Origin: a phage | Length of the DNA stretch: 64,000 bases | Assembly (NCBI GenBank): GCA_017686895.1 | Contig: GCA_017686895.1_4521.1 | Direction: 5' to 3' (one strand) | In this document: positions 1 through 64,000 of the stretch, piece by piece | How the letters are laid out: every line of letters starts with the position of its first letter | How positions within the stretch are numbered: the stretch's first letter is position 1 | Notes under the pieces: model-generated | Databases searched by the model: none | What the model was told of the DNA's origin: nothing | Seen by the model: only the letters and a program-made list of their open reading frames with translations | Program-made: the position numbers and the translations under genes

Positions 1-299
1 ACAAGATTGAAATTTATGGCATCCCTGAAGAAGTTGGACGTTGTCCAGGATGTTATACTGTTACAAAACTTTTAAAGGAGCTCAATGCTCCTTATACATT
101 TTATAAAGTCCTCACTAATAATGGTAAGATTGAATATGACCGTCCTTTAATCGTATCTCTTGCTAAACGTGCAGGATTCACTTCACTTAATATTCGTTAT
201 CCTGTCATATTTTTAAATGATAAGAAACAAAAGAATATTGCAGAGTTTAAAAAGTCCTTGATTTCATTAGGATACGACTCTGATATCATAGAAGATTGA
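1..299 (+). CDS. thioredoxin/glutaredoxin-fold protein (NrdC/NrdH-like), 5' end outside window
   Basis: Frame open from window edge (first full codon at 3); CPGC redox motif in IYGIPEEVGRCPGCY; stop at 297-299; absent from ORF track because no start in window. Confidence 0.5.
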   Translation, partial: KIEIYGIPEEVGRCPGCYTVTKLLKELNAPYTFYKVLTNNGKIEYDRPLIVSLAKRAGFTSLNIRYPVIFLNDKKQKNIAEFKKSLISLGYDSDIIED

Positions 300-371
300 C
301 CAGGTGCCGCCTGGTCTTCTTTATCCTATTTCTAATATAATCCATTAGAATCTTCACTTCACTATCTCCTT

Positions 372-647
372 GTGCCCCTCTCAAATCAAAAATATTTTCA
401 TAAACCAGTTTACATCCTCGATAGATATGTTAAGATTAAACCATCTGCTATAGAGGAAAACAAAATGACAATTGAAGATAAAGAAATTAAGGTTGACCAG
501 TATTATTCTGTCAATGGTAATGCAGTACGGATAACCAGAGTTTCAAGCCTGGATGTTTGGTACCGTTCAATCAAATATCCAGAAATTGGTGAAATGCTTT
601 GTGACCGTAGTATCTTCTGTTCAATTGCGAAGGAAATTAAGCCATGA
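372..647 (+). CDS. hypothetical protein (GTG start)
   Basis: 91-aa ORF in densely packed + strand block; no recognisable motif. Confidence 0.25.
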   Translation: MPLSNQKYFHKPVYILDRYVKIKPSAIEENKMTIEDKEIKVDQYYSVNGNAVRITRVSSLDVWYRSIKYPEIGEMLCDRSIFCSIAKEIKP

Positions 648-892
648 TTAGTTTAGATTCAAAGAAGGTTGTTCTAACCCTTAAAGTTAATGACGAGCAT
701 CCGGTATTCATTACCATTTCAGATTTGCATGTTGAAATTGCTAATGGCGTTCGTACTTATCAAGCAAATAAAACTCATTGGGATTATATCCCGATGTTGA
801 CGCTTACTCAGCGTTTAGAATCAATCGGTCTTAAAGACCTTTCAGTAAGTGAAGTGAATTTTATCAAACGTGTCGTATCAATCAACCTCTGA
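644..892 (+). CDS. hypothetical protein
   Basis: 82-aa ORF; ATGA start/stop overlap with upstream ORF. Confidence 0.3.
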   Translation: MISLDSKKVVLTLKVNDEHPVFITISDLHVEIANGVRTYQANKTHWDYIPMLTLTQRLESIGLKDLSVSEVNFIKRVVSINL

Positions 893-1193
893 GGTACTTA
901 TGGGTAAAACATATCGTCGTAAAGATTTGAAAGTTCGCGATTATGACTATTTTGGTAAGCGTAAAGCTCCTGACGGTGTTAGCCACAAAGACATGGTTGA
1001 AAACATTTTCCGCTCAGATAAATGGAAACGTATGAAAGGAGTTGATTCTGAAGTCAAGAATGAAATGAATCGACAACTCCGCAAAGAGGTTCGTAAGTTG
1101 AAAAAAGATGTTTACAGTAAAGAAGAGTATGATTATAATACTTCTCATACTGAAGCCAAACGTAAAGCTAACGAATGTTATCGTTACAGTTGA
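870..1193 (+). CDS. hypothetical basic protein
   Basis: 107-aa Lys/Arg-rich ORF; likely true start at internal ATG (MGKTYRRK). Confidence 0.35.
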   Translation: MSYQSTSEVLMGKTYRRKDLKVRDYDYFGKRKAPDGVSHKDMVENIFRSDKWKRMKGVDSEVKNEMNRQLRKEVRKLKKDVYSKEEYDYNTSHTEAKRKANECYRYS

Positions 1194-1200
1194 GGAAATT

Positions 1201-1335
1201 ATGAATATTAAACGAATGCTTTTTAAGCAAGGATTATATACTTTAAATGTTAATCCAAAGGGTGATACAACTAAATGGTCTGTAAATGACTGGATTAAGT
1301 TCATCGATGAAAATGGGGCGTGGAATACAAAATGA
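1201..1335 (+). CDS. hypothetical protein
   Basis: ATG at 1201 preceded by GAGGAAA Shine-Dalgarno; track ORF starts earlier at 1108. Confidence 0.35.
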   Translation: MNIKRMLFKQGLYTLNVNPKGDTTKWSVNDWIKFIDENGAWNTK

Positions 1336-1532
1336 ATCCTGAATCTATGTTATCGCAAAAGCTTCGTGAAGAACGTGCCGAATTCTTTGCCAATATGAAA
1401 CTCAACGGCGTTGAGGATGAAGACTTCTTACGCTGGTTCTGGATTTACAAATACAAAGAATGCCAGCACGCTGTACTATTGACTTGTGCAGCTATGTACG
1501 AAGGCTGGAAAGGCGCTAAAAAGTTCGGTTAA
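1332..1532 (+). CDS. hypothetical protein
   Basis: ATG overlaps upstream stop (ATGA coupling). Confidence 0.3.
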   Translation: MNPESMLSQKLREERAEFFANMKLNGVEDEDFLRWFWIYKYKECQHAVLLTCAAMYEGWKGAKKFG

Positions 1533-1535
1533 TAA

Positions 1536-1576
1536 TGTACAACGATAGGACGACATGTTATTATCTTCCTATCGTC
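1536..1576 (+). promoter_or_regulatory. early-promoter-like element with 9-bp inverted repeat flanking the -10
   Basis: TGTACA -35-like, TATTAT -10, arms acgatagga / tcctatcgt. Confidence 0.4.
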
Positions 1577-1595
1577 TTAAAATGAGGAAAATATC

Positions 1596-1835
1596 ATGGC
1601 CCAAGAATTAGATTTTATCAAATTCAAAAAACACCTCGACGTTAAAATTGGGGATTCAATTGTTAGGATTGAGTATGACATTTTAACAGATGCTATTACT
1701 GTTAGTTGTGATGGAAATAGTTTCAGCTTCGATACAACCGAAAACAAATACCCAATCTATAAAGGCATCTTTGATATGGGTGTTGATATTACTCCACGTG
1801 ATACAAATTACTTACTTTTCATGCTTAAAAAATAA
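1596..1835 (+). CDS. hypothetical protein
   Basis: 79-aa ORF preceded by promoter-like element and GAGGAAA SD. Confidence 0.4.
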   Translation: MAQELDFIKFKKHLDVKIGDSIVRIEYDILTDAITVSCDGNSFSFDTTENKYPIYKGIFDMGVDITPRDTNYLLFMLKK

Positions 1836-1873
1836 TATACAACTCTTGAGAGATGAGTATAATTCTCTCGTTG
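1834..1873 (+). promoter_or_regulatory. early-promoter/stem-loop cassette (PeSL-like), copy 1
   Basis: acaactcttgagagatgagTATAATtctctc; GAGAGA/TCTCTC arms flank -10; near-identical copy at 47384-47423. Confidence 0.45.
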
Positions 1874-1900
1874 GATAATAAAATAACCGAGGAAAATAAT

Positions 1901-2233
1901 ATGTCTACTAAAATCAAAAACGTAGTTAATTCTTTCGCTTTCGATAAAGTTGTTGCTCTTCTGGAATCCGGCAATATTGTTACTCCTCAAGTTCTTGACG
2001 CGTGGGAATTCCGTCTTTATGAAATCATGCAAAAACACGACCAGAAAATTGGACGTAATTCTATTCGCGAAATTCTAGTGCAATATATTCTTTCTGAATT
2101 TGACGTTGCTGCATTTGGTGTTGAATCTAAAGCTTATCAGAAACATGAAATCTCTGAAAAGACTATCCGTCGTATGAAAAATCAACGTAAGAAAAAATTC
2201 GTTGACCTTAAAATTGTTAAGGCGGTAAAATGA
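1901..2233 (+). CDS. hypothetical protein
   Basis: ATG at 1901 after GAGGAAA SD; downstream of promoter-like cassette at 1834-1873. Confidence 0.4.
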   Translation: MSTKIKNVVNSFAFDKVVALLESGNIVTPQVLDAWEFRLYEIMQKHDQKIGRNSIREILVQYILSEFDVAAFGVESKAYQKHEISEKTIRRMKNQRKKKFVDLKIVKAVK

Positions 2234-2457
2234 GCGTATTAACAGAAACTTTGATTAATGACCTGCGTCTAGCTGGTTACGAAGTTGGTACAAATAGCCT
2301 AGGTCTTCCTCAGATTGAAGGTCCTGGATTTATTCTAGAATACGAATTCAAACAATGGTGGTTATATGCTACGGTTGATGATGCATTGAATATTGATTTC
2401 GTCGACCAATTTGATTCATTGGATGCTGCTTTATTTGCCGCAAAGGAAATAGAATGA
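2230..2457 (+). CDS. hypothetical protein
   Basis: 75-aa ORF, ATGA overlap with upstream ORF. Confidence 0.35.
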   Translation: MSVLTETLINDLRLAGYEVGTNSLGLPQIEGPGFILEYEFKQWWLYATVDDALNIDFVDQFDSLDAALFAAKEIE

Positions 2458-2612
2458 AACTATCTCGAATCGCTATAACCGAAGAAAAGTATGGTGAATT
2501 TTAAGTCGACAACTTTATGAAAGTTACGTATCTTTGATAGTATCTCGTGCTTTAAGATAGGTCTCTAAATATTATGATATAATAGACCTATGAATTGAGC
2601 TAAGAGGTACTT

Positions 2613-3170
2613 ATGACTGAACAAAAACCTAAAAATAACTATGTGAATAATAAAGAGCTTCTCGCCGCTATAATCGAGTGGAAAAAGGAGCTCTTAAATA
2701 ATAAAGACCCAAACAAAATTATTCGTCAGAATGATACCATCGGTTTAGCAATTATGCTTATCGCCGAAGGCCTGTCCAAACGTTTCAACTTTTCAGGATA
2801 TACCCAGTCTTGGAAGCAGGAGATGATTGCAGATGGGATTGAAGCCTCTATTAAGGGACTTCATAATTTCGACGAAACTAAGTACAATAACCCACATGCA
2901 TACATAACTCGAGCTTGTTTTAATGCTTTTGTCCAACGTATCAAAAAAGAACGTAAGGAAGTTGCAAAGAAATATAGTTACTTCGTTCATAATGTCTACG
3001 ACAGTCATGACGATGATATGGTAGCGTTGGTAGATGAAACGTTTATTCAAGACATCTACGATAAAATGACGCATTATGAAGAATCCGCTTATAAAGCTCC
3101 TGGGGCTGAAAAGAAGGAAGTTGTTAGCGATTCGCCTAGTTTGGATTTTTTATATGAGGATGACAATTGA
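2613..3170 (+). CDS. 55: late-transcription sigma factor gp55
   Basis: N-terminus [27 protein letters not shown] closely matches T4 gp55 as recalled; 185 aa; synteny 55-47-46. Confidence 0.9.
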
Positions 3171-3369
3171 CATCTCTAACTACTTAGAAGAACCTTTTGA
3201 CGAAGCAATCCCTTATTTGGTAAAACTGTTGGGTCGTGAATTTAAAATTAATTTTGACATCGACCCTTTGAACCCACATGACGTGTCATTTTCAATAAAT
3301 GGGACTCCAGTTGAGTACGAGTTCTGTATTGAAGAGGATGGACGTTTTTATTTTAATTTAATGAGATAA
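3160..3369 (+). CDS. hypothetical protein
   Basis: ORF at the position where T4 has alpha-gt; start chosen at ATG after GAGG. Confidence 0.3.
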
Positions 3370-3370
3370 T

Positions 3371-3694
3371 ATGACTACCGATATTATTGAAAATAAAGAA
3401 GCAGAAGATGCAGTAGCTAAAATGCTACAAGAAATCCAAAAGAAAAATGAAGCTGAAGCACGTAAAAAATCCGAAAAGATTCTTAAAAAGAATCGTTTTG
3501 AACTAAACCGTCTTTATGCACATGCTCAAGAAGCAGCAATTCAAAACAACTTCGAAGCTTACGAATATGCTATTAAGAAATCTCGGGATATTCTACGACA
3601 ACCATATAATGACAAGTTAATTAAAATCCAGTGGATTACTACTCGTCAGGCTATTGAGGACATCATTAATGGCGCTAGTTCAAACAAAGTTTAA
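3371..3694 (+). CDS. hypothetical protein
   Basis: 107-aa ORF, charged helical-looking sequence. Confidence 0.4.
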   Translation: MTTDIIENKEAEDAVAKMLQEIQKKNEAEARKKSEKILKKNRFELNRLYAHAQEAAIQNNFEAYEYAIKKSRDILRQPYNDKLIKIQWITTRQAIEDIINGASSNKV

Positions 3695-3875
3695 ACGTCT
3701 GAAGCTGAACGCAGGGTTCACCCTTAAATTGGGAGGTCCTCTTTGTGTTAAAATTTCTGAAAAGGAATATCACGACGGTTCTATTACAGAAATTTGTCCG
3801 CCTATTGTAAAGGCGGACCCAAAACAACTCGTGTGGGTCGATTCATTTCAAGTTAAGAAATGGTGGAAACGATGA
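3669..3875 (+). CDS. hypothetical protein
   Basis: ATG at 3669 with GAGGA SD; overlaps end of upstream ORF. Confidence 0.3.
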   Translation: MALVQTKFKRLKLNAGFTLKLGGPLCVKISEKEYHDGSITEICPPIVKADPKQLVWVDSFQVKKWWKR

Positions 3876-3913
3876 GAGAAATCGATTTAGGTATTTTCTG
3901 AGAGGTGCTTATG

Positions 3914-4087
3914 CGTGACGAACATCCCGACTTCTGAAAATTTCGATAAAATCCGTAAAGGCAAAGCAGAAAGAACGAGACGTTTTAAAGAGTCTTATGA
4001 TAAAGCTAAAGCCGAAGGAACTATTACATACAAGCCCATTCGATTTAAAAGTTCAAATGAGCCTCTGTACGGTGTACTATGTGGATA
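3914..4087 (+). CDS. hypothetical small basic protein (GTG start)
   Basis: 57-aa ORF hand-translated; GAGG SD upstream; followed by terminator hairpin; below the track size cut-off. Confidence 0.2.
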
Positions 4088-4088
4088 G

Positions 4089-4112
4089 GAACTCTTCGGA
4101 GTTCCTTTTTTG
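4089..4112 (+). terminator. intrinsic terminator-like hairpin (UUCG loop) + T-run
   Basis: ggaactc-ttcg-gagttcc followed by tttttt. Confidence 0.55.
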
Positions 4113-4135
4113 CTTTATAAACGGATGATAGAATG
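4111..4135 (+). promoter_or_regulatory. middle-promoter-like element (MotA box + -10) upstream of gene 47
   Basis: TTGCTTTA then 11 nt then TAGAAT. Confidence 0.5.
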
Positions 4136-4157
4136 AATTAACTAATGAGGAAATAAT

Positions 4158-5177
4158 ATGAAAATTTTGCACTTAGGCGACTTCCATATCGGAGTCAAAC
4201 AAGACGACCCATGGGTTCAAGATATTCAACGTGATGGTATTCGACAAGCAATTGAATACTCTAAGAAACACGGGATTAAAACTTGGATTCAGTACGGTGA
4301 TTGGTTTGACGTCCGTAAAGCAATAACACATCGTACAATGGAATTCAATCGTGAAATCGTTGATATGATTTCTAAAGCAGGCATTCACGTTCATGTCACG
4401 ATAGGAAACCATGACATGGCGTTTAAGAATACAATAACACCTAACACTGTTTCTGAATTGTTAACTCAATTTGAAAACTTTACTATTTACGAGCATCCAA
4501 CTACTGTAGATTTTGACGGATGTCTGATTGATATCGTTCCATGGATGTGTGAAGAAAATACAGGTGAAATCTTAGAGCACATCAAGACTTCTTCTGCTGC
4601 GTATTGTGTTGGTCACTGGGAACTGAACGGCTTTTATTTCTATAAAGGAATGAAGTCCCATGGGCTTGAACCTGATTTCTTAAAGACTTATAAACAAGTC
4701 TGGTCCGGCCACTTCCACACAATCTCTGAAGCTGCTAACGTCAAATATATTGGGACACCATGGACCCTTACTGCAGGTGATGAGAATGATCCTCGCGGAT
4801 TCTGGGTATTTGACACTGACGTTGAACGTATGGAATTTATTCCTAATGAAACAACATGGCATCGACGAATCACTTATCCATTTAAAGGCAAAATCAATTA
4901 TTCTGATTATACTAATCTAGCCGTACGTGTTATAGTATCAGAAATTGATTCAGAGTTGACTAAGTTTGAATCTGAACTTGAAAAAGTAGTTCACTCTCTT
5001 CGTATGGTTTCTAAAGTTGATAACAGTGTTGAATCTGATGACGACCAGGAAATCGAGATTAAATCACTTCAAGATATCATTAAAGAATATATTGACGCGA
5101 TTCCAGATATCTCAGACGAAGACAGAGAAGCGCTGGTCAAATATTCCAACGAACTTTATATTGAGGCAACACAATGA
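4158..5177 (+). CDS. 47: recombination endonuclease subunit gp47 (Mre11-like)
   Basis: MKILHLGDFHIG phosphoesterase motif; high similarity to T4 gp47 along its length as recalled. Confidence 0.92.
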   Translation: MKILHLGDFHIGVKQDDPWVQDIQRDGIRQAIEYSKKHGIKTWIQYGDWFDVRKAITHRTMEFNREIVDMISKAGIHVHVTIGNHDMAFKNTITPNTVSELLTQFENFTIYEHPTTVDFDGCLIDIVPWMCEENTGEILEHIKTSSAAYCVGHWELNGFYFYKGMKSHGLEPDFLKTYKQVWSGHFHTISEAANVKYIGTPWTLTAGDENDPRGFWVFDTDVERMEFIPNETTWHRRITYPFKGKINYSDYTNLAVRVIVSEIDSELTKFESELEKVVHSLRMVSKVDNSVESDDDQEIEIKSLQDIIKEYIDAIPDISDEDREALVKYSNELYIEATQ

Positions 5178-5431
5178 CTTTAGATGAATTTAATAATGCT
5201 GGGCTCGGGCTTGAAGTTGAAATAGACGTTAAAGATGATGATGGATTCGAGAACACTATCAAGTATTGGATTGAGCCATTACGCGTTGAAGGCAATGAAG
5301 TTAAAGCAGTTCATGTCTGCACCGACTGGGCTATTGAATTTAGCTTTAATATAATGGACAACGATACTCCTGGCTCTATTCTTAAAATGGCTGAAGCGTG
5401 TATTGAGGATGCGTATAATGACGAAGACTGA
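5174..5431 (+). CDS. hypothetical protein
   Basis: 85-aa acidic ORF between 47 and 46. Confidence 0.4.
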   Translation: MTLDEFNNAGLGLEVEIDVKDDDGFENTIKYWIEPLRVEGNEVKAVHVCTDWAIEFSFNIMDNDTPGSILKMAEACIEDAYNDED

Positions 5432-5657
5432 CTATGAAATCCATCGTCACGAATTTAGTATTGGTGACGGTTATATTGGTATCGTTGAATGGACTGAGAA
5501 TTACGAGGAATCAACTCCTCGTTTCTTTGGAACAATGTATGTTACCTGTGAGTACGCACCAGGTGTTGTTATGTATGCAGAACTAGATGAATATTTTGCT
5601 GATAGGGATGACATGTTAAAATATGTAGAGGACTTCACTCGAAGAGAATACATATGA
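5403..5657 (+). CDS. hypothetical protein
   Basis: 84-aa ORF between 47 and 46. Confidence 0.4.
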   Translation: MRMRIMTKTDYEIHRHEFSIGDGYIGIVEWTENYEESTPRFFGTMYVTCEYAPGVVMYAELDEYFADRDDMLKYVEDFTRREYI

Positions 5658-7342
5658 AATCATTTAAATTAAATCGTGTTCGTTATCAAAACATCATGTC
5701 GGTAGGTGGGAATCCTATTGATATCCAATTAGATAAAGTCCAAAAGACATTAATCACTGGTAAAAATGGTGGTGGTAAATCTACGATGTTAGAAGCCATT
5801 ACTTTCGGACTTTTCGGTAAACCATTTCGTGATGTTAAGAAAGGACAAATCATTAATAGCACGAACAAGAAAGAGCTCTTAGTTGAGCTTTGGATGGAAT
5901 TCGATGATAAAAAATACTTCATTAAACGAGGCCAAAAGCCCAATATTTTCGAAATCTCCGTTGACGGTGTTCGTCTTGATGAATCTGCCAGCAGTCGTGA
6001 CTTCCAAGAAGAATTTGAACGTAGCATCGGAATGTCATACGCGTCTTTTAAACAGATCGTTGTGCTTGGGACGGCAGGGTATACCCCTTTCATGGCTCTT
6101 AGCACCCCTGCTCGCAGAAAGCTTGTTGAAGACTTATTAGAAGTTGGAACACTAGCTGAAATGGATAAAATCAATAAGTCTCAAGTTCGAGAACTTAATT
6201 CCCAGGGACAAGTTCTCGATGCCAAGAAAGATGGTATTATCCAACAAATTAAGATTTATAACGAGAATATCGAGCGTCAAAAGAAATTATCTGGCGATAA
6301 TGTAGCGCGTCTACAGAATATGTATGACGACCTAGCCAAAGAAGCTCGTTCATTAAAGGCTGAAATCGAAGAAGCTAATGAGCGTCTACTTAATATCGTT
6401 CTTGACGAAGACCCTACTGAGGCATTCAACAAGATCGGACAAGAAGCATTCTTGATTAAATCTAAAATTGACTCATATAACAAAGTTATTAAGATGTATC
6501 ATGATGGCGGTACATGTCCTACTTGTGCATCACAGTTGCACCAGGGTGATCCTATTGTCTCTAAGATTACCGATAAGCTTCATGAATGTAATCACTCATT
6601 CGAGCAACTTACCTGCCACAGAGATAATCTGAGTGTCCTAGTGGACGAATATAGAGCTAATGTTAAGACTAAGCAGGACCTTGCATCTGATATTCGTACC
6701 AAGAAACAAGCAATGATTGCCACTATTGATAAAGCTAAGAAAGTTAAAGCTGCAATAGAACAAGCCTCGGCGGAATTTATCGACCATGCCGATGAGATAG
6801 CTTTGCTTCAAAAAGAACTTGATAAAATCATTAAAACAAAATCGGATATCGTTCTTGAAAAATACCATCGTGGTATTATCACAGATATGTTAAAAGATTC
6901 TGGTATTAAAGGTGCTATCATTAAAAAATATGTGCCTCTGTTCAACAAGCAGATTAACCATTACCTTAAAATCATGGAAGCTGATTACGTGTTTTCTATT
7001 GACGAAGAATTCAATGAATCTATAAAATCACGTGGCCGTGAAGAGTTCAGTTATGCTTCATTTAGTCAAGGCGAAAAAGCGCGTATCGATATCGCATTGT
7101 TGTTTACATGGCGAGATATTGCTGAAAAGGTCTCTGGTGTTAGAATCAATACATTAATTATGGACGAAGTCATGGATTCCGCGACTGATTCTGAAGGTAT
7201 TAAAGCTATTTCAACAATTCTTAACTCTCTAACCGATGCAAACGTGTTTATAATTAGTCACAGAGACCATGACCCACAAGCTTATGGACAACATCTTCAA
7301 ATGAGCAAAGTTGGACGATTTACTGTAATGACTGTTTCATAA
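5654..7342 (+). CDS. 46: recombination endonuclease subunit gp46 (Rad50/SbcC-like ATPase)
   Basis: Walker A GKNGGGKST, coiled-coil middle, CPTC zinc hook; matches T4 gp46 as recalled. Confidence 0.92.
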   Translation: MKSFKLNRVRYQNIMSVGGNPIDIQLDKVQKTLITGKNGGGKSTMLEAITFGLFGKPFRDVKKGQIINSTNKKELLVELWMEFDDKKYFIKRGQKPNIFEISVDGVRLDESASSRDFQEEFERSIGMSYASFKQIVVLGTAGYTPFMALSTPARRKLVEDLLEVGTLAEMDKINKSQVRELNSQGQVLDAKKDGIIQQIKIYNENIERQKKLSGDNVARLQNMYDDLAKEARSLKAEIEEANERLLNIVLDEDPTEAFNKIGQEAFLIKSKIDSYNKVIKMYHDGGTCPTCASQLHQGDPIVSKITDKLHECNHSFEQLTCHRDNLSVLVDEYRANVKTKQDLASDIRTKKQAMIATIDKAKKVKAAIEQASAEFIDHADEIALLQKELDKIIKTKSDIVLEKYHRGIITDMLKDSGIKGAIIKKYVPLFNKQINHYLKIMEADYVFSIDEEFNESIKSRGREEFSYASFSQGEKARIDIALLFTWRDIAEKVSGVRINTLIMDEVMDSATDSEGIKAISTILNSLTDANVFIISHRDHDPQAYGQHLQMSKVGRFTVMTVS

Positions 7343-7384
7343 ACGCTTTAACATGATGTGGTTATAATGACCACATCAAATTAA

Positions 7385-7585
7385 ATGGAGAACAACATGG
7401 AGTATTCAACCGGACAACATCTTCTTGTTGTCCCTGAAATTAAAAAATATGTTTTGACCAATATGTTTTCAGGTGAAGAACATATTGTTACTGAACAAAT
7501 GCTCAAATCTGCTTTTAAAGATGAGTATAATAAAATAATGTCTAATCGCAATTCCGCATGGACAGTTACCGACTTCTACGAATAA
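7385..7585 (+). CDS. hypothetical protein
   Basis: 66-aa ORF. Confidence 0.35.
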   Translation: MENNMEYSTGQHLLVVPEIKKYVLTNMFSGEEHIVTEQMLKSAFKDEYNKIMSNRNSAWTVTDFYE

Positions 7586-7597
7586 GAGAGAAATAAT

Positions 7598-8014
7598 ATG
7601 TTTACTACTGCTAAAGGTTTTACCGCTGCTGATCTGAAAGTTACTTCTATCCGTACTGACGCTAACCCGCATAACCATAATCGTGTTCGTAAAGCATGGG
7701 TCCTGCATTGTGATGACGCAAGTGCTAAAAAGCTTCAATCTTTGCCACAAGAAACTCGTTTTATGATTTATGGTTTTATTGATAACGATGTATCTGATAT
7801 GTGGATTCATCTGATGCGTAAGCACTATAAAGATTCTATTGAAGCAGGTGGAAAAATCGTTCTTGATAAAGATGGTTCTGAGCGCCTGGAAGATTTCTAC
7901 TGTGTTGATGCCGACGAACAATTAATTGCAGCTGGCGAAATTGTTGCTTCTAAAATTCCAGAATATATTGAATCACTGCCTGAAGCTATTAAAAAGCAGA
8001 TGGTCGCTGCTTGA
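7598..8014 (+). CDS. hypothetical protein (possible RpbA by position only)
   Basis: 138-aa ORF upstream of gene 45 where T4 has rpbA; sequence identity not verified. Confidence 0.35.
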   Translation: MFTTAKGFTAADLKVTSIRTDANPHNHNRVRKAWVLHCDDASAKKLQSLPQETRFMIYGFIDNDVSDMWIHLMRKHYKDSIEAGGKIVLDKDGSERLEDFYCVDADEQLIAAGEIVASKIPEYIESLPEAIKKQMVAA

Positions 8015-8910
8015 TAATTATGAATTTAATATATCTTATAACCTTTTATAATCGTGAGATTAAAAATGAATACCCGTGTTATTATATAGGTTCTAAAGTT
8101 TCGTGTCATTTTAATGGAAAGGATATTATTGAAGATTCTACCGGTAAAATATATACCGGTAGTGTTAATTCCTCGTATTCTCCTTTATATAACAGATTAA
8201 TAGACCAAGGCGAATATTCTGTAAAAATTTTAGGCGAAACCACATTAGACCCTAGAAGAATAGAAAGACTATTCCAACTCAATGTTAAAGCCGTTTCAAA
8301 TGAAAAATATTTTAATAAGGCTTATGCTAACGAGAAGTCTAGAATATCAGCTAAAGGATATGCACCGTATAAAAATTTAAAAACAGGCAAAATAGTAAAA
8401 CTTTCTAAAAACGAAATAAACGAAGATTACGTCGGTGTTAGAAAAAATTGCAAATTGTCGGAGAATCATTTAAACGCAATTAGAGAATTTCAAAAAACAT
8501 ATTGGACCAAAGAACGAAGAGAGAAAGTTTCTATTCGTTCTAAAAAAATGTTTAACGATAGAGATTTTGCTTTAAAATTTAAAGATATAATGAATTCTCC
8601 TAATGTTAAAGATAAAATAAAAATATCTAAAACATTGTATTGGTCTAAACCTGAAAATAGAGCAAAGGCCTCTATCGCAGCTTCGAAAAGAAATGCAACC
8701 AAAGAATTTAAGGATAAATTCAGAAAATCTAAAGCTAGAGGTACATGGATATTTCATGAACAAAAATTAAAGGAATTGTGGATTGCTTTAGGAAAACCAA
8801 GTTATATTACATTTAGAAAACATGCAATTCAGCATGGTTTTAATGATGAATCATACCAAGGTGCTATCCGGTCTTGGACAAATTATTATGCTAATAGGAA
8901 ACCTAAATGA
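8011..8910 (+). CDS. homing-endonuclease-like protein (GIY-YIG-like N-terminus, NUMOD-like C-terminal repeats)
   Basis: N-term LIYLITFYNREIKNEYPCYYIGSK resembles GIY..YIG; Lys-rich C-terminal S-x-x-x-K/R repeats; markedly AT-rich relative to flanking genes. Confidence 0.5.
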   Translation: MIIMNLIYLITFYNREIKNEYPCYYIGSKVSCHFNGKDIIEDSTGKIYTGSVNSSYSPLYNRLIDQGEYSVKILGETTLDPRRIERLFQLNVKAVSNEKYFNKAYANEKSRISAKGYAPYKNLKTGKIVKLSKNEINEDYVGVRKNCKLSENHLNAIREFQKTYWTKERREKVSIRSKKMFNDRDFALKFKDIMNSPNVKDKIKISKTLYWSKPENRAKASIAASKRNATKEFKDKFRKSKARGTWIFHEQKLKELWIALGKPSYITFRKHAIQHGFNDESYQGAIRSWTNYYANRKPK

Positions 8911-9593
8911 AACTTAGCCGTGAAACCGTAAATATTCTGAAAAACTTCGCTTCTATTAACTCTGGCATTCTGCTGAGTCAAGGTAAATTTATTATGACTC
9001 GTGCAGTTAATGGCACCACTTATGCGGAAGCAAATATCTCTGATGAAATTGATTTTGACGTAGCACTTTATGATTTGAATAGCTTCTTAAGCATTTTGAG
9101 TCTAGTGTCTGACGATGCTGAAATTTCAATGCACACTGATGGTAATATTAAAATTGCAGACACACGTTCCACAGTTTATTGGCCTGCCGCTGACAAGAGC
9201 ACCATTGTTTTTCCTAATAAGCCAATTCAATTCCCAGTGGCTTCTGTGATTACTGAAATTAAAGCCGAAGACCTTCAACAATTGCTTCGAGTTTCACGTG
9301 GTCTTCAAATTGATACAATTGCTATTACAAATAAAGATGGTAAAATTGTTATCAATGGCTATAATAAAGTTGAAGATTCTGGACTAACTCGTCCTAAGTA
9401 TTCTTTGACTCTTACCGATTATGATGGTTCTAACAACTTTAACTTCGTAATCAATATGGCTAATATGAAAATCCAGCCAGGTAACTATAAAGTAATGTTG
9501 TGGGGAGCTGGTGATAAAGTTGCAGCCAAGTTTGAAAGCTCTCAAGTAAGTTATGTTATTGCAATGGAAGCCGATTCTACTCACGACTTCTAA
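8907..9593 (+). CDS. 45: sliding clamp gp45
   Basis: MKLSRETVNILKNFASINSGILL matches T4 gp45 as recalled; 228 aa. Confidence 0.93.
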   Translation: MKLSRETVNILKNFASINSGILLSQGKFIMTRAVNGTTYAEANISDEIDFDVALYDLNSFLSILSLVSDDAEISMHTDGNIKIADTRSTVYWPAADKSTIVFPNKPIQFPVASVITEIKAEDLQQLLRVSRGLQIDTIAITNKDGKIVINGYNKVEDSGLTRPKYSLTLTDYDGSNNFNFVINMANMKIQPGNYKVMLWGAGDKVAAKFESSQVSYVIAMEADSTHDF

Positions 9594-9625
9594 GTCAAAG
9601 CTTTACGTTTAATGTAGTACGATTA

Positions 9626-9643
9626 TGGAGGAGAAATCCTCCA
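9626..9643 (+). other. RNA hairpin with GAAA tetraloop between genes 45 and 44
   Basis: ggagga-gaaa-tcctcc; no T-run. Confidence 0.35.
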
Positions 9644-9668
9644 GATTAATGATAATGAGGAAAATTAC

Positions 9669-10631
9669 ATGATTACTATCAATTCCAAAGAACACATTCT
9701 AGAACAGAAATATCGTCCTTCTTCCATTGACGAATGTATTCTGCCTGCGTATGACCATGAAACATTCAAGTCTTTAGTATCTAAAGGAAAACTTCCTCAT
9801 ATTATTTTGCACTCTCCTTCTCCTGGTACCGGTAAAACAACCGTAGCAAAAGCATTATGTAATGATATCAATGCCGAAATGATGTTCGTCAACGGCTCTG
9901 ATTGTAAGATTGATTTTGTGCGTGGTCCGTTAACTGCATTCGCTCGTTCAGTCTCAATGGAAGGCAAGCCTAAAGTTATTGTTATTGATGAATTCGACCG
10001 TAGTGGTCTCGCCGAATCACAACGTCACCTTCGTACGTTTATGGAAGAATTCTCTAGTAACTGCTCTATTGTTATTACTGCTAACAACATCGATGGAATT
10101 ATTGAACCATTACGTAGTCGTTGTCGAGTTATCGAATTCGGACGTCCAACCGAAGAAGATAAAATCTCGATGATGAAGAAAATGATTCATCGTATGGTTG
10201 AAATCTGTAAGAACGAAAATATCGAAATCGCTGATATGAAAGTTGTTGCAGCTCTGGTTAAAAAGAACTTCCCGGACTTTCGTCGCACAATCGGCCAATT
10301 AGACCAGTACTCGTCTAAAGGTGTTCTTGATGCAGGTATTCTGTCTATCGTAACTAATGATCGTGGCACAGTCTCTGATGTTATTGAAGCAATGAAGAAC
10401 AAAGATATCAAACAACTTCGTGCATTAGCTCCAAAATATGCTGCAGATTATTCATGGTTCATCGATAAATTAGTTTCAGAATGTTACGACCAAGTTGCAC
10501 CTGGTAAAAGTATTATTTCGCTTTACGAAATTGCAGGCGAAAATAATAAGTTTCATGGACTAGCAAGTAATATTGAATTACATGTTATGTATATGCTTCT
10601 TCAACTGACCTGTGAACTGACTTGGAAATAA
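9669..10631 (+). CDS. 44: clamp loader large subunit gp44
   Basis: Walker [11 protein letters not shown]; matches T4 gp44 as recalled. Confidence 0.92.
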
Positions 10632-10632
10632 T

Positions 10633-11196
10633 ATGAACTTATTCGATGATGACGTCCAGCTTAACGAGCACCAAATTGCATGGAAGTCTAATGACGCTGA
10701 TGCGATTCAAAAATGTGCTGATATGTTTAAAGAAAAACCTGAGAATGAATTCTTTAAAATCATTAATGCTATTAATGAAAAGAAATCTATGTCAATTGCT
10801 CAGGTCGACTACTCAAAATTTATGGTTGAGAACTCATTATCCCAGTTTCCAGAATGTATGCCAGCTGTTTACATGATGAACTTAGTCGGTTCTGAATTAA
10901 GCGATGAAGCGCACTTCAACTATATGATGGCGGCAATTCCGCGTGGTCGTCGATTCTCTAAATGGGCTAAACTAGTCGAAGACACTTCAGAGTTACTAGT
11001 TATCAAACTGTTGATGAAACATTACACAATCAACATGAATGACGCCACTGAGTATAAGCGGCTCCTTGAAAAAAATAACAAGTTGCCAATAGTCCTTAAA
11101 GAACTGAAGGCCATGGTCACTGATGAATTTCTCAAAGAAGTTACCAAAAACGTGAAAGAACAAAAACAATTTAAAAAATTAGCATTGGAATGGTAA
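10633..11196 (+). CDS. 62: clamp loader small subunit gp62
   Basis: 187 aa; matches T4 gp62 as recalled; synteny 44-62-regA. Confidence 0.9.
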
Positions 11197-11198
11197 AA

Positions 11199-11567
11199 AT
11201 GATTGAAATTAAATTGAAGAACCCCGAAGATTTTCTGAAAGTCAAAGAGACTTTGACCCGTATGGGCATCGCTAATAACAAGGATAAAGTCCTTTACCAG
11301 TCTTGTCATATCCTCCAAAAGCAAGGTAAATATTACATCGTCCACTTTAAAGAAATGCTGCGTATGGACGGACGTCAGGTTGATATTGATGGTGAAGACT
11401 ATCAGCGACGTGATTCGATTGCTCAGTTGCTTGAAGACTGGGGCTTGATTGTTATTGAAGACTCTGCTCGTGAAGATCTATTTAGCCTGACTAATAACTT
11501 CCGAGTTATCTCTTTTAAACAGAAAGATGACTGGACTTTGAAAGCAAAATATACAATTGGTAATTAA
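11199..11567 (+). CDS. regA: translational repressor RegA
   Basis: MIEIKLKNPEDFLKVKETLTRMGIANNKDKVLYQSCHILQK matches T4 RegA as recalled. Confidence 0.88.
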   Translation: MIEIKLKNPEDFLKVKETLTRMGIANNKDKVLYQSCHILQKQGKYYIVHFKEMLRMDGRQVDIDGEDYQRRDSIAQLLEDWGLIVIEDSAREDLFSLTNNFRVISFKQKDDWTLKAKYTIGN

Positions 11568-11573
11568 AGCAAT

Positions 11574-11587
11574 GGGACTTCGGTCCC
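11574..11587 (+). other. RNA hairpin (UUCG loop) between regA and gene 43
   Basis: gggac-ttcg-gtccc; no T-run, abuts TATAAT at 11596. Confidence 0.35.
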
Positions 11588-11648
11588 ATTTGGAGTATAA
11601 TGAGTTCATCAACAAACAAAAGACAATAACTCGTCTAAAGGAAATTAA

Positions 11649-14360
11649 ATGAAAGAATTTTACTTAACGGTTGAACAGATTGGTGATTCAATTTTTGAAC
11701 GTTACATCGATTCTAATGGCCGTGAACGTACTCGTGAAGTAGAATATAAACCATCACTGTTTGCTCATTGTCCAGAAAGTCAGGCTACGAAATATTTCGA
11801 TATCTACGGTAAGCCGTGTACTCGTAAGTTGTTCGCTAATATGCGTGATGCCTCCCAATGGATTAAACGCATGGAAGATATCGGACTTGAAGCACTTGGC
11901 ATGGACGATTTCAAATTGGCGTATTTGTCTGACACTTATAACTATGAAATCAAATACGACCATACAAAAATTCGTGTGGCTAACTTCGACATCGAAGTAA
12001 CATCTCCGGATGGGTTCCCTGAGCCGTCACAAGCAAAACATCCAATTGATGCTATCACCCATTATGACTCAATTGATGACAGGTTCTACGTATTTGATCT
12101 ATTGAATTCTCCATATGGTAATGTAGAAGAATGGTCTATTGAAATCGCTGCTAAGCTTCAAGAACAAGGTGGTGATGAAGTTCCATCTGAAATTATCGAT
12201 AAAATCATTTATATGCCATTCGATAATGAAAAAGAATTGTTGATGGAATATCTCAACTTCTGGCAACAGAAAACTCCTGTCATTTTGACTGGATGGAACG
12301 TTGAGTCATTTGATATTCCATATGTGTATAACCGAATCAAGAATATTTTTGGCGAATCTACTGCGAAACGTTTATCACCACATCGTAAAACTCGTGTTAA
12401 AGTTATCGAAAACATGTATGGTTCTCGTGAAATCATTACATTGTTCGGTATCTCTGTTCTTGATTATATCGACCTTTACAAAAAATTCTCTTTCACAAAC
12501 CAACCGTCGTATTCTCTGGATTACATTTCAGAATTTGAATTGAATGTCGGTAAACTGAAATATGACGGTCCTATTTCTAAACTTCGTGAAAGTAATCACC
12601 AACGATATATTTCTTATAACATTATCGACGTGTATCGTGTATTGCAAATTGATGCTAAACGCCAGTTCATCAACTTGAGTTTGGACATGGGTTATTATGC
12701 TAAGATACAGATTCAATCTGTGTTTAGCCCAATTAAAACATGGGATGCTATTATTTTTAATAGCCTTAAAGAGCAGAACAAGGTGATTCCACAAGGTCGT
12801 TCTCACCCGGTTCAACCTTATCCTGGCGCTTTTGTTAAGGAACCTATTCCAAATCGATACAAATATGTAATGAGTTTCGACCTTACATCTCTGTATCCAA
12901 GTATTATTCGCCAAGTGAATATTAGCCCAGAAACAATAGCAGGAACGTTTAAAGTAGCTCCATTGCATGATTATATTAACGCAATCGCTGAACGTCCTTC
13001 AGATGTGTACAGTTGCTCTCCTAACGGCATGATGTATTATAAAGACCGTGACGGTGTAGTTCCAACCGAAATCACCAAGGTCTTTAATCAACGTAAAGAA
13101 CATAAAGGTTATATGCTTGCTGCTCAACGTAACGGTGAAATAATTAAAGAGGCATTGCATAATCCTAATCTTTCTGTTGATGAACCATTAGATGTTGATT
13201 ATCGTTTCGACTTCACTGACGAGATTAAAGAAAAGATTAAAAAGTTGTCTGCTAAATCTCTTAATGAAATGTTGTTTAGAGCTCAACGTACTGAAGTTGC
13301 AGGTATGACTGCCCAAATTAACCGTAAATTGCTCATCAACTCGCTTTATGGTGCACTTGGCAACGTTTGGTTCCGTTATTACGATTTGCGTAATGCTACT
13401 GCAATCACAACATTTGGTCAAATGGCTTTACAATGGATTGAACGTAAAGTTAATGAATATCTGAATGAAGTTTGTGGTACAGAAGGTGAAGCTTTCGTTC
13501 TTTATGGTGATACAGACTCTATTTACGTATCTGCTGATAAAATTATCGATAAGGTTGGTGAATCTAAATTCCGTGATACCAACCATTGGGTAGACTTCTT
13601 AGATAAGTTCGCACGTGAACGTATGGAACCAGCTATTGATAAAGGTTTCCGTGAAATGTGTGAATACATGAACAATAAACAACACTTAATGTTCATGGAC
13701 CGAGAAGCTATCGCTGGTCCTCCGCTTGGTTCTAAAGGTATTGGTGGATTCTGGACTGGTAAGAAACGTTATGCATTAAACGTGTGGGATATGGAAGGAA
13801 CTAGATACGCTGAGCCTAAACTCAAAATCATGGGTCTAGAGACTCAGAAATCTTCGACCCCTAAAGCAGTACAGAAAGCTCTTAAAGAATGTATTCGTCG
13901 TATGCTTCAAGAAGGTGAAGAATCATTACAAGAATATTTTAAAGAGTTTGAAAAAGAATTCCGTCAATTGAATTATATTAGCATCGCGTCGGTATCTTCT
14001 GCGAATAACATTGCTAAATATGATGTAGGTGGATTCCCTGGTCCTAAATGTCCGTTCCATATTCGTGGAATTCTGACATATAACCGAGCTATCAAAGGTA
14101 ATATTGATGCTCCACAAGTTGTAGAAGGTGAAAAAGTATATGTTCTGCCTTTACGTGAAGGAAACCCATTCGGTGATAAATGTATCGCATGGCCTTCTGG
14201 TACTGAAATCACAGATTTAATTAAAGACGACGTACTTCATTGGATGGACTACACTGTTCTCCTTGAGAAGACATTTATTAAACCACTTGAAGGATTCACA
14301 TCAGCAGCGAAACTCGATTACGAGAAGAAAGCATCTCTGTTCGATATGTTCGATTTTTGA
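11649..14360 (+). CDS. 43: DNA polymerase gp43 (family B)
   Basis: MKEFYLTVEQIGDSIFERYIDSNGRERTREVEY matches T4 gp43; exo motif FDIE and pol motif YGDTDS present; 903 aa, uninterrupted. Confidence 0.95.
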   Translation: MKEFYLTVEQIGDSIFERYIDSNGRERTREVEYKPSLFAHCPESQATKYFDIYGKPCTRKLFANMRDASQWIKRMEDIGLEALGMDDFKLAYLSDTYNYEIKYDHTKIRVANFDIEVTSPDGFPEPSQAKHPIDAITHYDSIDDRFYVFDLLNSPYGNVEEWSIEIAAKLQEQGGDEVPSEIIDKIIYMPFDNEKELLMEYLNFWQQKTPVILTGWNVESFDIPYVYNRIKNIFGESTAKRLSPHRKTRVKVIENMYGSREIITLFGISVLDYIDLYKKFSFTNQPSYSLDYISEFELNVGKLKYDGPISKLRESNHQRYISYNIIDVYRVLQIDAKRQFINLSLDMGYYAKIQIQSVFSPIKTWDAIIFNSLKEQNKVIPQGRSHPVQPYPGAFVKEPIPNRYKYVMSFDLTSLYPSIIRQVNISPETIAGTFKVAPLHDYINAIAERPSDVYSCSPNGMMYYKDRDGVVPTEITKVFNQRKEHKGYMLAAQRNGEIIKEALHNPNLSVDEPLDVDYRFDFTDEIKEKIKKLSAKSLNEMLFRAQRTEVAGMTAQINRKLLINSLYGALGNVWFRYYDLRNATAITTFGQMALQWIERKVNEYLNEVCGTEGEAFVLYGDTDSIYVSADKIIDKVGESKFRDTNHWVDFLDKFARERMEPAIDKGFREMCEYMNNKQHLMFMDREAIAGPPLGSKGIGGFWTGKKRYALNVWDMEGTRYAEPKLKIMGLETQKSSTPKAVQKALKECIRRMLQEGEESLQEYFKEFEKEFRQLNYISIASVSSANNIAKYDVGGFPGPKCPFHIRGILTYNRAIKGNIDAPQVVEGEKVYVLPLREGNPFGDKCIAWPSGTEITDLIKDDVLHWMDYTVLLEKTFIKPLEGFTSAAKLDYEKKASLFDMFDF

Positions 14361-14400
14361 TATAATACCATGGACGGTAAACTAATTAAATGAGAGAAAT

Positions 14401-15036
14401 ATGAAAACTACACCAATCACTATCGCTATTGACGCAATCGTAAAACAAGCTTCTTCTTTGGCTACTATGGCCAAAGTAATTAGTCAAAACCCTGCTCGTT
14501 ATAATGCTATTCTAGAAACTCTTCGACGCCCTGGACTGAGTAATTATGAAAGCCGAGTAATTATTACAGGTGTTGGTAAGAACGCTAATATCGCAACTAA
14601 AGCTTCCGAGACTTTTGCTTCACTAGGTATTCCTAGCATGTATTTGAACACCGGGCATTATTCTCATGGCGACGCAGGGTTTATTGCACCTAATGATGTA
14701 TTAGTTCACATCAGTCGTTCTGGTAAGACTGAAGAAATGATAGGTGTTGCTAAACATCTTCGTATGATTCGTCCTCAGGTTAAACAGATTCTGTTACATT
14801 GTAACCCTGACATTCCGCAAGAATACGAAGCTCTTTTTGATTATACGTTCTGTACAGGCATCGCGGTAGAGGTTGATGAGAATTCTCTGGCTCCGACCAT
14901 GTCCACTACATTGTTGTTAGCGCTTATCGATACGTTTGCTATCAACCTTTCGTCTGAACGTGGATTTACCTCTAATGACTTCCTTAAGTTCCACCCTGGT
15001 GGTGCACTAGGTGCCATGTTACGAGGCGAACAATGA
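14401..15036 (+). CDS. SIS-domain sugar-phosphate isomerase, arabinose-5-phosphate isomerase (KdsD/GutQ)-like
   Basis: Motifs ETFASLGIP, HGDAGF, ISRSGKT resemble KdsD SIS domain; no CBS domains. Confidence 0.7.
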   Translation: MKTTPITIAIDAIVKQASSLATMAKVISQNPARYNAILETLRRPGLSNYESRVIITGVGKNANIATKASETFASLGIPSMYLNTGHYSHGDAGFIAPNDVLVHISRSGKTEEMIGVAKHLRMIRPQVKQILLHCNPDIPQEYEALFDYTFCTGIAVEVDENSLAPTMSTTLLLALIDTFAINLSSERGFTSNDFLKFHPGGALGAMLRGEQ

Positions 15037-15176
15037 AAGCAATAACAATAGGACTTTTACTATTGATGCTTGTCATGACTATCTACTGGAGCTTAACGGC
15101 TCCAGTAATGATTCCGACTCTTATAATCGGATGGATTATGATTGGACTACAAACAAAGTATGAATGCTTTAACTAG
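15033..15176 (+). CDS. small hydrophobic membrane peptide
   Basis: 47-aa ORF hand-translated (MKAITIGLLLLMLVMTIYW...); ATGA overlap with upstream stop; below track cut-off. Confidence 0.25.
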   Translation: MKAITIGLLLLMLVMTIYWSLTAPVMIPTLIIGWIMIGLQTKYECFN

Positions 15177-15217
15177 AATAGTGTACAATACACCTACTTA
15201 CCAATGAGGACCACAAC

Positions 15218-16903
15218 ATGAAAAAAGCTGTTATTCTTGGTGCTGGACTGGCAACTCGTTTGTATCCAATAACGCACCATATTCCTAAGGTGCTTGTTAA
15301 CTATAAACAAGACACTATTCTGAGCAATTTGTATACAATTTATTCTGACCTTGGTGCAGATGAAATTATTGTAGTAGTTCATTCAAAATTTGTTGAAACT
15401 GTTCGAGCTTATTGTGAGCAAGAAGGGTTCAATGTGACTATTCGTACAGTTGATGAAGCGTATGGTTCTGCTTATGCTCTTGCTAAATTATACAAAGATT
15501 TAGATGGCCATAACGTAATTGTTAACTGGTGTGATATTATTCCTGATTTTGGTTCATGGTCTTGGAATGTTAACGCAATCTATGTTAAGGGTGATGAATG
15601 TCGATATAATTTCGATGGTGAAAATATCACTAACGTAGGTTCAACAGGCGGTAATGTTGTAGGAATTTATCAGTTCAAAGACTGGGAATTCTATATGGGT
15701 TCTACTGATGAGGAAATTCATGAATACTGCAAAGGGCGTGATTTCGTAGAATTCCTTTACGGCAGTGCATTCAATAAATCAGAGCTTATGAATCTAATTG
15801 ATTTAGGTGATATGCCTAAACTTGAAAAAGCTCATGAAGTTCGTGAACTTAATCGTAGTTTTAATGCAGTTGAAATTGGTGAAGAAACTGTAACTAAATT
15901 CGCATTAACCGAACAGGGACGAGCTCTTCAGAAAGATGAGATTTCGTGGTATCTTAAAGTGAAATCAGATTCAGTTCCTCAGTTAGTTTCTGTTAATGAA
16001 AATAACTTTGAAATGGAACGCATTAAAGGTAAGCCAGCATTTGAATATATTAAATCCAAATCAAGTCTTGCTCGTCCACAAATTGTTGATGCAATTTTAG
16101 ATGCACTGAAATTCAGCACAGACACTTATTTTGTAAGTCCTGAAACTGTTCGTCGTGATTTCACTAAAGAATTCTATACGAAAGTTATTGATCGTTGTGA
16201 AAGCATTCAACCATTGATTGATTCATTTGGTAAAATCACACATGTGAACTACACTAAGATTGGACGTCTGAAGCCAATGCTGAAACAAGCTTTAGAACAC
16301 CTTATTCGTTATCATAACCGTTCTCAGGGACAGTACTCTGTTATTCATGGTGACCCGAACTTCAGTAATACTATGATTACTGATAACGGCGAAGTCAAGT
16401 TTATCGACCCTCGTGGATATTTTGGCGAAACCAAGATTTACGGGCCAAAATTGTACGATGAAGCTAAAGTGCTTTATGCTGTTTCAGGTTATGATGAATT
16501 CAATGCTAATCCGACCTGGGGACAGTTTACTATTGATGAAACAACTTGTAATGTGACTATTAACATCAATCCATTAATTTACAAATATGGAAAGATGAGT
16601 TCGTTTAACGAGTATCATCATTTGGCGGTGGCAATTATCTGGATTGCATTAGGTGGTTATTTCAAGAATAATCCACTTAAAGCGGTAGCCGCATATTATA
16701 AAGGTATGGAACTTCTGACTAAGCAATTACGCAACATGGGCCGTGTACTTCAAGACGGCTCTATTAGTTATGACGTAGCAGAACCTGTAACGGCTACTCT
16801 GATTACAAAAAATCCTGGTAAATGGGTACTAACTGATAAAGAAACTGGTGTTTCCTATCGTCCAATCGGTGGCGATATCACTCATCAATGGGAACGAATC
16901 TAA
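15218..16903 (+). CDS. bifunctional sugar-1-phosphate nucleotidyltransferase / anomeric sugar kinase-like protein
   Basis: N-term AVILGAGLATRL...PK nucleotidyltransferase signature; C-term HGDPNFSN...IDPRG resembles APH/choline-kinase catalytic loop. Confidence 0.65.
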   Translation: MKKAVILGAGLATRLYPITHHIPKVLVNYKQDTILSNLYTIYSDLGADEIIVVVHSKFVETVRAYCEQEGFNVTIRTVDEAYGSAYALAKLYKDLDGHNVIVNWCDIIPDFGSWSWNVNAIYVKGDECRYNFDGENITNVGSTGGNVVGIYQFKDWEFYMGSTDEEIHEYCKGRDFVEFLYGSAFNKSELMNLIDLGDMPKLEKAHEVRELNRSFNAVEIGEETVTKFALTEQGRALQKDEISWYLKVKSDSVPQLVSVNENNFEMERIKGKPAFEYIKSKSSLARPQIVDAILDALKFSTDTYFVSPETVRRDFTKEFYTKVIDRCESIQPLIDSFGKITHVNYTKIGRLKPMLKQALEHLIRYHNRSQGQYSVIHGDPNFSNTMITDNGEVKFIDPRGYFGETKIYGPKLYDEAKVLYAVSGYDEFNANPTWGQFTIDETTCNVTININPLIYKYGKMSSFNEYHHLAVAIIWIALGGYFKNNPLKAVAAYYKGMELLTKQLRNMGRVLQDGSISYDVAEPVTATLITKNPGKWVLTDKETGVSYRPIGGDITHQWERI

Positions 16904-17289
16904 TGCACCGTGTAGAAAACATGCTTAATCTTTGTTTTGATGTCGATGATTGTATAACAGAGTGGAATAACAATCGTGATTACGTGAACTTCAAACCAGA
17001 CGTCGAAATGGTGTCTGCCATTAATGCCCTGTATGATGCAGGGCATACCATAACGCTTTACACTGCTCGTGGTATGAAGTCAGTAGGTCCTGGTCGTATA
17101 GCAATTGACATTCTCCCAAGTCTGATTCAGAACTTGGCAAACATTGGCTTGAAGTACCATAATTTGCTAACACATAAACCAGTATATGATTGGATTATCG
17201 ACGACAAAGCTATGCGTCCTGACGAATTCAAAGCTCTTATGAATAAAGGCGAATTCGAAACATTTAAATCATATAAACCGAATCTATAA
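16903..17289 (+). CDS. HAD-superfamily phosphatase-like protein
   Basis: FDVDDCIT (DxD motif I), LYTARG, WIIDDK; start taken at ATG overlapping upstream stop. Confidence 0.45.
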   Translation: MHRVENMLNLCFDVDDCITEWNNNRDYVNFKPDVEMVSAINALYDAGHTITLYTARGMKSVGPGRIAIDILPSLIQNLANIGLKYHNLLTHKPVYDWIIDDKAMRPDEFKALMNKGEFETFKSYKPNL

Positions 17290-17335
17290 TAATTTAAGTA
17301 AGACCTGCAAAAACCATCGCATCAATTAACGCGAG

Positions 17336-18505
17336 ATGCAAAAAATGAATACTTTTAAAATCGGAACGAATTTTGATTTAGCTCTTCTTGATAAAATCGT
17401 AGAGCTCAATAAAACCTATCCTAATAGCTTGATAAACGAAGTATATGGCTCTACAAGAGAAATGGCTTTTGTAGCAGCCAGACCTGATTTTAGGCTTCCT
17501 GACGTTGACAAAAAGATGTTAGAAGATTACGTTAAACGTTGTAACGAATTAGGTATTTGCTTTAACTATACACTCAACACGATAAATCCTGGTTCAAAAA
17601 GAGAACTAGTTGAGTGGAAGAAGAAAGCTATTCAGGATTATGTTCAGTATCTTTGGTCAATAGGCGTATGGCGTATTACTATCGCTAACCCTGTTGTTAT
17701 GGAAATTGTTCGTGAAGTCAATAAAGATATTGAGATTGAAGTTTCAACAATTCTACATGTCGATGCGGTAACTCAAATCAAATACTTACATGACCAATAT
17801 AACATCAAAAAGGTCTGTTGCGGAATTCATAAGAACCGTTCAGTTTCTTTCCTGAAGCGTGCAGCAGAGTTTTGCAATAAGAACAATATAATATTTGAAG
17901 TTCTTGTAAATGAGTTCTGTTCTAATGCTGGTAAAGGGTATACAACACATTGTAGTTATCGTGACTCTTGCTATATTTTCCATAGTACTGATGTTACAGC
18001 TGATGATGCTAAATCCTTAAATGGATATCCAATGCAACACTGCATTAAAGCTCGTGATACAGACCCATTTAACTGGTTGAGAACTCGTTTTGTTCGTCCT
18101 CAAGATTTGAAACTTTATAATGATATTGGTATCACTCAATTCAAAGTTTCAGGACGTACAGGTAGCACAGACTACATTTTGAAAGTTCTTGAAGCATACG
18201 CTTCTGAAAAGTTTGAAGGTAATTTGTTAGAACTGTGGAAGCCTTTAGAGACTATTTTCACTCTTGAAAATGAGACTGAGTTTTCACATACAGTAAATAT
18301 TGAAACCTCTTTGTTAGATGGCTTTTTAGAAAAAAGGTGGTTCAGACATCCAGATTTTGATTGTGCTAATGAAATCTGTGGGTCAACGTGTACATATTGT
18401 GAAAGGTATTATAAACGTCAATTATCTAAAAACGGGTTAGCAGAAAACTCCATATCTATTATTGATATAACTAACTCTGATGACGCTTTGAGGTACCCGG
18501 AATGA
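17336..18505 (+). CDS. peptidase-U32-family-like Fe-S protein
   Basis: N-terminal layout and Cys-rich EFCSNAGKGYTTHCSYRDSC segment resemble U32 family; C-terminal CxxxCxxC cluster. Confidence 0.5.
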   Translation: MQKMNTFKIGTNFDLALLDKIVELNKTYPNSLINEVYGSTREMAFVAARPDFRLPDVDKKMLEDYVKRCNELGICFNYTLNTINPGSKRELVEWKKKAIQDYVQYLWSIGVWRITIANPVVMEIVREVNKDIEIEVSTILHVDAVTQIKYLHDQYNIKKVCCGIHKNRSVSFLKRAAEFCNKNNIIFEVLVNEFCSNAGKGYTTHCSYRDSCYIFHSTDVTADDAKSLNGYPMQHCIKARDTDPFNWLRTRFVRPQDLKLYNDIGITQFKVSGRTGSTDYILKVLEAYASEKFEGNLLELWKPLETIFTLENETEFSHTVNIETSLLDGFLEKRWFRHPDFDCANEICGSTCTYCERYYKRQLSKNGLAENSISIIDITNSDDALRYPE

Positions 18506-18741
18506 TTTCTAGAAAAAGTTTTAATTATAAACTTAACGAAGAGATTTTGACTATGAAACTGAACACTAACGAACAAATTCTTAAAAAGGCCCTTATGGGC
18601 CTGTTTGAAACCAAAGCGGCTAAAGTGATTAAAGAACCTGTTCAATTGGAATACTACACTGATGCATTCCTTCATAGTGTTCTTGGAAGTATAGATTCTG
18701 AAGCTTTACGTTATATCAACATTGTCAAGAAATTCAAATAA
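18502..18741 (+). CDS. hypothetical protein
   Basis: 79-aa ORF, ATGA overlap. Confidence 0.3.
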   Translation: MISRKSFNYKLNEEILTMKLNTNEQILKKALMGLFETKAAKVIKEPVQLEYYTDAFLHSVLGSIDSEALRYINIVKKFK

Positions 18742-18764
18742 GCTTTATGAATTGAGTATATAAT
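18741..18764 (+). promoter_or_regulatory. middle-promoter-like element upstream of 42-like gene
   Basis: aGCTTTA box, 11-nt spacer, TATAAT. Confidence 0.35.
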
Positions 18765-18783
18765 AAATTGTATTGAGGTAAAT

Positions 18784-19500
18784 ATGGGAAAACATAACAC
18801 AATGAAATATATCAAAGCCGCAGATTTTCAAACCGCATTTAAAGCAGTCAATCGTGAAATTTTAGAAAACCCCGAATTCGTAACTGATTCTCGTATTGGA
18901 CGTTGTAATGAAATTGGGTCTATGACAGTAGTTGTTGACACTCCATCATCATTCAAAATGACCGACCCACGTATTAACCGCATCTCTTATGAATATGCCG
19001 AAGACTTCTGGAAGTTTATGATTTCTGGTGGTACCAACGCAGAAGAAGCGTTTAAGGCATATCCTAATGTCGCTAAATTTATTTCTAAACCAAAATCAGA
19101 TGTTTTGCCGGCGAACTTCAACACTTTCTATGGTCCTCGCATTGCGGCCCAATTACCAACTCTTCTAAAAGAACTTAAAGAAAAACCTAACTCTCGAAGA
19201 GTTGTGTTCCAAATTCTAGAAAGTTCTGATCAGGCTTTGCTTGATTCGGACGAAACACTTGAATATCCATGTACTGACTCAGTAACTTATTATATTCGTG
19301 ATGGTAAGCTTTATACCCACTGTCATATGCGTTCTCAGAACTGTGCTGTTGTTATGCAGTTGGATTTTTATCTCCAAGGAAAATTACTTCATTATATCGC
19401 TAACGAATGCGGTGTAGAAGTTGGTGATTATACTCATACCATGGTAAGTGCCCATGTGTTTGAACGTGATTTTGATTATGTTAAAGGATTCCTTGACTAA
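18784..19500 (+). CDS. thymidylate-synthase-family pyrimidine hydroxymethylase (gene 42-like dCMP hydroxymethylase)
   Basis: PCTDSV and HCHMRSQN resemble TS-family catalytic Cys and (Q/M)RS motifs; position and dCTPase at 29023 support hmC synthesis; divergent from T4 gp42. Confidence 0.65.
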   Translation: MGKHNTMKYIKAADFQTAFKAVNREILENPEFVTDSRIGRCNEIGSMTVVVDTPSSFKMTDPRINRISYEYAEDFWKFMISGGTNAEEAFKAYPNVAKFISKPKSDVLPANFNTFYGPRIAAQLPTLLKELKEKPNSRRVVFQILESSDQALLDSDETLEYPCTDSVTYYIRDGKLYTHCHMRSQNCAVVMQLDFYLQGKLLHYIANECGVEVGDYTHTMVSAHVFERDFDYVKGFLD

Positions 19501-20399
19501 TGGCTATTTTCCGCGTACCAATCTTGAGTATGCGGTCTTATGAAACTGGACAGTATGCTATCCTTAAGGATGGCAACTTCCAACTTCATTTGCACCGTGC
19601 TAATCCAGGTGATGTGATTACATATCCACGTAATGCATCTGATATTAAAGAATGCGAACGTCTTTTCCCAGAATTTAAGTTTGTTCCATTATGGTATAAA
19701 GATAACGCGTATAACACTCGTAAATATTTCTGGTCTGAAAATGAATTTGTGGTTGATTCATTAATTGCTTATTATGATTGTGATTTTCTAATCACAGATA
19801 TCACCGGATATGACGGCGCTTTTGATGTGGAATTCAATTTCAATATCACTGCAGACCCTAATAAACCACGTTTTTATATTGACGAATTCTTAAAAACTGA
19901 TATGTTGTCGGTTAATCGTTCACTTCAAACTACTGTGTTGAATGAACGTCAAAAAGAAGTGCTGGTTAACGCAGGTGCAGATGGTAATAAGATTATCGTA
20001 ACGCAGAAAGTTATACGTCCTTCCATCATGCAGCGTCTTGTAGGTGATTTGGCTCCTATTCATCTAGATGGTATTTTTCATCCATTTCGAATTAGTGACC
20101 CGTGCTATCGTTTTGAACAAGTGGTTGAATGTGCAATTCAATTAGGCCAACCGCTTTATATAACCGATCCAAATAATAGCTTCGACAGAAATAAGTATCC
20201 TGAAGAAGCATTGATTCGAATTTTTAAACCAACTAAAACTGAGTACTATCAAATTCTTAAAGGACGTCCGAAGATTCAATATTTCGAAAATCCTGAAGAA
20301 GTATTCCATCCAGGTCTTGGTGAGTTCATCTACTTTAATGCTTTAATTTCTTCGCCGTATAATATACCTAAATATGAAGATGTCGTAATCGAGGAATAA
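19500..20399 (+). CDS. hypothetical protein at the T4 beta-gt position
   Basis: 299-aa ORF between 42-like and uvsX; no recognisable motif. Confidence 0.45.
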   Translation: MAIFRVPILSMRSYETGQYAILKDGNFQLHLHRANPGDVITYPRNASDIKECERLFPEFKFVPLWYKDNAYNTRKYFWSENEFVVDSLIAYYDCDFLITDITGYDGAFDVEFNFNITADPNKPRFYIDEFLKTDMLSVNRSLQTTVLNERQKEVLVNAGADGNKIIVTQKVIRPSIMQRLVGDLAPIHLDGIFHPFRISDPCYRFEQVVECAIQLGQPLYITDPNNSFDRNKYPEEALIRIFKPTKTEYYQILKGRPKIQYFENPEEVFHPGLGEFIYFNALISSPYNIPKYEDVVIEE

Positions 20400-20400
20400 A

Positions 20401-20949
20401 ATGGCTAAAATTATTTTAGTAGATGGCCCGGATAATGCTGGTAAAACAACTTTCATTAATGACATAATGGAAATTAGTGAAAGATATGTAAAGATTGATT
20501 TCCCTAAACGAACAGTTGATGGACGTTTCGATGTTAAGTCTCGAAATGAAGTTGGCTGTTTCGAAACTATGTTGAATTATTTAGACCCTACTAAGATTTA
20601 TCTATTAGACCGTGGATATATTAGTAACTGGGTTTATGGACGTATTCGACAAGATGCGGACTCGGTTCTTGACGTTTATGAACAGGATTATGTTCGTCTT
20701 TGCCAAAACCATGATGTGTTCACAATTATTTTAACACGTAACGAAATGACTGAAAGTTTTGAAGACGACCTTATTACTTTGTCTTCATTCGGTTTTAATA
20801 CAGTAATTTCACATTTTGAAGAGTTTGCAATTCATAACGAAATCCAAACGTATCAATTACTTAATCATGATGGTGCTAACAAAGTTATAGGATTTAATGC
20901 AAGCGAACGTAATAATTTGATTACAGAAATCATCAAATGGGCTCGTTAA
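20401..20949 (+). CDS. P-loop nucleoside/nucleotide kinase-like protein
   Basis: Walker A GPDNAGKTT and LDRGY motif resemble thymidylate/dNMP kinase fold. Confidence 0.5.
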   Translation: MAKIILVDGPDNAGKTTFINDIMEISERYVKIDFPKRTVDGRFDVKSRNEVGCFETMLNYLDPTKIYLLDRGYISNWVYGRIRQDADSVLDVYEQDYVRLCQNHDVFTIILTRNEMTESFEDDLITLSSFGFNTVISHFEEFAIHNEIQTYQLLNHDGANKVIGFNASERNNLITEIIKWAR

Positions 20950-21047
20950 GAGCCATTTAAAGTTTTAAATGCTGTATAACCCTTAGTATATAATCATCTT
21001 ATCTTTTAAACATGAGTAAAATATAATGATGCCTATGGAAAAATACA

Positions 21048-22220
21048 ATGTCTGATTTAAAATCTCGTCTGATTAAAGCTTCTACTTCTAAAATGACTGC
21101 AGACTTGACTAAGTCTAAGCTGTTTAATAATCGTGATGAAGTCCCTACTCGTATTCCAATGTTGAATATTGCACTAGGTGGTGCACTGAATGCAGGGTTG
21201 CAATCAGGCTTAACTATTTTTGCTGCTCCTTCTAAACATTTTAAAACGTTGTTTGGGCTGACCATGGTTGCAGCATATATGAAGAAATATAAAGATGCAA
21301 TCTGTTTGTTTTATGACTCAGAATTCGGTGCTTCAGAATCTTACTTCCGTTCGATGGGTGTTGATTTAGACCGTGTAGTTCATACTCCGATTCAATCCGT
21401 CGAACAACTTAAAGTTGATATGACTAATCAGCTTGACGCGATTGAACGCGGCGATAAAGTTATTATCTTTATCGATTCAATCGGTAATACTGCATCTAAG
21501 AAAGAAACCGAAGATGCGTTGAACGAGAAAGTTGTAGGTGATATGTCTCGTGCTAAGGCACTTAAATCTCTTTTCCGTATTGTGACTCCTTATCTGACTA
21601 TTAAAGATATTCCGTGTGTTGCAATTAACCATACTGCAATGGAAATTGGCGGATTGTATCCTAAAGAGATTATGGGCGGTGGTACAGGTATTCTTTATTC
21701 CGCCAACACGGTATTTTTTATCTCTAAACGTCAGGTTAAAGAAGGTACAGAATTGACCGGTTATGACTTCACGTTGAAAGCAGAAAAATCTCGTACAGTT
21801 AAAGAGAAATCTACTTTCCCGATCACGGTTAATTTCGACGGTGGTATCGACCCATTCAGTGGCTTGTTAGAAATGGCAACTGAAATCGGTTTTGTGGTTA
21901 AGCCTAAAGCTGGTTGGTATGCTCGCGAATTCCTTGACGAAGAAACAGGTGAAATGATTCGTGAAGAAAAATCATGGCGTGCTAAAGCTACTGATTGTGT
22001 AGAATTCTGGGGACCTTTGTTTAAACATAAGCCTTTCCGTGACGCAATTGAAACTAAATATAAACTAGGTGCTATCTCTTCTATTAAAGAAGTTGATGAC
22101 GCTGTTAACGACCTTATTAATTGCAAAGCAACAACTAAAGTTCCGGTTAAAACTTCTAATGCTCCGTCTGCAGCAGATATAGAAAACGACCTTGACGAAA
22201 TGGAAGATTTCGATGAATAA
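21048..22220 (+). CDS. uvsX: recombinase UvsX (RecA-like)
   Basis: MSDLKSRLIKASTSKMTADL matches T4 UvsX as recalled; 390 aa. Confidence 0.93.
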   Translation: MSDLKSRLIKASTSKMTADLTKSKLFNNRDEVPTRIPMLNIALGGALNAGLQSGLTIFAAPSKHFKTLFGLTMVAAYMKKYKDAICLFYDSEFGASESYFRSMGVDLDRVVHTPIQSVEQLKVDMTNQLDAIERGDKVIIFIDSIGNTASKKETEDALNEKVVGDMSRAKALKSLFRIVTPYLTIKDIPCVAINHTAMEIGGLYPKEIMGGGTGILYSANTVFFISKRQVKEGTELTGYDFTLKAEKSRTVKEKSTFPITVNFDGGIDPFSGLLEMATEIGFVVKPKAGWYAREFLDEETGEMIREEKSWRAKATDCVEFWGPLFKHKPFRDAIETKYKLGAISSIKEVDDAVNDLINCKATTKVPVKTSNAPSAADIENDLDEMEDFDE

Positions 22221-22554
22221 TCTCGATGATTTAAATCTAGAAATCGTTGATGAATCCCCTTCTTCGGAAGGGGAGGACATTCGCAAAGAACGAGTGTTTA
22301 ATGAATCTCTTAAAATTATCCGTTCAGCAATGGAAAATGTCATTCAAGAGATTCTGATTACACTTGAAGACGGTTCCCATCATATAGTCTATATTACAAA
22401 ACTAGACTGGGTTGATGGTAAAATCGTAATGGACTTTGCAGTTCTTGACCAGGACAGAAAAGCAGAACTTGCACCACACGTTGAAAAATGTGTTACAATG
22501 CAAGTACAACAAGCTTTTAATGAACGAACCAAGAAAAAATTTAAATTCTTTTAA
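22213..22554 (+). CDS. gp40-like protein (by position)
   Basis: 113-aa ORF between uvsX and 41, as gene 40 in T4; identity not verified. Confidence 0.4.
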   Translation: MNNLDDLNLEIVDESPSSEGEDIRKERVFNESLKIIRSAMENVIQEILITLEDGSHHIVYITKLDWVDGKIVMDFAVLDQDRKAELAPHVEKCVTMQVQQAFNERTKKKFKFF

Positions 22555-22563
22555 GGAGTTATC

Positions 22564-24006
22564 GTGGTAGAAATTATTTTGTCTCATCTAGTATACGACC
22601 AGGCTTATTTTTCTAAGGTCTGGCCTTATATGGATTCTGACTATTTTGAGCGTGGACCGGCAAAAAATGTCTTTAAAATTATAAAGAGCCACGTTAACGA
22701 ATATAATGCAATGCCATCTATCAATGCGTTAAAGGTGGCTTTAGATAACAGTTCTTTAACTGAAGCCGAATATAAAGGAACTTCAGACCTAATTGAAAAA
22801 TTGGCTGATACTCCTGAAGACCATGAATGGTTGGTTAAAGAAACTGAGAAATATATCCAGCAAAAAGCGATGTATAATGCTACATCCAAAATCATTGAGA
22901 TTCAGTCTAATGCTGAACTACCTCCGGAACAACGTAACAAGAAAATGCCTGACGTAGGAGCTATTCCTGATATTATGCGTCAAGCACTTTCAATTTCGTT
23001 CGATAGTTATGTTGGGCATGACTGGATGGAAGACTATGAAGCACGTTGGCTTTCTTATCTAAATAAAGCACGTAAGGTCCCGTTCAAATTAAACATTTTG
23101 AATAAAATCACCAAAGGCGGCGCAGAAACAGGTACACTAAACGTTTTAATGGCTGGTGTTAACGTCGGTAAATCTTTAGGCCTTTGTTCACTTGCTGCAG
23201 ATTATCTTCAAACAGGTCATAATGTTCTTTATATTTCCATGGAAATGGCTGAAGAAGTTTGTGCTAAGCGTATAGATGCAAACATGCTTGACGTATCACT
23301 CGATGATATCGATGATGGTAACATATCTTATGCTGAATATAAAGCCAAGATGGAAAAATGGCGTTCAAAAACAACATTAGGACGTTTAGTAGTTAAACAG
23401 TATCCTACTGGCGGAGCTAATGCTAATACATTCCGTGCATTGCTTAATGAGTTAAAACTTAAGAAGAACTTTGTGCCATCTGTAATCATGGTTGATTACT
23501 TAGGTATTTGTGGGTCTTGTCGTATCAGAGTTTACACTGAAAATAGCTACACATTAGTTAAAGCTATCGCAGAAGAACTTCGTGCATTAGCAGTAGAATC
23601 TGAAACAGTTCTATGGACTGCAGCTCAAGTAGGACGTGCAGCATGGGATGCTTCAGACATGAACATGAGTGATATCGCAGAATCAGCAGGTTTACCAGCA
23701 ACGGCAGATTTCATGTTGGCTGTAATTGAAACCGAAGAACTTGCACAAGCTGAACAACAACTTATCAAACAAATCAAATCACGATACGGCGATAAGAATA
23801 AGTGGAATAAATTCCTGATGGGTGTACGTAAAGGCAATCAGAAATGGGTTGAGATTGAGCAAGAAGGCATGAACACACCTAACACAGTAAATGAAAACGC
23901 AGGTGCTCAGATGCGTCAGGCAGAGGTGAATCGTACGGAACGCGTAGGTAAAGCCAAAGCAACACGTGCTGACCTAGATAGCTTAGCCAATGAGTTAAAA
24001 TTTTAA
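22564..24006 (+). CDS. 41: replicative DNA helicase gp41 (DnaB-like)
   Basis: GTG start with AAGGAG SD; MVEIILSHLVYDQAYFSKVWPYMDS matches T4 gp41; Walker A GVNVGKS. Confidence 0.93.
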   Translation: MVEIILSHLVYDQAYFSKVWPYMDSDYFERGPAKNVFKIIKSHVNEYNAMPSINALKVALDNSSLTEAEYKGTSDLIEKLADTPEDHEWLVKETEKYIQQKAMYNATSKIIEIQSNAELPPEQRNKKMPDVGAIPDIMRQALSISFDSYVGHDWMEDYEARWLSYLNKARKVPFKLNILNKITKGGAETGTLNVLMAGVNVGKSLGLCSLAADYLQTGHNVLYISMEMAEEVCAKRIDANMLDVSLDDIDDGNISYAEYKAKMEKWRSKTTLGRLVVKQYPTGGANANTFRALLNELKLKKNFVPSVIMVDYLGICGSCRIRVYTENSYTLVKAIAEELRALAVESETVLWTAAQVGRAAWDASDMNMSDIAESAGLPATADFMLAVIETEELAQAEQQLIKQIKSRYGDKNKWNKFLMGVRKGNQKWVEIEQEGMNTPNTVNENAGAQMRQAEVNRTERVGKAKATRADLDSLANELKF

Positions 24007-24012
24007 TAAAAA

Positions 24013-24028
24013 GGAGACTTCGGTCTCC
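24013..24028 (+). terminator. hairpin (UUCG loop) after gene 41
   Basis: ggagac-ttcg-gtctcc then ttt. Confidence 0.4.
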
Positions 24029-24035
24029 TTTCGGG

Positions 24036-24065
24036 GTTTACATCTTCCTCTAGGCATGATATGAT
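24036..24065 (+). promoter_or_regulatory. early-promoter-like element
   Basis: GTTTAC -35, 18-nt spacer, TATGAT -10. Confidence 0.45.
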
Positions 24066-24094
24066 GTACTTACACAAACCAAGAGGAAAACATT

Positions 24095-24469
24095 ATGAAT
24101 ATGTCTCAAGCAATTTTTACTGCAATCACCGAAAACACAACTGTTGAAGTAGTTTCTCCGCTGGCAACCTACGTTATTCTTGCTCCTAAAACTATTGTAT
24201 CTCGTATGGAAAACACAGGCAAACGTATCGTACAAATAGTTGGAGCTGGAAATCAAAAACTTGATTATCTACGAACCATCAAAGCTTACGAACATTTCCA
24301 ACTCGAAAAAGGTTCTCCTATCCAGGTAGAACTCGTAAATGGTGATATCGTTCGAGCAATGTTCCATCATTTCTATGCATTGAATGACCCATCTAAAGCG
24401 GTTCGTTTAATTGCATATGACGCAAACCAAAACGAAATCAACGCAGATATATCTAAATTACATTTTTAA
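24095..24469 (+). CDS. hypothetical protein
   Basis: 124-aa ORF downstream of early-promoter-like element. Confidence 0.4.
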   Translation: MNMSQAIFTAITENTTVEVVSPLATYVILAPKTIVSRMENTGKRIVQIVGAGNQKLDYLRTIKAYEHFQLEKGSPIQVELVNGDIVRAMFHHFYALNDPSKAVRLIAYDANQNEINADISKLHF

Positions 24470-24518
24470 GTTTACTTCTCCAGTAGTTGTGTTATTATAG
24501 ACCTATCAACTACTGGAG
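24470..24518 (+). promoter_or_regulatory. early-promoter/stem-loop cassette (PeSL-like)
   Basis: GTTTAC -35, TATTAT -10, 12-bp arms ctccagtagttg / caactactggag flanking -10; right arm carries the SD. Confidence 0.5.
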
Positions 24519-24524
24519 AACAAA

Positions 24525-24842
24525 ATGAAAACCATCGATTGTAAAGCAGAATTTAAGATTTTTTATCACGGTTCAAGTAGTTCAGCTAACATCGAAAACA
24601 TGCTTTGTCCTCCTGAAGAAACAGGAGTTCTGTCTGAAACTGGACGTAAGAAAAACTTGGATCGTGTATTCTTTACTGAAGATATCGGTTTAGCAAAGAT
24701 TTATGCAGGACGAGCAGCACGCTCTTATGGAGGTGAACCACGTCTCTATCGAGTAATTTCTCCGGTAGATGTAGTTCAAATGAATGATACTAAAGGCGCT
24801 ACAGTTTATCACGCTGAATGGGCATTTTGCGAGGAAATATGA
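24525..24842 (+). CDS. hypothetical protein
   Basis: 105-aa ORF downstream of promoter/stem-loop cassette. Confidence 0.4.
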   Translation: MKTIDCKAEFKIFYHGSSSSANIENMLCPPEETGVLSETGRKKNLDRVFFTEDIGLAKIYAGRAARSYGGEPRLYRVISPVDVVQMNDTKGATVYHAEWAFCEEI

Positions 24843-25030
24843 GCAAATTAACTAAAGTTACTTTTATCGGTTGGTTTAAAAGCGGTGAGATGTTCACTAA
24901 AGATATCATGTTATCAGGTGATCGCGAAGAAATCGAGTGGGTTACGGTACAACTTGCTGAAGTGAACAATGCATTAGTTAAAGCATTTATTAATGACGAG
25001 AAAGTTTTTGAAGCTGATTTCAGAGGATAA
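24839..25030 (+). CDS. small protein, possible Dmd-like antitoxin (tentative)
   Basis: 63 aa; near gene 41 as dmd is in T4; identity rests on uncertain recall. Confidence 0.4.
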   Translation: MSKLTKVTFIGWFKSGEMFTKDIMLSGDREEIEWVTVQLAEVNNALVKAFINDEKVFEADFRG

Positions 25031-25031
25031 T

Positions 25032-25244
25032 ATGTATTCAACTGTGTTTAAACCATCAACATACGAATTTGCATCAACTACACAATGGAAAGCTCTTATT
25101 CTGGAAGGATGGGAACTAATGATGGACTGCGAAGCATCTGAAAAGTTTCCACACGGCAAAGTGGACTTCGTTAAATTTGCTGTACGTCCGACTAAACGAC
25201 AGATTCGTCAAGAAAAACGCAAATTTCGAAAAAGTTTAAAATAG
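25032..25244 (+). CDS. hypothetical basic protein
   Basis: 70-aa ORF with basic C-terminus. Confidence 0.35.
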   Translation: MYSTVFKPSTYEFASTTQWKALILEGWELMMDCEASEKFPHGKVDFVKFAVRPTKRQIRQEKRKFRKSLK

Positions 25245-25246
25245 CT

Positions 25247-25276
25247 GTTTACAAGCACCACATACTGTGTTACTAT
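25247..25276 (+). promoter_or_regulatory. early-promoter-like element
   Basis: GTTTAC -35, TACTAT -10 upstream of lipoprotein gene. Confidence 0.45.
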
Positions 25277-25304
25277 CTTTCTATCAACTACAGAGGAAAT
25301 TGAA

Positions 25305-25673
25305 ATGAAAAAATTAATCGCTTTAGCAATGGTATTTGGATTAACCGGATGTGGTGCCCATGGCTTTATCCCTAATAACGTCGGCCAATTGATTTACAAT
25401 CCGAATGTTAAACAGTACGACCAACCTAAAGTTGAAGTGGAAGACCCGGTTACTGTAGGTAATCGAATGATTCAAGCTGATGCCCATGCTCAACGTTATC
25501 GTGACTCTGATACCGTAGCATTGTCAAAAGAACAACGCGTTAAAGAACATTGTCTACAGGCTACTGAAATCGCATTCATTCGCTATGTTGAAACAACTGG
25601 TAAAGAGCCTACCCAGAAACAAATCGCGAATAACTACGTCCAGTGTATTGAACGTTTAAACAAATTTAATTAA
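25305..25673 (+). CDS. putative lipoprotein
   Basis: Signal peptide plus lipobox MKKLIALAMVFGLTGC. Confidence 0.5.
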   Translation: MKKLIALAMVFGLTGCGAHGFIPNNVGQLIYNPNVKQYDQPKVEVEDPVTVGNRMIQADAHAQRYRDSDTVALSKEQRVKEHCLQATEIAFIRYVETTGKEPTQKQIANNYVQCIERLNKFN

Positions 25674-25676
25674 TTG

Positions 25677-25706
25677 GTTTACACCAAAGTTAAAATAAGA
25701 TACTAT
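25677..25706 (+). promoter_or_regulatory. early-promoter-like element
   Basis: GTTTAC -35, TACTAT -10 upstream of imm-like gene. Confidence 0.45.
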
Positions 25707-25734
25707 AAACATAACAAATCAAGAGGAAATTAAC

Positions 25735-25983
25735 ATGGAATTATTCGTAGCTAGTTCAGTAGCAGTTTTAATCGCAGGTATTGGTTCAATCATCATTTAC
25801 ATGTTGCCTTGGGTAATCGCACTTATTCGTGGCACAAAAAGCACAACAGCAATCTTCTTTGTATCTTTACTCTTTAACTGGACGATGGTTGGTTGGATTG
25901 GAACTTTAATTTGGTCTATCGTTGCCGAAAAGAAATCTGCTCAGCAGCCTCAACAAGTAATTATTATTCGCGAAAAAGAATAA
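25735..25983 (+). CDS. imm: superinfection immunity protein Imm-like membrane protein
   Basis: 82 aa, two predicted TM helices; LPWVIALIRG...LLFNWTMVGWIGTLIWS resembles Imm family. Confidence 0.6.
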   Translation: MELFVASSVAVLIAGIGSIIIYMLPWVIALIRGTKSTTAIFFVSLLFNWTMVGWIGTLIWSIVAEKKSAQQPQQVIIIREKE

Positions 25984-25987
25984 ACTT

Positions 25988-26026
25988 GTTTACATTATAG
26001 ATGGACTATAGTATAGTAGTCCTATC
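25988..26026 (+). promoter_or_regulatory. early-promoter-like element
   Basis: GTTTAC -35, TATAGT -10, conserved agtcctatc start region. Confidence 0.45.
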
Positions 26027-26046
26027 AAATTAACTAAGGAGTTAAA

Positions 26047-26340
26047 ATGAAAAAGTTATCATTGGCAGCAATCTTACTTGCAGTATCATGTGCACCGGCT
26101 CCAGTTACGGCAGGTTATGATAAAGACCTCTGTGAGTGGTCAATGACTGCAAATCAAGAAGATGTTGAACAACAAATCTTCTCTGATATCATGAACATCA
26201 CTAAACGAGACCGTCCTAATATGGTTAATAAAGTTGTTGAACAACTTAAGTCTGGCGGTATCATGCAGTACAATTATGTTTTGTATTGTGACCCTAATTT
26301 CGATAACAAAGATATCGTAACCGAAATCACAGGTGAATAA
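26047..26340 (+). CDS. sp: periplasmic Spackle-like protein
   Basis: 97 aa with signal peptide; AGYDKDLCEWSMTA...QYNYVLYCD resembles T4 Sp as recalled; adjacent to gene 61. Confidence 0.5.
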   Translation: MKKLSLAAILLAVSCAPAPVTAGYDKDLCEWSMTANQEDVEQQIFSDIMNITKRDRPNMVNKVVEQLKSGGIMQYNYVLYCDPNFDNKDIVTEITGE

Positions 26341-26341
26341 T

Positions 26342-26992
26342 ATGATTTATTACATGCACAAAAACGCACCATTTAAATATGGTAAATTTCCTAATGCACA
26401 ATGTTATAATATAACGCCGAACGAAAATAATAACGGATATCATATTGGTGTAATTTTTGTAATTGTTAAAGATAACGAAATCGTTGCCTGGGCCGATTTT
26501 AAAGGTACAACATATGATGTTAATCCTGTGCCTTTCACATATTACAATATAATGGATTTGGCATATGATTATAATTGGTTTAATCATGACGCGTTGGCTC
26601 ATATTGAAGGTGTAGGATTTGACATCTCTTATTCTAGCTATTCATTATGTCCTATGAGCAGGGCTCATGGTAAAGATGCATCATATCTTTCATTTCGGAA
26701 ACGTGTAAACTTCAAACGTAGTACAGAGTATGTTGGCGGACTCTTTGTTAAAGATAATAAAATAACCCGTATTAGTTATCCTTTAAGTGTAGGTCAAAAA
26801 GATGTTGATGTTGATTTAGACTTAACTGAAAATAACATTAATCGTATTGCTTCTGTATATTTTGATATCGATGAAAAAATTGTAGTGTGTGGATACGAAT
26901 TACCACCTGAAGAAAAGGCTGAAGCAGTTGAAGTCGAATTAGAAATTTCTGTTGATGACCAAATATTTAATGCATTTATGAATCGAGGTTAA
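26342..26992 (+). CDS. hypothetical protein
   Basis: 217-aa AT-rich ORF. Confidence 0.4.
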   Translation: MIYYMHKNAPFKYGKFPNAQCYNITPNENNNGYHIGVIFVIVKDNEIVAWADFKGTTYDVNPVPFTYYNIMDLAYDYNWFNHDALAHIEGVGFDISYSSYSLCPMSRAHGKDASYLSFRKRVNFKRSTEYVGGLFVKDNKITRISYPLSVGQKDVDVDLDLTENNINRIASVYFDIDEKIVVCGYELPPEEKAEAVEVELEISVDDQIFNAFMNRG

Positions 26993-26993
26993 A

Positions 26994-27191
26994 ATGACTA
27001 CTGCAATTTGCACTGGTTCTAAAATTAGTGTTTTTACAAGTTTTGAAGATTATGAAGTTGTTTCAAAACACCAACGCCATATTAGCGTAAAAGCTAATGA
27101 CGGTGTAATTTGGAATATTCCACAGTATGAAGGCACTACATATGAAGTCACAGATATAAATGGTGACAAAGCAATCTTTGTAATTGATTAA
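26994..27191 (+). CDS. hypothetical protein
   Basis: 65-aa ORF. Confidence 0.3.
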   Translation: MTTAICTGSKISVFTSFEDYEVVSKHQRHISVKANDGVIWNIPQYEGTTYEVTDINGDKAIFVID

Positions 27192-27210
27192 ATATACTCA
27201 GGAGGTACCT

Positions 27211-27678
27211 ATGGGTATTATTAACACTGCAATAGATTCTGTTTACGCATATAAGTTTATTCGACTAATGCAAAAACCTTTTACTGAATGGAAAGCGTAT
27301 GAAGCCAAAATCATCGATGAACGTGGGAGTGTTCTTAAACGCCCTTCCACTCCTGAAGAGAAAGCGGCTTATACACCTTTTCATGCTTCAGTTCGTTCAA
27401 TGAAGCGAATGATGAGCACTGTTCCAGGTCTTAATGGAATGGCCTCAATGATGTCTGCCTGGAGTGCTGTAGCTTCACGCTATAACATTACGGAAGAACA
27501 ACAGAAAGAAATATTTAAAGAACTCCCTTTATTTGAGGATATGGTTGCTGGTGATTCAGGTGGCAGCCCTCAAGCTATTGCATCAGGAACAACTACAGGT
27601 GCAGTAGTAAATAAAGGTCCAGAACAAATTCCTTCCAAGAAAAGAAAGCGAATTAAAGTAAATATTAATAAGTTGTGA
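27211..27678 (+). CDS. hypothetical protein
   Basis: ATG after GGAGGT SD; basic KKRKRIKV C-terminus. Confidence 0.4.
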   Translation: MGIINTAIDSVYAYKFIRLMQKPFTEWKAYEAKIIDERGSVLKRPSTPEEKAAYTPFHASVRSMKRMMSTVPGLNGMASMMSAWSAVASRYNITEEQQKEIFKELPLFEDMVAGDSGGSPQAIASGTTTGAVVNKGPEQIPSKKRKRIKVNINKL

Positions 27679-27717
27679 TATGATGGCCTTATTAATTTAA
27701 GGCCTCTGGAGAATACT

Positions 27718-28740
27718 ATGGCTGAATGGATAGATAATGAATTTGCTTATCGTGCGTTTTCTCACCTACCTCGTTTTAGACAAATCAATAATTCAAGCAC
27801 ATTTAAATTAACATTTCGATGTCCAGTTTGTGGCGACTCCCAGACAGATGCAATGAAAGCTCGCGGATGGTATTATGGTGGAACTCCAGGTAATGTGCAT
27901 TGCTATAACTGTCAATATCATAATACAATTTCCGGATACTTAAAAGAGTATGATGAAGAGCTTTATCGCGAATATCTAATGGAAGTTCGTAAAGAAAAAG
28001 CTAGAATGGAACCAAAGATTGAAAAGGTTCCTGAAGCTAAGCCGGAACCAGAGAAAAAGACTATAAATTCTTTGCCGTCTTGTTCTCGTCTGGACAAGCT
28101 GCCCGAAGAGCATCCTATTGTGAAATATGTTAAGTCTCGGTGTATTCCTAAAGAATCATGGAACAGATTATGGTTCACATTAGAATGGCCTAAATTGGTC
28201 AACAAGATTCAACCTGGTACGTATAAGAAAGAGATTCCCGAACCACGTTTAGTGATTCCTATTTTTAATAAAGATGGGAAGGCCGAGTCATTCCAAGGAC
28301 GTGCACTTCGTAAAGATGCTCCTCAGAAATATATCACTATTAAAGCGTTTGAGTCTGCAACAAAAATTTATGGTGTTGAACGTGTTAAGGAAGGGGACGT
28401 CTGGGTAATGGAAGGCCCTATTGATAGTTTATTCATACCCAATGCAATCGCTATTACAGGCGGCTCGATAGATTTAGATGTGGTACCATTTAAAGAACGT
28501 CGGGTATGGGTAATGGATAATGAACCTAGGCATCCGGATACTATAGCTCGTATGAAGCGATTAGTTGATGCAGGCGAACGTGTCATGTTCTGGGACCGAG
28601 CTCCATGGAGATCAAAGGATGTGAATGATATGGTAATGAAAGAAAATGCAACACCACAAGAAATTTTAGAATATATGAAACAGAATATTTCAAGTGGGTT
28701 GCATGCTAAAATGAGATTATCTCGTTATTCGAAGATTTAA
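27718..28740 (+). CDS. 61: DNA primase gp61
   Basis: WIDNEFAYRAFSHLPRF and zinc motif FRCPVCGDSQTD match T4 gp61 as recalled. Confidence 0.9.
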   Translation: MAEWIDNEFAYRAFSHLPRFRQINNSSTFKLTFRCPVCGDSQTDAMKARGWYYGGTPGNVHCYNCQYHNTISGYLKEYDEELYREYLMEVRKEKARMEPKIEKVPEAKPEPEKKTINSLPSCSRLDKLPEEHPIVKYVKSRCIPKESWNRLWFTLEWPKLVNKIQPGTYKKEIPEPRLVIPIFNKDGKAESFQGRALRKDAPQKYITIKAFESATKIYGVERVKEGDVWVMEGPIDSLFIPNAIAITGGSIDLDVVPFKERRVWVMDNEPRHPDTIARMKRLVDAGERVMFWDRAPWRSKDVNDMVMKENATPQEILEYMKQNISSGLHAKMRLSRYSKI

Positions 28741-28934
28741 ACAAGCCCTATAATAGCAAAGGCCAAATCAACTACAGTATCCAATGGAACAGAAGGAACT
28801 ATAATACCATGGGCAACTAACAATGGTGCAATCCCGAAGTTCCATGAAATAATGCCACCTACAACTATTGCAGCGATGGCAGTTTTCTTTTTATTGCCTT
28901 TAATAGCGTTGATTAACGACGGAAGTTTAAACAT
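28737..28934 (-). CDS. small hydrophobic membrane protein
   Basis: 65 aa, two hydrophobic segments; GGAG SD 5 nt upstream on - strand; only - strand gene in this + strand block. Confidence 0.4.
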   Translation of the reverse strand: MFKLPSLINAIKGNKKKTAIAAIVVGGIISWNFGIAPLLVAHGIIVPSVPLDTVVDLAFAIIGLV

Positions 28935-29022
28935 AATATCTCCTTAGTTACCTATTATTTATTACGCTTTATAAAATTAATGTTAGAATTAACTCTCTTA
29001 TACTGAATTGAAAGGAAAAATA

Positions 29023-29544
29023 ATGGCGCACTTTAATGAATGTTCACAACTTATTTCTGGTGTTGATAAAGCAGAAGAAGTTTATTTTAATGCTCTGATT
29101 CACGAAGATAAAGACCCACTTCAGGTAATGCTTGATATGCAGAAATCTTTACAGGTTCGTCTGGCAAATGACAAGCCTGAACATAACAAACATCCTGATG
29201 AATTGGCTACTGCTGGTGATGTTGTTGATTGGCTGCGTAATCAGAAAGATTATATTGATGATGAATTCCGTGAACTGTTGACTTCACTTGGTGGTATGAG
29301 CAATGGTGAAAAAGCCGCCAGCAGTGTATGGAAGCCTTGGAAAGCACAACATGCTGAATATCGAAATCGTCGTATCGATGAACTGTCTCCTGAAGACCAG
29401 CTTGAAATTAAATTTGAGATGATTGATATTCTTCATTTCGTTCTGAATATGTTCCAAGGTCTGGGTCTTTCTGCTGAAGAAATCTTTAAACTTTACTACT
29501 TGAAAAACCAACACAACTTTGAACGTCAGGATAATGGTTACTAA
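29023..29544 (+). CDS. 56: dCTP pyrophosphatase gp56
   Basis: MAHFNECSQLISGVDKA...DPLQVMLDMQ matches T4 gp56 as recalled; start at ATG 29023 rather than track TTG. Confidence 0.9.
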   Translation: MAHFNECSQLISGVDKAEEVYFNALIHEDKDPLQVMLDMQKSLQVRLANDKPEHNKHPDELATAGDVVDWLRNQKDYIDDEFRELLTSLGGMSNGEKAASSVWKPWKAQHAEYRNRRIDELSPEDQLEIKFEMIDILHFVLNMFQGLGLSAEEIFKLYYLKNQHNFERQDNGY

Positions 29545-29550
29545 TTAAGT

Positions 29551-29558
29551 TATAAATA
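29551..29558 (+). promoter_or_regulatory. late promoter TATAAATA upstream of soc
   Basis: Exact T4 late promoter consensus about 30 nt upstream of soc start. Confidence 0.55.
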
Positions 29559-29589
29559 CACCTGTAATTAAACAACAAAGGAGTTAATT

Positions 29590-29826
29590 ATGGGTGGTTA
29601 TGTAAACATCAAAACCTTTACGCATCCTGCTGGTGAAGGCAAAGAAGTTAAAGGTATGGAAGTTTCTGTTCCGTTTGAGATTTATTCAAACGAACATCGG
29701 ATTGCAGATTCTCATTACCAAATCTTTCCATCAGAAAAGGCAGCTTATTCTACTGTAGTTTCTAATGCAGCTGACTGGAAAACTAAGAACGCTGAAATGT
29801 TTACCCCTACACCAGTAAGTGGTTAA
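29590..29826 (+). CDS. soc: small outer capsid protein Soc
   Basis: GYVNIKTF...HYQIFPSEKAAYSTV matches T4 Soc; TATAAATA late promoter upstream. Confidence 0.85.
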   Translation: MGGYVNIKTFTHPAGEGKEVKGMEVSVPFEIYSNEHRIADSHYQIFPSEKAAYSTVVSNAADWKTKNAEMFTPTPVSG

Positions 29827-29835
29827 ATAATTTAA

Positions 29836-29859
29836 GGAATCCTTCGGGATTCCTTTTTT
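29836..29859 (+). terminator. intrinsic terminator after soc
   Basis: ggaatcc-ttcg-ggattcc followed by tttttt. Confidence 0.6.
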
Positions 29860-29869
29860 CGTTTCTAGA

Positions 29870-29899
29870 GTTTACATCCACTAAAAACTATGTTAAGAT
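29870..29899 (+). promoter_or_regulatory. early-promoter-like element
   Basis: GTTTAC -35, TAAGAT -10. Confidence 0.4.
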
Positions 29900-29927
29900 A
29901 TTCTTACTTACTCAAGAGGAGAACATT

Positions 29928-30155
29928 ATGTTAAATCGTTGGATTAAACCTAATAACACATTAGGTGCTTTGATTGCTCAAGAAGTTTCGTTGAAATACG
30001 GCCTTGGATATTATGATGACGTAGTCGTACACTCATTCATGATGGATGGTGAAGACGTCAAATTTAATGCCGAAATCCGTTGGGATGATGGTGGTGTTCG
30101 TTTTGTTCGAGGAACAATTAATGCTTACGATGCTGAAGAAGTTATTTGTTGTTAA
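29928..30155 (+). CDS. hypothetical protein
   Basis: 75-aa ORF after early-promoter-like element. Confidence 0.35.
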   Translation: MLNRWIKPNNTLGALIAQEVSLKYGLGYYDDVVVHSFMMDGEDVKFNAEIRWDDGGVRFVRGTINAYDAEEVICC

Positions 30156-30168
30156 ACCAGGCGAAGGT

Positions 30169-30357
30169 ATGATGCCTATTCCTGATACACATGAAAAAAG
30201 TTGGGAATATATTGGTGACGGCATGATGGAAGAAGTTATTCGTCCTAAGTCTGCTTCAAGCTCTTCAAGTTATAATCATTCTTACGTATCATCCTGGTCT
30301 GGAGATTCTGGTTCAAGTTATTCTGATTGTAGTTCGGACTCAGGGAGCTGCGAATGA
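30169..30357 (+). CDS. hypothetical protein with Ser-rich low-complexity tail
   Basis: Start uncertain; C-terminal SASSSSSYNHSYVSSWSGDSGSSYSDCSSDSGSCE. Confidence 0.25.
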   Translation: MMPIPDTHEKSWEYIGDGMMEEVIRPKSASSSSSYNHSYVSSWSGDSGSSYSDCSSDSGSCE

Positions 30358-30533
30358 ACAGAATAGTAAAATGGTTTAAAAGCTGGAATGATGGAGTCGG
30401 ACCAGAAGATTGGTTAGATGCTCTTGAAGAGAATATGGCTAAAGAATTCCAGAAACATGAAGAAAAACTCGTCGAAGATGAAGGCGAACGTATTGTAAAA
30501 CTTTATATGGGTGAACCATCGAGGAAATTATAA
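30354..30533 (+). CDS. hypothetical protein
   Basis: 59-aa ORF hand-translated, ATGA overlap; below track cut-off. Confidence 0.25.
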   Translation: MNRIVKWFKSWNDGVGPEDWLDALEENMAKEFQKHEEKLVEDEGERIVKLYMGEPSRKL

Positions 30534-30997
30534 TGGATGCTATGTTATTTAAAATGTATTTGCTTGAAGCCAAGTCATTTAAACATATACCAGTAGAAGA
30601 TAAGACTCCACTAGAAATAGCTATTCTCATTAACAAAAGTCTAAATAATCCGCAATATATCGTAGAAGAATTCTGCAAATTGCAGATTCCTAAAGGTTAC
30701 AAAATTCGTGTAGAGCGAGTTGGAGCTATTACTCATTCTAAAAATTCTCCGTTTAGTCTTGAAGAAGGCATAAAGGACTTAGGGTATGAATCTACAGAAA
30801 ATGCTGTTTATGTGAATCCTGAAAAGCGTTTAGACCTGTTTGAAAAGCGAGACCATACGTATTTTGCCAAAAAATACTTTATTACATCATTAGCAGATTT
30901 AATCCATTTGCAACGAGCTATTTGGAAATTTTTTAAGACAAAAGGTGTAGCACTAGAAACATTCTCTGAACCTGCTAGTTTTTATTTAGGTGAATAA
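30533..30997 (+). CDS. hypothetical protein
   Basis: 154-aa ORF. Confidence 0.4.
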   Translation: MDAMLFKMYLLEAKSFKHIPVEDKTPLEIAILINKSLNNPQYIVEEFCKLQIPKGYKIRVERVGAITHSKNSPFSLEEGIKDLGYESTENAVYVNPEKRLDLFEKRDHTYFAKKYFITSLADLIHLQRAIWKFFKTKGVALETFSEPASFYLGE

Positions 30998-30998
30998 T

Positions 30999-31178
30999 AT
31001 GGACCTTATGAGTATGTTTGACGAGCCTGAAGTTGAGGCTCCTAAAGTGCATCGTAGTGAACTTGTTGATGAACTAGATAGTATTATACAACGACACGGC
31101 TTTAGTTTACCATTAGATGTCCTGAAAGACCTCGCCTCTTATTATGATGACCCTCCACCATGGAGTCCTTGGAAATGA
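30999..31178 (+). CDS. hypothetical acidic protein
   Basis: 59-aa ORF. Confidence 0.3.
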   Translation: MDLMSMFDEPEVEAPKVHRSELVDELDSIIQRHGFSLPLDVLKDLASYYDDPPPWSPWK

Positions 31179-31339
31179 AAGAGAAATTGAAAGAGAAATT
31201 CTTACTAGAAATCAAGGAAAAAGACTTTGAGACATGGTATCGAATGGTGAAAGGGTTGACATTGCTTTTTAAAGCATCGTTATTCGTGTTAGAACAACCT
31301 GGCCCTGATGGACCTTTAGTAGGAAAGCTTAAAAAGTAG
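31175..31339 (+). CDS. hypothetical protein
   Basis: 54-aa ORF hand-translated; contains 12-bp tandem duplication gaaagagaaatt. Confidence 0.2.
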   Translation: MKEKLKEKFLLEIKEKDFETWYRMVKGLTLLFKASLFVLEQPGPDGPLVGKLKK

Positions 31340-31367
31340 TTTACATTCCCTCCTCTCGTGTTATGAT
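31339..31367 (+). promoter_or_regulatory. early-promoter-like element
   Basis: GTTTAC -35, TATGAT -10 upstream of modB-like gene. Confidence 0.45.
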
Positions 31368-31394
31368 AGGCTTATCTTTAAATGGAGGTCTATC

Positions 31395-31976
31395 ATGACA
31401 TGTCAATCTGAACTTCAAGAACGCGAATATCTCGCAGCACTAATTGATGATAAATTCACTAAACAAGAACAAAACATTCTCTGGGCTTGCACTGATTATA
31501 AGGAAGACCCGGATTTCCACTATGAATTAGACCATCTTGTTCGTAAGCATATGACTTCTACAGTACCAGTAGAACTCTACCGTGGTGTAACTCCAGAAGA
31601 AGTAGAACGTCTTTCCCTTCTTTCTGTTGGATGTCATTGGTCTCCCGGACGAGTAACATCGTTTACAACAGACTTTGGTACGGCCAGACAGTTCTCTGGG
31701 AGTTGGGAATATCAAACGTACACTATTCTTAGTCTCAGGAATGCTCCGTTCATTTTCGATTACTACCAAAACATGGTTAACATTGTACTCGCCGGAAAGA
31801 ACCCTAAGCATGTTATGGAAGAAAAACGTGTTGACGTCCTAGATATGATTGAATCTGAACAAGAATACATGGTCTCAGGTATCTCTAGATTTGAGATTGT
31901 AGAAATTGAAGACTTAGAATATGACCCTTTATCTCGGTTATACAAAATCATTCATTTGAAAATGTTGAATTTTTAG
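31395..31976 (+). CDS. ADP-ribosyltransferase-like protein (ModB position)
   Basis: Arg (YRG), S-x-T (SFTTDFG) and acidic EQEY motifs in R-S-E order; paralog of next ORF. Confidence 0.5.
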   Translation: MTCQSELQEREYLAALIDDKFTKQEQNILWACTDYKEDPDFHYELDHLVRKHMTSTVPVELYRGVTPEEVERLSLLSVGCHWSPGRVTSFTTDFGTARQFSGSWEYQTYTILSLRNAPFIFDYYQNMVNIVLAGKNPKHVMEEKRVDVLDMIESEQEYMVSGISRFEIVEIEDLEYDPLSRLYKIIHLKMLNF

Positions 31977-32033
31977 TGTACAAACTCTTCCGATGATGAT
32001 ACTATACCTTTATCAACCACAGGAGAAACCTAA

Positions 32034-32642
32034 ATGTTTATGCCGTATAACGAGTGTGAAATTGAAGAAATGGTTCGTCGTGCTCAAAACCCCGAATATC
32101 AAGATGTATTGCAGTACGAAATTGATAGTCAATTCAGCGACATTGAACAAAGTGTACTGTGGCAGTGTATGGAAAACAAGCCAGTCTGTATTCAACAGGA
32201 GTTAAGTTCAATCGTTCGTAGAAATTGGACGTCTTCTGTTCCTGAGACAATGTATCGTGGAATCTCTAAGAAAACTATGGCCGCACTCGATGATAAAGGC
32301 ATTGGTAGTATTATTAAATTTGACAGAGTAATGAGCTTCAGCCCAGTGTTCGGTGTAGCACGTAACTTTGCTTCGTATAATTTTTACGGAACATTTAATA
32401 TGTTCTGCATCAAAGATGCACCGTTTGCTTTCAACTTCCGTGAACATATGCTTAACATGATTCTGGCTGCGCCATCTTGTGAGTTCAATGGAGCTTTCCC
32501 TGAAGCGACAAGACGGTCTAATGCTAGACTTATATCTGACGAATGTGAATTTATGCTCCCTATAGGGACTACACTGCGTGTAGATTCTATTATTCAAGAT
32601 GGACGTTATACAATCTGGAATCTGTCTATTGTCAGTTACTGA
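32034..32642 (+). CDS. ADP-ribosyltransferase-like protein (ModA position)
   Basis: YRG, SFSPVFG, DECEF motifs; paralogous to 31395-31976. Confidence 0.5.
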   Translation: MFMPYNECEIEEMVRRAQNPEYQDVLQYEIDSQFSDIEQSVLWQCMENKPVCIQQELSSIVRRNWTSSVPETMYRGISKKTMAALDDKGIGSIIKFDRVMSFSPVFGVARNFASYNFYGTFNMFCIKDAPFAFNFREHMLNMILAAPSCEFNGAFPEATRRSNARLISDECEFMLPIGTTLRVDSIIQDGRYTIWNLSIVSY

Positions 32643-32794
32643 CTGAATTGGAATAACCGGATGGAACTCAGAACCATTATAACACATAAAAAATTAAAGC
32701 ATTTTATGAAAAAAGAGTGTACACTACCTGAGGGCATGATATTATAAGCTTATCAGCTAAATGACCTAACGTCCGTAAGACAGAGGAAAATATT

Positions 32795-33541
32795 ATGTTA
32801 TCAAATAATAAAATTAACAAAATCAATCGTCGTCTTGACCACACCAGAGCTTCTGCGAAGAGACACTCTAAGGATTTTAACTTGGACTTTAATTACCTTA
32901 AAAACATTCTTGATCAAAAGGTCTGCGCTTACTCAGGTGAATCTTTTAATAACTCTGTTGAAGGTGAGAAATTATCCTTAGAACGTTTTAATAATGATAT
33001 AGGCTACATTAAAGGTAATGTTATCCCGGTTAAGAAAAAATATAACACGGCTCGTTCTGATTTAACATTAGAAGAACTTATTGAGAAACGTGATGCCATT
33101 GCAAGACGTATCGCTAATCCTTCTGCCCGTAAAGTAGAGAAACTTAATCTCGACGAGAAGAAATGGGCCCAAATTAAAAAGGTTTATGGTGCTATTTTAA
33201 AAATCCGAGCAAAACGTGAAAATCGTGTTAAGCATATGGCGAACATGATGAAAAATCAACCTTTATCTAACGAATCTAAACTTAGAATTGTTGCTTTAAA
33301 AGCACGCATTAATGGCTCACATCAAGCAGAAGGCCATGAACTTACTAAACTCAACGTTCTTCTTAAAGGCTCTGACTGGAAAACTAAAACTAAATTAACT
33401 GACGCTGAATCGCTTTTCGATACATATGATAAAGTTATCCAAGGTCTGCAACGTTTTGAAAAGATTGGTTTCATTGGTAAATTAAAATTGAAACGTGGCT
33501 TACCACTTAACGCATCATTATTCCAACTGATTAAAGGTTAA
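32795..33541 (+). CDS. basic protein with degenerate HNH-like motif (Srd position)
   Basis: VCAYSGESF...LSLERFNNDIGYIKGNVIPV resembles HNH core but lacks the catalytic His. Confidence 0.35.
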   Translation: MLSNNKINKINRRLDHTRASAKRHSKDFNLDFNYLKNILDQKVCAYSGESFNNSVEGEKLSLERFNNDIGYIKGNVIPVKKKYNTARSDLTLEELIEKRDAIARRIANPSARKVEKLNLDEKKWAQIKKVYGAILKIRAKRENRVKHMANMMKNQPLSNESKLRIVALKARINGSHQAEGHELTKLNVLLKGSDWKTKTKLTDAESLFDTYDKVIQGLQRFEKIGFIGKLKLKRGLPLNASLFQLIKG

Positions 33542-33543
33542 TT

Positions 33544-33855
33544 ATGGTTTATGTATATGCAATAGTTTATCGAGATATGGAAGGATTTACTGTCCCGGTC
33601 CCACTTGATGAGCATCGTCCTGCAGTATTTTTTAGAAAGGATATTGCAGATAAAGTTTTCGATACTTTGAAAACACAGTATAAAACAGATTTAAAAACGG
33701 GAGTTCTAAGAATGGTCGAAACTCCGCGTAAGTTCTGGTTTAATAAGCTTGAAATGAAACACGTTAAACTAGATGCGGAGACGCAAAGATTGTATCAACG
33801 AATCCTGGACACAGGCCGTATTGTTAGTATTCCAATTGCAGGGACTTTACGATGA
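33544..33855 (+). CDS. hypothetical protein (dda.1 position)
   Basis: 103-aa ORF immediately upstream of dda. Confidence 0.4.
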   Translation: MVYVYAIVYRDMEGFTVPVPLDEHRPAVFFRKDIADKVFDTLKTQYKTDLKTGVLRMVETPRKFWFNKLEMKHVKLDAETQRLYQRILDTGRIVSIPIAGTLR

Positions 33856-35165
33856 CATTTGATGATTTGACTGAAGGCCAGAAAAACGCCTTCAACGTTG
33901 TTATGAAAGCTATTAAAGAAAAGAAACATCACGTAACTATTAATGGGCCTGCCGGTACAGGTAAAACAACCCTTACTAGATTCATCGTTGAAGCCCTTAT
34001 TTCTTCTGGAGAATCAGGTATTATTTTAGCAGCCCCTACACACGCTGCTAAAAAGGTTCTAAGCAAACTTGCAGGTCAAGAAGCATCGACTATTCATAGC
34101 ATTCTTAAAATCAACCCAACTACATACGAAGAAAACGTATTGTTTGAGCAGAAAAAGGTTCCCGACTTAGCCTTGTGTCGTGTACTGTTATTTGATGAAG
34201 CGTCAATGTGCGACCGTCCTCTGTTTAAAATAATGTTAGCTAGTATCCCTAAATGGTGTACAGTAATTGGAATTGGTGACAGATGCCAGATTCGACCGGT
34301 AGACCCAGGCGAATCCACTGCGTATCTAAGTCCTTTCTTCACTCACAAAGACTTCGTGCAATGCAACCTTACAGAAGTTAAACGTAGCAATGCGCCAATT
34401 ATTGATGTTGCGACTGATATTCGTAATGGCAAATGGATTTACGATAAAGTAGTTGATGGGCATGGTGTTCATGGATATACAGACCTTAAATCGTATATGA
34501 TGAACTATTTTAACGTCGTTAAAACTCCTGAAGACCTTTTCGAAAATCGAATGATGGCATTCACAAATAAGTCGGTGGACAAGTTAAATTCAATTATTCG
34601 CCGAAAACTTCTTGAAACAGAAAAACCATTTATTAAAGACGAAGTCATTGTTCTACAAGAGCCATTTACTAAGACATATAAGCTAGACGGTAAAAATATG
34701 ACCGAAATGCTTTTCAATAATGGGCAATTCGTTCGTATTCGAGATGCTGTAGAAACGTCTACATTCGTTAAAGCACGTGGTGTTTCAGGCGAATATATGA
34801 TACGATACTGGAATCTTACAGTAGAAACATATGGTGATGATGAAGAATACATCCGCGAAGATATAAAGGTTATTTCTTCTGAAGAAGAGCTTTATAAATT
34901 CAATTTGTTTTTGGCTAAGACCGCAGAAACATACAAATTTTGGAATAAAGGTGGTAAAGCTCCATGGAGCGAATTCTGGGATGCTAAACGTATGTTCACT
35001 AAGGTGAAGGCGCTACCAGTATCAACCTTCCATAAGGCCCAGGGTATGTCTGTTGACACAGCCTTTGTTTATACACCGTGTATCCATTATGCTGATTCAG
35101 AATTAGCTAAACAGTTGTTGTATGTCGGCACAACTCGTGGTCGTTTTGACGTCCATTTTATTTGA
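33852..35165 (+). CDS. dda: DNA helicase Dda (SF1B)
   Basis: MTFDDLTEGQKNAFNVVMKAIKEKKHHVTINGPAGTGKTT matches T4 Dda as recalled. Confidence 0.93.
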   Translation: MTFDDLTEGQKNAFNVVMKAIKEKKHHVTINGPAGTGKTTLTRFIVEALISSGESGIILAAPTHAAKKVLSKLAGQEASTIHSILKINPTTYEENVLFEQKKVPDLALCRVLLFDEASMCDRPLFKIMLASIPKWCTVIGIGDRCQIRPVDPGESTAYLSPFFTHKDFVQCNLTEVKRSNAPIIDVATDIRNGKWIYDKVVDGHGVHGYTDLKSYMMNYFNVVKTPEDLFENRMMAFTNKSVDKLNSIIRRKLLETEKPFIKDEVIVLQEPFTKTYKLDGKNMTEMLFNNGQFVRIRDAVETSTFVKARGVSGEYMIRYWNLTVETYGDDEEYIREDIKVISSEEELYKFNLFLAKTAETYKFWNKGGKAPWSEFWDAKRMFTKVKALPVSTFHKAQGMSVDTAFVYTPCIHYADSELAKQLLYVGTTRGRFDVHFI

Positions 35166-35174
35166 GAGAAAATT

Positions 35175-35852
35175 ATGAGCACTGATGTTATTATAGATTT
35201 TGAAACATTCGGCAATACATCAAAAGCGGCTGTTATTGACCTTGCGGTTATTGCATATAATTCAGACCCTGAAGTTGTTGAATCATTTGAAGAACTTGTT
35301 CAACGAGGTAAGCGAATTAAATTTAATTTAGCTTCTCAAAAAGGGAAGCGAGTTTTCGCTAAATCCACTATGAAATGGTGGAAAGAACAATCAGCAGAAG
35401 CACGTAAAAACCTGGCCCCATCTGAAGACGATGTCACTACGCTTGAAGGCATTAAAATCTTTTTAGATTATTGTCGAGCTAATAAAGTTGACCAATGGAA
35501 ATCACAGATGTGGTGCCGTGGTATGAGCTTTGACTTCCCGATATTGGTCGATTTGATTCGTGACCTCTATCGTGATGAAGGTGTTCTTGAACCAGATATT
35601 GATACCGATAAATTAGAACCTGTTAAATTCTGGGCTCAACGCGATATTCGTACGGCAATCGAAGCTTACTCGTTGACACGAGGATTAAGTATGTGTCCAT
35701 TACCGATGGGTACTCTAAAAGGATTCGTTGCCCATGATAGTATTCATGATTGTGCTAAAGATATTTTGATGTTAAAATATGCTCAGCGTTATGCGCTTGG
35801 TCTTGAAGATGTACCTGAGAATCCTGACCCGTTAAGTGTAAAACAGCGATAA
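35175..35852 (+). CDS. dexA: exonuclease A (DexA)-like protein
   Basis: 225 aa immediately downstream of dda as in T4; DFETFG N-terminal acidic motif. Confidence 0.6.
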   Translation: MSTDVIIDFETFGNTSKAAVIDLAVIAYNSDPEVVESFEELVQRGKRIKFNLASQKGKRVFAKSTMKWWKEQSAEARKNLAPSEDDVTTLEGIKIFLDYCRANKVDQWKSQMWCRGMSFDFPILVDLIRDLYRDEGVLEPDIDTDKLEPVKFWAQRDIRTAIEAYSLTRGLSMCPLPMGTLKGFVAHDSIHDCAKDILMLKYAQRYALGLEDVPENPDPLSVKQR

Positions 35853-35857
35853 AACCA

Positions 35858-35888
35858 GTTTACAACCAAGGATGGTTGGAGTATAATC
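35858..35888 (+). promoter_or_regulatory. early-promoter-like element
   Basis: GTTTAC -35, TATAAT -10. Confidence 0.45.
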
Positions 35889-35917
35889 TTTCTATCTTAA
35901 CCAAACAGGAAAACATT

Positions 35918-36412
35918 ATGAATATCAATACTACGGCTACTTACATCCTGAAAGATGAAAAACAAATCAACTGGTACGGTGCTTCAGTGCGAGCTTATGA
36001 AAAGTTTTGTGAAATTTTAGGTGCCACTCAAGGTAATAGTTTCACTATTGTTAACTTCATCAAACAAGTTGAAGGCCCTTGGTTATTCTTAGAAATTAAA
36101 AATTCATATGGTACAATTTCTACCACCGCCCTTCCAAGCACCGACTTTGAACTGTTGATTGAAGAAGTAGAACCCGTTAAAGATATCTGTATTGATATGG
36201 ATATCGCTTGTATGTACGGTACTCTGATTAAGCCTATTGAGCCTACTGATTTGTTGTGTAAATATGTTTCAATTCGACGCCCATTCGCTGGTCCAGTAAA
36301 TGGATGGGTGACTGATCAGTGGATTGAAGACGGTGTTGAACTTCTGAACGTTGTTCATGCAGGTGATTTTAGTGTAGTTCCACGTAGTGCTGTGGTTAAT
36401 ATCCTTAATTAA
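35918..36412 (+). CDS. hypothetical protein, paralog family member 1
   Basis: C-terminal GWVTDQWIEDGVELLNVVHAGDFSVVP shared with next two ORFs. Confidence 0.45.
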   Translation: MNINTTATYILKDEKQINWYGASVRAYEKFCEILGATQGNSFTIVNFIKQVEGPWLFLEIKNSYGTISTTALPSTDFELLIEEVEPVKDICIDMDIACMYGTLIKPIEPTDLLCKYVSIRRPFAGPVNGWVTDQWIEDGVELLNVVHAGDFSVVPRSAVVNILN

Positions 36413-36473
36413 TGTTGTACATCCAAGGACGGGTGGAGTATAATGAATTCAACTTAAACAAAGAGAGAAAATT

Positions 36474-36959
36474 ATGAATCTTGGTATTATTGGTGAAATC
36501 GTTCGCGTATCTAACAAATCTCGTTCTAAAGCAGCAGGAAAATTGGTCGAAGTTGTAAGTATTCAACTTAAAGAAGGCGTTAAAGATGAAGATTCTGAGG
36601 TAAAAGTTCGTATTATTCCTAGTCTTGGGTCGAGGGAAACTCAGTTCGCTTATGTTCGTGCAAAGTTCTTGGAAACTCCTGCGAGTAGTGCTTTTGCTTC
36701 AAGAGAAAAAGTTGAATCCACAGAGCCTAATGTACAGTTCAAATGGGCCTTGTGTAAAGGTGTTGAATTCCAGACTGATAAAGAATTTGACTTCATCGAT
36801 GAATATGGTTATCCAAGCACAACTGATACCATGTGTGGCTTCATTAGTGACCAATGGGTAGAAGATGGTGAAAAGTTATACAATATCGTATTCTTAGGTG
36901 ACTTCCGAGTTGTTAAAGAATCCGAAATCACTCGCTATGTGTCTCCTCGTAAAGCTTAA
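36474..36959 (+). CDS. hypothetical protein, paralog family member 2
   Basis: SRSKAAGKLVEVVS and GFISDQWVEDGEKLYNIVFLGDFRVV shared with neighbours. Confidence 0.5.
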   Translation: MNLGIIGEIVRVSNKSRSKAAGKLVEVVSIQLKEGVKDEDSEVKVRIIPSLGSRETQFAYVRAKFLETPASSAFASREKVESTEPNVQFKWALCKGVEFQTDKEFDFIDEYGYPSTTDTMCGFISDQWVEDGEKLYNIVFLGDFRVVKESEITRYVSPRKA

Positions 36960-36968
36960 GGAATTATT

Positions 36969-37388
36969 ATGAATATTGTAAATCTCTCTACAGGTGATTA
37001 CGTATATGTATCTGTTGCTTCTCGCTCTAAAGTTGCCGGGAAGTTGGTTGAAGTTCTTTCTGTGAGTGATCCGGTTTTTGGTCGTAACCAAGTTAAAGTT
37101 CGTGATGCTAATGGTAATATTGGCTACGTCTCAAGCCAGTTCATTGAGCCAGAAGAAAAAGCGTTCAAATGGGGACTATGCAGATCAGTTTCTGTTGAAA
37201 AAGACCATGAATTCACTATTGCTGCGGCAACTGATGGAACGCCATGGAAAACTAAGCAAATCGCCGGATTTATTAGCGACCGTTGGGTAGAAGATGGTGT
37301 TAAGCTTTATAACATCGTTTTCGCTGGTCAGTTCATGGTAGTTCCTGAATTCCAAATTAAAAAATATAGCCCAGCTGCTTTCGCATAA
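36969..37388 (+). CDS. hypothetical protein, paralog family member 3
   Basis: SRSKVAGKLVEVLS and GFISDRWVEDGVKLYNIVFAGQFMVV shared with neighbours. Confidence 0.5.
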   Translation: MNIVNLSTGDYVYVSVASRSKVAGKLVEVLSVSDPVFGRNQVKVRDANGNIGYVSSQFIEPEEKAFKWGLCRSVSVEKDHEFTIAAATDGTPWKTKQIAGFISDRWVEDGVKLYNIVFAGQFMVVPEFQIKKYSPAAFA

Positions 37389-37392
37389 AGTT

Positions 37393-37442
37393 GTTTACTT
37401 CTCCTCTGGTTTTGATATTATAACCATATCAACCAGAGGAGA
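37393..37442 (+). promoter_or_regulatory. early-promoter/stem-loop cassette (PeSL-like)
   Basis: gtttacttctcctctggtt..TATTAT..aaccagaggagaa; 11-12-bp arms flank -10; related to cassette at 24470. Confidence 0.5.
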
Positions 37443-37447
37443 ATAAT

Positions 37448-37972
37448 ATGTTAGTTTACCGCGTAGAACGTAGTTTTTGCACTCAACGTGAATCATTACC
37501 AGGAATTGCTATCGAAGACGGTAAAGCCGTCAGAATTTGGGAAACCTCTTGGAATAAAGAACCTCGTTCGCCATACGGTTGGTCGGGCACCGACAACTCT
37601 GAAGAAACATGGGAGTTCCTTGATAAGCATGGAATACTCTCAGGTAACTTCTACCATCACGGCGACAACTATAATGTCCCTAATCGTCCTACAGTAAATG
37701 AAGACAAACTTCTTGAACAAAATATCTTAAGATACCATAGAATTGAGTACACATTTGAATTGAGTGAAGATTGGGCTCAAGGGTTCTATTTTGGATTTGA
37801 AAGCGTTGACGCGGTTTATGCATGGTTTGATGACCAGGTGGATGTTGAACTCTTGAAAGCTAAAGGATACTACATCGCGGTCTATGAAGCACCTGATTTC
37901 ATCCTCGGAAGTTGTCAATTAATGTTTAGACGTTCATTGGCAGAACAAGTTGATTTTATTTTGCTAAAATGA
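37448..37972 (+). CDS. hypothetical protein
   Basis: 174-aa ORF after promoter/stem-loop cassette. Confidence 0.45.
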   Translation: MLVYRVERSFCTQRESLPGIAIEDGKAVRIWETSWNKEPRSPYGWSGTDNSEETWEFLDKHGILSGNFYHHGDNYNVPNRPTVNEDKLLEQNILRYHRIEYTFELSEDWAQGFYFGFESVDAVYAWFDDQVDVELLKAKGYYIAVYEAPDFILGSCQLMFRRSLAEQVDFILLK

Positions 37973-38029
37973 TGTACAACAACTATGGTCTATGATACTA
38001 TAGACCTATCAAAACAAGAGGAGAATATT

Positions 38030-38257
38030 ATGAAACGTCAAATCATTAAAAACGTAACTACTGATTCAAACATCGATGAGTTTGAAGATGTTCTGTTTAA
38101 TCCTGATTTAGTTGTTGTACAGAAAAACTGGACCAGATTTTTATGCTACACCGAAGTGGTTTACGTTTACGAAAAACTCGGCGATGAAATGCCTATCTAC
38201 GGTATCTTCCGTGAAATCACTGAAAACGGTACAACTTATTGGAAGGAAACTTACTAA
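38030..38257 (+). CDS. hypothetical protein
   Basis: ATG at 38030 after GAGGAG SD. Confidence 0.35.
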
Positions 38258-38667
38258 TGGCTAATAAATTCCGCGTTAACTCGTGGTACCAATTTAAAGA
38301 TAAACGTGCCCAAGAAGAGTTTATTAAAAACCACACTGATAATGGGATTTATGCACGACGTCTTGGCATGGAACCATTTAAAGTATTAGATGTTGACCAT
38401 CTTGGTCGTCCTACTAAAATTGTGACATCTACTGGCACGGTTGGATACGCAACAGGCGGTGATATCCTTGATGAAAACTTTATCTGGCTCTCCACGAATG
38501 AAGCAGAATTCTTTGACGAAGTTGGAAATCCGTATCAAGCGTCCGAAGAGCAAGATTCTGGTGAACTTGACGAATTGTCTGAATTTCCGGTGATGACAAT
38601 TACTATCGAAAATAACGACCAGGCATGGTCTTTGTATCAAATGTTGAAAGCACATTTTAAGGAATAA
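38257..38667 (+). CDS. hypothetical acidic protein
   Basis: 137-aa ORF, ATGA-type overlap. Confidence 0.4.
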
Positions 38668-38669
38668 TA

Positions 38670-38849
38670 ATGCCGTTATACGACTATAAATGCCAATCTG
38701 AAGATTGCGGACATGAATATGAAAAAATTAAAAGGATTTCTGAACGAGAAAACGATGTTTGCCCTGAATGTCATCGTCTGTCTACTCGTCGGGTTTCTGC
38801 TCCTAAACATGTGAACGGTGGTTTTTACGACTTACTTAAGAAGGGTTAA
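38670..38849 (+). CDS. zinc-ribbon small protein
   Basis: 59 aa hand-translated: MPLYDYKCQSEDCGH...CPECH, two CxxC pairs; below track cut-off. Confidence 0.4.
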   Translation: MPLYDYKCQSEDCGHEYEKIKRISERENDVCPECHRLSTRRVSAPKHVNGGFYDLLKKG

Positions 38850-38851
38850 TT

Positions 38852-39277
38852 ATGGCTTTTAAAGGTTTTGAAGTTGGTAAGAAATATCGTATTATCAAAG
38901 GTCAAGAAGATAATTTCTTGAGAATTCTTAATACGACCGGTAAACGTCTTAATACTAATCTGCATACTACTTTATTGTCCAAAGATTTTATTGTGGAAGA
39001 GATGATTGGTTACGGTGTTTCGGTTATTGCTGTAGAAGCCGTAGGCGATTATGGTCGAACTATTCATAGTATGCAAGGTGATATTCTGCTTTATGGTGCA
39101 GAATTTAAATTCTTTGAAGAAGTTCCGGAACCAGATACATCTGTCGATTTCAAAAAAGGCTCTATAGAATTTGTTGATGGATCGGTGATCGTATCAGGCG
39201 ATGTGGTCATTACAGTTAAAAGTGAACAAGGGCGTTTGGCTGTAATTGATGCACTTCAGAAAATTAAATTTAAATAA
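38852..39277 (+). CDS. hypothetical protein
   Basis: 141-aa ORF ending at terminator hairpin. Confidence 0.45.
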   Translation: MAFKGFEVGKKYRIIKGQEDNFLRILNTTGKRLNTNLHTTLLSKDFIVEEMIGYGVSVIAVEAVGDYGRTIHSMQGDILLYGAEFKFFEEVPEPDTSVDFKKGSIEFVDGSVIVSGDVVITVKSEQGRLAVIDALQKIKFK

Positions 39278-39294
39278 GGGCTTCGGCCCTTTTT
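39278..39294 (+). terminator. intrinsic terminator upstream of gene 39 promoter
   Basis: gggc-ttcg-gccc followed by ttttt. Confidence 0.6.
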
Positions 39295-39318
39295 GCTTTA
39301 GATTTCGGATGATAGAAT
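39293..39318 (+). promoter_or_regulatory. middle-promoter-like element (MotA box + -10) upstream of gene 39
   Basis: TTGCTTTA then 12 nt then TAGAAT; near-copy of the element upstream of gene 47. Confidence 0.5.
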
Positions 39319-39340
39319 ACCTTCATAACGAGGAGACAAC

Positions 39341-41158
39341 ATGATTAAAAACGAAATTAAGGTATTGTCAGATGTAGAACATATTAAGAAACGTAGTGGT
39401 ATGTATATTGGTTCTTCGGCTAAAGAAGCACATGAGCGTTTTTTGTTTGGTAAATATCAACAAGTTGAATATGTTCCTGGTCTGGTTAAATTAATCGATG
39501 AGATTATTGACAACTCGGTTGATGAAGCTATTCGTACATCATTTAAGTTTGCAAATAAAATTGATGTGCAAATTAAAAATAATCAAGTTTCGGTGGAAGA
39601 TAACGGACGTGGTATTCCTCAAGGTTTAGTTACTGACCAAACAGGTGAACAAATTCCTGGGCCTGTAGCAGCCTGGACTATTCCAAAGGCCGGTGGTAAC
39701 TTTGGTGATGATTCTGAACGCAAGACTGGTGGTATGAACGGCGTCGGGAGTAGTTTAACTAATATCTTCTCTACGTTGTTTACAGGCATCACGTCAGATG
39801 GCGAAAATGAAATCACTGTTAACTGTTCAAACGGAATGGAAAACAAATCATGGTCTTCTAAGAAATCTAAAGGTAAAGGCACTAAAGTAATCTTCACTCC
39901 TGATTTCACTTCATTTGAAGAGAATAATTTATCTCAAATTTATTTAGATATTACTTTAGACCGACTTCAAACATTGGCAGTTGTTTATCCTGATATCAAG
40001 TTCACATTTAATGGTAAAAAGGTTGATGGTAATTTTAAACGATTTGCTAAACAATTTGGTGAAGATAACATCATTCAAGAAAATGATAAAGTCTCTATAG
40101 CATTCACAACATCACCAGATGGCTTCCGTCATTTAACTTATGTGAATAACATCCATACTAAAAATGGTGGTCATCATGTTGAATGTGTAATGGATGATAT
40201 TTGCGAACATCTTTTACCGGGTATTAAAAAGAAATATAAGGGTATTGAAGTCACTAAAGCTCGTGTTAAAGAATGCCTCACAATGTTGATGTTTATTAGA
40301 GACATGAGCAATATGCGTTTTGATTCTCAGACTAAAGAACGTTTAACGTCAACGTATGGTGATATTCGTAATCATATCCAATTAGATGCTAAGAAAATTG
40401 CTCAGGCACTTCTTAAAAACGAAGCCTTGATTATGCCTATTGTTGAAGCAGCATTAGCTCGTAAATTGGCAGCAGAAAAGGCTGCAGAAACTAAAGCAGC
40501 TAAAAAGGCAACTAAAGCTAAGGTTCATAAGCATATTAAAGCTAACCGATGTGGTAAAGATGCAGATACGACATTGTTTTTAACAGAAGGTGATTCGGCA
40601 ATTGGTTATCTCATTGATGTTCGTGACCGTGAACTACACGGTGGATTCCCATTACGTGGTAAGGTGATGAATAGCTGGGGTATGTCATATGCTGATATGA
40701 TGAAGAACAAAGAGCTCTTTGATATCTGTGCTATCACAGGTCTTATTCTTGGTGAAAAGGCAGAGAATACGAACTATCGTAATATTGCAATTATGACTGA
40801 TGCAGATCACGACGGTCTTGGAAGTATCTATCCGGCTTTGCTTGCTTTCTTTAGTAATTGGCCTGAATTGTTTGAACAAGGACGTATTCGCTTTGTTAAA
40901 ACGCCTGTAATTATTGCACAAATTGGCAAAACTCAAAAATGGTTTTATACTGTAGCTGAGTATGAAGAAGTTAAAGATACACTGCCTAAGCATAGTATTC
41001 GATACATCAAGGGATTAGGCTCCCTTGAAAAGTCAGAATATCGTGAAATGATTCAGAACCCTGTGTACGACGTAGTTAAACTTCCTGAAAATTGGAAAGA
41101 ACTCTTTGAAATGTTGATGGGTGATGATTCAGAACTTCGTAAAGAATGGATGTCCTAA
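39341..41158 (+). CDS. 39: DNA topoisomerase II large subunit gp39 (GyrB-like ATPase), continuous 39+60 equivalent
   Basis: 605 aa; MIKNEIKVLSDVEHIKKRSGMYIGS; Toprim region present; single uninterrupted ORF. Confidence 0.92.
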   Translation: MIKNEIKVLSDVEHIKKRSGMYIGSSAKEAHERFLFGKYQQVEYVPGLVKLIDEIIDNSVDEAIRTSFKFANKIDVQIKNNQVSVEDNGRGIPQGLVTDQTGEQIPGPVAAWTIPKAGGNFGDDSERKTGGMNGVGSSLTNIFSTLFTGITSDGENEITVNCSNGMENKSWSSKKSKGKGTKVIFTPDFTSFEENNLSQIYLDITLDRLQTLAVVYPDIKFTFNGKKVDGNFKRFAKQFGEDNIIQENDKVSIAFTTSPDGFRHLTYVNNIHTKNGGHHVECVMDDICEHLLPGIKKKYKGIEVTKARVKECLTMLMFIRDMSNMRFDSQTKERLTSTYGDIRNHIQLDAKKIAQALLKNEALIMPIVEAALARKLAAEKAAETKAAKKATKAKVHKHIKANRCGKDADTTLFLTEGDSAIGYLIDVRDRELHGGFPLRGKVMNSWGMSYADMMKNKELFDICAITGLILGEKAENTNYRNIAIMTDADHDGLGSIYPALLAFFSNWPELFEQGRIRFVKTPVIIAQIGKTQKWFYTVAEYEEVKDTLPKHSIRYIKGLGSLEKSEYREMIQNPVYDVVKLPENWKELFEMLMGDDSELRKEWMS

Positions 41159-41186
41159 GCTCCTTCGGGAGCTTCATTTTAATTTT
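41159..41186 (+). terminator. terminator-like hairpin after gene 39
   Basis: gctcc-ttcg-ggagc then T-rich tract. Confidence 0.5.
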
Positions 41187-41200
41187 AATAAGGCTTAATT

Positions 41201-42301
41201 ATGAAAGTTATGTTTATCCCATCTCGTGCAGTCCCATTTAATCCTGACCGTGTACAAGGTGGTCTTGAAGCAGTACATTTAAATGTGTTGAAATATCTTG
41301 TGTCCATCGGTGCTGATATTGATTATATCGGCTTTGATAATGACGTGTTTGGTGATTGGAAAGTTACACACCATCCTGTCGGCCATCTGACTAAATTCAG
41401 TCTAGGTATGAGTTATACTATGGCTCGTAAGATTGTTGAACTAGCCGGCATCCATGAATACGATTTTGTTGTTACTATGGAACCGACTAAACTAACCGTT
41501 CAGGCAATTAAAGACGCAGGTCTCTCTAAAGTTCATAAGAATTTTATGGCAACACCATTTGAACCGGTATCTCGTGGCATTGTTCAAATTTGGGACCAGA
41601 CTATTCAAATTCATAAGAATGGTGGTAAGAGTTATGCTCCTACTAAAGCCTTCCGTGAATTTGAACGCAAATATTGTTATATGACTTCAGGTCTGACTGA
41701 CAAAATTGATTATGATTATTGGCGAGCAAATCCGTTGTTTGAAGCCGAAGATTATCCGGTTATTTGTTTGAATGAGAAACCTGAAGTTCTTCCGGCGACT
41801 GATCTGATTATTAGTGCACAACGTTATGACACTAAAATGCGTCGTACTGATGTTGCTCTTGAAGCGATTAAAGCACTAGGCGAAAATGGTGTAGGATACT
41901 GTCCTAGTAAATGGGCGCCACCGGCTAAGTATCCTGTTATTATTGATGCTCCACATAGTGAAATCATGGAACGTCTTAAAACAGCTAAAGCACTTATCAA
42001 TACGTGTCCTGACACAGGTACGGTAGAGAATAGTTCTATTGAAGCCATCTCTAAAGGTGTCCCTGTAATCCAGTTAGTTTTTAAGGATTATCCTCATGCG
42101 ACATTTGAATACGACCCAGATACTGTGCGTGTAGAAATTGATTCCTCTACTCCTAAGAAAGAAGTAGTTGCGCTTTACACAAAAGCTGTATTAGAATTCA
42201 CTGACACATACGAAGCTCGAGTTAAACGTGCTGAAGCCGTATGGAAGAAGTATAACCGAGATGCAGTTGTTGCGATGTGGGATAAAATCTTCACAGCGTA
42301 A
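41201..42301 (+). CDS. GT-B fold glycosyltransferase (GT4-like), candidate DNA sugar transferase
   Basis: N-term MKVMFIPS...QGGLEAVHLNVLKYL and C-term TGTVENSSIEAISKGVPVI (E-x7-E motif). Confidence 0.55.
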   Translation: MKVMFIPSRAVPFNPDRVQGGLEAVHLNVLKYLVSIGADIDYIGFDNDVFGDWKVTHHPVGHLTKFSLGMSYTMARKIVELAGIHEYDFVVTMEPTKLTVQAIKDAGLSKVHKNFMATPFEPVSRGIVQIWDQTIQIHKNGGKSYAPTKAFREFERKYCYMTSGLTDKIDYDYWRANPLFEAEDYPVICLNEKPEVLPATDLIISAQRYDTKMRRTDVALEAIKALGENGVGYCPSKWAPPAKYPVIIDAPHSEIMERLKTAKALINTCPDTGTVENSSIEAISKGVPVIQLVFKDYPHATFEYDPDTVRVEIDSSTPKKEVVALYTKAVLEFTDTYEARVKRAEAVWKKYNRDAVVAMWDKIFTA

Positions 42302-42393
42302 ATCCTGAATAGCCTGAGGCACTATTACACATAAGATGATAGATTATATGGTCTTTAGTAATAGTGCCCTAGGAATCTACTGAAGAGAATATT

Positions 42394-42594
42394 ATGAGAA
42401 CATATAACGTGGACTTGGAACTTTTTGATAAAGCAGTGCTCCGGGAATTCCGGCTTATCCAAAGATTTTTTGATATTGAGTCAGCAGAGTCCTTTAAAGA
42501 ACGCTTTAAAGAAATTCGATATAAAATACAAACCGATACAGCTACTAAAGAAGAACTTCTTGAAGTAGCAGAAATTTTTAAACGTAACTTGTGA
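42394..42594 (+). CDS. hypothetical protein
   Basis: 66-aa ORF upstream of rIIA. Confidence 0.35.
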   Translation: MRTYNVDLELFDKAVLREFRLIQRFFDIESAESFKERFKEIRYKIQTDTATKEELLEVAEIFKRNL

Positions 42595-42606
42595 TGAGAG
42601 AAAAAT

Positions 42607-44820
42607 ATGATTATTGAAACGGCTAAAGAAACGATTATTGGTTCAGGCGGTAAGAGCACAGCATTTACTATTCAAGGCAATAGCAAAGTTTATAAGATTT
42701 TGTCTAATGACCTTTATACAAACAAAGAATTGGCTTGTGTACGTGAATTAATTACAAACTGTATCGATGGACAAATTCTTAACGGTTGCACTGATAAGTT
42801 TATTATTCAGGCTCCAGGTCGGTTAGACCCGCGCTTTGTAGTTCGAGACTTTGGTCCTGGTATGAGCGATTTCACCATTAGAGGTAATGACGAAGAGCCA
42901 GGAATTTATAACTCATATTTTGCTTCAACTAAAACATCGAGTAACGATTTCATCGGTGGATTCGGACTCGGCTCTAAAGCTCCGCTAGCATATACCGATA
43001 CGTTTAACCTTACGTCTTATCACAACGGCGAAGTTCGTGGTTACGTAATCTACCAAGATGACACGGGTCCACAAATTAAGCCGACCTTTGTAGATAAGAT
43101 GGGTCCTGATGACCGTACTGGTGTAGAAGTAGTTGTACCGGTTAACCCGGAAGATTTTGAAAAGTTCGCATCCGAAATTGCATATGTTATGCGTCCTCTA
43201 GGTGATATTGCAGAAGTTCGTGGTGTTAAAGATATTAAATACTTCCCTGAATTTGACGATGTATATTTGGCCAAGGAAGCTCCATGGGGTGAACGCGGTA
43301 ATATCATGGCTGTTTATGGCGGTATTGTATATCCAATCGGAAGTGTTATTAAAGAACAAACATGGATGATGACTCGATGCACTACAGCTTATATTAAATT
43401 CCCTATGGGTGAACTAGACGTAGCTCCGTCTCGTGAAGCATTGTCATTTGATAAACGTACAGTAGCAAATATCCATAAACGCGTTGCAGAAATCGATGCT
43501 AAATTGTTCGCTGAAGATTCTAAGAAATGGATTGATTGTAAATACCCGCGTCATGTGTTCCGTGAAATTGATTCTCTTGGCTATACCGCTCGTAAATACA
43601 TGGAAAAGGCCGGGTCTAATATTGAATCGCTGAAATACTCCAAAGAACAACTAACTTATTCTGAGTTGTACAAACGTTTTAAAATGGGGCCTGAGTGGTG
43701 TAATCTTGGCGTAGTATACGATATCGTTGAATCCCCTCGTCTTCGTCGTATTCGTGAAAGTGGTAGCTCAACGGCAACCATTTCAATTAACAGTCTGATT
43801 GGCATTAACATTAAAAATGTTGAAATTGTTATTGACGACGTTAAGGGACGCGTTCCATTAATGCGAGCTCTTAATTCAATTGAAATGTCTAAAGACGAGG
43901 TTAAATTAACTGGTAAAGTTCCACGCGGTTTTGGTAAAAGTGTACTATTCGTTGACCCTACAGACGAAGATGCAATGAAACTTCTGGAACGCCTTAAAGT
44001 TATCTTTGATGGCGACAATATTAACATGTACAAGACTTCAGAGCTTTTACAAATCGTTAAGCCATGGATTGAAGTCAGGAAACGGACTAATGAGCCTCGT
44101 CCTAAATCGCCAAGTGCTCATCGATTCTTTAAGAATGAAAATGATGTTTGGGTATCAGAAGACCTCTTTATTCCGGCAAGTGAAGCAGATGAAATCCAAG
44201 GTTATGCTATAGTTCGTAATCGTTCTAATGCTGAATGTCTTGACGCAGATAAAGGTTGGTTGAACTATGACTCCAATTTCTTGACCCGTATTGCTGATTT
44301 GTCAGGTATTAAAGAGTTCACTGTAGTTCGTCCGCAGATTGCTAAGAAAGTTCGTAAACTTGGTGAAGTAGAATGCTTGTTCGAAAAATCAATTAATGAC
44401 TATATTACGCTAATCGATAAAGTGGATTATGATGAGTATGTATCACCAAGTCGTAGAGCACAGCCTTATTTGAATCATATTACTCGTAATGAAGAGCTTA
44501 ACTTCCTTAGTAAGTATTTTAGCTCTAAGAACAAAGAAATCAGTAAAGACTTTGCAAAACTCTCAACAGTAAATAATCGTTGGGGATGGAATCGATTCGC
44601 AGGTGCTACTAATACAGACCTGAATAAGAAGTTAGAATTGTGTGCTAAAATTTTCGATAAGCTTAAAGATAATGCTTACGATAATGATGATAAAATGGTT
44701 ATTGAATTCGAAACCAATTATCATATTGTGTCAGACTACATGGGACGACGTGGTACTCTTTCTAAAGAACAAGTCGCTCAAATCGTTAAATTCATGAAGG
44801 CTGTGGAAGCAGCCAAATAA
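42607..44820 (+). CDS. rIIA: rIIA protein
   Basis: MIIETAKETIIGSGGKSTAFTIQGNSKVYKILSNDLYTNK matches T4 rIIA as recalled; 737 aa. Confidence 0.93.
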   Translation: MIIETAKETIIGSGGKSTAFTIQGNSKVYKILSNDLYTNKELACVRELITNCIDGQILNGCTDKFIIQAPGRLDPRFVVRDFGPGMSDFTIRGNDEEPGIYNSYFASTKTSSNDFIGGFGLGSKAPLAYTDTFNLTSYHNGEVRGYVIYQDDTGPQIKPTFVDKMGPDDRTGVEVVVPVNPEDFEKFASEIAYVMRPLGDIAEVRGVKDIKYFPEFDDVYLAKEAPWGERGNIMAVYGGIVYPIGSVIKEQTWMMTRCTTAYIKFPMGELDVAPSREALSFDKRTVANIHKRVAEIDAKLFAEDSKKWIDCKYPRHVFREIDSLGYTARKYMEKAGSNIESLKYSKEQLTYSELYKRFKMGPEWCNLGVVYDIVESPRLRRIRESGSSTATISINSLIGINIKNVEIVIDDVKGRVPLMRALNSIEMSKDEVKLTGKVPRGFGKSVLFVDPTDEDAMKLLERLKVIFDGDNINMYKTSELLQIVKPWIEVRKRTNEPRPKSPSAHRFFKNENDVWVSEDLFIPASEADEIQGYAIVRNRSNAECLDADKGWLNYDSNFLTRIADLSGIKEFTVVRPQIAKKVRKLGEVECLFEKSINDYITLIDKVDYDEYVSPSRRAQPYLNHITRNEELNFLSKYFSSKNKEISKDFAKLSTVNNRWGWNRFAGATNTDLNKKLELCAKIFDKLKDNAYDNDDKMVIEFETNYHIVSDYMGRRGTLSKEQVAQIVKFMKAVEAAK

Positions 44821-44829
44821 GGAAACATT

Positions 44830-45777
44830 ATGTACAATATTAAATGCTTGTCTCAAGAAGAACAGTTAGAAGCTTACGGCCTGGTTGAATCAGGCAAATG
44901 GACTCGTAAAGAAATTGCCGATTACTTCGACATTTCAACAGATACTCTTCGTAAGATTGTTAAGAATTTTAAAGCAGAAGGCGTTGTCCCTGAAGCAAAC
45001 GATGCCTCTTATGTAATCGAAGAAGTTCCAGAAAATGATGAACCTATTATCGGCGGACATCGTCCAGAAATCGTATGGAACGCATCATCTAAATTTATTT
45101 CAATCATTGAAGGACGCGTAGCATACAATGCGACCCCATCAAGTCATGCAAATTTTGAAGAAATTAAAGCTAATCTGGTCGCAGGAAACCTTAGTAAAGC
45201 TGTCGAACTTATTAACATCAAGAAAGCTATTACTAAGTTTGTTGATGGTAATGTTACTATTGAAGGTGGTAGTTTATTTTATCAAGGTATAGAGATTCGT
45301 TCAGGGCTGGTTAACCGTATTATTGATTCCATGGAAAAAGGTGAAGACTTTAAATTCTATCTGCCATTCCTTGAAAACCTGTTAGAAAACCCAAGCGAAA
45401 AAGCTGTACAACGTTTATTCGACTTCTTGGTTGCAAATGATATTGAAATCACTGAAGATGGGTATTTCTATGCGTGGAAAGTAGTTCGTAAAGACTATTT
45501 AGATTGTTATAGCGGTACATTTGATAACTCACCAGGTAAAGTTGTTTCAATGCCTCGTACTCGTGTTAACGATGATGATACACAAACCTGCTCCCGCGGT
45601 CTACATGTTTGCGCTAAATCATATATTCGTTACTTTGGTTCAAGCTCAGATAAAGTTGTTAAGGTTAAAGTTCATCCACGTGATGTTGTATCCATCCCAG
45701 TTGACTATGGTGATGCTAAGATGCGTACTTGTCGTTATGAAGTAATTTCAGACGTTACTGAATTATTTGCAGAATAA
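44830..45777 (+). CDS. rIIB: rIIB protein
   Basis: MYNIKCLSQEEQ...; C-terminal half nearly identical to T4 rIIB as recalled. Confidence 0.93.
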   Translation: MYNIKCLSQEEQLEAYGLVESGKWTRKEIADYFDISTDTLRKIVKNFKAEGVVPEANDASYVIEEVPENDEPIIGGHRPEIVWNASSKFISIIEGRVAYNATPSSHANFEEIKANLVAGNLSKAVELINIKKAITKFVDGNVTIEGGSLFYQGIEIRSGLVNRIIDSMEKGEDFKFYLPFLENLLENPSEKAVQRLFDFLVANDIEITEDGYFYAWKVVRKDYLDCYSGTFDNSPGKVVSMPRTRVNDDDTQTCSRGLHVCAKSYIRYFGSSSDKVVKVKVHPRDVVSIPVDYGDAKMRTCRYEVISDVTELFAE

Positions 45778-45782
45778 TAATT

Positions 45783-45806
45783 GGGGACTTCGGTCCCCTT
45801 TTTCTT
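45783..45806 (+). terminator. intrinsic terminator after rIIB
   Basis: ggggac-ttcg-gtcccc followed by tttttcttt. Confidence 0.6.
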
Positions 45807-45817
45807 TAGGGGTAATT

Positions 45818-46105
45818 ATGATTCATCCATTTGACGTATCAGAATCCAAAATTGCTAATCTTCGTGGTCATCATAAGTGTAAATCAGTTTATTGTGCTAA
45901 ATTGGTAAAACATCCTGGTGATGCACACTACGGCTGGTTAGAATGCGACGAAGTTGTTATTGAAATCCCACCGGTAGATGCTAACTATCTTGAAGAAGGA
46001 GACCGCATTTATTTTGGCGAACTACACATCAGAGGTATCTATGGTAAAGACGAACTTGGGACTGTTGAGACTGAAGAATCTTCCGACATTTATCCTGTCG
46101 AATGA
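45818..46105 (+). CDS. hypothetical protein
   Basis: ATG at 45818 after terminator hairpin and SD. Confidence 0.35.
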   Translation: MIHPFDVSESKIANLRGHHKCKSVYCAKLVKHPGDAHYGWLECDEVVIEIPPVDANYLEEGDRIYFGELHIRGIYGKDELGTVETEESSDIYPVE

Positions 46106-46121
46106 GTTTTTGACTAGTGAA

Positions 46122-46598
46122 ATGAAAGTGAAGATTGCTGACACTGCTCGGTATTCACTAAGCCAAAATCCAGACCAAAACAAAGAAGATGTAGTTCGAC
46201 GTTGTAAGGTTGCAGTCTTTGCAGAGTATGTAGTAGCAAATTGGCTAGACGGATATGTTAATAAAGGTATTGAAGATGTAGAAGACCCGTACACGTATGC
46301 ATGGGACGTGTTAGCCCATCCCAAATATTGTGGAATTCGTGTAGAAGTCAAGACACATCAGATGGATTCTAAATGGATTTCTGTTACCACAGGATACAGT
46401 GGTGATTATCCGGGTGGCAACGGAATCAACATAGGGCCCTTCCTTAATCATCGAGTCGCTGACTGTATTATTATATTGAATGTCAAAGAAACCTCACCTG
46501 ACGTCTTCTCTTATTCTATAAAGTTCGTTGGAGACCATGAAGACCTAAAGAAAATCGTCCGCAAGAGCAACTACAACGGGTGGTATCTTCATCTTTAA
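46122..46598 (+). CDS. hypothetical protein (denB position)
   Basis: 158-aa ORF between rIIB and ndd, where T4 has denB; identity unverified. Confidence 0.35.
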   Translation: MKVKIADTARYSLSQNPDQNKEDVVRRCKVAVFAEYVVANWLDGYVNKGIEDVEDPYTYAWDVLAHPKYCGIRVEVKTHQMDSKWISVTTGYSGDYPGGNGINIGPFLNHRVADCIIILNVKETSPDVFSYSIKFVGDHEDLKKIVRKSNYNGWYLHL

Positions 46599-46610
46599 TT
46601 TCATAAAAGT

Positions 46611-46649
46611 GTTTACAACTAAGTAGGACTATGATATAGTAGTCCTATC
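46611..46649 (+). promoter_or_regulatory. early-promoter-like element
   Basis: GTTTAC -35, TATAGT -10, agtcctatc start region. Confidence 0.45.
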
Positions 46650-46666
46650 TAAAAGAGGATAACATC

Positions 46667-46930
46667 ATGAAATTTAAATTTTTCTACGCAAAACATAAAG
46701 TGACTGGTGAGTTTGTTTCAATGTACAACACTGCAGATGACGAAGGGATGATTTATACTCATTTAGGTCTATCTCATTGGGACTCAGACGTGCCTTATAT
46801 GTCATCCGAAGCCGAAATAACTCGTTTAGTTAATGGACATATGAATGACCATTTTGGTGTTATTCTTTCTAAAGACCTTAAAGAGGTTATCAACAAAGGA
46901 TATATGGAACTCGCGGAAGTTGAGATATGA
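46667..46930 (+). CDS. hypothetical protein
   Basis: 87-aa ORF after early-promoter-like element. Confidence 0.4.
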   Translation: MKFKFFYAKHKVTGEFVSMYNTADDEGMIYTHLGLSHWDSDVPYMSSEAEITRLVNGHMNDHFGVILSKDLKEVINKGYMELAEVEI

Positions 46931-47122
46931 GCTCTAAAATGTGGATTGGAATATGGTTGCTTAGTATCCCAATGATTTGTATAATATTTTCAATTGTGTT
47001 GAGGTACTTATGAAAAATGCACTTCTTATTGTACTAAAAACAATTTGTGATACTGGTTTTTACATTGCATGTTCGTTCACTGGAACATGGCTGGCTTTAA
47101 CATATTTTAATGTAATTTAATT

Positions 47123-47160
47123 GTTTACATCATGGTAGGATTATGGTATAGTAGTCCTAT
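47123..47160 (+). promoter_or_regulatory. early-promoter-like element
   Basis: GTTTAC -35, TATAGT -10, agtcctatc start region. Confidence 0.45.
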
Positions 47161-47180
47161 CAAAACACGAGGAATACAAA

Positions 47181-47381
47181 ATGGCTAAGCTTTTTAAAGA
47201 TGTTGAAATTGGTGAAAAATTTGTCCTGAATAATGGTCAGCAGCTTATTCGTGTAGCTTCTATAGCCGGACAAACTCATAACTGCATCGCCCCAACGTGT
47301 TGGACCCGATTCTTTATTGAGGATGACACCGAATGTTTAACCGTTGAAGAGCTTTTTGAACGTTCTGATATGACCGAATAA
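47181..47381 (+). CDS. hypothetical protein
   Basis: 66-aa ORF after early-promoter-like element. Confidence 0.4.
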   Translation: MAKLFKDVEIGEKFVLNNGQQLIRVASIAGQTHNCIAPTCWTRFFIEDDTECLTVEELFERSDMTE

Positions 47382-47383
47382 AA

Positions 47384-47423
47384 TTGTACAAACTCTTGAG
47401 AGCAGAGTATAATGCTCTCATGG
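47384..47423 (+). promoter_or_regulatory. early-promoter/stem-loop cassette (PeSL-like), copy 2
   Basis: acaaactcttgagagcagagTATAATgctctc; near-identical to 1834-1873. Confidence 0.45.
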
Positions 47424-47457
47424 ATTACAAAAACATTAATCAATTGAGGAAATTAGC

Positions 47458-47904
47458 ATGTCCAAATATTTAACTCGTAAAGACCTTCTGGCCGTTGGCG
47501 GTGAAGTTGTTGCAGTAGTTCGTAATGGTGAATACGGTTCCGAAGTTTCTAAAGAGTTTCGTTCTCGTGAAGGTTTTTACTTCTTTGTTAAAGGTTCATC
47601 TGACTGGCGACAAGTAGCAGCACGATTCTTTGTAGGACGTCAACGTTCTAAACAAGGGTTAGATGCAATTCTTTCTCACATTCGTCAAGGCCGTTCACAA
47701 CTAGCTCGTACCATGGGTACTAATAATATTGAATATGACGTAATTTTTGTTTCAGCCAAGAACATGAAACCTCTGACCACTGGTTATGGTAAAGGTCAAT
47801 TGGCTCTGGCATTCACTCGCAATCATTCATCAGAATATCAAACACTCACTGAAATGAACCGTCTCCTGGCTGATAATTTCAAATTCATTCTGCAGAGTTA
47901 CTAA
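47458..47904 (+). CDS. ndd: nucleoid disruption protein Ndd
   Basis: QRSKQG...[14 protein letters not shown]...[22 protein letters not shown]...LADNFKF matches T4 Ndd as recalled. Confidence 0.85.
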
Positions 47905-47911
47905 TTTATAT

Positions 47912-47945
47912 AGGCCTATTAAGTTAGGCCTTTAATTTATTTTTG
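47912..47945 (+). terminator. terminator-like hairpin after ndd
   Basis: aggcct-attaagtt-aggcct then T-rich tract. Confidence 0.35.
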
Positions 47946-47956
47946 AGGTAATTAAA

Positions 47957-48103
47957 ATGGTAGCATGGATTATTGCATTGCTGTGTTGGTCGTTTTTATT
48001 CGTTAGCACTTTAGTTACAGGCGAAACAACAGTATTTCAACAGGCCGTATCACAAGGTACCTTAGCGGTCTTAGCTCTTATTAACGTGTTAAAAGGCGAG
48101 TAA
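47957..48103 (+). CDS. small membrane peptide
   Basis: 48 aa hand-translated (MVAWIIALLCWSFLFVSTLV...); below track cut-off. Confidence 0.3.
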   Translation: MVAWIIALLCWSFLFVSTLVTGETTVFQQAVSQGTLAVLALINVLKGE

Positions 48104-48243
48104 TGATTAAGAAAATCTTAGCAGGAGCCTTCGGGCTCTTGTTGTTGCTTACGGTTCTGTATTATGGTGTGATGTTTGGACTAATCCAAGTGGTGCTTTT
48201 CATTTCAGATGTTATAATGGTTATTCGTTCATTAATATGGTGA
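48103..48243 (+). CDS. small membrane peptide
   Basis: 46 aa hand-translated (MIKKILAGAFGLLLLLTVLYYGVMFGL...); position of ac/stp-type genes. Confidence 0.3.
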   Translation: MIKKILAGAFGLLLLLTVLYYGVMFGLIQVVLFISDVIMVIRSLIW

Positions 48244-48247
48244 AAAT

Positions 48248-49573
48248 ATGCAATTGAATTCTCGTAATCTAAAAAGTATTATTGATAACGAAGCCTTAGC
48301 ATATGCGATGTACACCGTTGAAAACCGTGCAATCCCAAACATGATTGATGGATTTAAGCCGGTTCAACGTTTTGTTGTTCATCGGGCATTAGATTTGGCT
48401 CGTGGTAATAAAGAAAAATTTCATAAACTTGCGTCAATTGCAGGAGGTGTTGCAGATTTAGGTTATCATCATGGCGAATCTTCTGCACAAGATGCAGGTG
48501 CATTGATGGCTAATACGTGGAATAACAACTATCCACTGTTAGACGGCCAGGGCAACTTTGGTTCTAGAACAGTCCAAAAAGCTGCAGCATCTCGTTATAT
48601 TTTTGCTCGTGTAAGTAAAAATTTCTATAATGTCTATAAAGATACTGAATATGCTCCAGCACATGAAGATAAAGAACACGTTCCACCAAAATTCTATCTT
48701 CCTATTATTCCGACAGTTCTTTTGAATGGCGTCTCTGGTATTGCAACCGGTTACGCAACAAATATTCTGCCTCATAGTTTTAAATCAGTTAAAAAGGCTG
48801 TATTACAAGCTCTTCAAGGTAAAAATGTCACTAAGCCAAAAGTTGAATTCCCAGAATTCCGTGGTGAAGTACATGAAGTTGATGGGCGTTATGAGATTCA
48901 CGGAACATATAAGTTCACATCTCGCACTCAAATGCAGATAACTGAAATCCCATATAAATTCGACCGTGAAACGTATGTGAGTAAGGTTCTTGACCCGTTG
49001 GAAGACAAAGGTCTAATCTCATGGGAAGATGATTGTGGTGAACACGGCTTTGGGTTTAAGGTGAAGTTCCGTAAAGAGTACTCGCTTCCAGATGACGAAG
49101 AGCTACGTCATGAAAAAATCATGAAAGATTTTAGTCTCATCGAACGTCGTTCACAAAACATCACAGTGATTAATGAAAAGGGTAAATTGGCGGTCTACGA
49201 TAACGTAGTGGACTTAATCAAAGATTTTGTTGAAGTCCGTAAGACTTACGTTCAGAAACGTATTGATAACAAAATCCTTGAATCTGAAAAAGCATTTAAA
49301 CTTGCTTTTGCTAAGGCACACTTCATCAAAAAAGTTATCAGTGGCGAAATTGTGATTCAGGGCAAGACTCGTAAAGCTTTGACTGAAGAGCTAGCACAAA
49401 TCGAAATGTATAAAGAACATGTCGATAAACTGGTAGGTCTTAACATCTTCCATATCACTTCCGACGAAGCACGGAAACTAGCAGAAGAAGCTAAAGCTAA
49501 GAAAGAAGAAAATGAGTATTGGAAGTCTACTGATGTTGTGACAGAGTACACTAAAGACTTGGAGGCACTTTGA
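48248..49573 (+). CDS. 52: DNA topoisomerase II medium subunit gp52 (GyrA-like)
   Basis: AYAMYTVENRAIPNMIDGFKPVQRF motif; 441 aa. Confidence 0.92.
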   Translation: MQLNSRNLKSIIDNEALAYAMYTVENRAIPNMIDGFKPVQRFVVHRALDLARGNKEKFHKLASIAGGVADLGYHHGESSAQDAGALMANTWNNNYPLLDGQGNFGSRTVQKAAASRYIFARVSKNFYNVYKDTEYAPAHEDKEHVPPKFYLPIIPTVLLNGVSGIATGYATNILPHSFKSVKKAVLQALQGKNVTKPKVEFPEFRGEVHEVDGRYEIHGTYKFTSRTQMQITEIPYKFDRETYVSKVLDPLEDKGLISWEDDCGEHGFGFKVKFRKEYSLPDDEELRHEKIMKDFSLIERRSQNITVINEKGKLAVYDNVVDLIKDFVEVRKTYVQKRIDNKILESEKAFKLAFAKAHFIKKVISGEIVIQGKTRKALTEELAQIEMYKEHVDKLVGLNIFHITSDEARKLAEEAKAKKEENEYWKSTDVVTEYTKDLEAL

Positions 49574-49648
49574 GTGCCCTAGCCTTAGGATTTCTCAGTG
49601 CAATAGCTGCACTAGTGATTTGGCTGTATTGGTTGGACAATCATGATT

Positions 49649-49680
49649 AGGGAGCTTCGGCTCCCTTTTGTGCATTTTTT
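49649..49680 (+). terminator. intrinsic terminator after gene 52
   Basis: gggagc-ttcg-gctccc followed by ttttgtgcattttttc. Confidence 0.55.
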
Positions 49681-49691
49681 CTCACAAAACA

Positions 49692-49730
49692 GTTTACATG
49701 TGCTTCAAACGTGATATTATAGACCTATCA
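49692..49730 (+). promoter_or_regulatory. early-promoter-like element
   Basis: GTTTAC -35, TATTAT -10, agacctatc; near-duplicate of 50013-50050. Confidence 0.45.
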
Positions 49731-49759
49731 AAACAAAACAACCAAATTGGAGAAATAAA

Positions 49760-49975
49760 ATGTCTAAAATGAAATTAACCCAAAACACAACTACTCGTTT
49801 CGGTAAAGTCAAACCCGGTATGAATGCTCTCCGTAAAGCACTTGTTGAAGAATTAAATTTCTTAGAAGTTGAAATCAATTCTTTAGTGGTTCGCGGTTCA
49901 AATGGACATCATTTAGAAAAGCTTCGTTCTAAAAAGGCAAAACTTATTAGCCTTATTAAAGAAATGAGTTTGTAA
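49760..49975 (+). CDS. hypothetical protein
   Basis: 71-aa ORF after promoter cassette duplicated upstream of motA. Confidence 0.4.
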   Translation: MSKMKLTQNTTTRFGKVKPGMNALRKALVEELNFLEVEINSLVVRGSNGHHLEKLRSKKAKLISLIKEMSL

Positions 49976-50012
49976 ATTTTACCAGGGCTTTTGAAAAAGA
50001 GCCCAAAATAAA

Positions 50013-50050
50013 GTTTACTTTTGCTTCAAACATGATATTATAGACCTATC
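50013..50050 (+). promoter_or_regulatory. early-promoter-like element upstream of motA
   Basis: GTTTAC -35, TATTAT -10, agacctatc. Confidence 0.45.
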
Positions 50051-50077
50051 AAACAAATACTAATTTGGAGAAATAAA

Positions 50078-50710
50078 ATGTCTAAAGTTACTTACATCAT
50101 CAAAGCTTCTGAAAACGCTCTGAATGAAAAAACTGCTGCAATAATGGTTTATATCATTAAGAACAACTTCACCACTGCTGCCAATGTCCGTGAAGCTCTG
50201 AAAGCGGAATACAATGCATCGGTTGTTAACTCTAACATTGGTGTATTGATTAAAAAAGGTTTAGTCGAAAAATCCGGTGATGGACTTGTGGCAACCGGCG
50301 AAGCAATGGATATTATCCAAAAAGCTGCAGACCTATTTGCTCAAGAAAATGCTCCAGAACTTCTCCAGAAACGTAACACCAGAAAAGCACGTGGAGTTAC
50401 TCCTGAAATGCATGAACTAGCGAACTTTGTTTTTGAAAATATTAAAGATAAAGTTGAAGTTAAAGAAATTGGTGAAAACCGTAGTAACTTAGAAGTTCGA
50501 TTCGCTAAACGAGTTCTAGGCATTCGCCAAATTGAAATTCGACGAGATGGCGCTCTTAGAATCTTTGCATACAACATGTCAGAAACTGAATCAAAGCTGT
50601 TTACTTCTCTTGAAAATGATGTTAAGATTAAAATCGGTGGTAAATATACTTACATTGACTTCCCTAATGTGTCCAAAGAAATCATTACCCTTGTAACTAA
50701 CGTACTGTGA
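50078..50710 (+). CDS. motA: middle-transcription activator MotA
   Basis: MSKVTYIIKASENALNEKTAAIMVYI...NSNIGVLIKKGLVEKSGDGL matches T4 MotA as recalled; 210 aa. Confidence 0.9.
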   Translation: MSKVTYIIKASENALNEKTAAIMVYIIKNNFTTAANVREALKAEYNASVVNSNIGVLIKKGLVEKSGDGLVATGEAMDIIQKAADLFAQENAPELLQKRNTRKARGVTPEMHELANFVFENIKDKVEVKEIGENRSNLEVRFAKRVLGIRQIEIRRDGALRIFAYNMSETESKLFTSLENDVKIKIGGKYTYIDFPNVSKEIITLVTNVL

Positions 50711-50720
50711 GGAATACATA

Positions 50721-51050
50721 ATGAATAAGCTGAATATTATTAACGAACTTCGTAAATGTGCAGAACCTACTCAGGAAGGATGGGATATTTGGTACCACGG
50801 GGCTTATTTAGGGACAATTGTAAAGATTAAAGCAGGCCAATATACGGTTATTCGTGAAAATAATGACGCGCCATTTGGCCTTCGTAAAAACTACATGGCA
50901 GCGATCAGTTCATTTGTTGATGCAGCTTACGAAATCTATAAAGAAGATTATAAAGAATATCAGCAGTCACAACCGGTTATTCGTTCGATTGGTGTAAATA
51001 AACAAGCACAAAAATCTATTTGGCAACGTATTAAGGAATGGTTTAAATGA
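50721..51050 (+). CDS. hypothetical protein
   Basis: 109-aa ORF. Confidence 0.4.
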
Positions 51051-51508
51051 AATCATTTAAAGAACGTTTAGAGCTATTAGATTTAGCCTTGTCTCGTGAG
51101 ACTCCTGAAAGTCTAGCAGAAAAATTCCAGTCCTACGGTTATAATTATTCTGCTGATGATATAATGAATGAAGTTCCTGAAATCTGTTGGCAAACGTGCT
51201 ATTGGAATAATGACCAAAAAGTTCAACGTGTTATAGTATGTGCAGCTAATAGGTTTAAATTGAAGAGTGGTGGAACTCTGGTTATTCCTGGAGTTCGTCA
51301 TTACTCTAAAGATATGGCTGAAGTACTTGACATAGTTGGTCCTCAATTAGTCTCGCAACAAGTTTGTGGTGACGACCAAGGCTTTATTGACCAATACTCT
51401 AATTACTGGACACGTGAAGAAGCAATGATTATTGCAACGTATGCTGGACAGGTACGTATTGAACGTGGCGGAAGTGAGAAAGAACTTTATTCAGAGGACC
51501 TTTATTAA
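51047..51508 (+). CDS. hypothetical protein
   Basis: 153-aa ORF. Confidence 0.4.
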
Positions 51509-51789
51509 TGAATATTAAACAACTCCAGAAAGATGCTATTGAATCACGTATCCAAGATATCAAACGTCTTAATCATATGATGGAAGAAAACTATGGTATG
51601 TATGCTAATCAGCCTGGTTGGGACGCTTTAGATCATCCTTATTTGGTTAATTTATGTAAAGGTGATACGTTAGCAATTATTCGTGATGGGTTAAAACCTT
51701 TCTTGCGTGACATGTATATTAAAATGAACGAAGAAATTATTAGCTCGTTGCAATATCAATTAAGGAAATTAGATGATGAGAATAATTGA
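51508..51789 (+). CDS. hypothetical protein
   Basis: 93-aa ORF. Confidence 0.4.
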   Translation: MNIKQLQKDAIESRIQDIKRLNHMMEENYGMYANQPGWDALDHPYLVNLCKGDTLAIIRDGLKPFLRDMYIKMNEEIISSLQYQLRKLDDENN

Positions 51790-51991
51790 TTCTAAAGCAG
51801 ATTATTTTAATTCTGTTAATGATAAGAATAAAGCTTTAATTCGCCACTTTATTACTGAGATGGGTTATACTGACTCTAAAGATTTGAAAGAGCACATTAT
51901 CGAATGTTCTGTGGCTAAAAAGTTTTCTTTCACAGACAAATGTTTAAACGAGGTTATAAATCATTATGAACAATCTTGTAGCAAAACATGA
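51773..51991 (+). CDS. hypothetical protein
   Basis: 72-aa ORF. Confidence 0.35.
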   Translation: MMRIIDSKADYFNSVNDKNKALIRHFITEMGYTDSKDLKEHIIECSVAKKFSFTDKCLNEVINHYEQSCSKT

Positions 51992-52074
51992 TTTCAATAA
52001 GGCTTCTGTCCATAAGGACAAGAAGAAATCAGAACTTCAATCTAAGCGTAAACAAAAACATAAGGGTAAAGACT

Positions 52075-52362
52075 ATGTTTACTAAAATCAAAGAAAATCC
52101 TGCCACTGAACTTGTTATTCGTTGTGAAGAACTTGCAGAGCTTTATCAGGTTAACCGAGAAGTGTGTCGTAGTGTTATCGTAGATATGGCAGACGAAGTA
52201 TGTTCTCGTATTCCTTTTAGCGTTGATTTCAATCATATGAAGCCTGGTGAAATCACTATCGTCTTTGGTTCTGACTATACTGAAGAACGGGCTCTTAATG
52301 TCCTAGAATATGAAATGTCGTTCTTTGACATACAGGACTACATTGATAGTTATAAGGAATGA
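52075..52362 (+). CDS. acidic small protein, possible Arn-like DNA mimic (tentative)
   Basis: 95 aa, Asp/Glu-rich; lies between motA and asiA where T4 has arn; identity unverified. Confidence 0.3.
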   Translation: MFTKIKENPATELVIRCEELAELYQVNREVCRSVIVDMADEVCSRIPFSVDFNHMKPGEITIVFGSDYTEERALNVLEYEMSFFDIQDYIDSYKE

Positions 52363-52363
52363 T

Positions 52364-52525
52364 ATGAGCCATAATCTTCAGAACGTAGTAGAGGCAGAAC
52401 GTGAGCGTGAGGCTTTAGTCTATAATGAACTATTAGTCACGTTCTTGGCCTTACACTCGTACGAACAGGAAGACTACACTGATTACGTTAAAAGTGTAGA
52501 AAAAGCCGTTTACAATCAACACTGA
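52364..52525 (+). CDS. hypothetical protein
   Basis: 53-aa ORF. Confidence 0.25.
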   Translation: MSHNLQNVVEAEREREALVYNELLVTFLALHSYEQEDYTDYVKSVEKAVYNQH

Positions 52526-52571
52526 TAATGGTACTATACTCATATCAACCAAATGGAATGAATAAAACGTT

Positions 52572-52844
52572 ATGAATAAAGACATTGAAATCGTACGTGA
52601 AATTATTACTATTGCTTCTATTTTGATTAAATTCTCTAGGGAAGATATTGTTGAAGACCGAGCAAATTTCATCGGATTCTTGAATGAGATTGGAATTAAA
52701 AAAGATGGTCGGCAGCTAAATCAGAATTCGTTCAGAAAACTAATTACAAATTTAACTGCCGAAGAAAAGAAAACACTGATTAGTGAATTCAATGAAGGTT
52801 TTGAAAATATTTATCGCCATTTGACGATGTATTCTAACAACTAA
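52572..52844 (+). CDS. asiA: anti-sigma-70 factor AsiA
   Basis: MNKDIEIVREIITIASILIKFSREDIVEDRANFIGFLNEIG matches T4 AsiA as recalled; 90 aa. Confidence 0.92.
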   Translation: MNKDIEIVREIITIASILIKFSREDIVEDRANFIGFLNEIGIKKDGRQLNQNSFRKLITNLTAEEKKTLISEFNEGFENIYRHLTMYSNN

Positions 52845-53504
52845 TTATTTAGCCCGCCCTAATATCCTTGCTGCTTGGTTGCATATTGCAGCCAAGCGTT
52901 CTTCATTTAGCACATCCGATCCCTTATACCAATACATAGAAACAGTTCCCGCATATATGTTATCCAAATTGAAGTAAGGACAACTATACATATACGCCAG
53001 TTCCGGAGTTTTTGATTTGGTAGGTAAGAAAGCAAAATCTGTTTTAGAAGTAAAGTGAAGTCCACTTAAATGGACCGAATATTCTGCTGTCGTTTTATCA
53101 ACAGGAAATCCTCCCATAGATTTTTCAGTTACTGTGCTAGGTAACTTACCTTCATACGCAATAAGGTCGACGAAATAATTTAGATTTTTAGGTCTGAAAG
53201 AATACACCGAACTAAAATCCGCCCTTGATGTGACGTGGACTATTTGTAGTTGTTCTAAAGCCGCAGATTCAAATCGTGTATTTCTTTCTTTTTGAATTAC
53301 TTCTGTGTAAGTATCATATTTCGACCTCACGTAATAATCCATAAAAATATTCCCTTTGTACCATATTAGTGCCATTAGGAACAAAAGAACTACAACAGCA
53401 ACTCTTGAAATAAGAATATTTCCAGAGGCGTTATCTTTGAAAATGCGGTCTAGCAACCCAAATAAAATATCACTAGGCGAAAATGATACTTTTGGTGCTG
53501 CCAT
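52845..53504 (-). CDS. t: holin T
   Basis: MAAPKVSFSPSDILFGLLDRIFKDNA matches T4 holin; start at second ATG, since the track's extra MGGN codons form the GGAGG SD. Confidence 0.9.
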   Translation of the reverse strand: MAAPKVSFSPSDILFGLLDRIFKDNASGNILISRVAVVVLLFLMALIWYKGNIFMDYYVRSKYDTYTEVIQKERNTRFESAALEQLQIVHVTSRADFSSVYSFRPKNLNYFVDLIAYEGKLPSTVTEKSMGGFPVDKTTAEYSVHLSGLHFTSKTDFAFLPTKSKTPELAYMYSCPYFNLDNIYAGTVSMYWYKGSDVLNEERLAAICNQAARILGRAK

Positions 53505-53523
53505 ATTACCTCCCATTTATCAA

Positions 53524-53531
53524 TATTTATA
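53524..53531 (-). promoter_or_regulatory. late promoter TATAAATA upstream of holin t
   Basis: TATAAATA on - strand, followed by GGAGG SD and ATG at 53504. Confidence 0.5.
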
Positions 53532-53549
53532 ATTGAGAGGTATTATCGT

Positions 53550-54329
53550 TTAAATCCAGGAGCCGTAGATTGTGCCTGTAGCACCCCATGACGGTGAACT
53601 TCCGAATACTGCTCTGCCAGGAGCACCACCGCCAGATCTAGATAAGTGATTACCCCATCCATCTCCGCCACGACCTCCAGCATCACCGCCATTGCCTCCG
53701 CCGAATTGGGAAGTGTAACCGGCCCCGCCCGGGGCGTCATAACTAGCATTACCACCCGGCCAATTAACGCCACCTCCGCCGATGCCAAATGGTCTACCAC
53801 CACCGCCACCTGCTGTAGCATTTGGCGCCCAGCTATTCTGTAATGACACTGCACCACCTCCGCCACCGCCTGATGCAATAACACCATAGTTCCAAATACG
53901 AAGTCTTCCGCCGATATCATTTTGGATTACATCGCCACCATTAGTGCCTGGGTTTCCGTTTACAGTACCGTTACCACCTCGTCCCCACATATGAACTCCA
54001 CCATGAATATTCAAAGTAACATATTCATTTGGCGTATCGCCATACATAAAGAATAATGGAACATCTTTACTATATGATACTAAATTTCCAGTGATATTAA
54101 ACACTATAGGTGCACTACCTGCCTCAAAACATCTATCTCGGAACCATTGACCATTGAAGTTATGGTCTGCTCCAAGTGTGTGAATAATCTCACGAGACCG
54201 ACCAGCAAATTGCGACATTGATACCGGTAGTCCCAATCTTAACTGTCCAGCCGCTGCAGACATCAATCGCTGGCCTGTTTCAGCCACTGCTGATGTTCCA
54301 ATCCAACCAGGAATTCCTACTACTGCCAT
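53550..54329 (-). CDS. 38: tail fibre adhesin gp38 (T2-type, glycine-rich motifs)
   Basis: Several poly-Gly motifs ([38 protein letters not shown]) separated by variable segments; directly downstream of gene 37. Confidence 0.75.
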
Positions 54330-54341
54330 AAAAACCTCCAG

Positions 54342-54355
54342 GGCCCGAAGGCCCT
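54342..54355 (-). other. GC hairpin between genes 37 and 38
   Basis: gggcc-ttcg-ggccc on - strand just upstream of gene 38 SD. Confidence 0.35.
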
Positions 54356-54358
54356 TTA

Positions 54359-57300
54359 TTATAATAATGATTTAATTAATGCTTTCAATTCAGCAATTTC
54401 AGATTTCAATTCCTTGATTTCGTCAGTATGCTCGTTGATAGTAGCAGTATTTAAACCGATAATACCGTTATAGTTTAAACGAAGTAAGCCGGTCTCTTTA
54501 TCTTCAGAAACAAGTTCAGGTAATACTTCTTGAACTTCCTGAGCAATTAAACCTGCGGACGGTTTAACTTCGTCTGTAACAGAGTTTTTAAGCAGATAAG
54601 TATAACCGCCCAATAGTTTAGATTTCTCTTGGGCATTCTCTATAAGCTTAATTTCTGACTTACAACGAATATCAGAACGAATATAAACGTCGTTAACATC
54701 GATGTTATCACGAACATACATACCTGCATTACAGTGGAAGTTAACATCACCGAATGTCTGAGCTAAACCAGGTCTAAAACTAAACACACCTTGGCCGTTT
54801 GCATATGCGTTGAAAATACCATCGTTTTCCCAAAGCAAACCGGTATCGTTATCTCCCAGTACAATACACGGCCCGGCCCATGCAGGGTCACCGCCGCCTG
54901 CTGATACTCTGCCGCTCTTAAGTAAGCTAGGGGCATAAAAAACACCATTATGATGGAATTCATAGATGGCTTGGGGGTCAGAACCGTTTTCCTGGTTACC
55001 TACACGAATAATACCTTGTGCCCAGGTATTAGTAATGCGTTGCATACCAAAATCTACGCCGGATACGTATCCTTCGTTAGTAATACCGGATTTTCCTTTA
55101 ATAATAGGATAATAACTATCATTACCGACATTACCAAAATCTACAAATATAGGAGCTTCTTGGCGCCATTGGTTAGCCCAGTCACCGCCCTGGTGTGCGG
55201 TCCATTGTGTACCGTTTATATGGAGGCGGTCTCTATTAAAATTAAATGTTCCTTGGCCTTGAGGAGAAAGCGATATTTCACCGTTAGTTGTTATGTATAC
55301 ACCGCCTTGTGTAATGTAACTGTAAAAACCTAGACCATTGTCGGCACCGCCTTTACCAATATACCAATTATTGGCCCCGGCCGTATCAGAACGAATAAAT
55401 GATGAATCACTGGCCAAAGGAGGATTAAGAACTATTCCAGCAGCATCTTTATTAATCCAAAGAGTGCCGGTCATCGTATCACCTTCTTTGGCAACACGAG
55501 TAGCTATTGCGTCGCGAATATTAGTTACGTCGCCTGCAGAAGTAAACGTTTTCCAAATATCCGAGAAAATATTACCATTACGAGCAATAGCAGCTTCACC
55601 ACCACCGACCAGAACGTTATCTGGGAAGTTAACAGTACCGTCTTGATTAAAACGAGATGTATGTCCTTGAGTTCCGTCTTCTTTTAAATGATGAATAACA
55701 AATGTGCCTGAATTAATTTCAGTGCCTAAAGACCAAACGGCTTTACCATTTAAAAACTTCTGTTTAACAATAGGATAATATTTGCTTACAGCATCGTCAT
55801 CGATTTCCTGGAAAATAGGAGCCGCTTGAGCATATTGAATATCATAACCGCCGGCACCCGCTCCATGGCCAACAAATTTAATATAGCCGTTCGCAGTGAT
55901 CGTATTGTATTTTGATTGTAAATCTGGAATAGTAACTTTACCAGTATCTAAAGCCATACTAAACGGGCGAAGTGGACCGATATCGCCGTGTTTACCTTCA
56001 CCGTAAGCAGTTGGAATAATATGAAGACTATCTTCTGAACGTCTAAAAATAGCTCCATAATCTGCGTTCCAAATACGAAGAGCATTCACTTCTCCAGATG
56101 AAATTTCACCTGTTGTGTGAACTCCTCTATCTCCAGCAGTAACACCAGATGATTCAAATGAGCCATTAACGTTCATTTCTACTTCGCCAGTAGTAAGTCT
56201 TTGAATATAGCTCATCCAGCTAGTTGCATCAGAAATTTCCATAATGTTTTTACGGATACCTCCGCTTGGATCAACAAACGTATTACCCCAAACTTTAATA
56301 TCCATATTATCAACCGAGCTGTATCCTGTTGTGTTGCCTCTAAACATTAGTGTAGAAGAATTATTTCTACCATCTATATTAACAGAACCGCCAATAACAT
56401 CAATATTACCAGGAGTAACCAACAAACCGCCATGAGTATTAATGTTTGTGGTACCCTTACCACGGAAATAGTGATGATAGTTACCGCCTTGATAATATCC
56501 CAAAAGAGTCTGACCATCTCCAAACGCGTTATTATCGTGATATGTCACAACAGTAGCAAGAGCATAGTTTTCAGTTGGAGGAGTAGTTAAATCGGCTCCA
56601 TTAGTAGAATATCCAGCTACAAATTTTCTTAGGCTAGTTGTTTCGCTAGGATTAAATAAAAACGTTTTTGTTCCATTATTAACGCTGAAATAATATCCGT
56701 CTTGATGCCATTTAAATCCAGTATCATTATCCCCAAGAACAATAGAACCTTTACCTAAGGTTGAATATGTCATAGGCCCTGATTCCATACCTACTGCAAT
56801 CGAATGGCCTGCTTGAAAACCGCCGGAATAAGCAAAAGATAACATATAATCAGTAGGGGTTGAACCAGAATACCAACTGATGCCGTTGTTTTCACAAATT
56901 TCATGGAGCATTGCGGCCGCTGGGTCGGTACGTACAACACGTAAATTATTTTTATCTGTATTAGAATTATTATTTGCTAATGAATAGATGTCATAATCAC
57001 CTGCCTTCTTCCCGTCTGTAATGACTTTGTCAGTCAAAATCTGAGGAGTTGACATAGATTTCCATGCCGATACTTCAGGTGAAATAAATTGTCCACTGCC
57101 TGAAAATGCATAGGTGCTTTCGCTACCAGCTGCGTAGTCTTGAACTCTAATATTAATTACTTGTGTAGTTAATCCATCATTAGCAGGAGAAAAAATGATT
57201 CCACGTTCACGGTCAGCTGAATCATGAAAACGAACATGTGATGTACCTGAACTTTTTGTAATAAGTTCTCCGCCTTCAGTCATAATCTGCCCAGCGGCAA

Positions 57301-57595
57301 TAATATCGCGAGTTACTCGAGCAATACCAGTTAAATTAAAATTACCAGTCTGAGTGAAGACGCCATTTAAAGTATAATCACCAGTTTGATTATAGTTTCC
57401 TATATGAATAACATTCCCGTCAATACTACCACCCTTAGCAAAACCAAGATCAATGATATTTCCTTGGTCGTCTTTAGTAAAAAGTACGCGGTCTTTTAAG
57501 TTTATAGCCAATTCACCTTCGGCTAATACTGAAGCGGCAGGACGTGCTCCTGCAGTTTTGCTTCTTTTAAATTGTATTTGTTTTAAAGTAGCCAT
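54359..57595 (-). CDS. 37: long tail fibre distal subunit gp37 with C-terminal intramolecular chaperone domain
   Basis: 1078 aa; C-terminus [15 protein letters not shown]...[15 protein letters not shown] resembles self-cleaving S74 chaperone domain; synteny 34-35-36-37-38. Confidence 0.88.
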
Positions 57596-57603
57596 AAGTC
57601 CTC

Positions 57604-58260
57604 TTAATAATAGCCGAAATCTTGAACAGAATCCTTAATAACAATTTGATCAAATCGTGGAACATGTGAGGGTTGAGATGCAGGATTCTGTGAGAAAAAG
57701 TTTGGGGCGGTTAGCGCGCCGGTCATCGTATCTCCTGAACGGAGTACACGACTGTTTGCATTAGCATTAACTGTATTTATTTGACTATCAACATAATCTT
57801 TGCGAGTAAGGTCGTAATTATTTAAAGGTGCTAACGTTGTGGCTCTGAATTGAGATGCTTCAATAACGCCTTTAGAACTTATATTACCGGTGCGAGTATC
57901 AATTACAGCAGTTCTTTCACCTGTACCTTGAGATGATTTAAACCCAATACCATACCACGAAACAATATCCATGTTTGTTTGGTCGAATGTCGCAGCGTCA
58001 CCACCACCAGAAAAAATACCATTCGTTTGGTCATCTGCTGTTTTGACTGCAATACCTTCGTTAAAGATTACCTTTTTGAGATATGTCCCACCATTTGCTT
58101 TAGATACGAAATCGTTATCAGCCGCTTTTGGCTTGTTATATTCGGTGTATAATTTAAATGTTTTATATAGGATGTCATCGCCAGCTGGCATTAAAGGAAA
58201 ATTGCCTTGATGCCATATGACGGAACCACCAACTGTACTTCCGGCTTTTAAATCGGCCAT
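57604..58260 (-). CDS. 36: long tail fibre distal connector gp36
   Basis: MADLKAGSTVGGSVIWHQGNFPL and C-terminal PRFDQIVIKDSVQDFGYY match T4 gp36 as recalled. Confidence 0.85.
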   Translation of the reverse strand: MADLKAGSTVGGSVIWHQGNFPLMPAGDDILYKTFKLYTEYNKPKAADNDFVSKANGGTYLKKVIFNEGIAVKTADDQTNGIFSGGGDAATFDQTNMDIVSWYGIGFKSSQGTGERTAVIDTRTGNISSKGVIEASQFRATTLAPLNNYDLTRKDYVDSQINTVNANANSRVLRSGDTMTGALTAPNFFSQNPASQPSHVPRFDQIVIKDSVQDFGYY

Positions 58261-58286
58261 TTCGTGTCTCCTTATTAATATTAAAG

Positions 58287-58294
58287 TATTTATA
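58287..58294 (-). promoter_or_regulatory. late promoter TATAAATA upstream of gene 36
   Basis: TATAAATA on - strand between hairpin after gene 35 and gene 36 SD. Confidence 0.5.
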
Positions 58295-58302
58295 CGCGAA
58301 AA

Positions 58303-58318
58303 GGAGACCGAAGTCTCC
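58303..58318 (-). terminator. hairpin (UUCG loop on - strand) between genes 35 and 36
   Basis: ggagac-ttcg-gtctcc on - strand, then late promoter. Confidence 0.4.
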
Positions 58319-58319
58319 T

Positions 58320-59444
58320 TTATTCTGTGTACTCTTTAAATTCCTGCCCAAATACCTTACCTGTGTCGTTAGATAACTGAGTAGGCAAGTCCATTATATC
58401 ATTACCGGTTAATGATTCATCGATGTAATTAGCACGAATACCATTTAGGCCAAACTCGGCAGGTTTTGCTATACTTCCGTTACATGATACTTCAGTGAAA
58501 ATAACATTTCTTAGTCCACCTTGACCGACTGGGACCGTACGGTAACAATATACTGTAAAGCCATCGGCTTCAGCTGGTATTTCAACGTATTCTTCATATA
58601 GCTTCCACACTCCAGCAGTTCCGTCAAAGTTTATATCTTTAGATGATATAGGAGAGCTAGATGGAGACTTAAAGAAACGAATTGAAAGTCTTGTGGTTCC
58701 TTCCTCTAATAATTCTTCATCAGCCATTAATTGAAATTTCAAATAAAGAAAATCTGTAGGCTTTAATCCATAGTTTGCGATAGGAGTAACAAGGGATGAT
58801 GTAGGCATCCTTTTTATTTCATTGTTAGTTCCTCCAACAGGAGATAAAAACGTTTCTAGAGCTTCATATGTACGTCTAGGATAGCCGGTAGCACCTATAT
58901 CAGCAATAGAGTCATATACAATATCTAATGGAGTTGAGTAATCAGAAATTGTTTTCTTATTACTGTATTTTATGTGTTCTAATGCAATAGTATTTTTACC
59001 TGAAACATAAAACGCCGAATATGAAATATCAACAAGACTAGCAACTTCAATTGACGGTATAACTGAACTCCCAGCAGCTTTAAACCATTCAATTATTTCT
59101 GGCGGCAAATTAAATTTGTTATTAGAAATAAATGCGAAAATGAAATTATCTGCGTATGTATTAACAAACGAAATAAATGCAGCTGAAGTTGCATTATTTG
59201 TAGGCGCAAAATTGTATAATTTACTATCAACTATAGTTCCATTTTCCGGATTTATTACCCTAACATTTAGTCCAATACCAAAAGACTGCAACCCTAAAGG
59301 CTCATTTTGGAACAAAATATACGGATTAGTTGTTGAAAGCGGGCATGAACCCGCTATACTTAGTTTAAATCTAACTGAATTGCTTTCCGATAAAAACGGC
59401 GTTTGGACGTATCCCTGTCCAAACCTTGCCATAAATTTTTCCAT
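58320..59444 (-). CDS. 35: long tail fibre hinge protein gp35
   Basis: 374 aa between 34 and 36; size and position as T4 gp35. Confidence 0.8.
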   Translation of the reverse strand: MEKFMARFGQGYVQTPFLSESNSVRFKLSIAGSCPLSTTNPYILFQNEPLGLQSFGIGLNVRVINPENGTIVDSKLYNFAPTNNATSAAFISFVNTYADNFIFAFISNNKFNLPPEIIEWFKAAGSSVIPSIEVASLVDISYSAFYVSGKNTIALEHIKYSNKKTISDYSTPLDIVYDSIADIGATGYPRRTYEALETFLSPVGGTNNEIKRMPTSSLVTPIANYGLKPTDFLYLKFQLMADEELLEEGTTRLSIRFFKSPSSSPISSKDINFDGTAGVWKLYEEYVEIPAEADGFTVYCYRTVPVGQGGLRNVIFTEVSCNGSIAKPAEFGLNGIRANYIDESLTGNDIMDLPTQLSNDTGKVFGQEFKEYTE

Positions 59445-59452
59445 ATAACCTC

Positions 59453-62400
59453 TTATTCAACCCATATAAATTTAACTGTTTTGTTAACCGGGTCTGGAAC
59501 AATTCTCACATTTCCTAATTGTAAGAAGTCTCGAACAGTAAGGTTTCCAATAACAGCATTATCAGATGGGATAGCACCGACATCGCTAGGTGAAGGTGGG
59601 TTGCCACTATCAAATACCATTGCAAATGAAGTCCAAGCATCTTTATTTTTCTGCCAGGTACGAGTATATCGAATACTACCACCATTTGCACCTGTAGGAT
59701 AACAAATCCAATCCTGATAAAGCGAATCTAAGCTATTGCCGAATTGAGTCAAAGTACCAGGATATTTAATTTCTTGGTCACGGTTACCTTTGTTATCACG
59801 CGTCCAGTATCCAGGGAATTGGCTATATACGGCAGAATCGTTAATGTCAATAGACCAAAAACCTACAGTAGAAGCTGTTGGTTTATCGGTATAAACCGTG
59901 GCAGTTTTAACGCCGTTAGAAATAATCCTGTTATTTACAGTTAACCCACCGGTAGTTATTGTTGCACCACTTGTGATTTGAACACCGTTGTCAAGACGAA
60001 CTAGGCCTGTGGCATTGTTAATCGTGATCGGGCGTAAGTTATTAAACGTCCCGGTCTGGTCACCTGAGTTAGTTAATGCAATATAAGAACTGTCACCAGC
60101 ATTATAAAGCATAACACCATAGTTACCGTTAATAGCTCTGAATGCAATAGGAGAACTAGAAACAATTTCGCCTGTAGCACTAATAGGCCCGGTAAATGTA
60201 GAAACACCTGTAACATTTAATCCATTTGTAGAAACAATACCTGTTGAATAAAGTGTTCCATTAATATTAAATGATACTTTATTATCAGAAGCGCGCTGAG
60301 AATAGAAATGGTATCCGGTTTCGTCACCCGCTTCAAATACTGTATCACGGGCACCATCTGTAGCGCTATTACCCCATGCTCTAACAACGAAATTCTCTTT
60401 ATTACTAAGAGATTGGGTTCCTTTAGTGAAAACTATTTCGGAACCGCTAGAGTCATTAAGAGTTAATCTACGAGTAACAGATGCTTCGGAACCAAAAGAA
60501 GCAGTGCTTGTAGATACTAAAGGAGCACTCAGGTTGGTCTGTTTAGTAAGACTTAAAGAACCATTAACCGTCTGGTCGATGTCTCTACGGATGAACTGAA
60601 GAGAATCTAGACCATCTAACAGATTACTATCTACGGCTTTAGCTTTCAATGGTAAGTAGTTAGCAAGTACACGGTTTAATTCATATGGAGAAATAGCATA
60701 ACTATTTTTCTCATAAAGATTCAGGTCCTGGGTACTACCTTGAGTATCGTCACCAACGAATGTAATAGAACCGGATGAAGTTTTAACGAATCCGCGAATT
60801 GCTGTAGTAGCAGCCCATGTTGGTTCATCCTGGACAATCCATTTTAAATTCTTAGGCGATACAGCAGTATTAGCAGAAGTTCCTGTTACAGTTTCAGCCT
60901 GAGTAGCAACCTTAATTACACCTTCAGATGTTTCAGTGGACTTAGTCCCTAAAAGCTTTTTAGGAGTAATAAGAACATCATCTAAAGTTCCTGCATTAGA
61001 TTCTGCCTGGGTCGCTACACGAAGTGTACCACGTTGTGTTTCATTTGCTTTAGAAATATCAAGAGTATAATGGTTCCACAAGGTTCCTTCTTCAATAAGT
61101 CCGGAATCAGAATTAACACTGGTACGGTCAGAAGAATCAAAATGAGTTTTAATTTTCAGTGGAGACGAGATACGAGTATCGTCAGTTCCAGTATCAAATT
61201 CAACTTGCGTAGCAATTTCGGCTATGCCGGATAATCCTTCCGTAGCTTTCCTATCATTTAACGTCTTAGGCGTTACTGCTCTAGTATAATCAGTTCCAGT
61301 GTTAGTTTCTGCTTGCGTAGCAATTTCAATTAAACCAATACGTCCATCAGTAGAAGTTTTCTTATGCAGAGTTTCAGGAGTCACTACAGCATTAGCCCAA
61401 CCGGTTTGTGATTCACCAGCGATAACTTCACTTTCAATAGCAAGAATTACTGCGCCCTGTTGAGTAGGGGTAGCTTTATACTGGTCAAGAGCCTTTGGAG
61501 AAATAGTTAAATTATCTACGGCTTTGTTATAAACGTTAGTCCCAGCATTACCACGAACAGTAGCCGCTGTAGTACCAGTCGTAGATGTGTATTTTACAAT
61601 ACCAGATAAAACTTCAGAACCTTGACGGGCATCCAATTTCTTAGGAGTAATAATAGTGGTATCATCTATGCCAGCATTAGTTTCATCCTGAGTTGCAACT
61701 TCAGCAACACCTCTACGGGTTTCAGTTGCTGTACGTTCGTTCAATTTCTTAGGAGAAATAATCAAGTCGTCTTGGAATGCAAAATCGGTATTCTGGTTAA
61801 CTTGTGCAGTTGTTGCAATTCGAGCAATACCACGACGAGTTTCAGTTGCTGTACGATTTGCTAATGTTTCCGGAGTAATAGCCAGTTCTTTACCAGGAGC
61901 ATTTTCTAAATCAACATTTGCTTGCGCTTGAGAAGCAAGAGCAATAACACCTAAACGAGCTCGAGTGGTATTGCTCGATGCATCGACTCGTTCGACGGTT
62001 ACGGTGTTTTGTTGAACTACCCAATATTTTGTTTCAGATGAATAATCTTCTATATAAGCTAACTCAAGTACAGGTACATACGAAGTATCACCATTAAATT
62101 CCAGCTCACTAACAGAAACCCATTGTGCATCAGGTGGATACTCTGAACGTTTTGGGAACTGTAATAAAGAAATACTGCTAGCAATTGTATCGCCTTCAGC
62201 AGCTTTAATTTTTACAGTTTGCCCTTTACGCATATAATTCAACGATATTTTAACAGTATCACCAGACAAAATATCTGTAGGCAAAGTAAGATTTACCGTC
62301 GAGATTGTATCATTATTAGTTCCAAAAACAAGAACTTCTTCATTAGGGCGTAAATCAGTATCATTACGAACTATACGTAAACGAGATTTCTGGTCACCTT

Positions 62401-63286
62401 CCCAAACACGCCATAAGCTATTAGCAGAATCATAAACAAAGAATGCTTCTGCAGTATTACGTCCTTCTGCTACATGAACACCGGCTTCTCGTATAGAAGT
62501 TGTATCATCGTAAGTTTTGACAATTGTGTGATATAACGGGTTTAATTTGTCTAAATCAACTAAATTAATAATATCGCCATTATTAGCATTGCGAGGCAAT
62601 GTAATATTAATAGGAGCGGCTGATGTAAAACGTCGAATGATAAAATCGTTAGGTTGCGCCTGATATGGCTTAGCAGGAGTTACTGTGACTGCATTACGTT
62701 CGTAATCAGAAACATACATTTGCCATAGGCGGTTGCTAAAAATGAAGACCATTTTAGATTTTGGGTGCGTCATTAAAACTGAACGAACCTGTTGTCCTCT
62801 AAAGTTTACAATACTTTGAGCCTCTGCAGTAATTTGAACTTTTACATAGCCTACTCTACCGCCAATATCAGACAAAATAACTGTATCGCCATTTAAAGGA
62901 TTTTTAGGCAAAGTGAAATTAATATCAGTGCCAGCTGAAGTATCAACCGCAATAGAGTTACCTACTGATAATTGGAAATCTCCGCCTTGAACTGTAATCC
63001 ATTCTGCATCTGTACGAGTTGCCTTCCATTTAGCCAAAGAGAAAGGGCCCGCCGGAGCTGGAATATCACTTAAAGCTTGATAAAAACGATTATCATAAAG
63101 AACAATAAAATCTTTTGTATACGCGCGCGTATCGTCATAATTCTGTACGGTGTTTTCTTGCACCAAAAAGTCAACGTTCACGCCATCGGTGCCAACTGTG
63201 CGGTCAGCAAGCGCAACGTTAACTATCTTATCACCGCCTGCGTCAAGACCATCTTCGGCCCTGAACTTACGTTTGATGTCAACCAT
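59453..63286 (-). CDS. 34: long tail fibre proximal subunit gp34
   Basis: 1277 aa; internal repeats of ATQAETN(T/A)GTD...TPK(K/T)L type; late promoter upstream. Confidence 0.92.
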   Translation of the reverse strand: MVDIKRKFRAEDGLDAGGDKIVNVALADRTVGTDGVNVDFLVQENTVQNYDDTRAYTKDFIVLYDNRFYQALSDIPAPAGPFSLAKWKATRTDAEWITVQGGDFQLSVGNSIAVDTSAGTDINFTLPKNPLNGDTVILSDIGGRVGYVKVQITAEAQSIVNFRGQQVRSVLMTHPKSKMVFIFSNRLWQMYVSDYERNAVTVTPAKPYQAQPNDFIIRRFTSAAPINITLPRNANNGDIINLVDLDKLNPLYHTIVKTYDDTTSIREAGVHVAEGRNTAEAFFVYDSANSLWRVWEGDQKSRLRIVRNDTDLRPNEEVLVFGTNNDTISTVNLTLPTDILSGDTVKISLNYMRKGQTVKIKAAEGDTIASSISLLQFPKRSEYPPDAQWVSVSELEFNGDTSYVPVLELAYIEDYSSETKYWVVQQNTVTVERVDASSNTTRARLGVIALASQAQANVDLENAPGKELAITPETLANRTATETRRGIARIATTAQVNQNTDFAFQDDLIISPKKLNERTATETRRGVAEVATQDETNAGIDDTTIITPKKLDARQGSEVLSGIVKYTSTTGTTAATVRGNAGTNVYNKAVDNLTISPKALDQYKATPTQQGAVILAIESEVIAGESQTGWANAVVTPETLHKKTSTDGRIGLIEIATQAETNTGTDYTRAVTPKTLNDRKATEGLSGIAEIATQVEFDTGTDDTRISSPLKIKTHFDSSDRTSVNSDSGLIEEGTLWNHYTLDISKANETQRGTLRVATQAESNAGTLDDVLITPKKLLGTKSTETSEGVIKVATQAETVTGTSANTAVSPKNLKWIVQDEPTWAATTAIRGFVKTSSGSITFVGDDTQGSTQDLNLYEKNSYAISPYELNRVLANYLPLKAKAVDSNLLDGLDSLQFIRRDIDQTVNGSLSLTKQTNLSAPLVSTSTASFGSEASVTRRLTLNDSSGSEIVFTKGTQSLSNKENFVVRAWGNSATDGARDTVFEAGDETGYHFYSQRASDNKVSFNINGTLYSTGIVSTNGLNVTGVSTFTGPISATGEIVSSSPIAFRAINGNYGVMLYNAGDSSYIALTNSGDQTGTFNNLRPITINNATGLVRLDNGVQITSGATITTGGLTVNNRIISNGVKTATVYTDKPTASTVGFWSIDINDSAVYSQFPGYWTRDNKGNRDQEIKYPGTLTQFGNSLDSLYQDWICYPTGANGGSIRYTRTWQKNKDAWTSFAMVFDSGNPPSPSDVGAIPSDNAVIGNLTVRDFLQLGNVRIVPDPVNKTVKFIWVE

Positions 63287-63320
63287 GGTAGTCCTCTTAT
63301 CATTATGTGTTCTATTTTAC

Positions 63321-63328
63321 TATTTATA
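63321..63328 (-). promoter_or_regulatory. late promoter TATAAATA upstream of gene 34
   Basis: TATAAATA on - strand about 35 nt upstream of gene 34 start; AAGAGGA SD. Confidence 0.55.
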
Positions 63329-63342
63329 AATGAGTAAAAGAC

Positions 63343-63373
63343 TATTTACGCTTTCGAACTAGTATGTTACTAT
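63343..63373 (+). promoter_or_regulatory. early-promoter-like element upstream of rnh
   Basis: TTTACG -35-like, TACTAT -10. Confidence 0.35.
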
Positions 63374-63406
63374 AGTCCAAGTTGACTAACTGAACAAGAG
63401 GTTCAT

Positions 63407-64000
63407 ATGGATTTAGAAATGATGTTGAATGAAGATTACAAAGAAGGTATTGCACTTGCCGACTTTAGTAACATTGCATTGGCAGCTGCATTAAACAACT
63501 TTGAAGACGGTGATAAAATTACTGTTCCGATGGTTCGCCATGTAGTCTTGAATTCAATTCGTAAAAACGTAGTGATGTTCCGTAAGCAAGGTTATACAAA
63601 ATTTGTATTGTGCATGGATAACGCTACTTCTGGATATTGGCGTCGTGACTTTGCTTACTATTATAAGAAAAATCGTAAAACCGATCGTGAAGCTTCAAAG
63701 TGGGATTGGGAAGGATATTTTACTGCACTTCATCAAGTTGTTGATGAGATTAAGAAATATATGCCATACGTTGTAATGGATATTGACAAATACGAAGCGG
63801 ATGACCATATCGGTGTATTAACTAAATATTTGTCATTAGCTGGTCATAAGGTGTGTATTGTTGCATCAGATGGTGACTTTACACAATTACACAAGTACCC
63901 TAACGTTAAACAGTGGTCGCCACCGCAGAAAAAATGGGTTAAAATTAAGAATGGTTCTGCTGAAATTGATTGCATGACTAAAATTCTTAAAGGCGACCGT
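63407..64000 (+). CDS. rnh: RNase H (Rnh), 3' end outside window
   Basis: MDLEMMLNEDYKEGIALADFS...GYWRRDFAYYYKKNR...YEADDHIGVL matches T4 RNase H as recalled; no stop in window so absent from track. Confidence 0.88.
   Translation, partial: MDLEMMLNEDYKEGIALADFSNIALAAALNNFEDGDKITVPMVRHVVLNSIRKNVVMFRKQGYTKFVLCMDNATSGYWRRDFAYYYKKNRKTDREASKWDWEGYFTALHQVVDEIKKYMPYVVMDIDKYEADDHIGVLTKYLSLAGHKVCIVASDGDFTQLHKYPNVKQWSPPQKKWVKIKNGSAEIDCMTKILKGDR

What the first reader, a model, noticed from the sequence alone, without database searches (positions are those of the whole stretch)
32795..33541. Basic protein with degenerate HNH-like motif at the srd position
The 248-aa ORF contains a segment (VCAYSGESF...LSLERFNNDIGYIKGNVIPV) laid out like an HNH nuclease core, but the catalytic His appears replaced by Glu-Arg. 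That suggests a domesticated, inactive nuclease fold used for nucleic-acid or protein binding. Whether this is the T4 Srd homolog cannot be decided from recall.
Basis: inference. Interest (0 to 1): 0.4.

Follow-up and report, generated by a model that had tools for sequence, protein, structure and literature searches.

The report
Srd protein with PacI-type nuclease domain
This gene is the RB69-group phage version of T4 Srd, a protein reported to speed up host mRNA destruction by RNase E. Its first 108 residues fold like the restriction enzyme PacI, an active nuclease that naturally lacks the usual catalytic histidine, so the missing histidine does not show that Srd is inactive.

Summary
The ORF is real: 32795..33541 on the + strand, 248 aa, pI 10.1. 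It is the ortholog of T4 Srd, with 68% identity (E 4e-124), a phrog_1400 match at E 5.6e-98, and the same modA/modB-srd-dda.1-dda-dexA gene order.

That is the normal state of the PacI clade (His-Me finger group 20), where a loop tyrosine replaces the histidine. Srd keeps the whole PacI set at identical spacing: E63-R64, Y71, N75, N84. These residues are 99-100% conserved across 187 related domains. "Degenerate, therefore inactive" does not follow.

Srd does lack PacI's zinc-binding cysteines. No similarity to sigma-70 was found, so the "anti-sigma factor" label has no sequence support.

The most likely role is the one published for T4: it binds the catalytic half of RNase E and stimulates host mRNA decay. 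I infer that the PacI-like domain binds nucleic acid. Whether it also cuts is open.

The gene is known. The domain assignment is a modest new point.

The parts
32718..32745 (+). Promoter-like site upstream of srd: TGTACA, 16-nt spacer, TATTAT, with a TG extension.
   Evidence: One search found the site, but the scan as a whole is no richer than shuffled sequence. The element lines up with GTTTACA...TGTTATAGT upstream of T4 srd. Function is inferred, not shown.
32795..33541 (+). srd coding sequence (248 aa plus stop), the ortholog of T4 Srd.
   Evidence: Identity to T4 Srd is 68%. The phrog_1400 match is E 5.6e-98. The gene is about 99% identical to Mosigvirus phages.
32795..33118 (+). N-terminal PacI-like His-Me finger domain (residues 1-108): two helices, the beta-beta-alpha core and a capping helix.
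32972..33055 (+). Beta-beta-alpha core (residues 60-87): strand 60-64, loop 65-75, strand 76-80, helix 81-87.
   Evidence: DSSP assignment on both AlphaFold models.
32981..32986 (+). Codons for Glu63-Arg64, aligned with PacI Asp92-Arg93. Arg64 occupies the canonical catalytic His position.
   Evidence: Alignments. Across 187 related domains, position 63 is E or D in 186 and position 64 is R in 185.
33005..33007 (+). Codon for Tyr71, aligned with PacI Tyr100, the only tyrosine in the PacI loop between strands beta1 and beta2.
   Evidence: Y in 186 of 187 domains. Role of the PacI loop tyrosine: PMC5714182 and PMC4081073.
33017..33019 (+). Codon for Asn75, aligned with PacI Asn104. This is the central N of the H-N-H motif.
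   Evidence: N in 187 of 187 domains. Alignments.
33044..33046 (+). Codon for Asn84, aligned with PacI Asn113. This is the metal-ligand position in the core helix.
   Evidence: N in 186 of 187 domains. Alignments. PacI binds its metal through one Asp and one Asn.
33155..33367 (+). Central antiparallel helical hairpin (residues 121-191). Its sequence and length vary among orthologs.
33401..33538 (+). Conserved C-terminal helical module (residues 203-248), containing the motif KLKLKRGLPLNAS.F.LI.G.
   Evidence: Conserved in orthologs down to 37% identity. Helices 203-222, 226-233 and 242-247. No family match was found. Its role as an RNase E-binding or oligomerisation surface is inferred.

Best explanation
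The ORF encodes the Mosigvirus (RB69-group) ortholog of phage T4 Srd. Srd is an early host-takeover protein. In T4 it is reported to bind the N-terminal catalytic half of E. coli RNase E and to stimulate RNase E cleavage of host mRNAs.

Shown here: the protein has three parts.
1. Residues 1-108 form a His-Me finger (HNH-superfamily) domain of the PacI type. It has the clade's characteristic active-site set, Glu/Asp-Arg, a loop Tyr, Asn and Asn, but not PacI's zinc-binding cysteines.
2. Residues 121-191 form a variable antiparallel helical hairpin.
3. Residues 203-248 form a small conserved helical module.

Inferred: the basic PacI-like domain supplies nucleic-acid (phosphate-backbone) binding. 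The helical parts dock on RNase E and/or oligomerise. Together they would act as an adaptor that delivers host transcripts to RNase E or activates the enzyme. On this reading the active-site residues are kept because they form the phosphate- and metal-binding pocket, whether or not the domain cuts.
For: Orthology:
- 68% identity to T4 Srd, E 4e-124.
- phrog_1400 'Srd anti-sigma factor', E 5.6e-98 over the full length.
- 1189 phage records carry a homolog, nearly all T4-like.
- The modB-modA-srd-dda.1-dda-dexA order matches T4.
- The gene still lies just upstream of the dda-type helicase in an Acinetobacter phage of another subfamily.

Fold:
- AlphaFold pLDDT is 86 for the full length and 90.7 for the N-terminal domain.
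- Profile E 4.1e-5 and hhalign probability 94.9%.

Active-site match:
- E63, R64, Y71, N75 and N84 align with PacI D92, R93, Y100, N104 and N113, with identical gaps of 7, 4 and 9 residues.
- These positions are 99-100% conserved in 187 domains.

Function: T4 Srd binds the RNase E N-terminal half and enhances host mRNA decay. This is Qi et al. 2015, as reported in PMC4980113, PMC7430671 and PMC13232886.

The protein is basic throughout, pI 10.1.
Against: - No experiment exists for this phage's protein. The RNase E function is transferred from T4 by homology.
- I could not read the primary Srd paper, only papers that cite it.
- Which part of Srd contacts RNase E is unknown.
- An adaptor that only binds would not obviously need an invariant metal-ligand and tyrosine set. 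That conservation fits a catalytic role at least as well.
- No RNA-binding data exist for any member of this domain family.
Confidence: 0.55

Rival explanations
1. Srd is itself an active metal-dependent nuclease of the PacI type, with a Tyr71-assisted one-metal mechanism. It would nick or cut host DNA or RNA early in infection. The RNase E association would then either target this activity or be a second function.
For: - All PacI active-site positions are kept at identical spacing.
- They are the only invariant or near-invariant residues in a family whose mean column identity is 29%.
- His-Me finger domains reported to have lost activity also lost both the His and the equivalent Tyr (PMC5714182). 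Srd has not.
- PacI is an active enzyme with this configuration.
- Many HNH nucleases work without zinc sites (general knowledge).
- Some relatives carry two to four tandem copies. This would fit a need for two active sites to cut a duplex, as in the PacI homodimer (my inference).
Against: - Zinc bound by the cysteines is stated to be required for PacI cleavage (PMC11529989). Srd has a single Cys.
- As I recall the Qi 2015 abstract, Srd-dependent mRNA destabilisation disappears in RNase E-defective cells and one substrate still needs RppH. This argues against an independent RNase acting on those RNAs. It is from memory and was not verified here.
- No nuclease activity has been reported for Srd.
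Confidence: 0.3
2. One reading: a dead, domesticated nuclease fold with no metal or catalytic chemistry, used only as a protein- or nucleic-acid-binding scaffold. The conserved residues would be purely structural.
For: - The canonical His is absent and the zinc sites are lost.
- No Pfam or NCBIfam HNH model recognises the protein.
- The known phenotype is carried out through RNase E.
Against: - Absence of the His is the normal state of the active PacI clade.
- The acidic metal-ligand position (E/D63), Y71 and N84 are conserved in 186 of 187 domains. A purely structural role predicts weaker conservation than that.
Confidence: 0.12
3. Srd is an anti-sigma factor or a decoy of sigma-70/sigma-S, as most database records annotate it. 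It would act on RNA polymerase.
For: The annotation appears in T4 and many other phage records as 'postulated decoy of sigma factors RpoD and RpoS'. The gene's neighbours, ModA and ModB, modify RNA polymerase and translation factors.
Against: - There is no detectable similarity to E. coli sigma-70. hhalign of the Srd family against RpoD gives probability 0.2%. The best BLASTP segment is 9 of 27 identities, E 0.086 for that single comparison.
- The fold is a His-Me finger plus helices, not a sigma domain.
- The only experimental function I found cited is RNase E stimulation.
Confidence: 0.03

Closest known systems
Bacteriophage T4 Srd (gene srd, AAD42557.1; phrog_1400)
   Same: Same length (248 aa) and 68% identical across the whole protein. 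Same genomic position and orientation between modA and dda.1. The upstream promoter-like element is conserved. The N-terminal signature and the C-terminal motif are both conserved.
   Different: It comes from a different genus (Mosigvirus rather than Tequatrovirus). The central helical hairpin is more diverged. Residue 24 is His here and Arg in T4 and nearly all relatives.
Restriction endonuclease PacI (PDB 3LDY/3M7K; His-Me finger group 20 of Jablonska et al. 2017)
   Different: Sequence identity is only 16-17%. Srd has no Cys4 zinc sites: PacI C66, C109 and C112 correspond to Srd S47, K80 and Y83. Srd carries an extra 140-residue helical C-terminal region. Srd is a conserved phage early gene rather than a bacterial restriction enzyme. 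No DNA cleavage is known for Srd.
Canonical HNH endonucleases (Pfam HNH, HNH_3, Endonuclease_7; for example McrA, Cas9 HNH, Hpy99I, T4 endonuclease VII)
   Same: [quoted passage not shown] PHROG families annotated as endonuclease, HNH endonuclease or endonuclease VII match residues 4-156 at E 1e-10 to 1e-17.
   Different: The general-base His is absent (Arg64). No Pfam HNH-type model matches Srd or any of 142 relatives.
RapZ, an adaptor protein that activates RNase E
   Same: Both are reported to bind the N-terminal catalytic half of RNase E and to stimulate cleavage. The resemblance is functional and is drawn in PMC7430671.
   Different: I found no sequence or fold relationship. RapZ targets one small RNA, whereas Srd affects bulk host mRNAs.

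Membership tests
T4 Srd orthologs (phrog_1400) | Full-length sequence similarity to T4 Srd | tested here: met
   BLASTP gives 68% identity over 247 aa, E 4e-124. The PHROG profile match is E 5.6e-98 and covers residues 3-248.
T4 Srd orthologs (phrog_1400) | Position between modA/modB and dda.1-dda on the same strand | tested here: met
   Window ORFs and their family matches compared with the T4 annotation.
T4 Srd orthologs (phrog_1400) | Binds the RNase E N-terminal half and stimulates host mRNA decay | not testable with these tools
   Known only for T4 Srd (Qi et al. 2015, cited).
His-Me finger / HNH superfamily | [quoted passage not shown] | tested here: met
   [not shown]
His-Me finger / HNH superfamily | Catalytic His (general base) at the end of strand beta1 | tested here: not met
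   The position is Arg64. It is R in 185 of 187 related domains.
His-Me finger / HNH superfamily | Conserved Asn before strand beta2 and a metal-ligand Asn or His in the core helix | tested here: met
   N75 is conserved in 187 of 187 domains and N84 in 186 of 187.
His-Me finger / HNH superfamily | Recognised by curated HNH-type family models | tested here: not met
   No Pfam hit at E up to 1 and no NCBIfam hit at E up to 10 for Srd. None of 142 relatives hits a Pfam HNH model. Only PHROG families annotated as endonucleases match.
PacI-like clade (His-Me finger group 20) | Significant sequence-profile similarity to PacI | tested here: met
   hmmsearch against PDB gives E 4.1e-5, covering profile positions 5-81. 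hhalign gives probability 94.9% and E 4.3e-8. A narrower Srd-only profile did not reach PacI.
PacI-like clade (His-Me finger group 20) | Closest solved structure is PacI | tested here: met
   [not shown]
PacI-like clade (His-Me finger group 20) | Acidic residue plus Arg in place of Asp-His, and a Tyr in the loop after strand beta1 that substitutes for the His | tested here: met
   E63-R64 and Y71 align with PacI D92-R93 and Y100. The feature is defined in PMC5714182 and PMC11529989. That Y100 is the catalytic Tyr is inferred: it is the only Tyr in that PacI loop.
PacI-like clade (His-Me finger group 20) | Two Cys4 zinc sites per subunit | tested here: not met
   Srd has one Cys, C44. PacI C66, C109 and C112 align with S47, K80 and Y83. 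A few relatives, such as P0138, still have CxxC...CxxC.
PacI-like clade (His-Me finger group 20) | Additional active-site His of PacI (the 'H' in 'H, DR, CxxCN') | tested here: inconclusive
   The PacI paper was not available, so I could not identify which His is meant. PacI H62 aligns with Srd V43, a variable position that is H in 55 of 187 domains. PacI H42 aligns with Srd K26.
PacI-like clade (His-Me finger group 20) | Metal-dependent DNA cleavage | not testable with these tools
   This needs biochemistry.
Anti-sigma factor / sigma-70 decoy (database annotation) | Sequence similarity to RpoD | tested here: not met
   hhalign of the Srd family against E. coli RpoD gives probability 0.2%. The best BLASTP E-value is 0.086 for that single comparison.
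Anti-sigma factor / sigma-70 decoy (database annotation) | Binds sigma or core RNA polymerase | not testable with these tools
   I found no experimental report in the searchable literature.

The most novel reading that the evidence does not exclude
Srd, and the large family of phage and giant-virus proteins that share its N-terminal domain, are zinc-free PacI-type nucleases that use a tyrosine instead of a histidine. T4-like phages would then bring their own nuclease to the host RNase E, so that host mRNA shut-off comes from a two-nuclease complex and not from simple allosteric activation.
Probability: 0.25. Interest if true: 0.7.

Novelty: new member of a known kind. Interest (0 to 1): 0.4.

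Why it matters
Srd is present in more than a thousand sequenced T4-like phages. Most records still label it "anti-sigma factor", a name based on a proposed sigma-70 resemblance that does not survive a profile comparison.

Placing its N-terminal domain in the PacI clade does three things.
- It gives the only known phage activator of RNase E a concrete structural model.
- It identifies five residues whose mutation would separate binding from catalysis: E63, R64, Y71, N75 and N84.
- It enlarges a His-Me finger group. The 2017 classification listed 88 members, mostly from giant viruses. The family found here is much larger: 5276 cluster representatives match at E of 0.001 or better, although part of that count comes from the coiled-coil region.

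It also warns against calling an HNH-like domain dead just because the histidine is missing.

Tried and rejected
- Pfam and NCBIfam scans of Srd, and a Pfam scan of 142 relatives, found no HNH-type match, only coiled-coil noise.
- A single-sequence search and a narrow Srd-only profile search of PDB sequences found nothing meaningful: ribosomal protein L17 and a poxvirus core protein at E around 0.3-0.8. Only the broad 85-sequence profile reached PacI.
- The sigma-70 similarity behind the gene's name was tested and rejected.
- A scan of the window's six reading frames for further copies of the domain found only srd.
- The primary papers were not in the library: Qi et al. 2015 on Srd, Shen et al. 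2010 on PacI, and Yang 2011. Their content is cited through other papers or marked as memory.
- Literature searches for a link between Srd and HNH returned only genome-annotation tables.
- I considered a mobile homing endonuclease and set it aside for Srd itself. The gene keeps a fixed syntenic position across subfamilies. Other members of the domain family may well be homing enzymes.

Full report
**The observation.** The window has an ATG-initiated ORF at 32795..33541 on the + strand, encoding 248 aa. The product is basic: pI 10.1, 52 Lys+Arg against 27 Asp+Glu, and a single cysteine.

**Identity of the gene.**
- The protein matches PHROG family phrog_1400, "Srd anti-sigma factor", at E 5.6e-98 over its whole length.
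- A translated search of 50,697 phage records finds homologs in 1189 of them, almost all T4-like phages of enterobacteria and Acinetobacter. T4 itself matches at 68% identity.
- Direct comparison with the annotated T4 srd product gives 169 of 247 identities, E 4e-124.
- The neighbours match T4: two ModA/ModB-like ADP-ribosyltransferase ORFs upstream, then dda.1 (Pfam Phage_Y01A), dda helicase and dexA downstream.
- The DNA is about 99% identical to Mosigvirus phages such as vB-Eco-KMB38, JS09 and PhAPEC2.
- In an Acinetobacter phage of another subfamily the homolog still lies just upstream of the dda-type helicase.

**Anatomy.** An alignment of 19 orthologs, down to 37% identity, shows a very conserved N-terminal 90 residues, a variable middle and a conserved C-terminal motif. 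AlphaFold2 on this alignment gives a confident model with mean pLDDT 86. It has three parts:
- residues 1-108: two helices, strands 60-64 and 76-80, helix 81-87 and a capping helix;
- residues 121-191: a long antiparallel helical hairpin;
- residues 203-247: three short helices.

A separate model of residues 1-109 has pLDDT 90.7.

**Is the N-terminal domain HNH-like?** Curated libraries say nothing. There is no Pfam hit at E up to 1, no NCBIfam hit at E up to 10, and no PDB hit with the single sequence or a narrow profile. PHROG families annotated as endonuclease, HNH endonuclease and endonuclease VII do match residues 4-156, at E 1e-10 to 1e-17.

A profile search of 1.84 billion cluster representatives found 5276 proteins at E of 0.001 or better. 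Some of these match only the coiled-coil region. I extracted 187 domain instances from the best 150 hits and the orthologs.

A profile of 85 diverse instances then hit restriction endonuclease PacI (PDB 3LDY/3M7K) at E 4.1e-5 in a search of all PDB sequences. A Geobacter HNH endonuclease and Cas9 HNH domains followed at non-significant E-values. hhalign of that profile against PacI residues 30-119 gives probability 94.9% and E 4.3e-8.

**The missing histidine.** The residue at the end of strand beta1, where HNH enzymes have their general-base His, is Arg64, preceded by Glu63. This is not a decayed motif. Conservation across the 187 domains is as follows:

| Srd position | Residue | Domains (of 187) |
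|---|---|---|
| 44 | Cys | 185 |
| 63 | Glu or Asp | 186 |
| 64 | Arg | 185 |
| 66 | Asp or Asn | 186 |
| 70 | Gly | 183 |
| 71 | Tyr | 186 |
| 75 | Asn | 187 |
| 84 | Asn | 186 |

In the 85-sequence alignment the mean column identity is only 29%. There, the only invariant columns are C44, R64, N75 and N84, with G48, G70 and Y71 nearly invariant.

The alignments to PacI pair Srd E63-R64 with D92-R93, G70-Y71 with G99-Y100, N75 with N104 and N84 with N113. The gaps between these residues are identical: 7, 4 and 9.

The literature held here describes the PacI active site:
- PacI lacks the catalytic histidine, and a tyrosine in the loop after beta1 takes its role. PacI defines group 20 of the His-Me finger superfamily, which has no Pfam model (PMC5714182).
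- Its single metal ion is held by one Asp and one Asn, and the tyrosine is positioned as the general base (PMC4081073).
- The tyrosine follows the DR motif (PMC11529989).

Y100 is the only tyrosine in that PacI loop, so I take it to be the catalytic one. That step is an inference. The same classification paper notes that the two groups believed to be inactive, Smad MH1 and Enpp, have lost both the histidine and the equivalent tyrosine. Srd has not lost the tyrosine. The step from "His replaced" to "inactive" therefore fails.

**Differences from PacI.** PacI has two Cys4 zinc sites, and zinc is stated to be needed for cleavage. Srd has one cysteine. PacI C66, C109 and C112 align with S47, K80 and Y83. 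A few relatives, such as P0138, still have CxxC...CxxC next to the DR motif and look like intermediates.

PacI is also said to have an active-site His. I could not identify which one, because the primary paper was unavailable. The two candidates align with Srd K26 and V43. Position 43 is variable in the family.

Srd also carries about 140 extra helical residues. For these, structure searches gave only generic helical-hairpin matches.

**The anti-sigma annotation.** The T4 record calls Srd a postulated decoy of RpoD and RpoS. hhalign of the Srd family against E. coli RpoD gives probability 0.2%. The best BLASTP segment is 9 of 27 identities at E 0.086 for that single comparison. The fold is not a sigma fold. 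I found no experimental support for this annotation in the searchable literature.

**What it most likely does.** The only experimental function I could trace is from Qi et al. 2015, as reported by three later papers. T4 Srd associates with the N-terminal catalytic half of RNase E and accelerates host mRNA decay. A 2026 paper still cites only that work, so the mechanism seems to be unresolved.

By orthology and shared host, I assign the same role here. I infer that the basic PacI-like domain binds the nucleic-acid backbone, and that the helical hairpin and conserved C-terminal module provide docking or oligomerisation. My confidence is 0.55.

The main rival is that the domain is a working, tyrosine-dependent nuclease (0.3). 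The conservation pattern favours it. Against it are the loss of zinc sites and the reported RNase E dependence of the phenotype. That last point is from my memory of the abstract and was not verified here. A purely structural dead fold gets 0.12, and the anti-sigma reading 0.03.

**Breadth of the family.** A Foldseek search of predicted viral structures with the N-terminal model gives 93 hits at E of 0.001 or better. They include phage proteins labelled anti-sigma factor, HNH endonuclease or uncharacterised, and giant-virus proteins from Pithovirus, Klosneuvirus and Clandestinovirus. Some members have two to four tandem copies. One four-copy protein is recorded from the dinoflagellate Polarella glacialis. 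The 2017 classification counted 88 members in group 20 and did not mention Srd.

**Novelty and score.** The gene and its phenotype are known. Automated annotation has occasionally labelled an ortholog "HNH endonuclease" (H62). The new points are the specific assignment to the PacI clade, with the full tyrosine-type active-site set retained, and the lack of any sigma-70 similarity. I file it as a new member of a known kind, interest 0.4. If Srd proves to be an active nuclease docked on RNase E, the interest would be about 0.7. I put that probability at 0.25.

Noticed in passing
window 32640-32794: The 150-nt gap upstream of srd aligns with the T4 srd upstream region at 75% identity. Conserved features include the promoter-like element and an exactly conserved CGTCCGTAAGA just before the ribosome-binding site. 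This could be a conserved 5'-UTR element, a processing site or a regulatory site.
   Followed up: partly
window 32864-32866 (codon 24 of srd): This Srd has His24. The position is Arg in at least 90% of the 19 aligned orthologs and in 161 of 187 related domains. The closest database proteins, at 98% identity, have Arg. It is a rare substitution at a conserved basic position in the first helix.
   Followed up: no
window 31395-31976 and 32034-32642: Two tandem paralogous ORFs of 193 and 202 aa match the PHROG 'RNA polymerase ADP-ribosylase' family (E about 1e-37). They correspond to T4 modB and modA. Neither matches any Pfam model at E up to 1.
   Followed up: partly
window 35165-35175, compared with L001 5870-6372: In T4, two small genes (dexA.2 and dexA.1) lie between dda and dexA. 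In this window dexA starts 10 nt after the dda stop, so both small genes are absent.
   Followed up: no
protein P0089: A 126-aa database protein joins an unrelated 70-residue N-terminus to the last 55 residues of T4-type Srd. From memory the N-terminus resembles T4 Arn, but I did not check this. It is probably the product of a laboratory T4 deletion that fuses two genes, not a natural domain shuffle.
   Followed up: partly
proteins P0081, P0115, P0119, P0128, P0134 and others: Many relatives contain two to four tandem copies of the PacI-like domain. P0081 has 852 aa and four copies, and is recorded from the dinoflagellate Polarella glacialis. Tandem copies might replace the homodimer that PacI forms.
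   Followed up: partly
[not shown]
   Followed up: no
phage records: Orthologs of this one gene are variously annotated as anti-sigma factor, hypothetical protein, HNH endonuclease (Klebsiella phage Roth79) and anti-termination protein (phage PHB13).
   Followed up: no

Follow-up and report, generated by a model that had tools for sequence, protein, structure and literature searches.

Gene content and expression signals downstream of dexA

The window, i.e., the entire 64,000-nucleotide stretch of phage DNA that was analyzed, belongs to a Mosigvirus. The region considered here shares 99.1% DNA identity with Mosigvirus KMB38, its closest relative, and at least 80% of it is covered by approximately 139 phage genomes. 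As stated in the preliminary description, dexA is followed by three consecutive open reading frames of 164, 161, and 139 amino acids, all on the plus strand, and their coordinates and lengths were found to be exact. The features of the region are as follows.

35175..35852, plus strand: dexA (3'-5' exonuclease A), upstream neighbor and synteny anchor
35859..35887, plus strand: promoter-like site of ORF1, sigma-70/T4-early type, TTTACA-17-TATAAT, 11/12 consensus matches
35918..36412, plus strand: ORF1, motB.1 orthologue, 164 aa, intact
36416..36444, plus strand: promoter-like site of ORF2, TGTACA-17-TATAAT, 10/12 matches
36474..36959, plus strand: ORF2, motB orthologue, 161 aa
36969..37388, plus strand: ORF3, second, short motB copy (RB69 ORF010c type), 139 aa
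37394..37421, plus strand: promoter-like site before ORF4, TTTACT-16-TATTAT with TG, 9/12 matches
37399..37443, plus strand: strong hairpin overlapping the promoter-like site of ORF4, -23.9 kcal/mol, z = -5.1
37448..37972, plus strand: ORF4, motB.2 orthologue, 174 aa, downstream boundary of the cluster

The product of dexA matched Pfam PF16473 (Rv2179c-like exonuclease, 4e-20) and PHROG 255 (exonuclease, 1e-81), and the position of the gene corresponds to that of dexA in T4 and RB69. For ORF1, a TTG start codon at position 35876 (178 aa) was considered and rejected, as it falls inside the promoter, whose -10 hexamer ends at 35887, and annotated orthologues comprise 164 residues. ORF4 matched PHROG 1106 (1.9e-45) and shows 33 to 35% identity to MotB.2 of T4, RB3, RB68, and Sf24; a Pfam search gave no motB match, which places it outside the MotB-domain proteins. 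Further neighbors identified via Pfam and PHROG include cef, goF, and a second goF-like ORF at positions 38852 to 39277. The gene order dexA, motB.1, motB, motB-like, motB.2, and cef is found in RB69, APCEc01, AV112, Shf125875, ESh15, and CAU_ECP01. In T4, the order is dexA, motB.2, motB.1, motB, and cef, i.e., motB.2 comes first after dexA, whereas in the window ORF1 directly follows it.

According to the preliminary description, each of the three genes has its own promoter-like element. This holds for ORF1 and ORF2, whose promoter-like sites are strong, whereas the site scan revealed no such element for ORF3, which starts 9 nt past the stop codon of ORF2 and has AAGGA as its Shine-Dalgarno sequence. 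The 26-nt core of the ORF1 promoter, ACAnCCAAGGAnGGnTGGAGTATAAT, occurs within the 64 kb only there and before ORF2, with no occurrence expected by chance; the two sites have 23 of the 26 core nucleotides in common and, judged by this similarity, are paralogues of each other. In analogy to T4 motB, transcription of the cluster by the host sigma-70 RNA polymerase would start immediately upon infection from two paralogous early promoters; ORF3 would share the mRNA of ORF2, and translation of the two may be coupled. Downstream of ORF3, the Shine-Dalgarno sequence of ORF4 (GAGGAG) is located in the 3' arm of the hairpin at 37399 to 37443.

The three genes form a MotB-family cluster

ORF1 to ORF3 share the C-terminal block that had been noted before (GWVTDQWIEDGVELLNVVHAGDFSVV, GFISDQWVEDGEKLYNIVFLGDFRVV, and GFISDRWVEDGVKLYNIVFAGQFMVV), and the N-terminal SRSK(A/V)AGKLVEV motif ascribed to the second and third proteins is present in ORF2 and ORF3 as SRSKAAGKLVEV and SRSKVAGKLVEV. 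BLASTP comparison of ORF2 with ORF3 gave an E value of 1e-28 (41% identity over approximately 150 residues), whereas the similarity of ORF1 to ORF2 (3e-10) and to ORF3 (2e-10) is restricted to the C-terminal 29 to 36 residues. Such similarity is far greater than expected by chance, and the three genes are indeed tandem paralogues downstream of dexA, as proposed. The homologous stretch exceeds the block first described, adding an upstream L-C-(K/R)-x-V strand. A tblastn search of the whole 64-kb window revealed no further copies of the C-terminal block beyond these three.

All three proteins exceeded the gathering score of 25 bits of Pfam family PF17613 (MotB). ORF2 matched over its full length (182.4 bits, 7.5e-54), ORF3 scored 75.6 bits (5.3e-21), and ORF1 was recognized with its C-terminal half only (residues 84 to 159; 35.1 bits, 1.5e-8). 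ORF2 and ORF3 were assigned to PHROG 1671 (MotB-like; 4.7e-69 and 6.6e-51), and ORF1 was assigned to PHROG 2333 (1.7e-82). The core G-[WFY]-[VI]-[TS]-D-[QR]-W-[IV]-E-D-G-x-x-L-x-N-[VI]-V is present in each of the three, and its D, W, E, G, L, N, and V columns are invariant among 34 family members. ORF2 lies in the early dispensable region between dexA and cef/gene 39, and this synteny extends to T4, RB69, and ten further phages.

Taken together, the triplet very probably represents the MotB-family early cluster of a T4-like Mosigvirus phage, composed of motB.1, motB, and a second, shortened motB copy; the products of these early genes would be host-takeover proteins that coat DNA. The observation of paralogy in the preliminary description is therefore correct, but the family it regarded as unknown, PF17613 or PHROG 1671 and 2333, includes an experimentally studied T4 member, and the literature already ascribes the same combination of one motB.1 and two motB genes to RB69, which belongs to the same genus as the phage of the window (PMC7827196). 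The C-terminal domain common to MotB and MotB.1 and their different N-terminal domains were described by Patterson-West et al. (2021, PMC7827196), and the shared C-terminal domain, differing heads, and extra copies are treated both there and by Kim et al. (2025).

To look for the domain beyond T4-like phages, a hidden Markov model of the C-terminal domain alone was searched against 1.84 billion representative proteins and yielded only 29 matches; three long repetitive proteins (P0275 to P0277) were dismissed as domain carriers, as only 24 to 29 profile positions were matched, which was taken as spurious. By sequence, ORF1 and ORF2 retrieved nothing meaningful from the PDB (E ≥ 0.05), the family being without a solved structure. 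A scan of IMG/VR with ORF2 retrieved 3 loci, too few for population analysis, and GenBank phage records were used instead.

Domain architecture

Each of the three proteins ends in a small five-stranded β-barrel of approximately 55 to 75 residues with the invariant pattern D..W.EDG..L.N.V, and it is the preceding head that differs. In ORF1, AlphaFold2 confidently predicted two folded domains (pLDDT 79.6) joined by a linker with pLDDT values below 50. In this model, residues 1 to 85 form a probable LSm-like barrel (strands 8 to 11, 42 to 49, 55 to 61, 67 to 73, and 80 to 83; helix 26 to 37), residues 86 to 106 a disordered linker, and residues 108 to 164 (nt 36239 to 36409) the MotB-type C-terminal barrel; the motif DMDIACMYGTLIKPI is located at residues 93 to 107 (nt 36194 to 36238). 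This combination of a MotB-type C-terminal domain with a non-KOW, LSm-like barrel is characteristic of the MotB.1 subfamily, which corresponds to "Category 2" of Patterson-West et al. (2021) and whose N-terminal domain has been assigned an LSm-like fold, with a bent antiparallel sheet of five strands resembling Hfq or FeoA (Kim et al. 2025, PMC12152347).

ORF2 shows the architecture of MotB proper, with a basic KOW-like N-terminal barrel (residues 1 to 66, pI 9.8), an acidic linker, and a C-terminal barrel (residues 88 to 161, nt 36735 to 36956) with a pI of 4.5. ORF3, modeled with a pLDDT of 87.1 and a pTM of 0.74, has a KOW-like head (residues 1 to 60) and a C-terminal barrel (residues 65 to 139, nt 37161 to 37385), approximately 26 linker residues being missing. 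In a family-wide survey, the KOW heads had median pI values of 10.1 to 10.5, whereas those of the C-terminal domain were 4.1 to 5.2 in every subfamily. The idea that phages with two copies split the charge, with an acidic C-terminal domain in motB and a basic one in the extra copy, had been hinted at by the window and was abandoned, as the survey found this domain to be acidic everywhere.

In the T4 RefSeq genome (NC_000866), motB.1 carries a 1-nt frameshift near position 7303; owing to this single-base difference, the predicted protein has 119 residues (13.8 kDa) and little remains of its conserved C-terminal core, whereas 143 residues are encoded in four other T4 genomes; the "truncation" is thus not a general feature of T4. 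Since recent work on MotB.1 cites the 119-residue reference and its size, the length of the construct is worth checking. In the RB69 RefSeq genome, two frameshifts disrupt motB.1. The 29-residue "Category 3" peptide of RB69 was recognized as the displaced end of this frameshifted gene.

Selection and locus variability

Pairwise dN/dS values were determined by the Nei-Gojobori method for 11 to 15 related phages and amounted to 0.13 for ORF1, 0.25 for ORF2, and 0.15 for ORF3, with no pair above 0.5. By domain, they ranged from 0.11 to 0.42 and were lowest in the C-terminal domains (0.11 to 0.21). The diversifying selection suggested in the preliminary description is not supported by these values, which indicate purifying selection at the level of both genes and domains.

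They also bear on the idea that motB (ORF2) alone is functional and that ORF3, ORF1, or both are redundant copies on their way to being lost by drift. KMB38 has a stop at codon 93 of ORF3; motB.1 is disrupted in the RB69 RefSeq genome, as described above, and absent from PNJ-9; ORF3 has no counterpart in T4; the T4 motB region is deletable (PMC1702504); and deletion of T4 motB.1 left burst size and latent period unchanged in the laboratory (PMC12152347). However, purifying selection acts on ORF1 and ORF3 much as on goF and motB.2; an intact ORF3 of unvarying length is present in 14 of the 15 loci sampled and likewise in some 30 protein clusters; intact ORF1 orthologues are present in 309 phage records; and the T4 motB.1 lesion is missing from the four other genomes checked. 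We therefore regard loss by drift as improbable. Orthologues of ORF3 with at least 80% identity were found in approximately 208 phage records, and in each of the 15 loci sampled with such a gene, 9 to 12 nt separate it from motB upstream. The short second copy is hence a feature of about 200 sequenced phages; the literature records it only as a second motB copy.

An arms-race expansion under diversifying selection, e.g., of variants directed against different host defense or silencing factors, would fit the plasticity of the locus, given that PNJ-9 lacks motB.2 as well as motB.1, T4 lacks ORF3, and the side of the cluster on which motB.2 lies differs between Tequatrovirus and Mosigvirus. It would also fit the divergence of ORF2, which among Mosigvirus phages is 70 to 97% identical, compared with 96 to 100% for the flanking dexA, dda, and cef, and whose dN/dS (0.25 to 0.34) exceeds that of all other genes in the region, as well as the nature of H-NS, the target of T4 MotB action, as a xenogeneic silencer (PMC7827196). 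Against it stand the uniformly low dN/dS values, although pairwise averages could miss a few positively selected sites, and the conservation of ORF3 (88 to 99%, always 139 residues). Moreover, ORF2 diverges mainly through two discrete alleles of its N-terminal part, one of them T4-like, with an equally high dS of 0.42, which points to exchange of alleles by recombination rather than to positive selection. An arms race is accordingly very unlikely to account for the cluster.

Proposed role of the cluster

A role in host interaction, as put forward in the preliminary description, is reasonable, since T4 MotB serves in host takeover and changes the binding of H-NS (PMC6070864, PMC7827196). T4 MotB is toxic in E. 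coli, binds double-stranded DNA tightly and nonspecifically, copurifies with H-NS and StpA, and doubles the burst size (PMC6070864); its association with H-NS runs only through DNA (PMC7827196). By analogy, ORF2 would be abundant, would bind double-stranded DNA without sequence specificity, and would shift the placement of H-NS on DNA, so that H-NS-silenced genes are derepressed and the burst size is approximately doubled. The basic N-terminal domain of ORF2 is compatible with the DNA binding, toxicity, and change in the H-NS footprint known only from T4 MotB.

That RNA and not DNA is the main target of the MotB family has little probability in our view: barrels of the KOW, LSm, and Tudor-like kinds typically bind RNA or RNPs, the cluster adjoins cef and goF, which affect tRNA and mRNA, as well as the second goF-like ORF, and GoF(D25Y), from the family to which the LSm-like head of MotB.1 belongs, stabilizes an mRNA (PMC12152347), but T4 MotB binds double-stranded DNA tightly and copurifies with DNA, an RNA reporter assay responded little to MotB.1 (PMC12152347), and knockdown of motB barely altered the T4 transcriptome (PMC6070864).

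For the MotB-type early cluster, charge suggests a division of labor in which DNA would be bound by the strongly basic KOW head, while the acidic C-terminal barrel may serve as a protein interaction or assembly module. In the published view, either MotB domain could bind DNA, and the C-terminal domain was assigned by HHpred to the OB-fold/cold-shock domains, five-stranded barrels that usually have a helix between strands 3 and 4. ORF3, with its neutral head, and ORF1, an acidic protein with an LSm-like head, would then be accessory variants built on the C-terminal module. One could speculate further, with the odds against it, that the acidic barrel is a common assembly or partner-binding module, not a DNA-binding one, that joins three different nucleic acid-binding heads in a single complex on host or phage chromatin. 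To this complex, MotB would contribute its basic KOW head, the short copy its near-neutral one of the same type, and MotB.1 its LSm-like head. If true, the tandem set would be a modular system rather than a collection of redundant copies; as a variant, the paralogues may split the work among unmodified host DNA, glucosyl-hmC phage DNA, and RNA.

Comparison with known systems

By both position and sequence, ORF2 is orthologous to T4 MotB (58.6% identity), with which it shares the KOW-like SRSKAAGKLVEV head, the C-terminal core, the location between dexA and cef, and an early-type promoter upstream. The two proteins differ in overall charge (pI 5.2 for ORF2 versus 9.2 for T4 MotB), which is caused by the acidic C-terminal domain of ORF2; given this and the limited identity, the DNA affinity could differ. 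In T4, the RegB GGAG site is located in the mRNA leader, whereas in the window GGAG is situated just 5' of the -10 hexamer.

ORF1 shares the C-terminal core and, in all probability, the LSm-like head with MotB.1 of T4, whose LSm-like family partners are GoF and Frd.2. The identity to T4-type MotB.1 proteins of 143 to 145 residues is 46 to 48% over the full length, and that to intact T4 MotB.1 is 46% over residues 3 to 164. Approximately 20 additional linker residues with DMDIACMYGTLIKPI distinguish ORF1; this motif is absent in T4 and found at other positions in other MotB.1-type proteins. ORF3 is a member of the group of RB69p010 (ORF010c) and RB3_010 ("MotB-like protein"), with 95% and 89% identity, respectively, a length of always 139 residues, and no material difference.

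The resemblance to small SH3-like barrels, such as the KOW domains of NusG/Spt5 and Tudor, chromo, and PWWP domains, is one of fold and not of membership, as sequence identity is only 5 to 20% and Pfam KOW gave no match at E below 1. T7 gp5.5 and T4 Arn achieve the same outcome as proposed for MotB, namely, early relief or alteration of H-NS silencing; however, both bind the H-NS protein directly, whereas MotB associates with it via DNA only, and there is no relationship in sequence or fold.

Identity of the three tandem genes

The three consecutive genes on the + strand downstream of dexA (ORF1 to ORF3) are paralogues of one another, as had been noticed in the preliminary description, whose coordinates, lengths, and motifs were all reproduced by an ORF check and alignment.

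Genes and promoter-like sites of the region, with median pairwise Nei-Gojobori dN/dS values across related phages
33852-35165, dda, dN/dS 0.013
35175-35852, dexA, dN/dS 0.044
35859-35887, promoter-like site of ORF1, TTTACA-17-TATAAT, sigma-70/T4-early type, 11/12 matches
35918-36412, + strand, ORF1, 164 aa, dN/dS 0.13
36416-36444, promoter-like site of ORF2, TGTACA-17-TATAAT, sigma-70/T4-early type, 10/12 matches
36474-36959, + strand, ORF2, 161 aa, dN/dS 0.25
36969-37388, + strand, ORF3, 139 aa, dN/dS 0.15
37448-37972, ORF4, 174 aa, dN/dS 0.11
downstream of ORF4, cef, dN/dS 0.06
38239-38667, goF, dN/dS 0.145

BLASTP gave 1e-28 for ORF2 against ORF3 (41% identity over ~150 aa), 3e-10 for ORF1 against ORF2, and 2e-10 for ORF1 against ORF3, the latter two matches being confined to the last 29 to 36 residues. 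A tblastn search of the 64-kb window with each protein returned these three copies only and no fourth. The homology extends beyond the C-terminal block described initially, as an upstream L-C-(K/R)-x-V strand aligns as well; between this strand and the core, MotB-type proteins carry an insertion of 13 to 14 residues.

The family, taken to be unknown in the preliminary description, is that of MotB. All three proteins match Pfam PF17613 ("motB, modifier of transcription") above the gathering threshold: ORF2 over its full length (7.5e-54), ORF3 at 5.3e-21, and ORF1 in its C-terminal half only (1.5e-8). Within PHROGs, ORF2 and ORF3 fall into phrog_1671 (MotB-like) and ORF1 into phrog_2333. By sequence comparison with annotated T4 and RB69, ORF1 is assigned as motB.1; ORF2 corresponds to motB (58.6% identical to T4 MotB), ORF3 to RB69 ORF010c, the "MotB-like" second copy (95% identical; here motB'), and ORF4 to motB.2, which, its name notwithstanding, is unrelated to MotB in sequence. 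MotB homologue groups have been described as sharing the C-terminal domain while differing in their N-terminal domains, T4 MotB.1 being one such protein, with duplication as its likely origin (Patterson-West et al. 2021, PMC7827196), and the N-terminal domain of MotB.1 has been assigned to an LSm-like fold family with GoF and Frd.2 (Kim et al. 2025, PMC12152347). In view of these descriptions, the motB.1/motB/motB' triplet is already known from the literature. MotB-like proteins of other T4-like phages (Klebsiella, Yersinia, Citrobacter, and Serratia phages) were retrieved with Foldseek against viral models, and an HMM of the C-terminal domain alone found 29 clusters among 1.84 billion representative proteins, a result that marks the family as narrow and phage specific.

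Genomic context and arrangement in related phages

The window is AT-rich (~37% GC), with genes mainly on the + strand. Segment 35175-37972 matched 633 phage records by megablast, the top match being Escherichia phage vB-Eco-KMB38 (Mosigvirus; 99.1% identity, 100% of query), which places the window, by sequence, among the T4-like phages of the genus that includes RB69. The gene order from 32.8 to 41.2 kb is srd, dda.1, dda, dexA, ORF1 to ORF4, cef, goF, 39.2, a 141-aa ORF, and gene 39. Two GoF-like (phrog_622) proteins are encoded in this early region, goF and its 141-aa paralogue of the RB69p005 type (38852-39277), the latter also matching the PHROG of ORF1 weakly (E = 0.0012); three proteins with LSm-like heads (ORF1, goF, and the 141-aa paralogue) lie within 3.5 kb.

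Locus sequences fetched from 15 related phages displayed four layouts.

Layouts of the locus
Mosigvirus: dexA, motB.1, motB, motB', motB.2, cef
Tequatrovirus RB3, Sf24, RB68: dexA, motB.2, motB.1, motB, motB', 89-aa ORF, cef
T4: without motB'
Mosigvirus PNJ-9: motB and motB' only, motB.1 and motB.2 both absent

The position of motB.2 differs between the genera: it precedes motB.1 in Tequatrovirus but follows motB' in Mosigvirus. In all sampled loci carrying motB' (15/15), this gene begins 9 to 12 nt downstream of motB; orthologues of at least 80% identity occur in ~208 of the 761 phage records with any MotB match. Rearrangement has affected the cluster one gene at a time, with each gene apparently taking its promoter along.

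Discrepancies in deposited motB.1 and motB' sequences

In the T4 RefSeq genome (NC_000866.4), motB.1 reads CAATGGATTGGAAGATGG, resulting in a 119-aa protein that ends in WIGRWR, whereas a single G in four other T4 genomes (OZ209023, HM137666, KJ477684, and KJ477685) yields a 143-aa MotB.1 whose C terminus is the complete conserved core, EDGVELLNVVHAGEYSVVPRSAVVAILN. The extra G (ATTGGAAGATGG instead of ATTGAAGATGG; positions ~3800-3830 of the fetched T4 RefSeq locus, minus strand), which corresponds to ORF1 codons 136-137 (~36323-36328), removes this core. A 143-aa protein of identical length and organisation was found on 256 contigs (P0011). Kim et al. 2025 (PMC12152347) give MotB.1 as 13.8 kDa and cite NC_000866.4; 13.8 kDa is the computed mass of the 119-aa form. 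RB69 motB.1 (positions 4880-5373 of the RB69 RefSeq locus, minus strand) is split into three frame-shifted tblastn pieces matching ORF1 residues 1-123, 123-139, and 140-164, which explains the isolated 29-aa RB69p012 ("Category 3"; Patterson-West 2021) as the displaced C-terminal core of motB.1. In KMB38, the window's closest relative (locus positions 4295-4711, equivalent to window 36969-37385), a stop replaces Trp93 of ORF3 (37245-37247), and the second motB copy is annotated with 92 aa, without the conserved core. The stop codon represents a natural null allele or else an error of sequencing.

Selection and divergence of ORF2

The diversifying selection proposed in the preliminary description found no support: median dN/dS was 0.13, 0.25, and 0.15 for ORF1, ORF2, and ORF3, and no pair exceeded 0.5. 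In ORF1 and ORF2, constraint is strongest in the C-terminal domain (0.11 and 0.19, respectively). Of all genes in the region, ORF2 diverges most by a wide margin, with 70 to 97% amino acid identity versus 99 to 100% for dexA. Comparison of the window with loci L003 (RB69), L005, L007 to L011, and L015 revealed two discrete, sharply different alleles of the Mosigvirus motB N-terminal domain (window 36474-36671), one of which, the window's own IQLKEGVKDEDSEVKVRIIP, is almost identical to T4 MotB, and the other, LRTNGTGRVKEVKVRIIP, occurs in RB69-type phages. Since dS is just as high and the linker, too, differs by indels (in PNJ-9, FASSEEVAPAHFASSDIV is duplicated), the divergence of ORF2 indicates mosaic recombination between genera and is not evidence of positive selection.

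Promoters and expression signals

Strong promoter-like sites are present ahead of ORF1 and ORF2 only, although a site had initially been ascribed to each gene (11/12 and 10/12 matches); ORF3 has none of its own. The two sites have a 26-nt core, ACAnCCAAGGAnGGnTGGAGTATAAT, in common (35862-35887 and 36419-36444; 23/26 positions identical), with no further occurrence in the 64-kb window, so that they, too, are paralogous. A TTG at 35876, giving a 178-aa ORF1, was rejected as start codon because it falls inside the promoter. ORF3 starts 9 nt past the ORF2 stop codon and is preceded by an AAGGA Shine-Dalgarno sequence, so that it would have to share the transcript of ORF2. Within the cluster, no + strand terminator-like sites were found.

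At 37394-37443, the ORF3-ORF4 gap contains a strong hairpin (-23.9 kcal/mol, z = -5.1) that encloses a promoter-like TTTACT-16-TATTAT and pairs the GAGGAG Shine-Dalgarno sequence of ORF4. The ORF4 ribosome-binding site would be masked in read-through transcripts but not in those initiated within the hairpin. A comparable element stands in front of motB.2 in T4, there with a different upstream gene (dexA); motB.2 and its control region therefore seem to move together.

Predicted domain structure and charge

The AlphaFold2 model of ORF1 (34-sequence alignment, pLDDT 79.6) features two folded domains (1-83 and 116-163), with residues 86-106 forming a disordered linker; that of ORF3 (43 sequences, pLDDT 87.1, pTM 0.74) consists of two beta-barrels. 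Judging from their structural neighbours (PHF19 Tudor, MRG15 chromo, PWWP domains, SPT5 KOW, and NusG), all domains are predicted to be small SH3-like barrels. In the literature, the MotB C-terminal domain carries the HHpred label OB-fold; our C-terminal domain models are five-stranded and lack the helix typical of OB folds, and the neighbours of OB type (eIF5A and EF-P) ranked lower.

The predicted-disordered linker of ORF1 contains a short, conserved linear motif, D-[MF]-D-[IV]-A-[CS]-M-Y-G-T-L-I-K-P-[IL], in the form DMDIACMYGTLIKPI (residues 93-107, 36194-36238), which may be a partner-binding peptide. In MotB.1-type proteins other than ORF1 it is located at the N terminus, between two LSm-like domains, or at the junction of KOW head and C-terminal domain; it is absent from T4 MotB.1.

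MotB-type proteins have strongly basic KOW heads (median pI over the first 60 aa, 10.1 to 10.5; ORF2, 9.8). The common C-terminal domain has an acidic pI in all subfamilies (median over the last 70 aa, 4.1 to 5.2). MotB.1-type proteins are acidic throughout (pI ~4.7), and in ORF3-type proteins the head is close to neutral (median pI 6.5). This charge distribution speaks for the KOW head as the DNA-binding part and suggests that the conserved C-terminal domain serves some other, shared purpose, in the simplest case protein-protein contact or assembly; such a division of roles by charge is newly inferred here.

Comparison with T4 MotB

In T4, MotB is produced early and abundantly, is toxic to E. 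coli, and binds both modified and unmodified double-stranded DNA without sequence specificity; H-NS and StpA co-purify with it through DNA, the H-NS footprint is remodelled, 75 host genes, one-third of them H-NS repressed, are up-regulated, and burst size is doubled (PMC6070864, PMC7827196). By orthology, ORF2 would possess the same activity. The host-interaction role suggested in the preliminary description is reasonable, since T4 MotB alters H-NS binding (PMC6070864, PMC7827196); overall, its observation is confirmed and its interpretation supported in part. MotB.1 has been reported as both monomer and dimer (PMC12152347). The motB region of T4 is deletable, and its motB mRNA is a classic substrate of RegB (PMC1702504). 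GGAG, the motif of this nuclease, lies immediately 5' of the -10 hexamer in the ORF1/ORF2 promoter core, so that it would occur in read-through RNA only, whereas in T4 motB the RegB site is located in the leader itself.

Follow-up and report, generated by a model that had tools for sequence, protein, structure and literature searches.

The 366-aa GT-B glycosyltransferase encoded between gene 39 and rIIA.1 is probably the accessory DNA arabinosyltransferase of Mosigvirus (RB69 gp3/ORF003c; HY126 glycosyltransferase), which adds the second arabinose to arabinosylated 5-hydroxycytosine (5hoC). The window, that is, the whole stretch of 64,000 nt that was analysed, belongs to a Mosigvirus (RB69-like) and matches over 150 genomes of Escherichia and Shigella phages at a nucleotide identity of about 98%. 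The gene itself is already known: a transferase proposal dates from 2018, the protein had been crystallised by 2025, and it was placed in a pathway in 2025–2026. The present analysis corrects the annotation (5hoC in place of hydroxymethylcytosine, hmC, as the acceptor base; the second step in place of the first; a pair of GT-B proteins encoded in the window) and adds phyletic evidence, obtained independently, on how these two proteins divide the work.

The coordinates of the gene and of related features are given in Table 1. The open reading frame was found exactly where the earlier note had placed it, and starts with ATG. Open frames as long as this one are expected by chance at about 1e-6 (window, 37% G+C), and the dN/dS of 0.09–0.13, calculated against the HY126 and AV109 orthologs, indicates purifying selection, so that the gene can be regarded as functional. 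The terminator-like hairpin upstream of it is only suggestive, as chance alone is expected to give one such site in the stretch. The gene does lie between gene 39 and rIIA, the order being fused gene 39, the transferase gene, a 66-aa rIIA.1 homolog (PHROG 1683) and the 737-aa rIIA. That T4 has no counterpart at this position was confirmed, the T4 junction reading rIIA-rIIA.1-60-60.1-mobA-39 with no transferase, and none was found at the same junction of the Dhakavirus JS98. The gene thus has the Mosigvirus-type location (gene 39/rIIA.1), a site that is empty in both T4 and JS98.

Table 1. Features of the transferase locus and of the arabinosylation island, with positions in the window.
Feature	Position	Strand	Remarks
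SIS-domain arabinose-5-phosphate isomerase (RB69 gp55-like)	14401..15036	+	First step towards the UDP-Araf donor; sequence match and literature
Bifunctional NTP-transferase/kinase, 561 aa (RB69 gp52:53, HY126 AfhE-like)	15218..16903	+	Would form Araf-1,5-P2, then UDP-Araf; literature
Putative sugar phosphatase, 133 aa (RB69 gp51/HY126 AfhF; PHROG 1238)	16888..17289	+	HAD-phosphatase position; assigned by position
U32-peptidase-like protein (RB69 gp50-like)	17336..18505	+	Conserved in the cluster
ThyA-family 5-hydroxy-dCMP synthase (RB69 gp48 ortholog)	18784..19500	+	98.7% identity; near-identical to PDB 9IQC/9IR2/9IQU; makes the 5hoC acceptor base
In-island GT-B fold protein, 299 aa (RB69 gp46:47, DLP3 gp79, Thanatos TH1_063 family; PHROG 3891)	19500..20399	+	Proposed first (alpha) arabinosyltransferase
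Thymidylate-kinase-like nucleotide kinase, 182 aa (RB69 gp45-like)	20401..20949	+	Presumed to phosphorylate 5hodCMP
Gene 39, single 605-aa ORF	39341..41158	+	Directly 5' of the transferase gene; equals the split T4 genes 39 and 60, fused
Terminator-like hairpin AAGCTCC-TTCG-GGAGCTT, then T-rich tail	41157..41174	+	Between gene 39 and the transferase gene
AAGG, Shine–Dalgarno-like sequence	41190..41193	+	7 nt 5' of the transferase ATG; read from sequence
GT-B glycosyltransferase gene, 366 aa	41201..42301	+	Ortholog of RB69 ORF003c/gp3 and HY126 glycosyltransferase (PDB 9IQZ/9IR0)

The protein shares 98.9% identity with RB69 ORF003c/gp3 (NP_861693.1), 98.4% with the product of the HY126 gene and 98.1% with that of Bas46 (AlbertHofmann), where the ortholog is annotated as 'putative hmC-arabinosyltransferase'. 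The RB69 and HY126 proteins correspond to it over all 366 aa (98–99% identity), occupy the same gene 39/rIIA.1 site in the same type of genome with the same island, and differ from it by only 4–6 substitutions, none at a family-invariant position. The whole sequence (aa 1–366) is matched by PHROG 8302, a group of unknown function, at E = 6e-222. It is also about 99% identical to two PDB entries released on 2025-07-16, 9IQZ ('phage HY126 glycosyltransferase', apo form) and 9IR0 (the same, 'with UDP'), and the PDB chain has all four substitutions by which HY126 differs from the window. The nearby PDB codes 9IQC, 9IQU and 9IR2 match the ThyA homolog of the window, from which we infer that all five entries form one deposition series; its most likely source is He et al. 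2026 (Nat Chem Biol), the paper cited by Lee et al. 2026 for HY126 crystal structures. The GenBank translation of HY126 (PP658200.1, excerpt positions 3001–4101) has L288-G289 in place of the invariant P288-V289 seen in the PDB chain, the window and all family members, and is probably affected by a local sequence error of that record. The family is small, with 11 representatives among 1.84 billion proteins. Searching PDB sequences with the family profile (E ≤ 10) returned 9IQZ alone, and the same profile, used to look for paralogs, matched nothing else in the window.

Two Rossmann-like β/α/β domains with a cleft between them identify the fold as GT-B, although the AF2 model, based on an alignment of six sequences, is of moderate quality (pLDDT 65). 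The earlier description of a GT-B protein with a GT4-like N-terminus therefore stands as regards the fold and the QGGLEAV sequence (aa 19–25), but the sequence diverges strongly, and a Pfam-A scan (E ≤ 10) matched no family, GT4 models included (neither Glycos_transf_1 nor Glyco_trans_4). The C-terminal E-x7-E motif was a misreading. The sequence quoted for it, ENSSIEAISKGVPVI, is present at aa 276–290, but the spacing is E276-x4-E281 and is invariant across the family, while the sole literal E-x7-E lies in the N-domain (aa 86–94). In an alignment of 11 family members, reaching down to 35% identity, the invariant residues include G20-G21-L22, Q207-R208-x-D210...R214, N267-T268-C269 and the block G273-T274-x-E276..S279-x-E281-A282-I283..G286-x-P288-V289, all of which are present in the window protein.

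The genome also carries the complete 5hodCMP synthase/UDP-Araf cluster (14401–20949), an island of seven ORFs. The earlier note had assigned the transferase to a DNA sugar pathway fed by this island, and this agrees with the proposal of Thomas et al. 2018 for the RB69 ortholog. The U32-like protein has been kept within arabinosylation clusters from Mosigvirus to the Shewanella phage Thanatos (TH1_065), and was tentatively termed a 'sugar or heterocycle reductase' by Lee et al. 2026; TH1_065 was considered as a hidden relative of the transferase and ruled out, being U32-like. In the pathway proposed here, the island would provide 5-hydroxy-dCMP by means of the ThyA-family flavoenzyme, and UDP-D-arabinofuranose from ribulose-5-P. 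Cytosine in phage DNA would be replaced by 5hoC, and an alpha linkage would join the first arabinose to O5 of the base, a step for which the in-island GT-B protein is the most likely enzyme. The gene 39/rIIA.1 transferase, a UDP-binding GT-B protein, would then move the second Araf from UDP-Araf to O3 of the first sugar. The expected product, β-D-Araf-(1→3)-α-D-Araf-5-hydroxy-dC, is the major modified base of RB69-type DNA, and the bulkier glycan may give wider protection from DNA-targeting defences. The attribution of the second step to the gene 39/rIIA.1 transferase instead of the in-island protein is inferred, as are the regio- and stereochemistry given above.

The gene 39/rIIA.1 transferase had been singled out as the strongest candidate in the window for sugar transfer to the base. 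It is not the only candidate, and the in-island GT-B protein is probably the better one for base-proximal transfer. Its ORF lies directly after the ThyA homolog and before uvsX, which is the position of the T4 β-gt gene relative to gene 42 and uvsX. The protein has no Pfam match and no PDB sequence match, but its predicted model folds confidently as GT-B (pLDDT 94.5), and the Foldseek matches include MshA, UDP-GlcNAc 2-epimerases (among the best) and, weakly, 9IR0 (E = 4.6e-5). The two GT-B proteins of the window belong to the same arabinosylation pathway, but the in-island protein is shorter and far more widespread, and no sequence or profile similarity was detectable between their families (hhalign probability <1% with shallow profiles, Neff 1.6). 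In the proposal of Lee et al. 2026, RB69 gp46:47 and DLP3 gp79 act as arabinosyltransferase 1, and 'beta-arabinosyltransferase 2' is RB69 gp3. The Durham Collection paper makes the same division for the Mosigvirus NP, where the second transferase is identified by its location, flanked by rIIA and the topoisomerase gene; the second-step assignment is graded 'proposed' or 'hypothesized' in these papers. In the RB69 GenBank record, gp46:47 is split by a reported sequencing error, and the ortholog in the window is intact. Thanatos TH1_063 (excerpt positions 4495–5397), which the profile of the in-island family matches at E = 5e-115, has been reported (PMC12838424) to make UDP-xylose from UTP and xylose-1-P, with no transfer to DNA, the DNA tested being unmodified. 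This pyrophosphorylase report conflicts with the putative role of the in-island protein as first transferase. In the literature consulted, the description of TH1_063 as a UDP-xylose pyrophosphorylase and the proposal of a first DNA arabinosyltransferase by Lee et al. 2026 are unreconciled. A search for a third glycosyltransferase upstream of gene 47 (the T4 α-gt position) returned no ORF of at least 230 aa, and the other large unannotated ORFs of the window are homing-endonuclease-like and Srd-like. One further ORF of 299 aa (8011–8910, + strand, TTG start as listed) lies between the gene 46 and gene 44 homologs in the kilobase of lowest G+C (30%, nt 8001–9000); its N-terminal 140 aa match the homing-endonuclease PHROG 7504 (E = 3e-16), and it is probably a mobile endonuclease insertion.

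The phyletic distribution of the two families supports a division of labour in which the in-island protein acts first and the gene 39/rIIA.1 transferase second. The in-island family was found in 349 records of the phage collection, covering all arabinosylating lineages (Mosigvirus, Dhakavirus, phages of Klebsiella, Enterobacter, Edwardsiella, Yersinia, Pectobacterium, Serratia, Proteus, Providencia and Acinetobacter, and Shewanella phage Thanatos). The family of the gene 39/rIIA.1 transferase was found in 212 records, and only in Mosigvirus (one copy), T4-like phages of Acinetobacter (two copies) and a single Tegunavirus record. The homolog in that record shows less than 60% identity and falls outside the Mosigvirus and Acinetobacter groups; if it is real, more than one arabinose would be expected in the DNA of that phage. 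Thanatos DNA carries a single pentose, that of RB69, NP and Bas46/47 is di-arabinosylated and that of DLP3 tri-arabinosylated, so that the copy number of the family (zero, one and two, respectively) rises in step with the number of sugars added after the first. That the family is confined to lineages whose DNA bears two arabinoses (with one copy) or three (with two) fits a chain-extending β-arabinofuranosyltransferase. Consistent with this, DLP3 gp76 and gp77 together transferred a third Araf from UDP-Araf onto arabinosylated RB69 DNA in vitro, and the individual transferases had no activity on bare 5hoC DNA (Lee et al. 2026). Deletion of Aat in Bas46 yielded a mutant that had gained sensitivity to a defence system, a phenotype expected for an accessory step.

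Which base carries the sugars has been read differently over time. The arabinose that Thomas et al. 2018 detected in DNA of RB69 was taken by them to be part of arabinosyl-hmC, with ORF003c as the suggested transferase, and the annotations 'hmC-arabinosyltransferase' and 'DNA alpha-glucosyltransferase' persist in some GenBank records. The earlier note likewise had the sugar transferred onto hmC, which is wrong for this phage, because its ThyA homolog is 98.7% identical to the 5hodCMP synthase RB69 gp48 and only 24.8% identical to T4 gp42, and because the published chemistry of RB69-type DNA is that of arabinosyl-5-hydroxycytosine. The conversion of dCMP to 5hodCMP by RB69 gp48 has been demonstrated by experiment (Lee et al. 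2026). Later work by MS/MS and NMR established the modifications of RB69 and NP DNA as mono- and di-arabinosylated 5-hydroxy-dC, the latter being β-D-Araf-(1→3)-α-D-Araf-O5-cytosine with no methylene bridge, and the Durham Collection paper explicitly calls the hmC assignment 'erroneous'. That the protein glycosylates hmC in DNA, in the manner of T4 α-gt and β-gt, is thus already refuted by published chemistry and almost certainly incorrect.

A different assignment of steps, in which the gene 39/rIIA.1 protein would itself be the base-proximal transferase, moving Araf from UDP-Araf to the 5-hydroxyl of 5hoC in DNA, and the in-island protein a sugar-nucleotide enzyme, appears unlikely, yet several observations are in its favour. 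It was the original proposal for RB69 ORF003c (Thomas et al. 2018), it would accommodate the in vitro pyrophosphorylase activity of TH1_063 (PMC12838424) and the epimerases among the best Foldseek matches of the in-island protein, and it was the ortholog of the gene 39/rIIA.1 protein that was crystallised with UDP. In addition, the first step has so far not been reconstituted, and may take place on the nucleotide instead of DNA (Lee et al. 2026). Against this, more than 130 phage records have both the in-island GT-B and the 5hodCMP synthase/UDP-Araf cluster but lack any homolog of the 366-aa protein. Thanatos is among them, and its DNA still carries a pentose on cytosine, although no GT-fold protein besides TH1_063 was found in its cluster. 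The correlation of copy number with extra sugars, and the action of the DLP3 homologs on DNA that is already arabinosylated, also argue for the second step. An acceptor other than DNA (host LPS or another glycan, lipid or protein) might be suggested by the closest structural neighbours, the GT4-type enzymes PimA, WaaG and BshA, all of which use lipid, LPS or small-molecule acceptors. Such a role is most improbable given the strict co-occurrence of the family with the DNA arabinosylation cluster (the Acinetobacter homologs are even located inside it), the modification of DNA by the DLP3 homologs in vitro and the placement of the gene in the early/replication region.

Characterised relatives of the accessory arabinosyltransferase occur in Acinetobacter phage DLP3. 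DLP3 gp77 and gp76 (β-arabinosyltransferases 2 and 3) belong to the same family, with 42.6% and 40.3% full-length identity, and share the GGL loop, the QRxD...R motif and the NTC..GTxE..S.EAI..G.PV block. They differ in being tandem copies inside the sugar cluster, whereas the window has one copy about 21 kb away, and both are needed for the third arabinose, whereas RB69-type DNA stops at two. The T4 α- and β-glucosyltransferases are, similarly, phage GT-B enzymes that use a UDP-sugar and act after replication on a modified cytosine in DNA. Profile comparison of the family with T4 α-gt and β-gt gave hhalign probabilities below 1% for each, a weak negative given the shallow profile (Neff 1.6). 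Using deeper profiles, Thomas et al. 2018 reported HHpred similarity of RB69 ORF003c to 1XV5, which is read here as similarity at the level of fold only. The retaining GT4-type enzymes PimA, WaaG, BshA, MshA and tll1591 show 10–16% identity to the window protein, which has E-x4-E instead of E-x7-E, and which is proposed to use a furanose pentose as donor and a DNA-borne sugar as acceptor, giving a β-linked product. The β linkage assigned to the product is at odds with the retaining mechanism of the fold neighbours: starting from a UDP-α-D-Araf donor it would need inversion, so that the matter hinges on the anomeric configuration of the donor. One tentative and rather doubtful explanation is that the protein is an inverting, glycan-extending transferase on a retaining-type (GT4-like) GT-B scaffold, in which E-x7-E was remodelled to the invariant E-x4-E to suit a donor of the UDP-furanose type and an acceptor sugar tethered to DNA; the protein would then represent a distinct, phage-restricted glycosyltransferase family and not merely a divergent GT4.

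Restriction enzymes, the DNA glycosylase Brig1 and type I CRISPR-Cas are all blocked by arabinosylated 5-hydroxycytosine, a hypermodification of phage DNA that was defined only recently. Which defences a phage evades depends in part on how many arabinoses are attached. In Mosigvirus phages, which include many candidates for phage therapy, the second sugar is likely to be determined by the gene 39/rIIA.1 transferase.

Several other features of the locus were observed. Gene 39 of the window has neither the translational bypass of T4 gene 60 nor the mobA insertion. The JS98 junction that corresponds to the site of the Mosigvirus transferase gene contains an unannotated gap of about 590 bp from rIIA.1 to gene 39 (excerpt positions 2437–3024). 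In Escherichia phage AV109 (excerpt positions 661–1458), gene 39 is separated from the glycosyltransferase gene by an inserted homing endonuclease gene; of the Mosigvirus orthologs, the AV109 transferase also diverges most (95.1% identity), and its substitutions cluster at aa 101–191. Downstream of the transferase gene, the 92-nt spacer between its stop codon and rIIA.1 contains a perfect 11-bp inverted repeat, GGCACTATTAC ... GTAATAGTGCC (nt 42318–42328 and 42358–42368, + strand), with arms 29 nt apart, which was not called by the terminator scan.

Follow-up and report, generated by a model that had tools for sequence, protein, structure and literature searches.

The window analysed here is a stretch of 64,000 nucleotides of phage DNA and was assigned to an RB69-like Mosigvirus. 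The 2.9 kb round the repeat described below are 97–98.6% identical to many RB69-like phages, and the closely matching Mosigvirus relatives include CCU7, Shf125875 and ATK47. The + strand is the direction of early transcription and carries, in this order, gene 52, a 26-codon ORF, a 71-codon ORF (orf71) and motA. Gene 52 (48248–49573, +) is the conserved upstream neighbour; it encodes the topoisomerase II medium subunit and carries the annotation gene 52 in relatives with about 98% DNA identity. The 26-codon hydrophobic ORF (49570–49650, +; translation LSALALGFLSAIAALVIWLYWLDNHD up to the stop) has a TTG start that overlaps the gene 52 stop and sits at the position of T4 motA.1. It is absent from the ORF list of the window. 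A small ORF is annotated after gene 52 in HX01 and in Dhakaviruses too. The activator of middle transcription, motA (50078–50710, +), was recognised by PF09114 (2.4e-39), PF09158 (2.2e-8) and phrog_1345 (7e-90).

The gene in between, orf71 (49760–49975, +), encodes a 71-aa ORFan and is the cargo of the locus. It matches phrog_6200, a PHROGs family of unknown function, and a Pfam search gave nothing above cut-off. Only eight clusters were found among 5.8 billion proteins, and these are restricted to Mosigvirus and Dhakavirus. The AlphaFold model (pLDDT 76) predicts a plain helical hairpin with a disordered basic N-terminus, for which Foldseek returned no match in the PDB below E = 0.6. The GC content of orf71 is 32.9%, compared with 37.3% for the window. 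Both orf71 and the 26-codon ORF after gene 52 deserve consistent calling in annotation.

Between gene 52 and motA, orf71 is bracketed by two motA-type early promoter/ribosome-binding cassettes at 49692–49768 and 50013–50086. The promoter core of cassette 1 (49692–49731, +) contains the -35 element GTTTAC (49692–49697), a TG-extended -10 element TATTAT (49715–49720) and the start region AGACCTATCAA. In the core of cassette 2 (50013–50052, +), GTTTAC lies at 50013–50018 and TATTAT at 50036–50041. The promoters thus read TTTACA-N16-TATTAT (49693–49720) and TTTACT-N16-TATTAT (50014–50041), each with a TG before the -10 element and with the heptamer TGCTTCA in the spacer (49701–49707 and 50022–50028, +). 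Transcription would be expected to start near 49727 and near 50048. Direct reading also revealed A/T-rich sequence, with ttttgtgcattttttctcacaaaaca and aaaataaa upstream and TTGGAGAAATAAAATG downstream in both copies. The cores are followed by a variable leader segment. That of cassette 1 (AACAAAACAACCAAA, 49732–49746, +; here called type 1) has 8 mismatches to copy 2 over 15 columns, and that of cassette 2 (ACAAATACTAAT, 50053–50064, +; type 2) is of the same type as in the single cassette of RB69. Each cassette ends in a translation-initiation block, TTGGAGAAATAAAATGTCTAAA, composed of a GGAG Shine-Dalgarno sequence, the ATG and codons 2–3. The block at 49747–49768 (+) is identical to that at 50065–50086 (+). 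With the start codons of orf71 at 49760 and of motA at 50078, the repeat extends three codons (ATG TCT AAA) into both genes. Its period is 321 nt from core to core and 318 nt between the translation-initiation blocks.

A stem-loop lies upstream of each cassette. Stem-loop 1 (49649–49680, +; the hairpin itself 49649–49666) has a 7-bp stem and a UUCG loop, followed by a T-rich tract. It folds with -15.6 kcal/mol (z = -3.7), and none of 200 shuffled sequences folded as well. The element is annotated as a terminator in ATK47, SA79RD, PhAPEC2 and WFL6982, and T4 has an equivalent hairpin. Stem-loop 1 therefore reads as the putative intrinsic terminator of the gene 52 unit and, at the same time, as the stem-loop part of cassette 1. 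The corresponding part of cassette 2, stem-loop 2 (49985–50004, +), has an 8-bp stem with a GAAA loop and is followed by AAAATAAA; its folding energy is -12.3 kcal/mol (z = -3.2). Because a T-tract is lacking, a terminator role of stem-loop 2 is doubtful. The structure is kept in every examined genome that has a gene at the site, and one pair varies as G-C, G.U or A-U between genera. With this one compensatory pair in four distinct sequences, covariation was not in excess of that in shuffled controls (248 of 500). Inside the two promoters no stem-loop was found (z = +0.75 and -0.55). We also considered a leader riboswitch or attenuator, as well as the internal stem-loop of a PeSL, a composite of stem-loop and strong early promoter whose end is formed by the Shine-Dalgarno sequence and start codon of the following gene and which is concentrated beside ORFans (PMC2839356). 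These candidates were rejected, as RNA and DNA folds of both promoter-leader units were no better than shuffled controls. An Rfam scan of 49400–50300 (E ≤ 1) detected no RNA family.

The original prediction described near-identical promoter, start-region and leader sequences upstream of the ORF at 49760 and of motA, and both its placement and its quoted consensus match the sequence. The pair was compared with the other early promoters of the window. The comparison set consisted of 15 T4-type early promoters on the + strand, each paired with its downstream start codon, and the compared stretch ran from 10 nt upstream of the -35 element through codon 3. The cassette pair (49693/50014) ranks first, with identity in 74 of 86 aligned columns (86%); the remaining 104 of the 105 pairs have a mean of 58.5% (SD 5.1) and a maximum of 74.4%. 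The same rank was obtained for the promoter part alone (88%, maximum of the others 82%) and for the leader part alone (85%, maximum 76%). When a 31-nt degenerate pattern of the core was searched in the 64 kb with three mismatches allowed, the two cassette sites were the only hits, with none expected by chance. The observation in the original prediction, which an identity no higher than that of unrelated early promoters of the window would have refuted, is therefore confirmed. The cassettes are a copied regulatory module of promoter, transcription-start region, Shine-Dalgarno sequence and start codon, and their likeness goes beyond that among early promoters in general. The module, first put at about 70 nt including the ribosome-binding site, turned out slightly longer owing to the three codons on either gene. 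Its identity is uneven: mismatches number 3 over the 40 nt of the core and 8 over the 15 columns of the leader segment, and the 22-nt initiation block is free of them (Fisher p = 4e-5). The longest exact words common to both copies are 22 nt (49747/50065) and 21 nt (49712/50033).

Other promoter cassettes were observed on the + strand of the window. In two early promoters, at 24471–24522 and 37394–37445, the -10 box is enclosed in a stem of 12–14 bp (z = -5.8 and -8.1 for the DNA folds), whose 3' arm covers the downstream GGAG Shine-Dalgarno sequence. They are 69–75% identical to each other and belong to another, classic PeSL subclass. Further sub-families are formed by the cassettes at 25989, 46612 and 47124, by those at 1836 and 47385, and by those at 35859 and 36416, with 72–82% identity in the promoter part; several of these have stem-loops over the -10 element. 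The neighbouring cassettes 35859/36416 and 46612/47124/47385 each bracket single small ORFs, in the same layout as the orf71 locus.

The arrangement was then followed through related genomes. In 94 phage records orf71 occurs as a single copy per genome; about 77 of them are of Mosigvirus type (at least 86% amino-acid identity) and 17 of Dhakavirus type (72–77%). About 154 Mosigvirus-like records span the locus and roughly half of them are without orf71, an occupancy of about 50% that is a ratio of BLAST counts and not a per-genome classification. The locus was read nucleotide by nucleotide in ten single-cassette and ten two-cassette genomes. The ORF is missing and only one cassette is present in RB69, O157tp3, FL31, WFL6982, mar005P1, DCP548, AV118, 348Ecol098PP and two IMG/VR contigs. 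In the type phage RB69, the gap between gene 52 and motA measures 185 bp. All ten ORF-less Mosigviruses have their single cassette in the original upstream context. In nine of them flank 1 and the core are followed by leader type 1 and then directly by motA (ATGTCTAAA-GTT); the joint relative to a two-cassette genome therefore falls within the 22-nt block. In RB69 the order is flank 1, core, leader type 2 and motA; here the leader is of the motA type, and the joint lies in the promoter core. Whichever state is older, both single-cassette classes differ from the two-cassette state by exchanges that lie in the repeat's two exact blocks. A by-eye comparison of the short, A/T-rich leaders with those of Dhakavirus, Klebsiella phage Marfa and T4 did not settle the ancestral leader of motA or separate insertion from deletion. 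The Dhakaviruses JS98, C6, VR5 and ABTNLsp5 have the two-cassette layout with an orf71 homologue, and Dhakavirus E33 has a single cassette and no ORF. A pattern scan of IMG/VR returned mostly the same isolate genomes plus two or three metagenomic contigs, and thus little independent sampling. The single-cassette sites are real variants and not assembly errors. In ECCR664, orf71 lacks one A in the run 'tctaaaaaggc', which shifts the frame near its 3' end; the record has 134 kb and is shorter than related genomes, and the frameshift may mark a pseudogene or a sequencing error.

The site also accepts other genes. In Dhakavirus MN04, an unrelated 75-codon ORF is located between the same cassettes, together with the same second stem-loop, and in JS10 the ORF between the cassettes encodes a 75-aa protein identical to that of MN04. 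IME08 has three cassettes and two ORFs. Its array (371–1250) consists of the orf71 homologue, a second, unrelated ORF (MKTLNINSFFYNANTD...) and motA, and the leader and ATG context of the second ORF are identical to those of the first cassette. The 75-codon ORF was detected in 168 records, and its protein is 97–100% identical between Dhakaviruses and many Tequatroviruses. In Dhakavirus MN04 and Tequatrovirus ZN18, some 375 bp that run from the leader through the 75-aa ORF, stem-loop and promoter to the next leader and ATGTCTAAA are 96–100% identical, whereas the flanking gene 52 and motA of the two phages are only 50–78% identical. In ZN18 a T4-type motA promoter is truncated and its start-region motif TATCAA forms the left junction; the right junction is the Shine-Dalgarno/ATG block, GGAG..ATGTCTAAA. 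About 420 nt upstream of ZN18 motA, the terminator hairpin is fused directly to '...aaagcatactgtggTACTAT' and the -35 element is lost. The imported cassette of the 75-codon ORF follows this truncated promoter, and motA runs from a Dhakavirus-type promoter. The Dhakaviruses JS98 and IME341 have an extra, dispersed copy of the promoter core at an unrelated locus, upstream of a gene beginning MLTIKINKGIYRGNEIS. At the position of the 26-codon ORF, Dhakaviruses have a different, 34-codon hydrophobic ORF, and this Dhakavirus version is present in Mosigvirus 348Ecol098PP. The small ORF after gene 52 therefore appears to be exchanged as well. The main point of the locus, which had been overlooked in the original prediction, is that the repeat is, as far as the compared genomes tell, where insertion, loss and exchange of the gene in between take place.

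The two copies appear to have been kept alike within genomes. Over the 40-nt core, copies of one genome are on average 94% identical, and same-position copies in the other genus 88–92%. All 12 Mosigvirus copies have C at core position 15, where the eight Dhakavirus copies all have T. An A at core position 9 that is private to VR5 occurs in both VR5 copies, and the copy-1 spacer of SA79RD is the copy-2 version. Substitutions common to both copies of one genome suggest gene conversion, on the strength of a few mutually agreeing sites within 40 nt. For the start-codon block a direction of copying can be proposed. In all genera examined, among them those of T4 and Klebsiella phage Marfa, motA starts with ATG TCT AAA. 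The orf71 homologues of Dhakaviruses begin with ATG AAT/AAC AAG (MNK) after a different Shine-Dalgarno spacer, and those of Mosigvirus with MSK and the block of motA. As the motA start is constant and the orf71 start variable, orf71 appears to have taken the initiation region of motA and not the reverse. These observations fit an old arrangement that would have been kept alike block by block through recombination or gene conversion, the copying of the motA initiation region onto orf71 being one such event.

Several explanations of the repeat were weighed against this material. A simple recent tandem duplication or copy-paste of the motA promoter-leader in this genome, with no further role, could account for the high identity of 86% overall and 100% over 22 nt, and the transfer of a motA-type initiation block onto orf71 in the Mosigvirus lineage was a real copying event. 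The word 'recent', which had been part of the original prediction, does not stand, so that its interpretation is supported only in part. The same layout with the same ORF is common to the 94 records and to two genera, which largely refutes such a reading. The identity is block-wise instead of uniform, and in all the orf71-carrying Mosigviruses that were examined the divergent leader segment in the middle keeps its position and is unlike in the two copies. The exact 22-nt block is found only in Mosigvirus, as the Dhakavirus ORF has an initiation region of its own, and the gene between the copies is an unrelated one and not duplicated DNA. We consider a recent duplication most improbable. As judged from these genomes, the cassettes are instead a long-standing, recombination-prone pair round a dispensable and exchangeable ORF. 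Functional constraint alone, with selection favouring one sequence in both strong early promoters and no contribution of recombination between them, would also produce similar promoters. The consensus of T4-type early promoters does extend beyond the hexamers (PMC2988021), the start-region motif AGACCTATCAA recurs at the 24471 promoter, and the single motA promoter of Klebsiella phage Marfa has nearly the same core. Constraint leaves unexplained, however, why the cassette pair is far above every other early-promoter pair of the window, why the strain-specific substitution of VR5 is found in both copies and copy 1 of SA79RD is converted, and why the junctions of indels, replacement and cross-genus transfer map to the repeated blocks. 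It is thus very unlikely to be the whole explanation.

The repeat might also be kept mainly for co-regulation of orf71 and motA, through promoter strength, a RegB-sensitive Shine-Dalgarno sequence and possibly a MotA-box-like operator, with mobility as a side effect. RegB/S1 sites consist of GGAG with an A-rich tail, 11 nt long and single-stranded, in the initiation regions of early mRNAs (PMC1702504). RegB cleaves T4 motA mRNA within its Shine-Dalgarno sequence (PMC2988021), and RegB sites have been reported in RB69. Both leaders contain GGAGAAAUAAA and are predicted to be unstructured. This sequence is near the RegB/S1 consensus (PMC1702504), matching GGAGRAYARAA (T4 optimum GGAGAAUAAAA) at 9 of 11 positions, with deviations in positions 7 and 8. 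It would be plausible that RegB shuts off orf71 and motA early and in concert. The spacer heptamer TGCTTCA corresponds to the MotA-box core and is found in both cassettes and in none of the 13 other early promoters. MotA-dependent middle promoters have a MotA box, (a/t)(a/t)(a/t)TGCTTtA, 12 ± 1 bp upstream of the -10 element (PMC2988021). In the cassettes the distance to TATTAT is 7 bp, and a canonical middle promoter at this heptamer was rejected; neither cassette is among the 17 canonical MotA-box promoter matches in the window. In the window as a whole, TGCTTYA occurs 66 times (23 expected) and canonical Mot-box promoters 17 times (1.8 expected). TGCTT(C/T)A is present in the motA early promoters of Mosigvirus, Dhakavirus and Klebsiella phages, 5 bp out of MotA-box register, and T4 has AAAGCA, the reverse complement of the MotA-box core, at the same spot. 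We see a slim chance that the heptamer acts as an operator by which MotA or MotA/AsiA-bound polymerase lowers its own promoter, with orf71 as a co-regulated partner of MotA and not a random passenger. If so, the duplicated cassette would put orf71 under the same feedback and RegB shut-off as motA. A search of the accessible literature for MotA autoregulation found nothing relevant. Co-regulation of the two genes would agree with the single orf71 per genome in the 94 records, directly upstream of motA in every locus read. Against co-regulation as the main reason for the repeat, about half of the Mosigviruses are without orf71, the different initiation region of Dhakavirus orf71 indicates that an identical one is not required, and an unrelated ORF can replace the gene. 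On balance this explanation is very improbable.

Most probably, the repeats are paired T4-type immediate-early promoter/translation-initiation cassettes of the PeSL kind, with a small mobile ORFan inserted between them in the interval from gene 52/motA.1 to motA. Each cassette would give its downstream gene a strong sigma-70 early promoter of its own, with GTTTAC, TGn, TATTAT and an A/T-rich upstream region. In Mosigvirus both genes would in addition receive the same GGAG Shine-Dalgarno sequence with its A-rich tail. We infer that orf71 and motA are switched on together right after infection, and they would also be shut off together if RegB acts as it does on T4 motA mRNA. As the comparison of genomes shows, the exact blocks, 21 nt in the core and 22 nt at the start codon, appear to serve as portable homology for recombination. 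Crossover or gene conversion within them deletes, inserts or replaces a unit of ORF, stem-loop and promoter and keeps the copies alike; the predicted product of an excision is a circle of 318–321 bp. With these properties the locus is a clear case from nature in which promoter cassettes of T4-type phages act as sites of recombination. Two types of single-cassette junction, an alternative cargo, an expanded array and a cross-genus transfer are all found at one locus, and the same two short conserved blocks bound them all. Such exchange can rewire a core regulator at its promoter and leader, as most of the examined Mosigviruses without orf71 run motA from the leader type that otherwise precedes orf71.

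Lambdoid 'morons' are units of promoter, ORF and terminator that are inserted between conserved genes. The orf71 locus resembles them as a self-contained expression unit between two conserved genes. In contrast to morons, its base composition is not strongly foreign, its boundaries are direct repeats of a promoter resident in the phage, and it moves by homology within the T4 group. Closer parallels exist to the motA locus of T4 (Hinton 2010, PMC2988021; Durand et al. 2006, PMC1702504). There, too, a terminator hairpin follows gene 52/motA.1, the sequence '...tcacaaaac(a/g)GTTTAC' is found, and motA starts with ATG TCT AAA behind a GGAG Shine-Dalgarno sequence. In T4, however, the cassette occurs once and its spacer, -10 region and leader differ, whereas here it is duplicated and drives an extra gene.

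The closest known systems are the PeSLs (Arbiol et al. 2010, PMC2839356), with which the locus shares its components, from stem-loop and A/T-rich region through the sigma-70-like early promoter to Shine-Dalgarno sequence and start codon, as well as tandem copies round a single ORFan. Promoter and terminator activity of PeSLs was assayed in that work. Tandem PeSLs recombine and thereby excise or insert the flanked ORF, and mini-circles were detected by inverse PCR (PMC2839356). Here, likewise, the ORF is deleted, inserted or replaced among close relatives, which keep one chimeric cassette. T-even PeSLs have the consensus TTTACW-N17-TAYWAT with a stem-loop just upstream (Comeau et al. 2014, PMC4122927), and the present cassettes share this promoter consensus and have their stem-loops just upstream as in phage PST. 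Differences from PeSLs are the spacing between the -35 and -10 elements, which is 16 nt here and 17 nt in the T-even consensus, the conserved regulator motA in place of another ORFan as downstream gene, and the homology that runs three codons into both genes. Unlike in several other cassettes of the same window, there is no stem-loop inside these two promoters. The gene 52–motA locus of Mosigvirus and Dhakavirus was not found among published PeSL examples. The sequence hallmarks of PeSLs are all present: an early promoter, an upstream stem-loop, A/T-rich sequence, an adjoining ORFan, and indel and replacement junctions inside the cassettes. In summary, the locus matches the known T4-type cassette kind at the level of sequence; the mechanism it reveals is not new, and promoter, terminator and mini-circle activities like those of published PeSLs would be expected of it.
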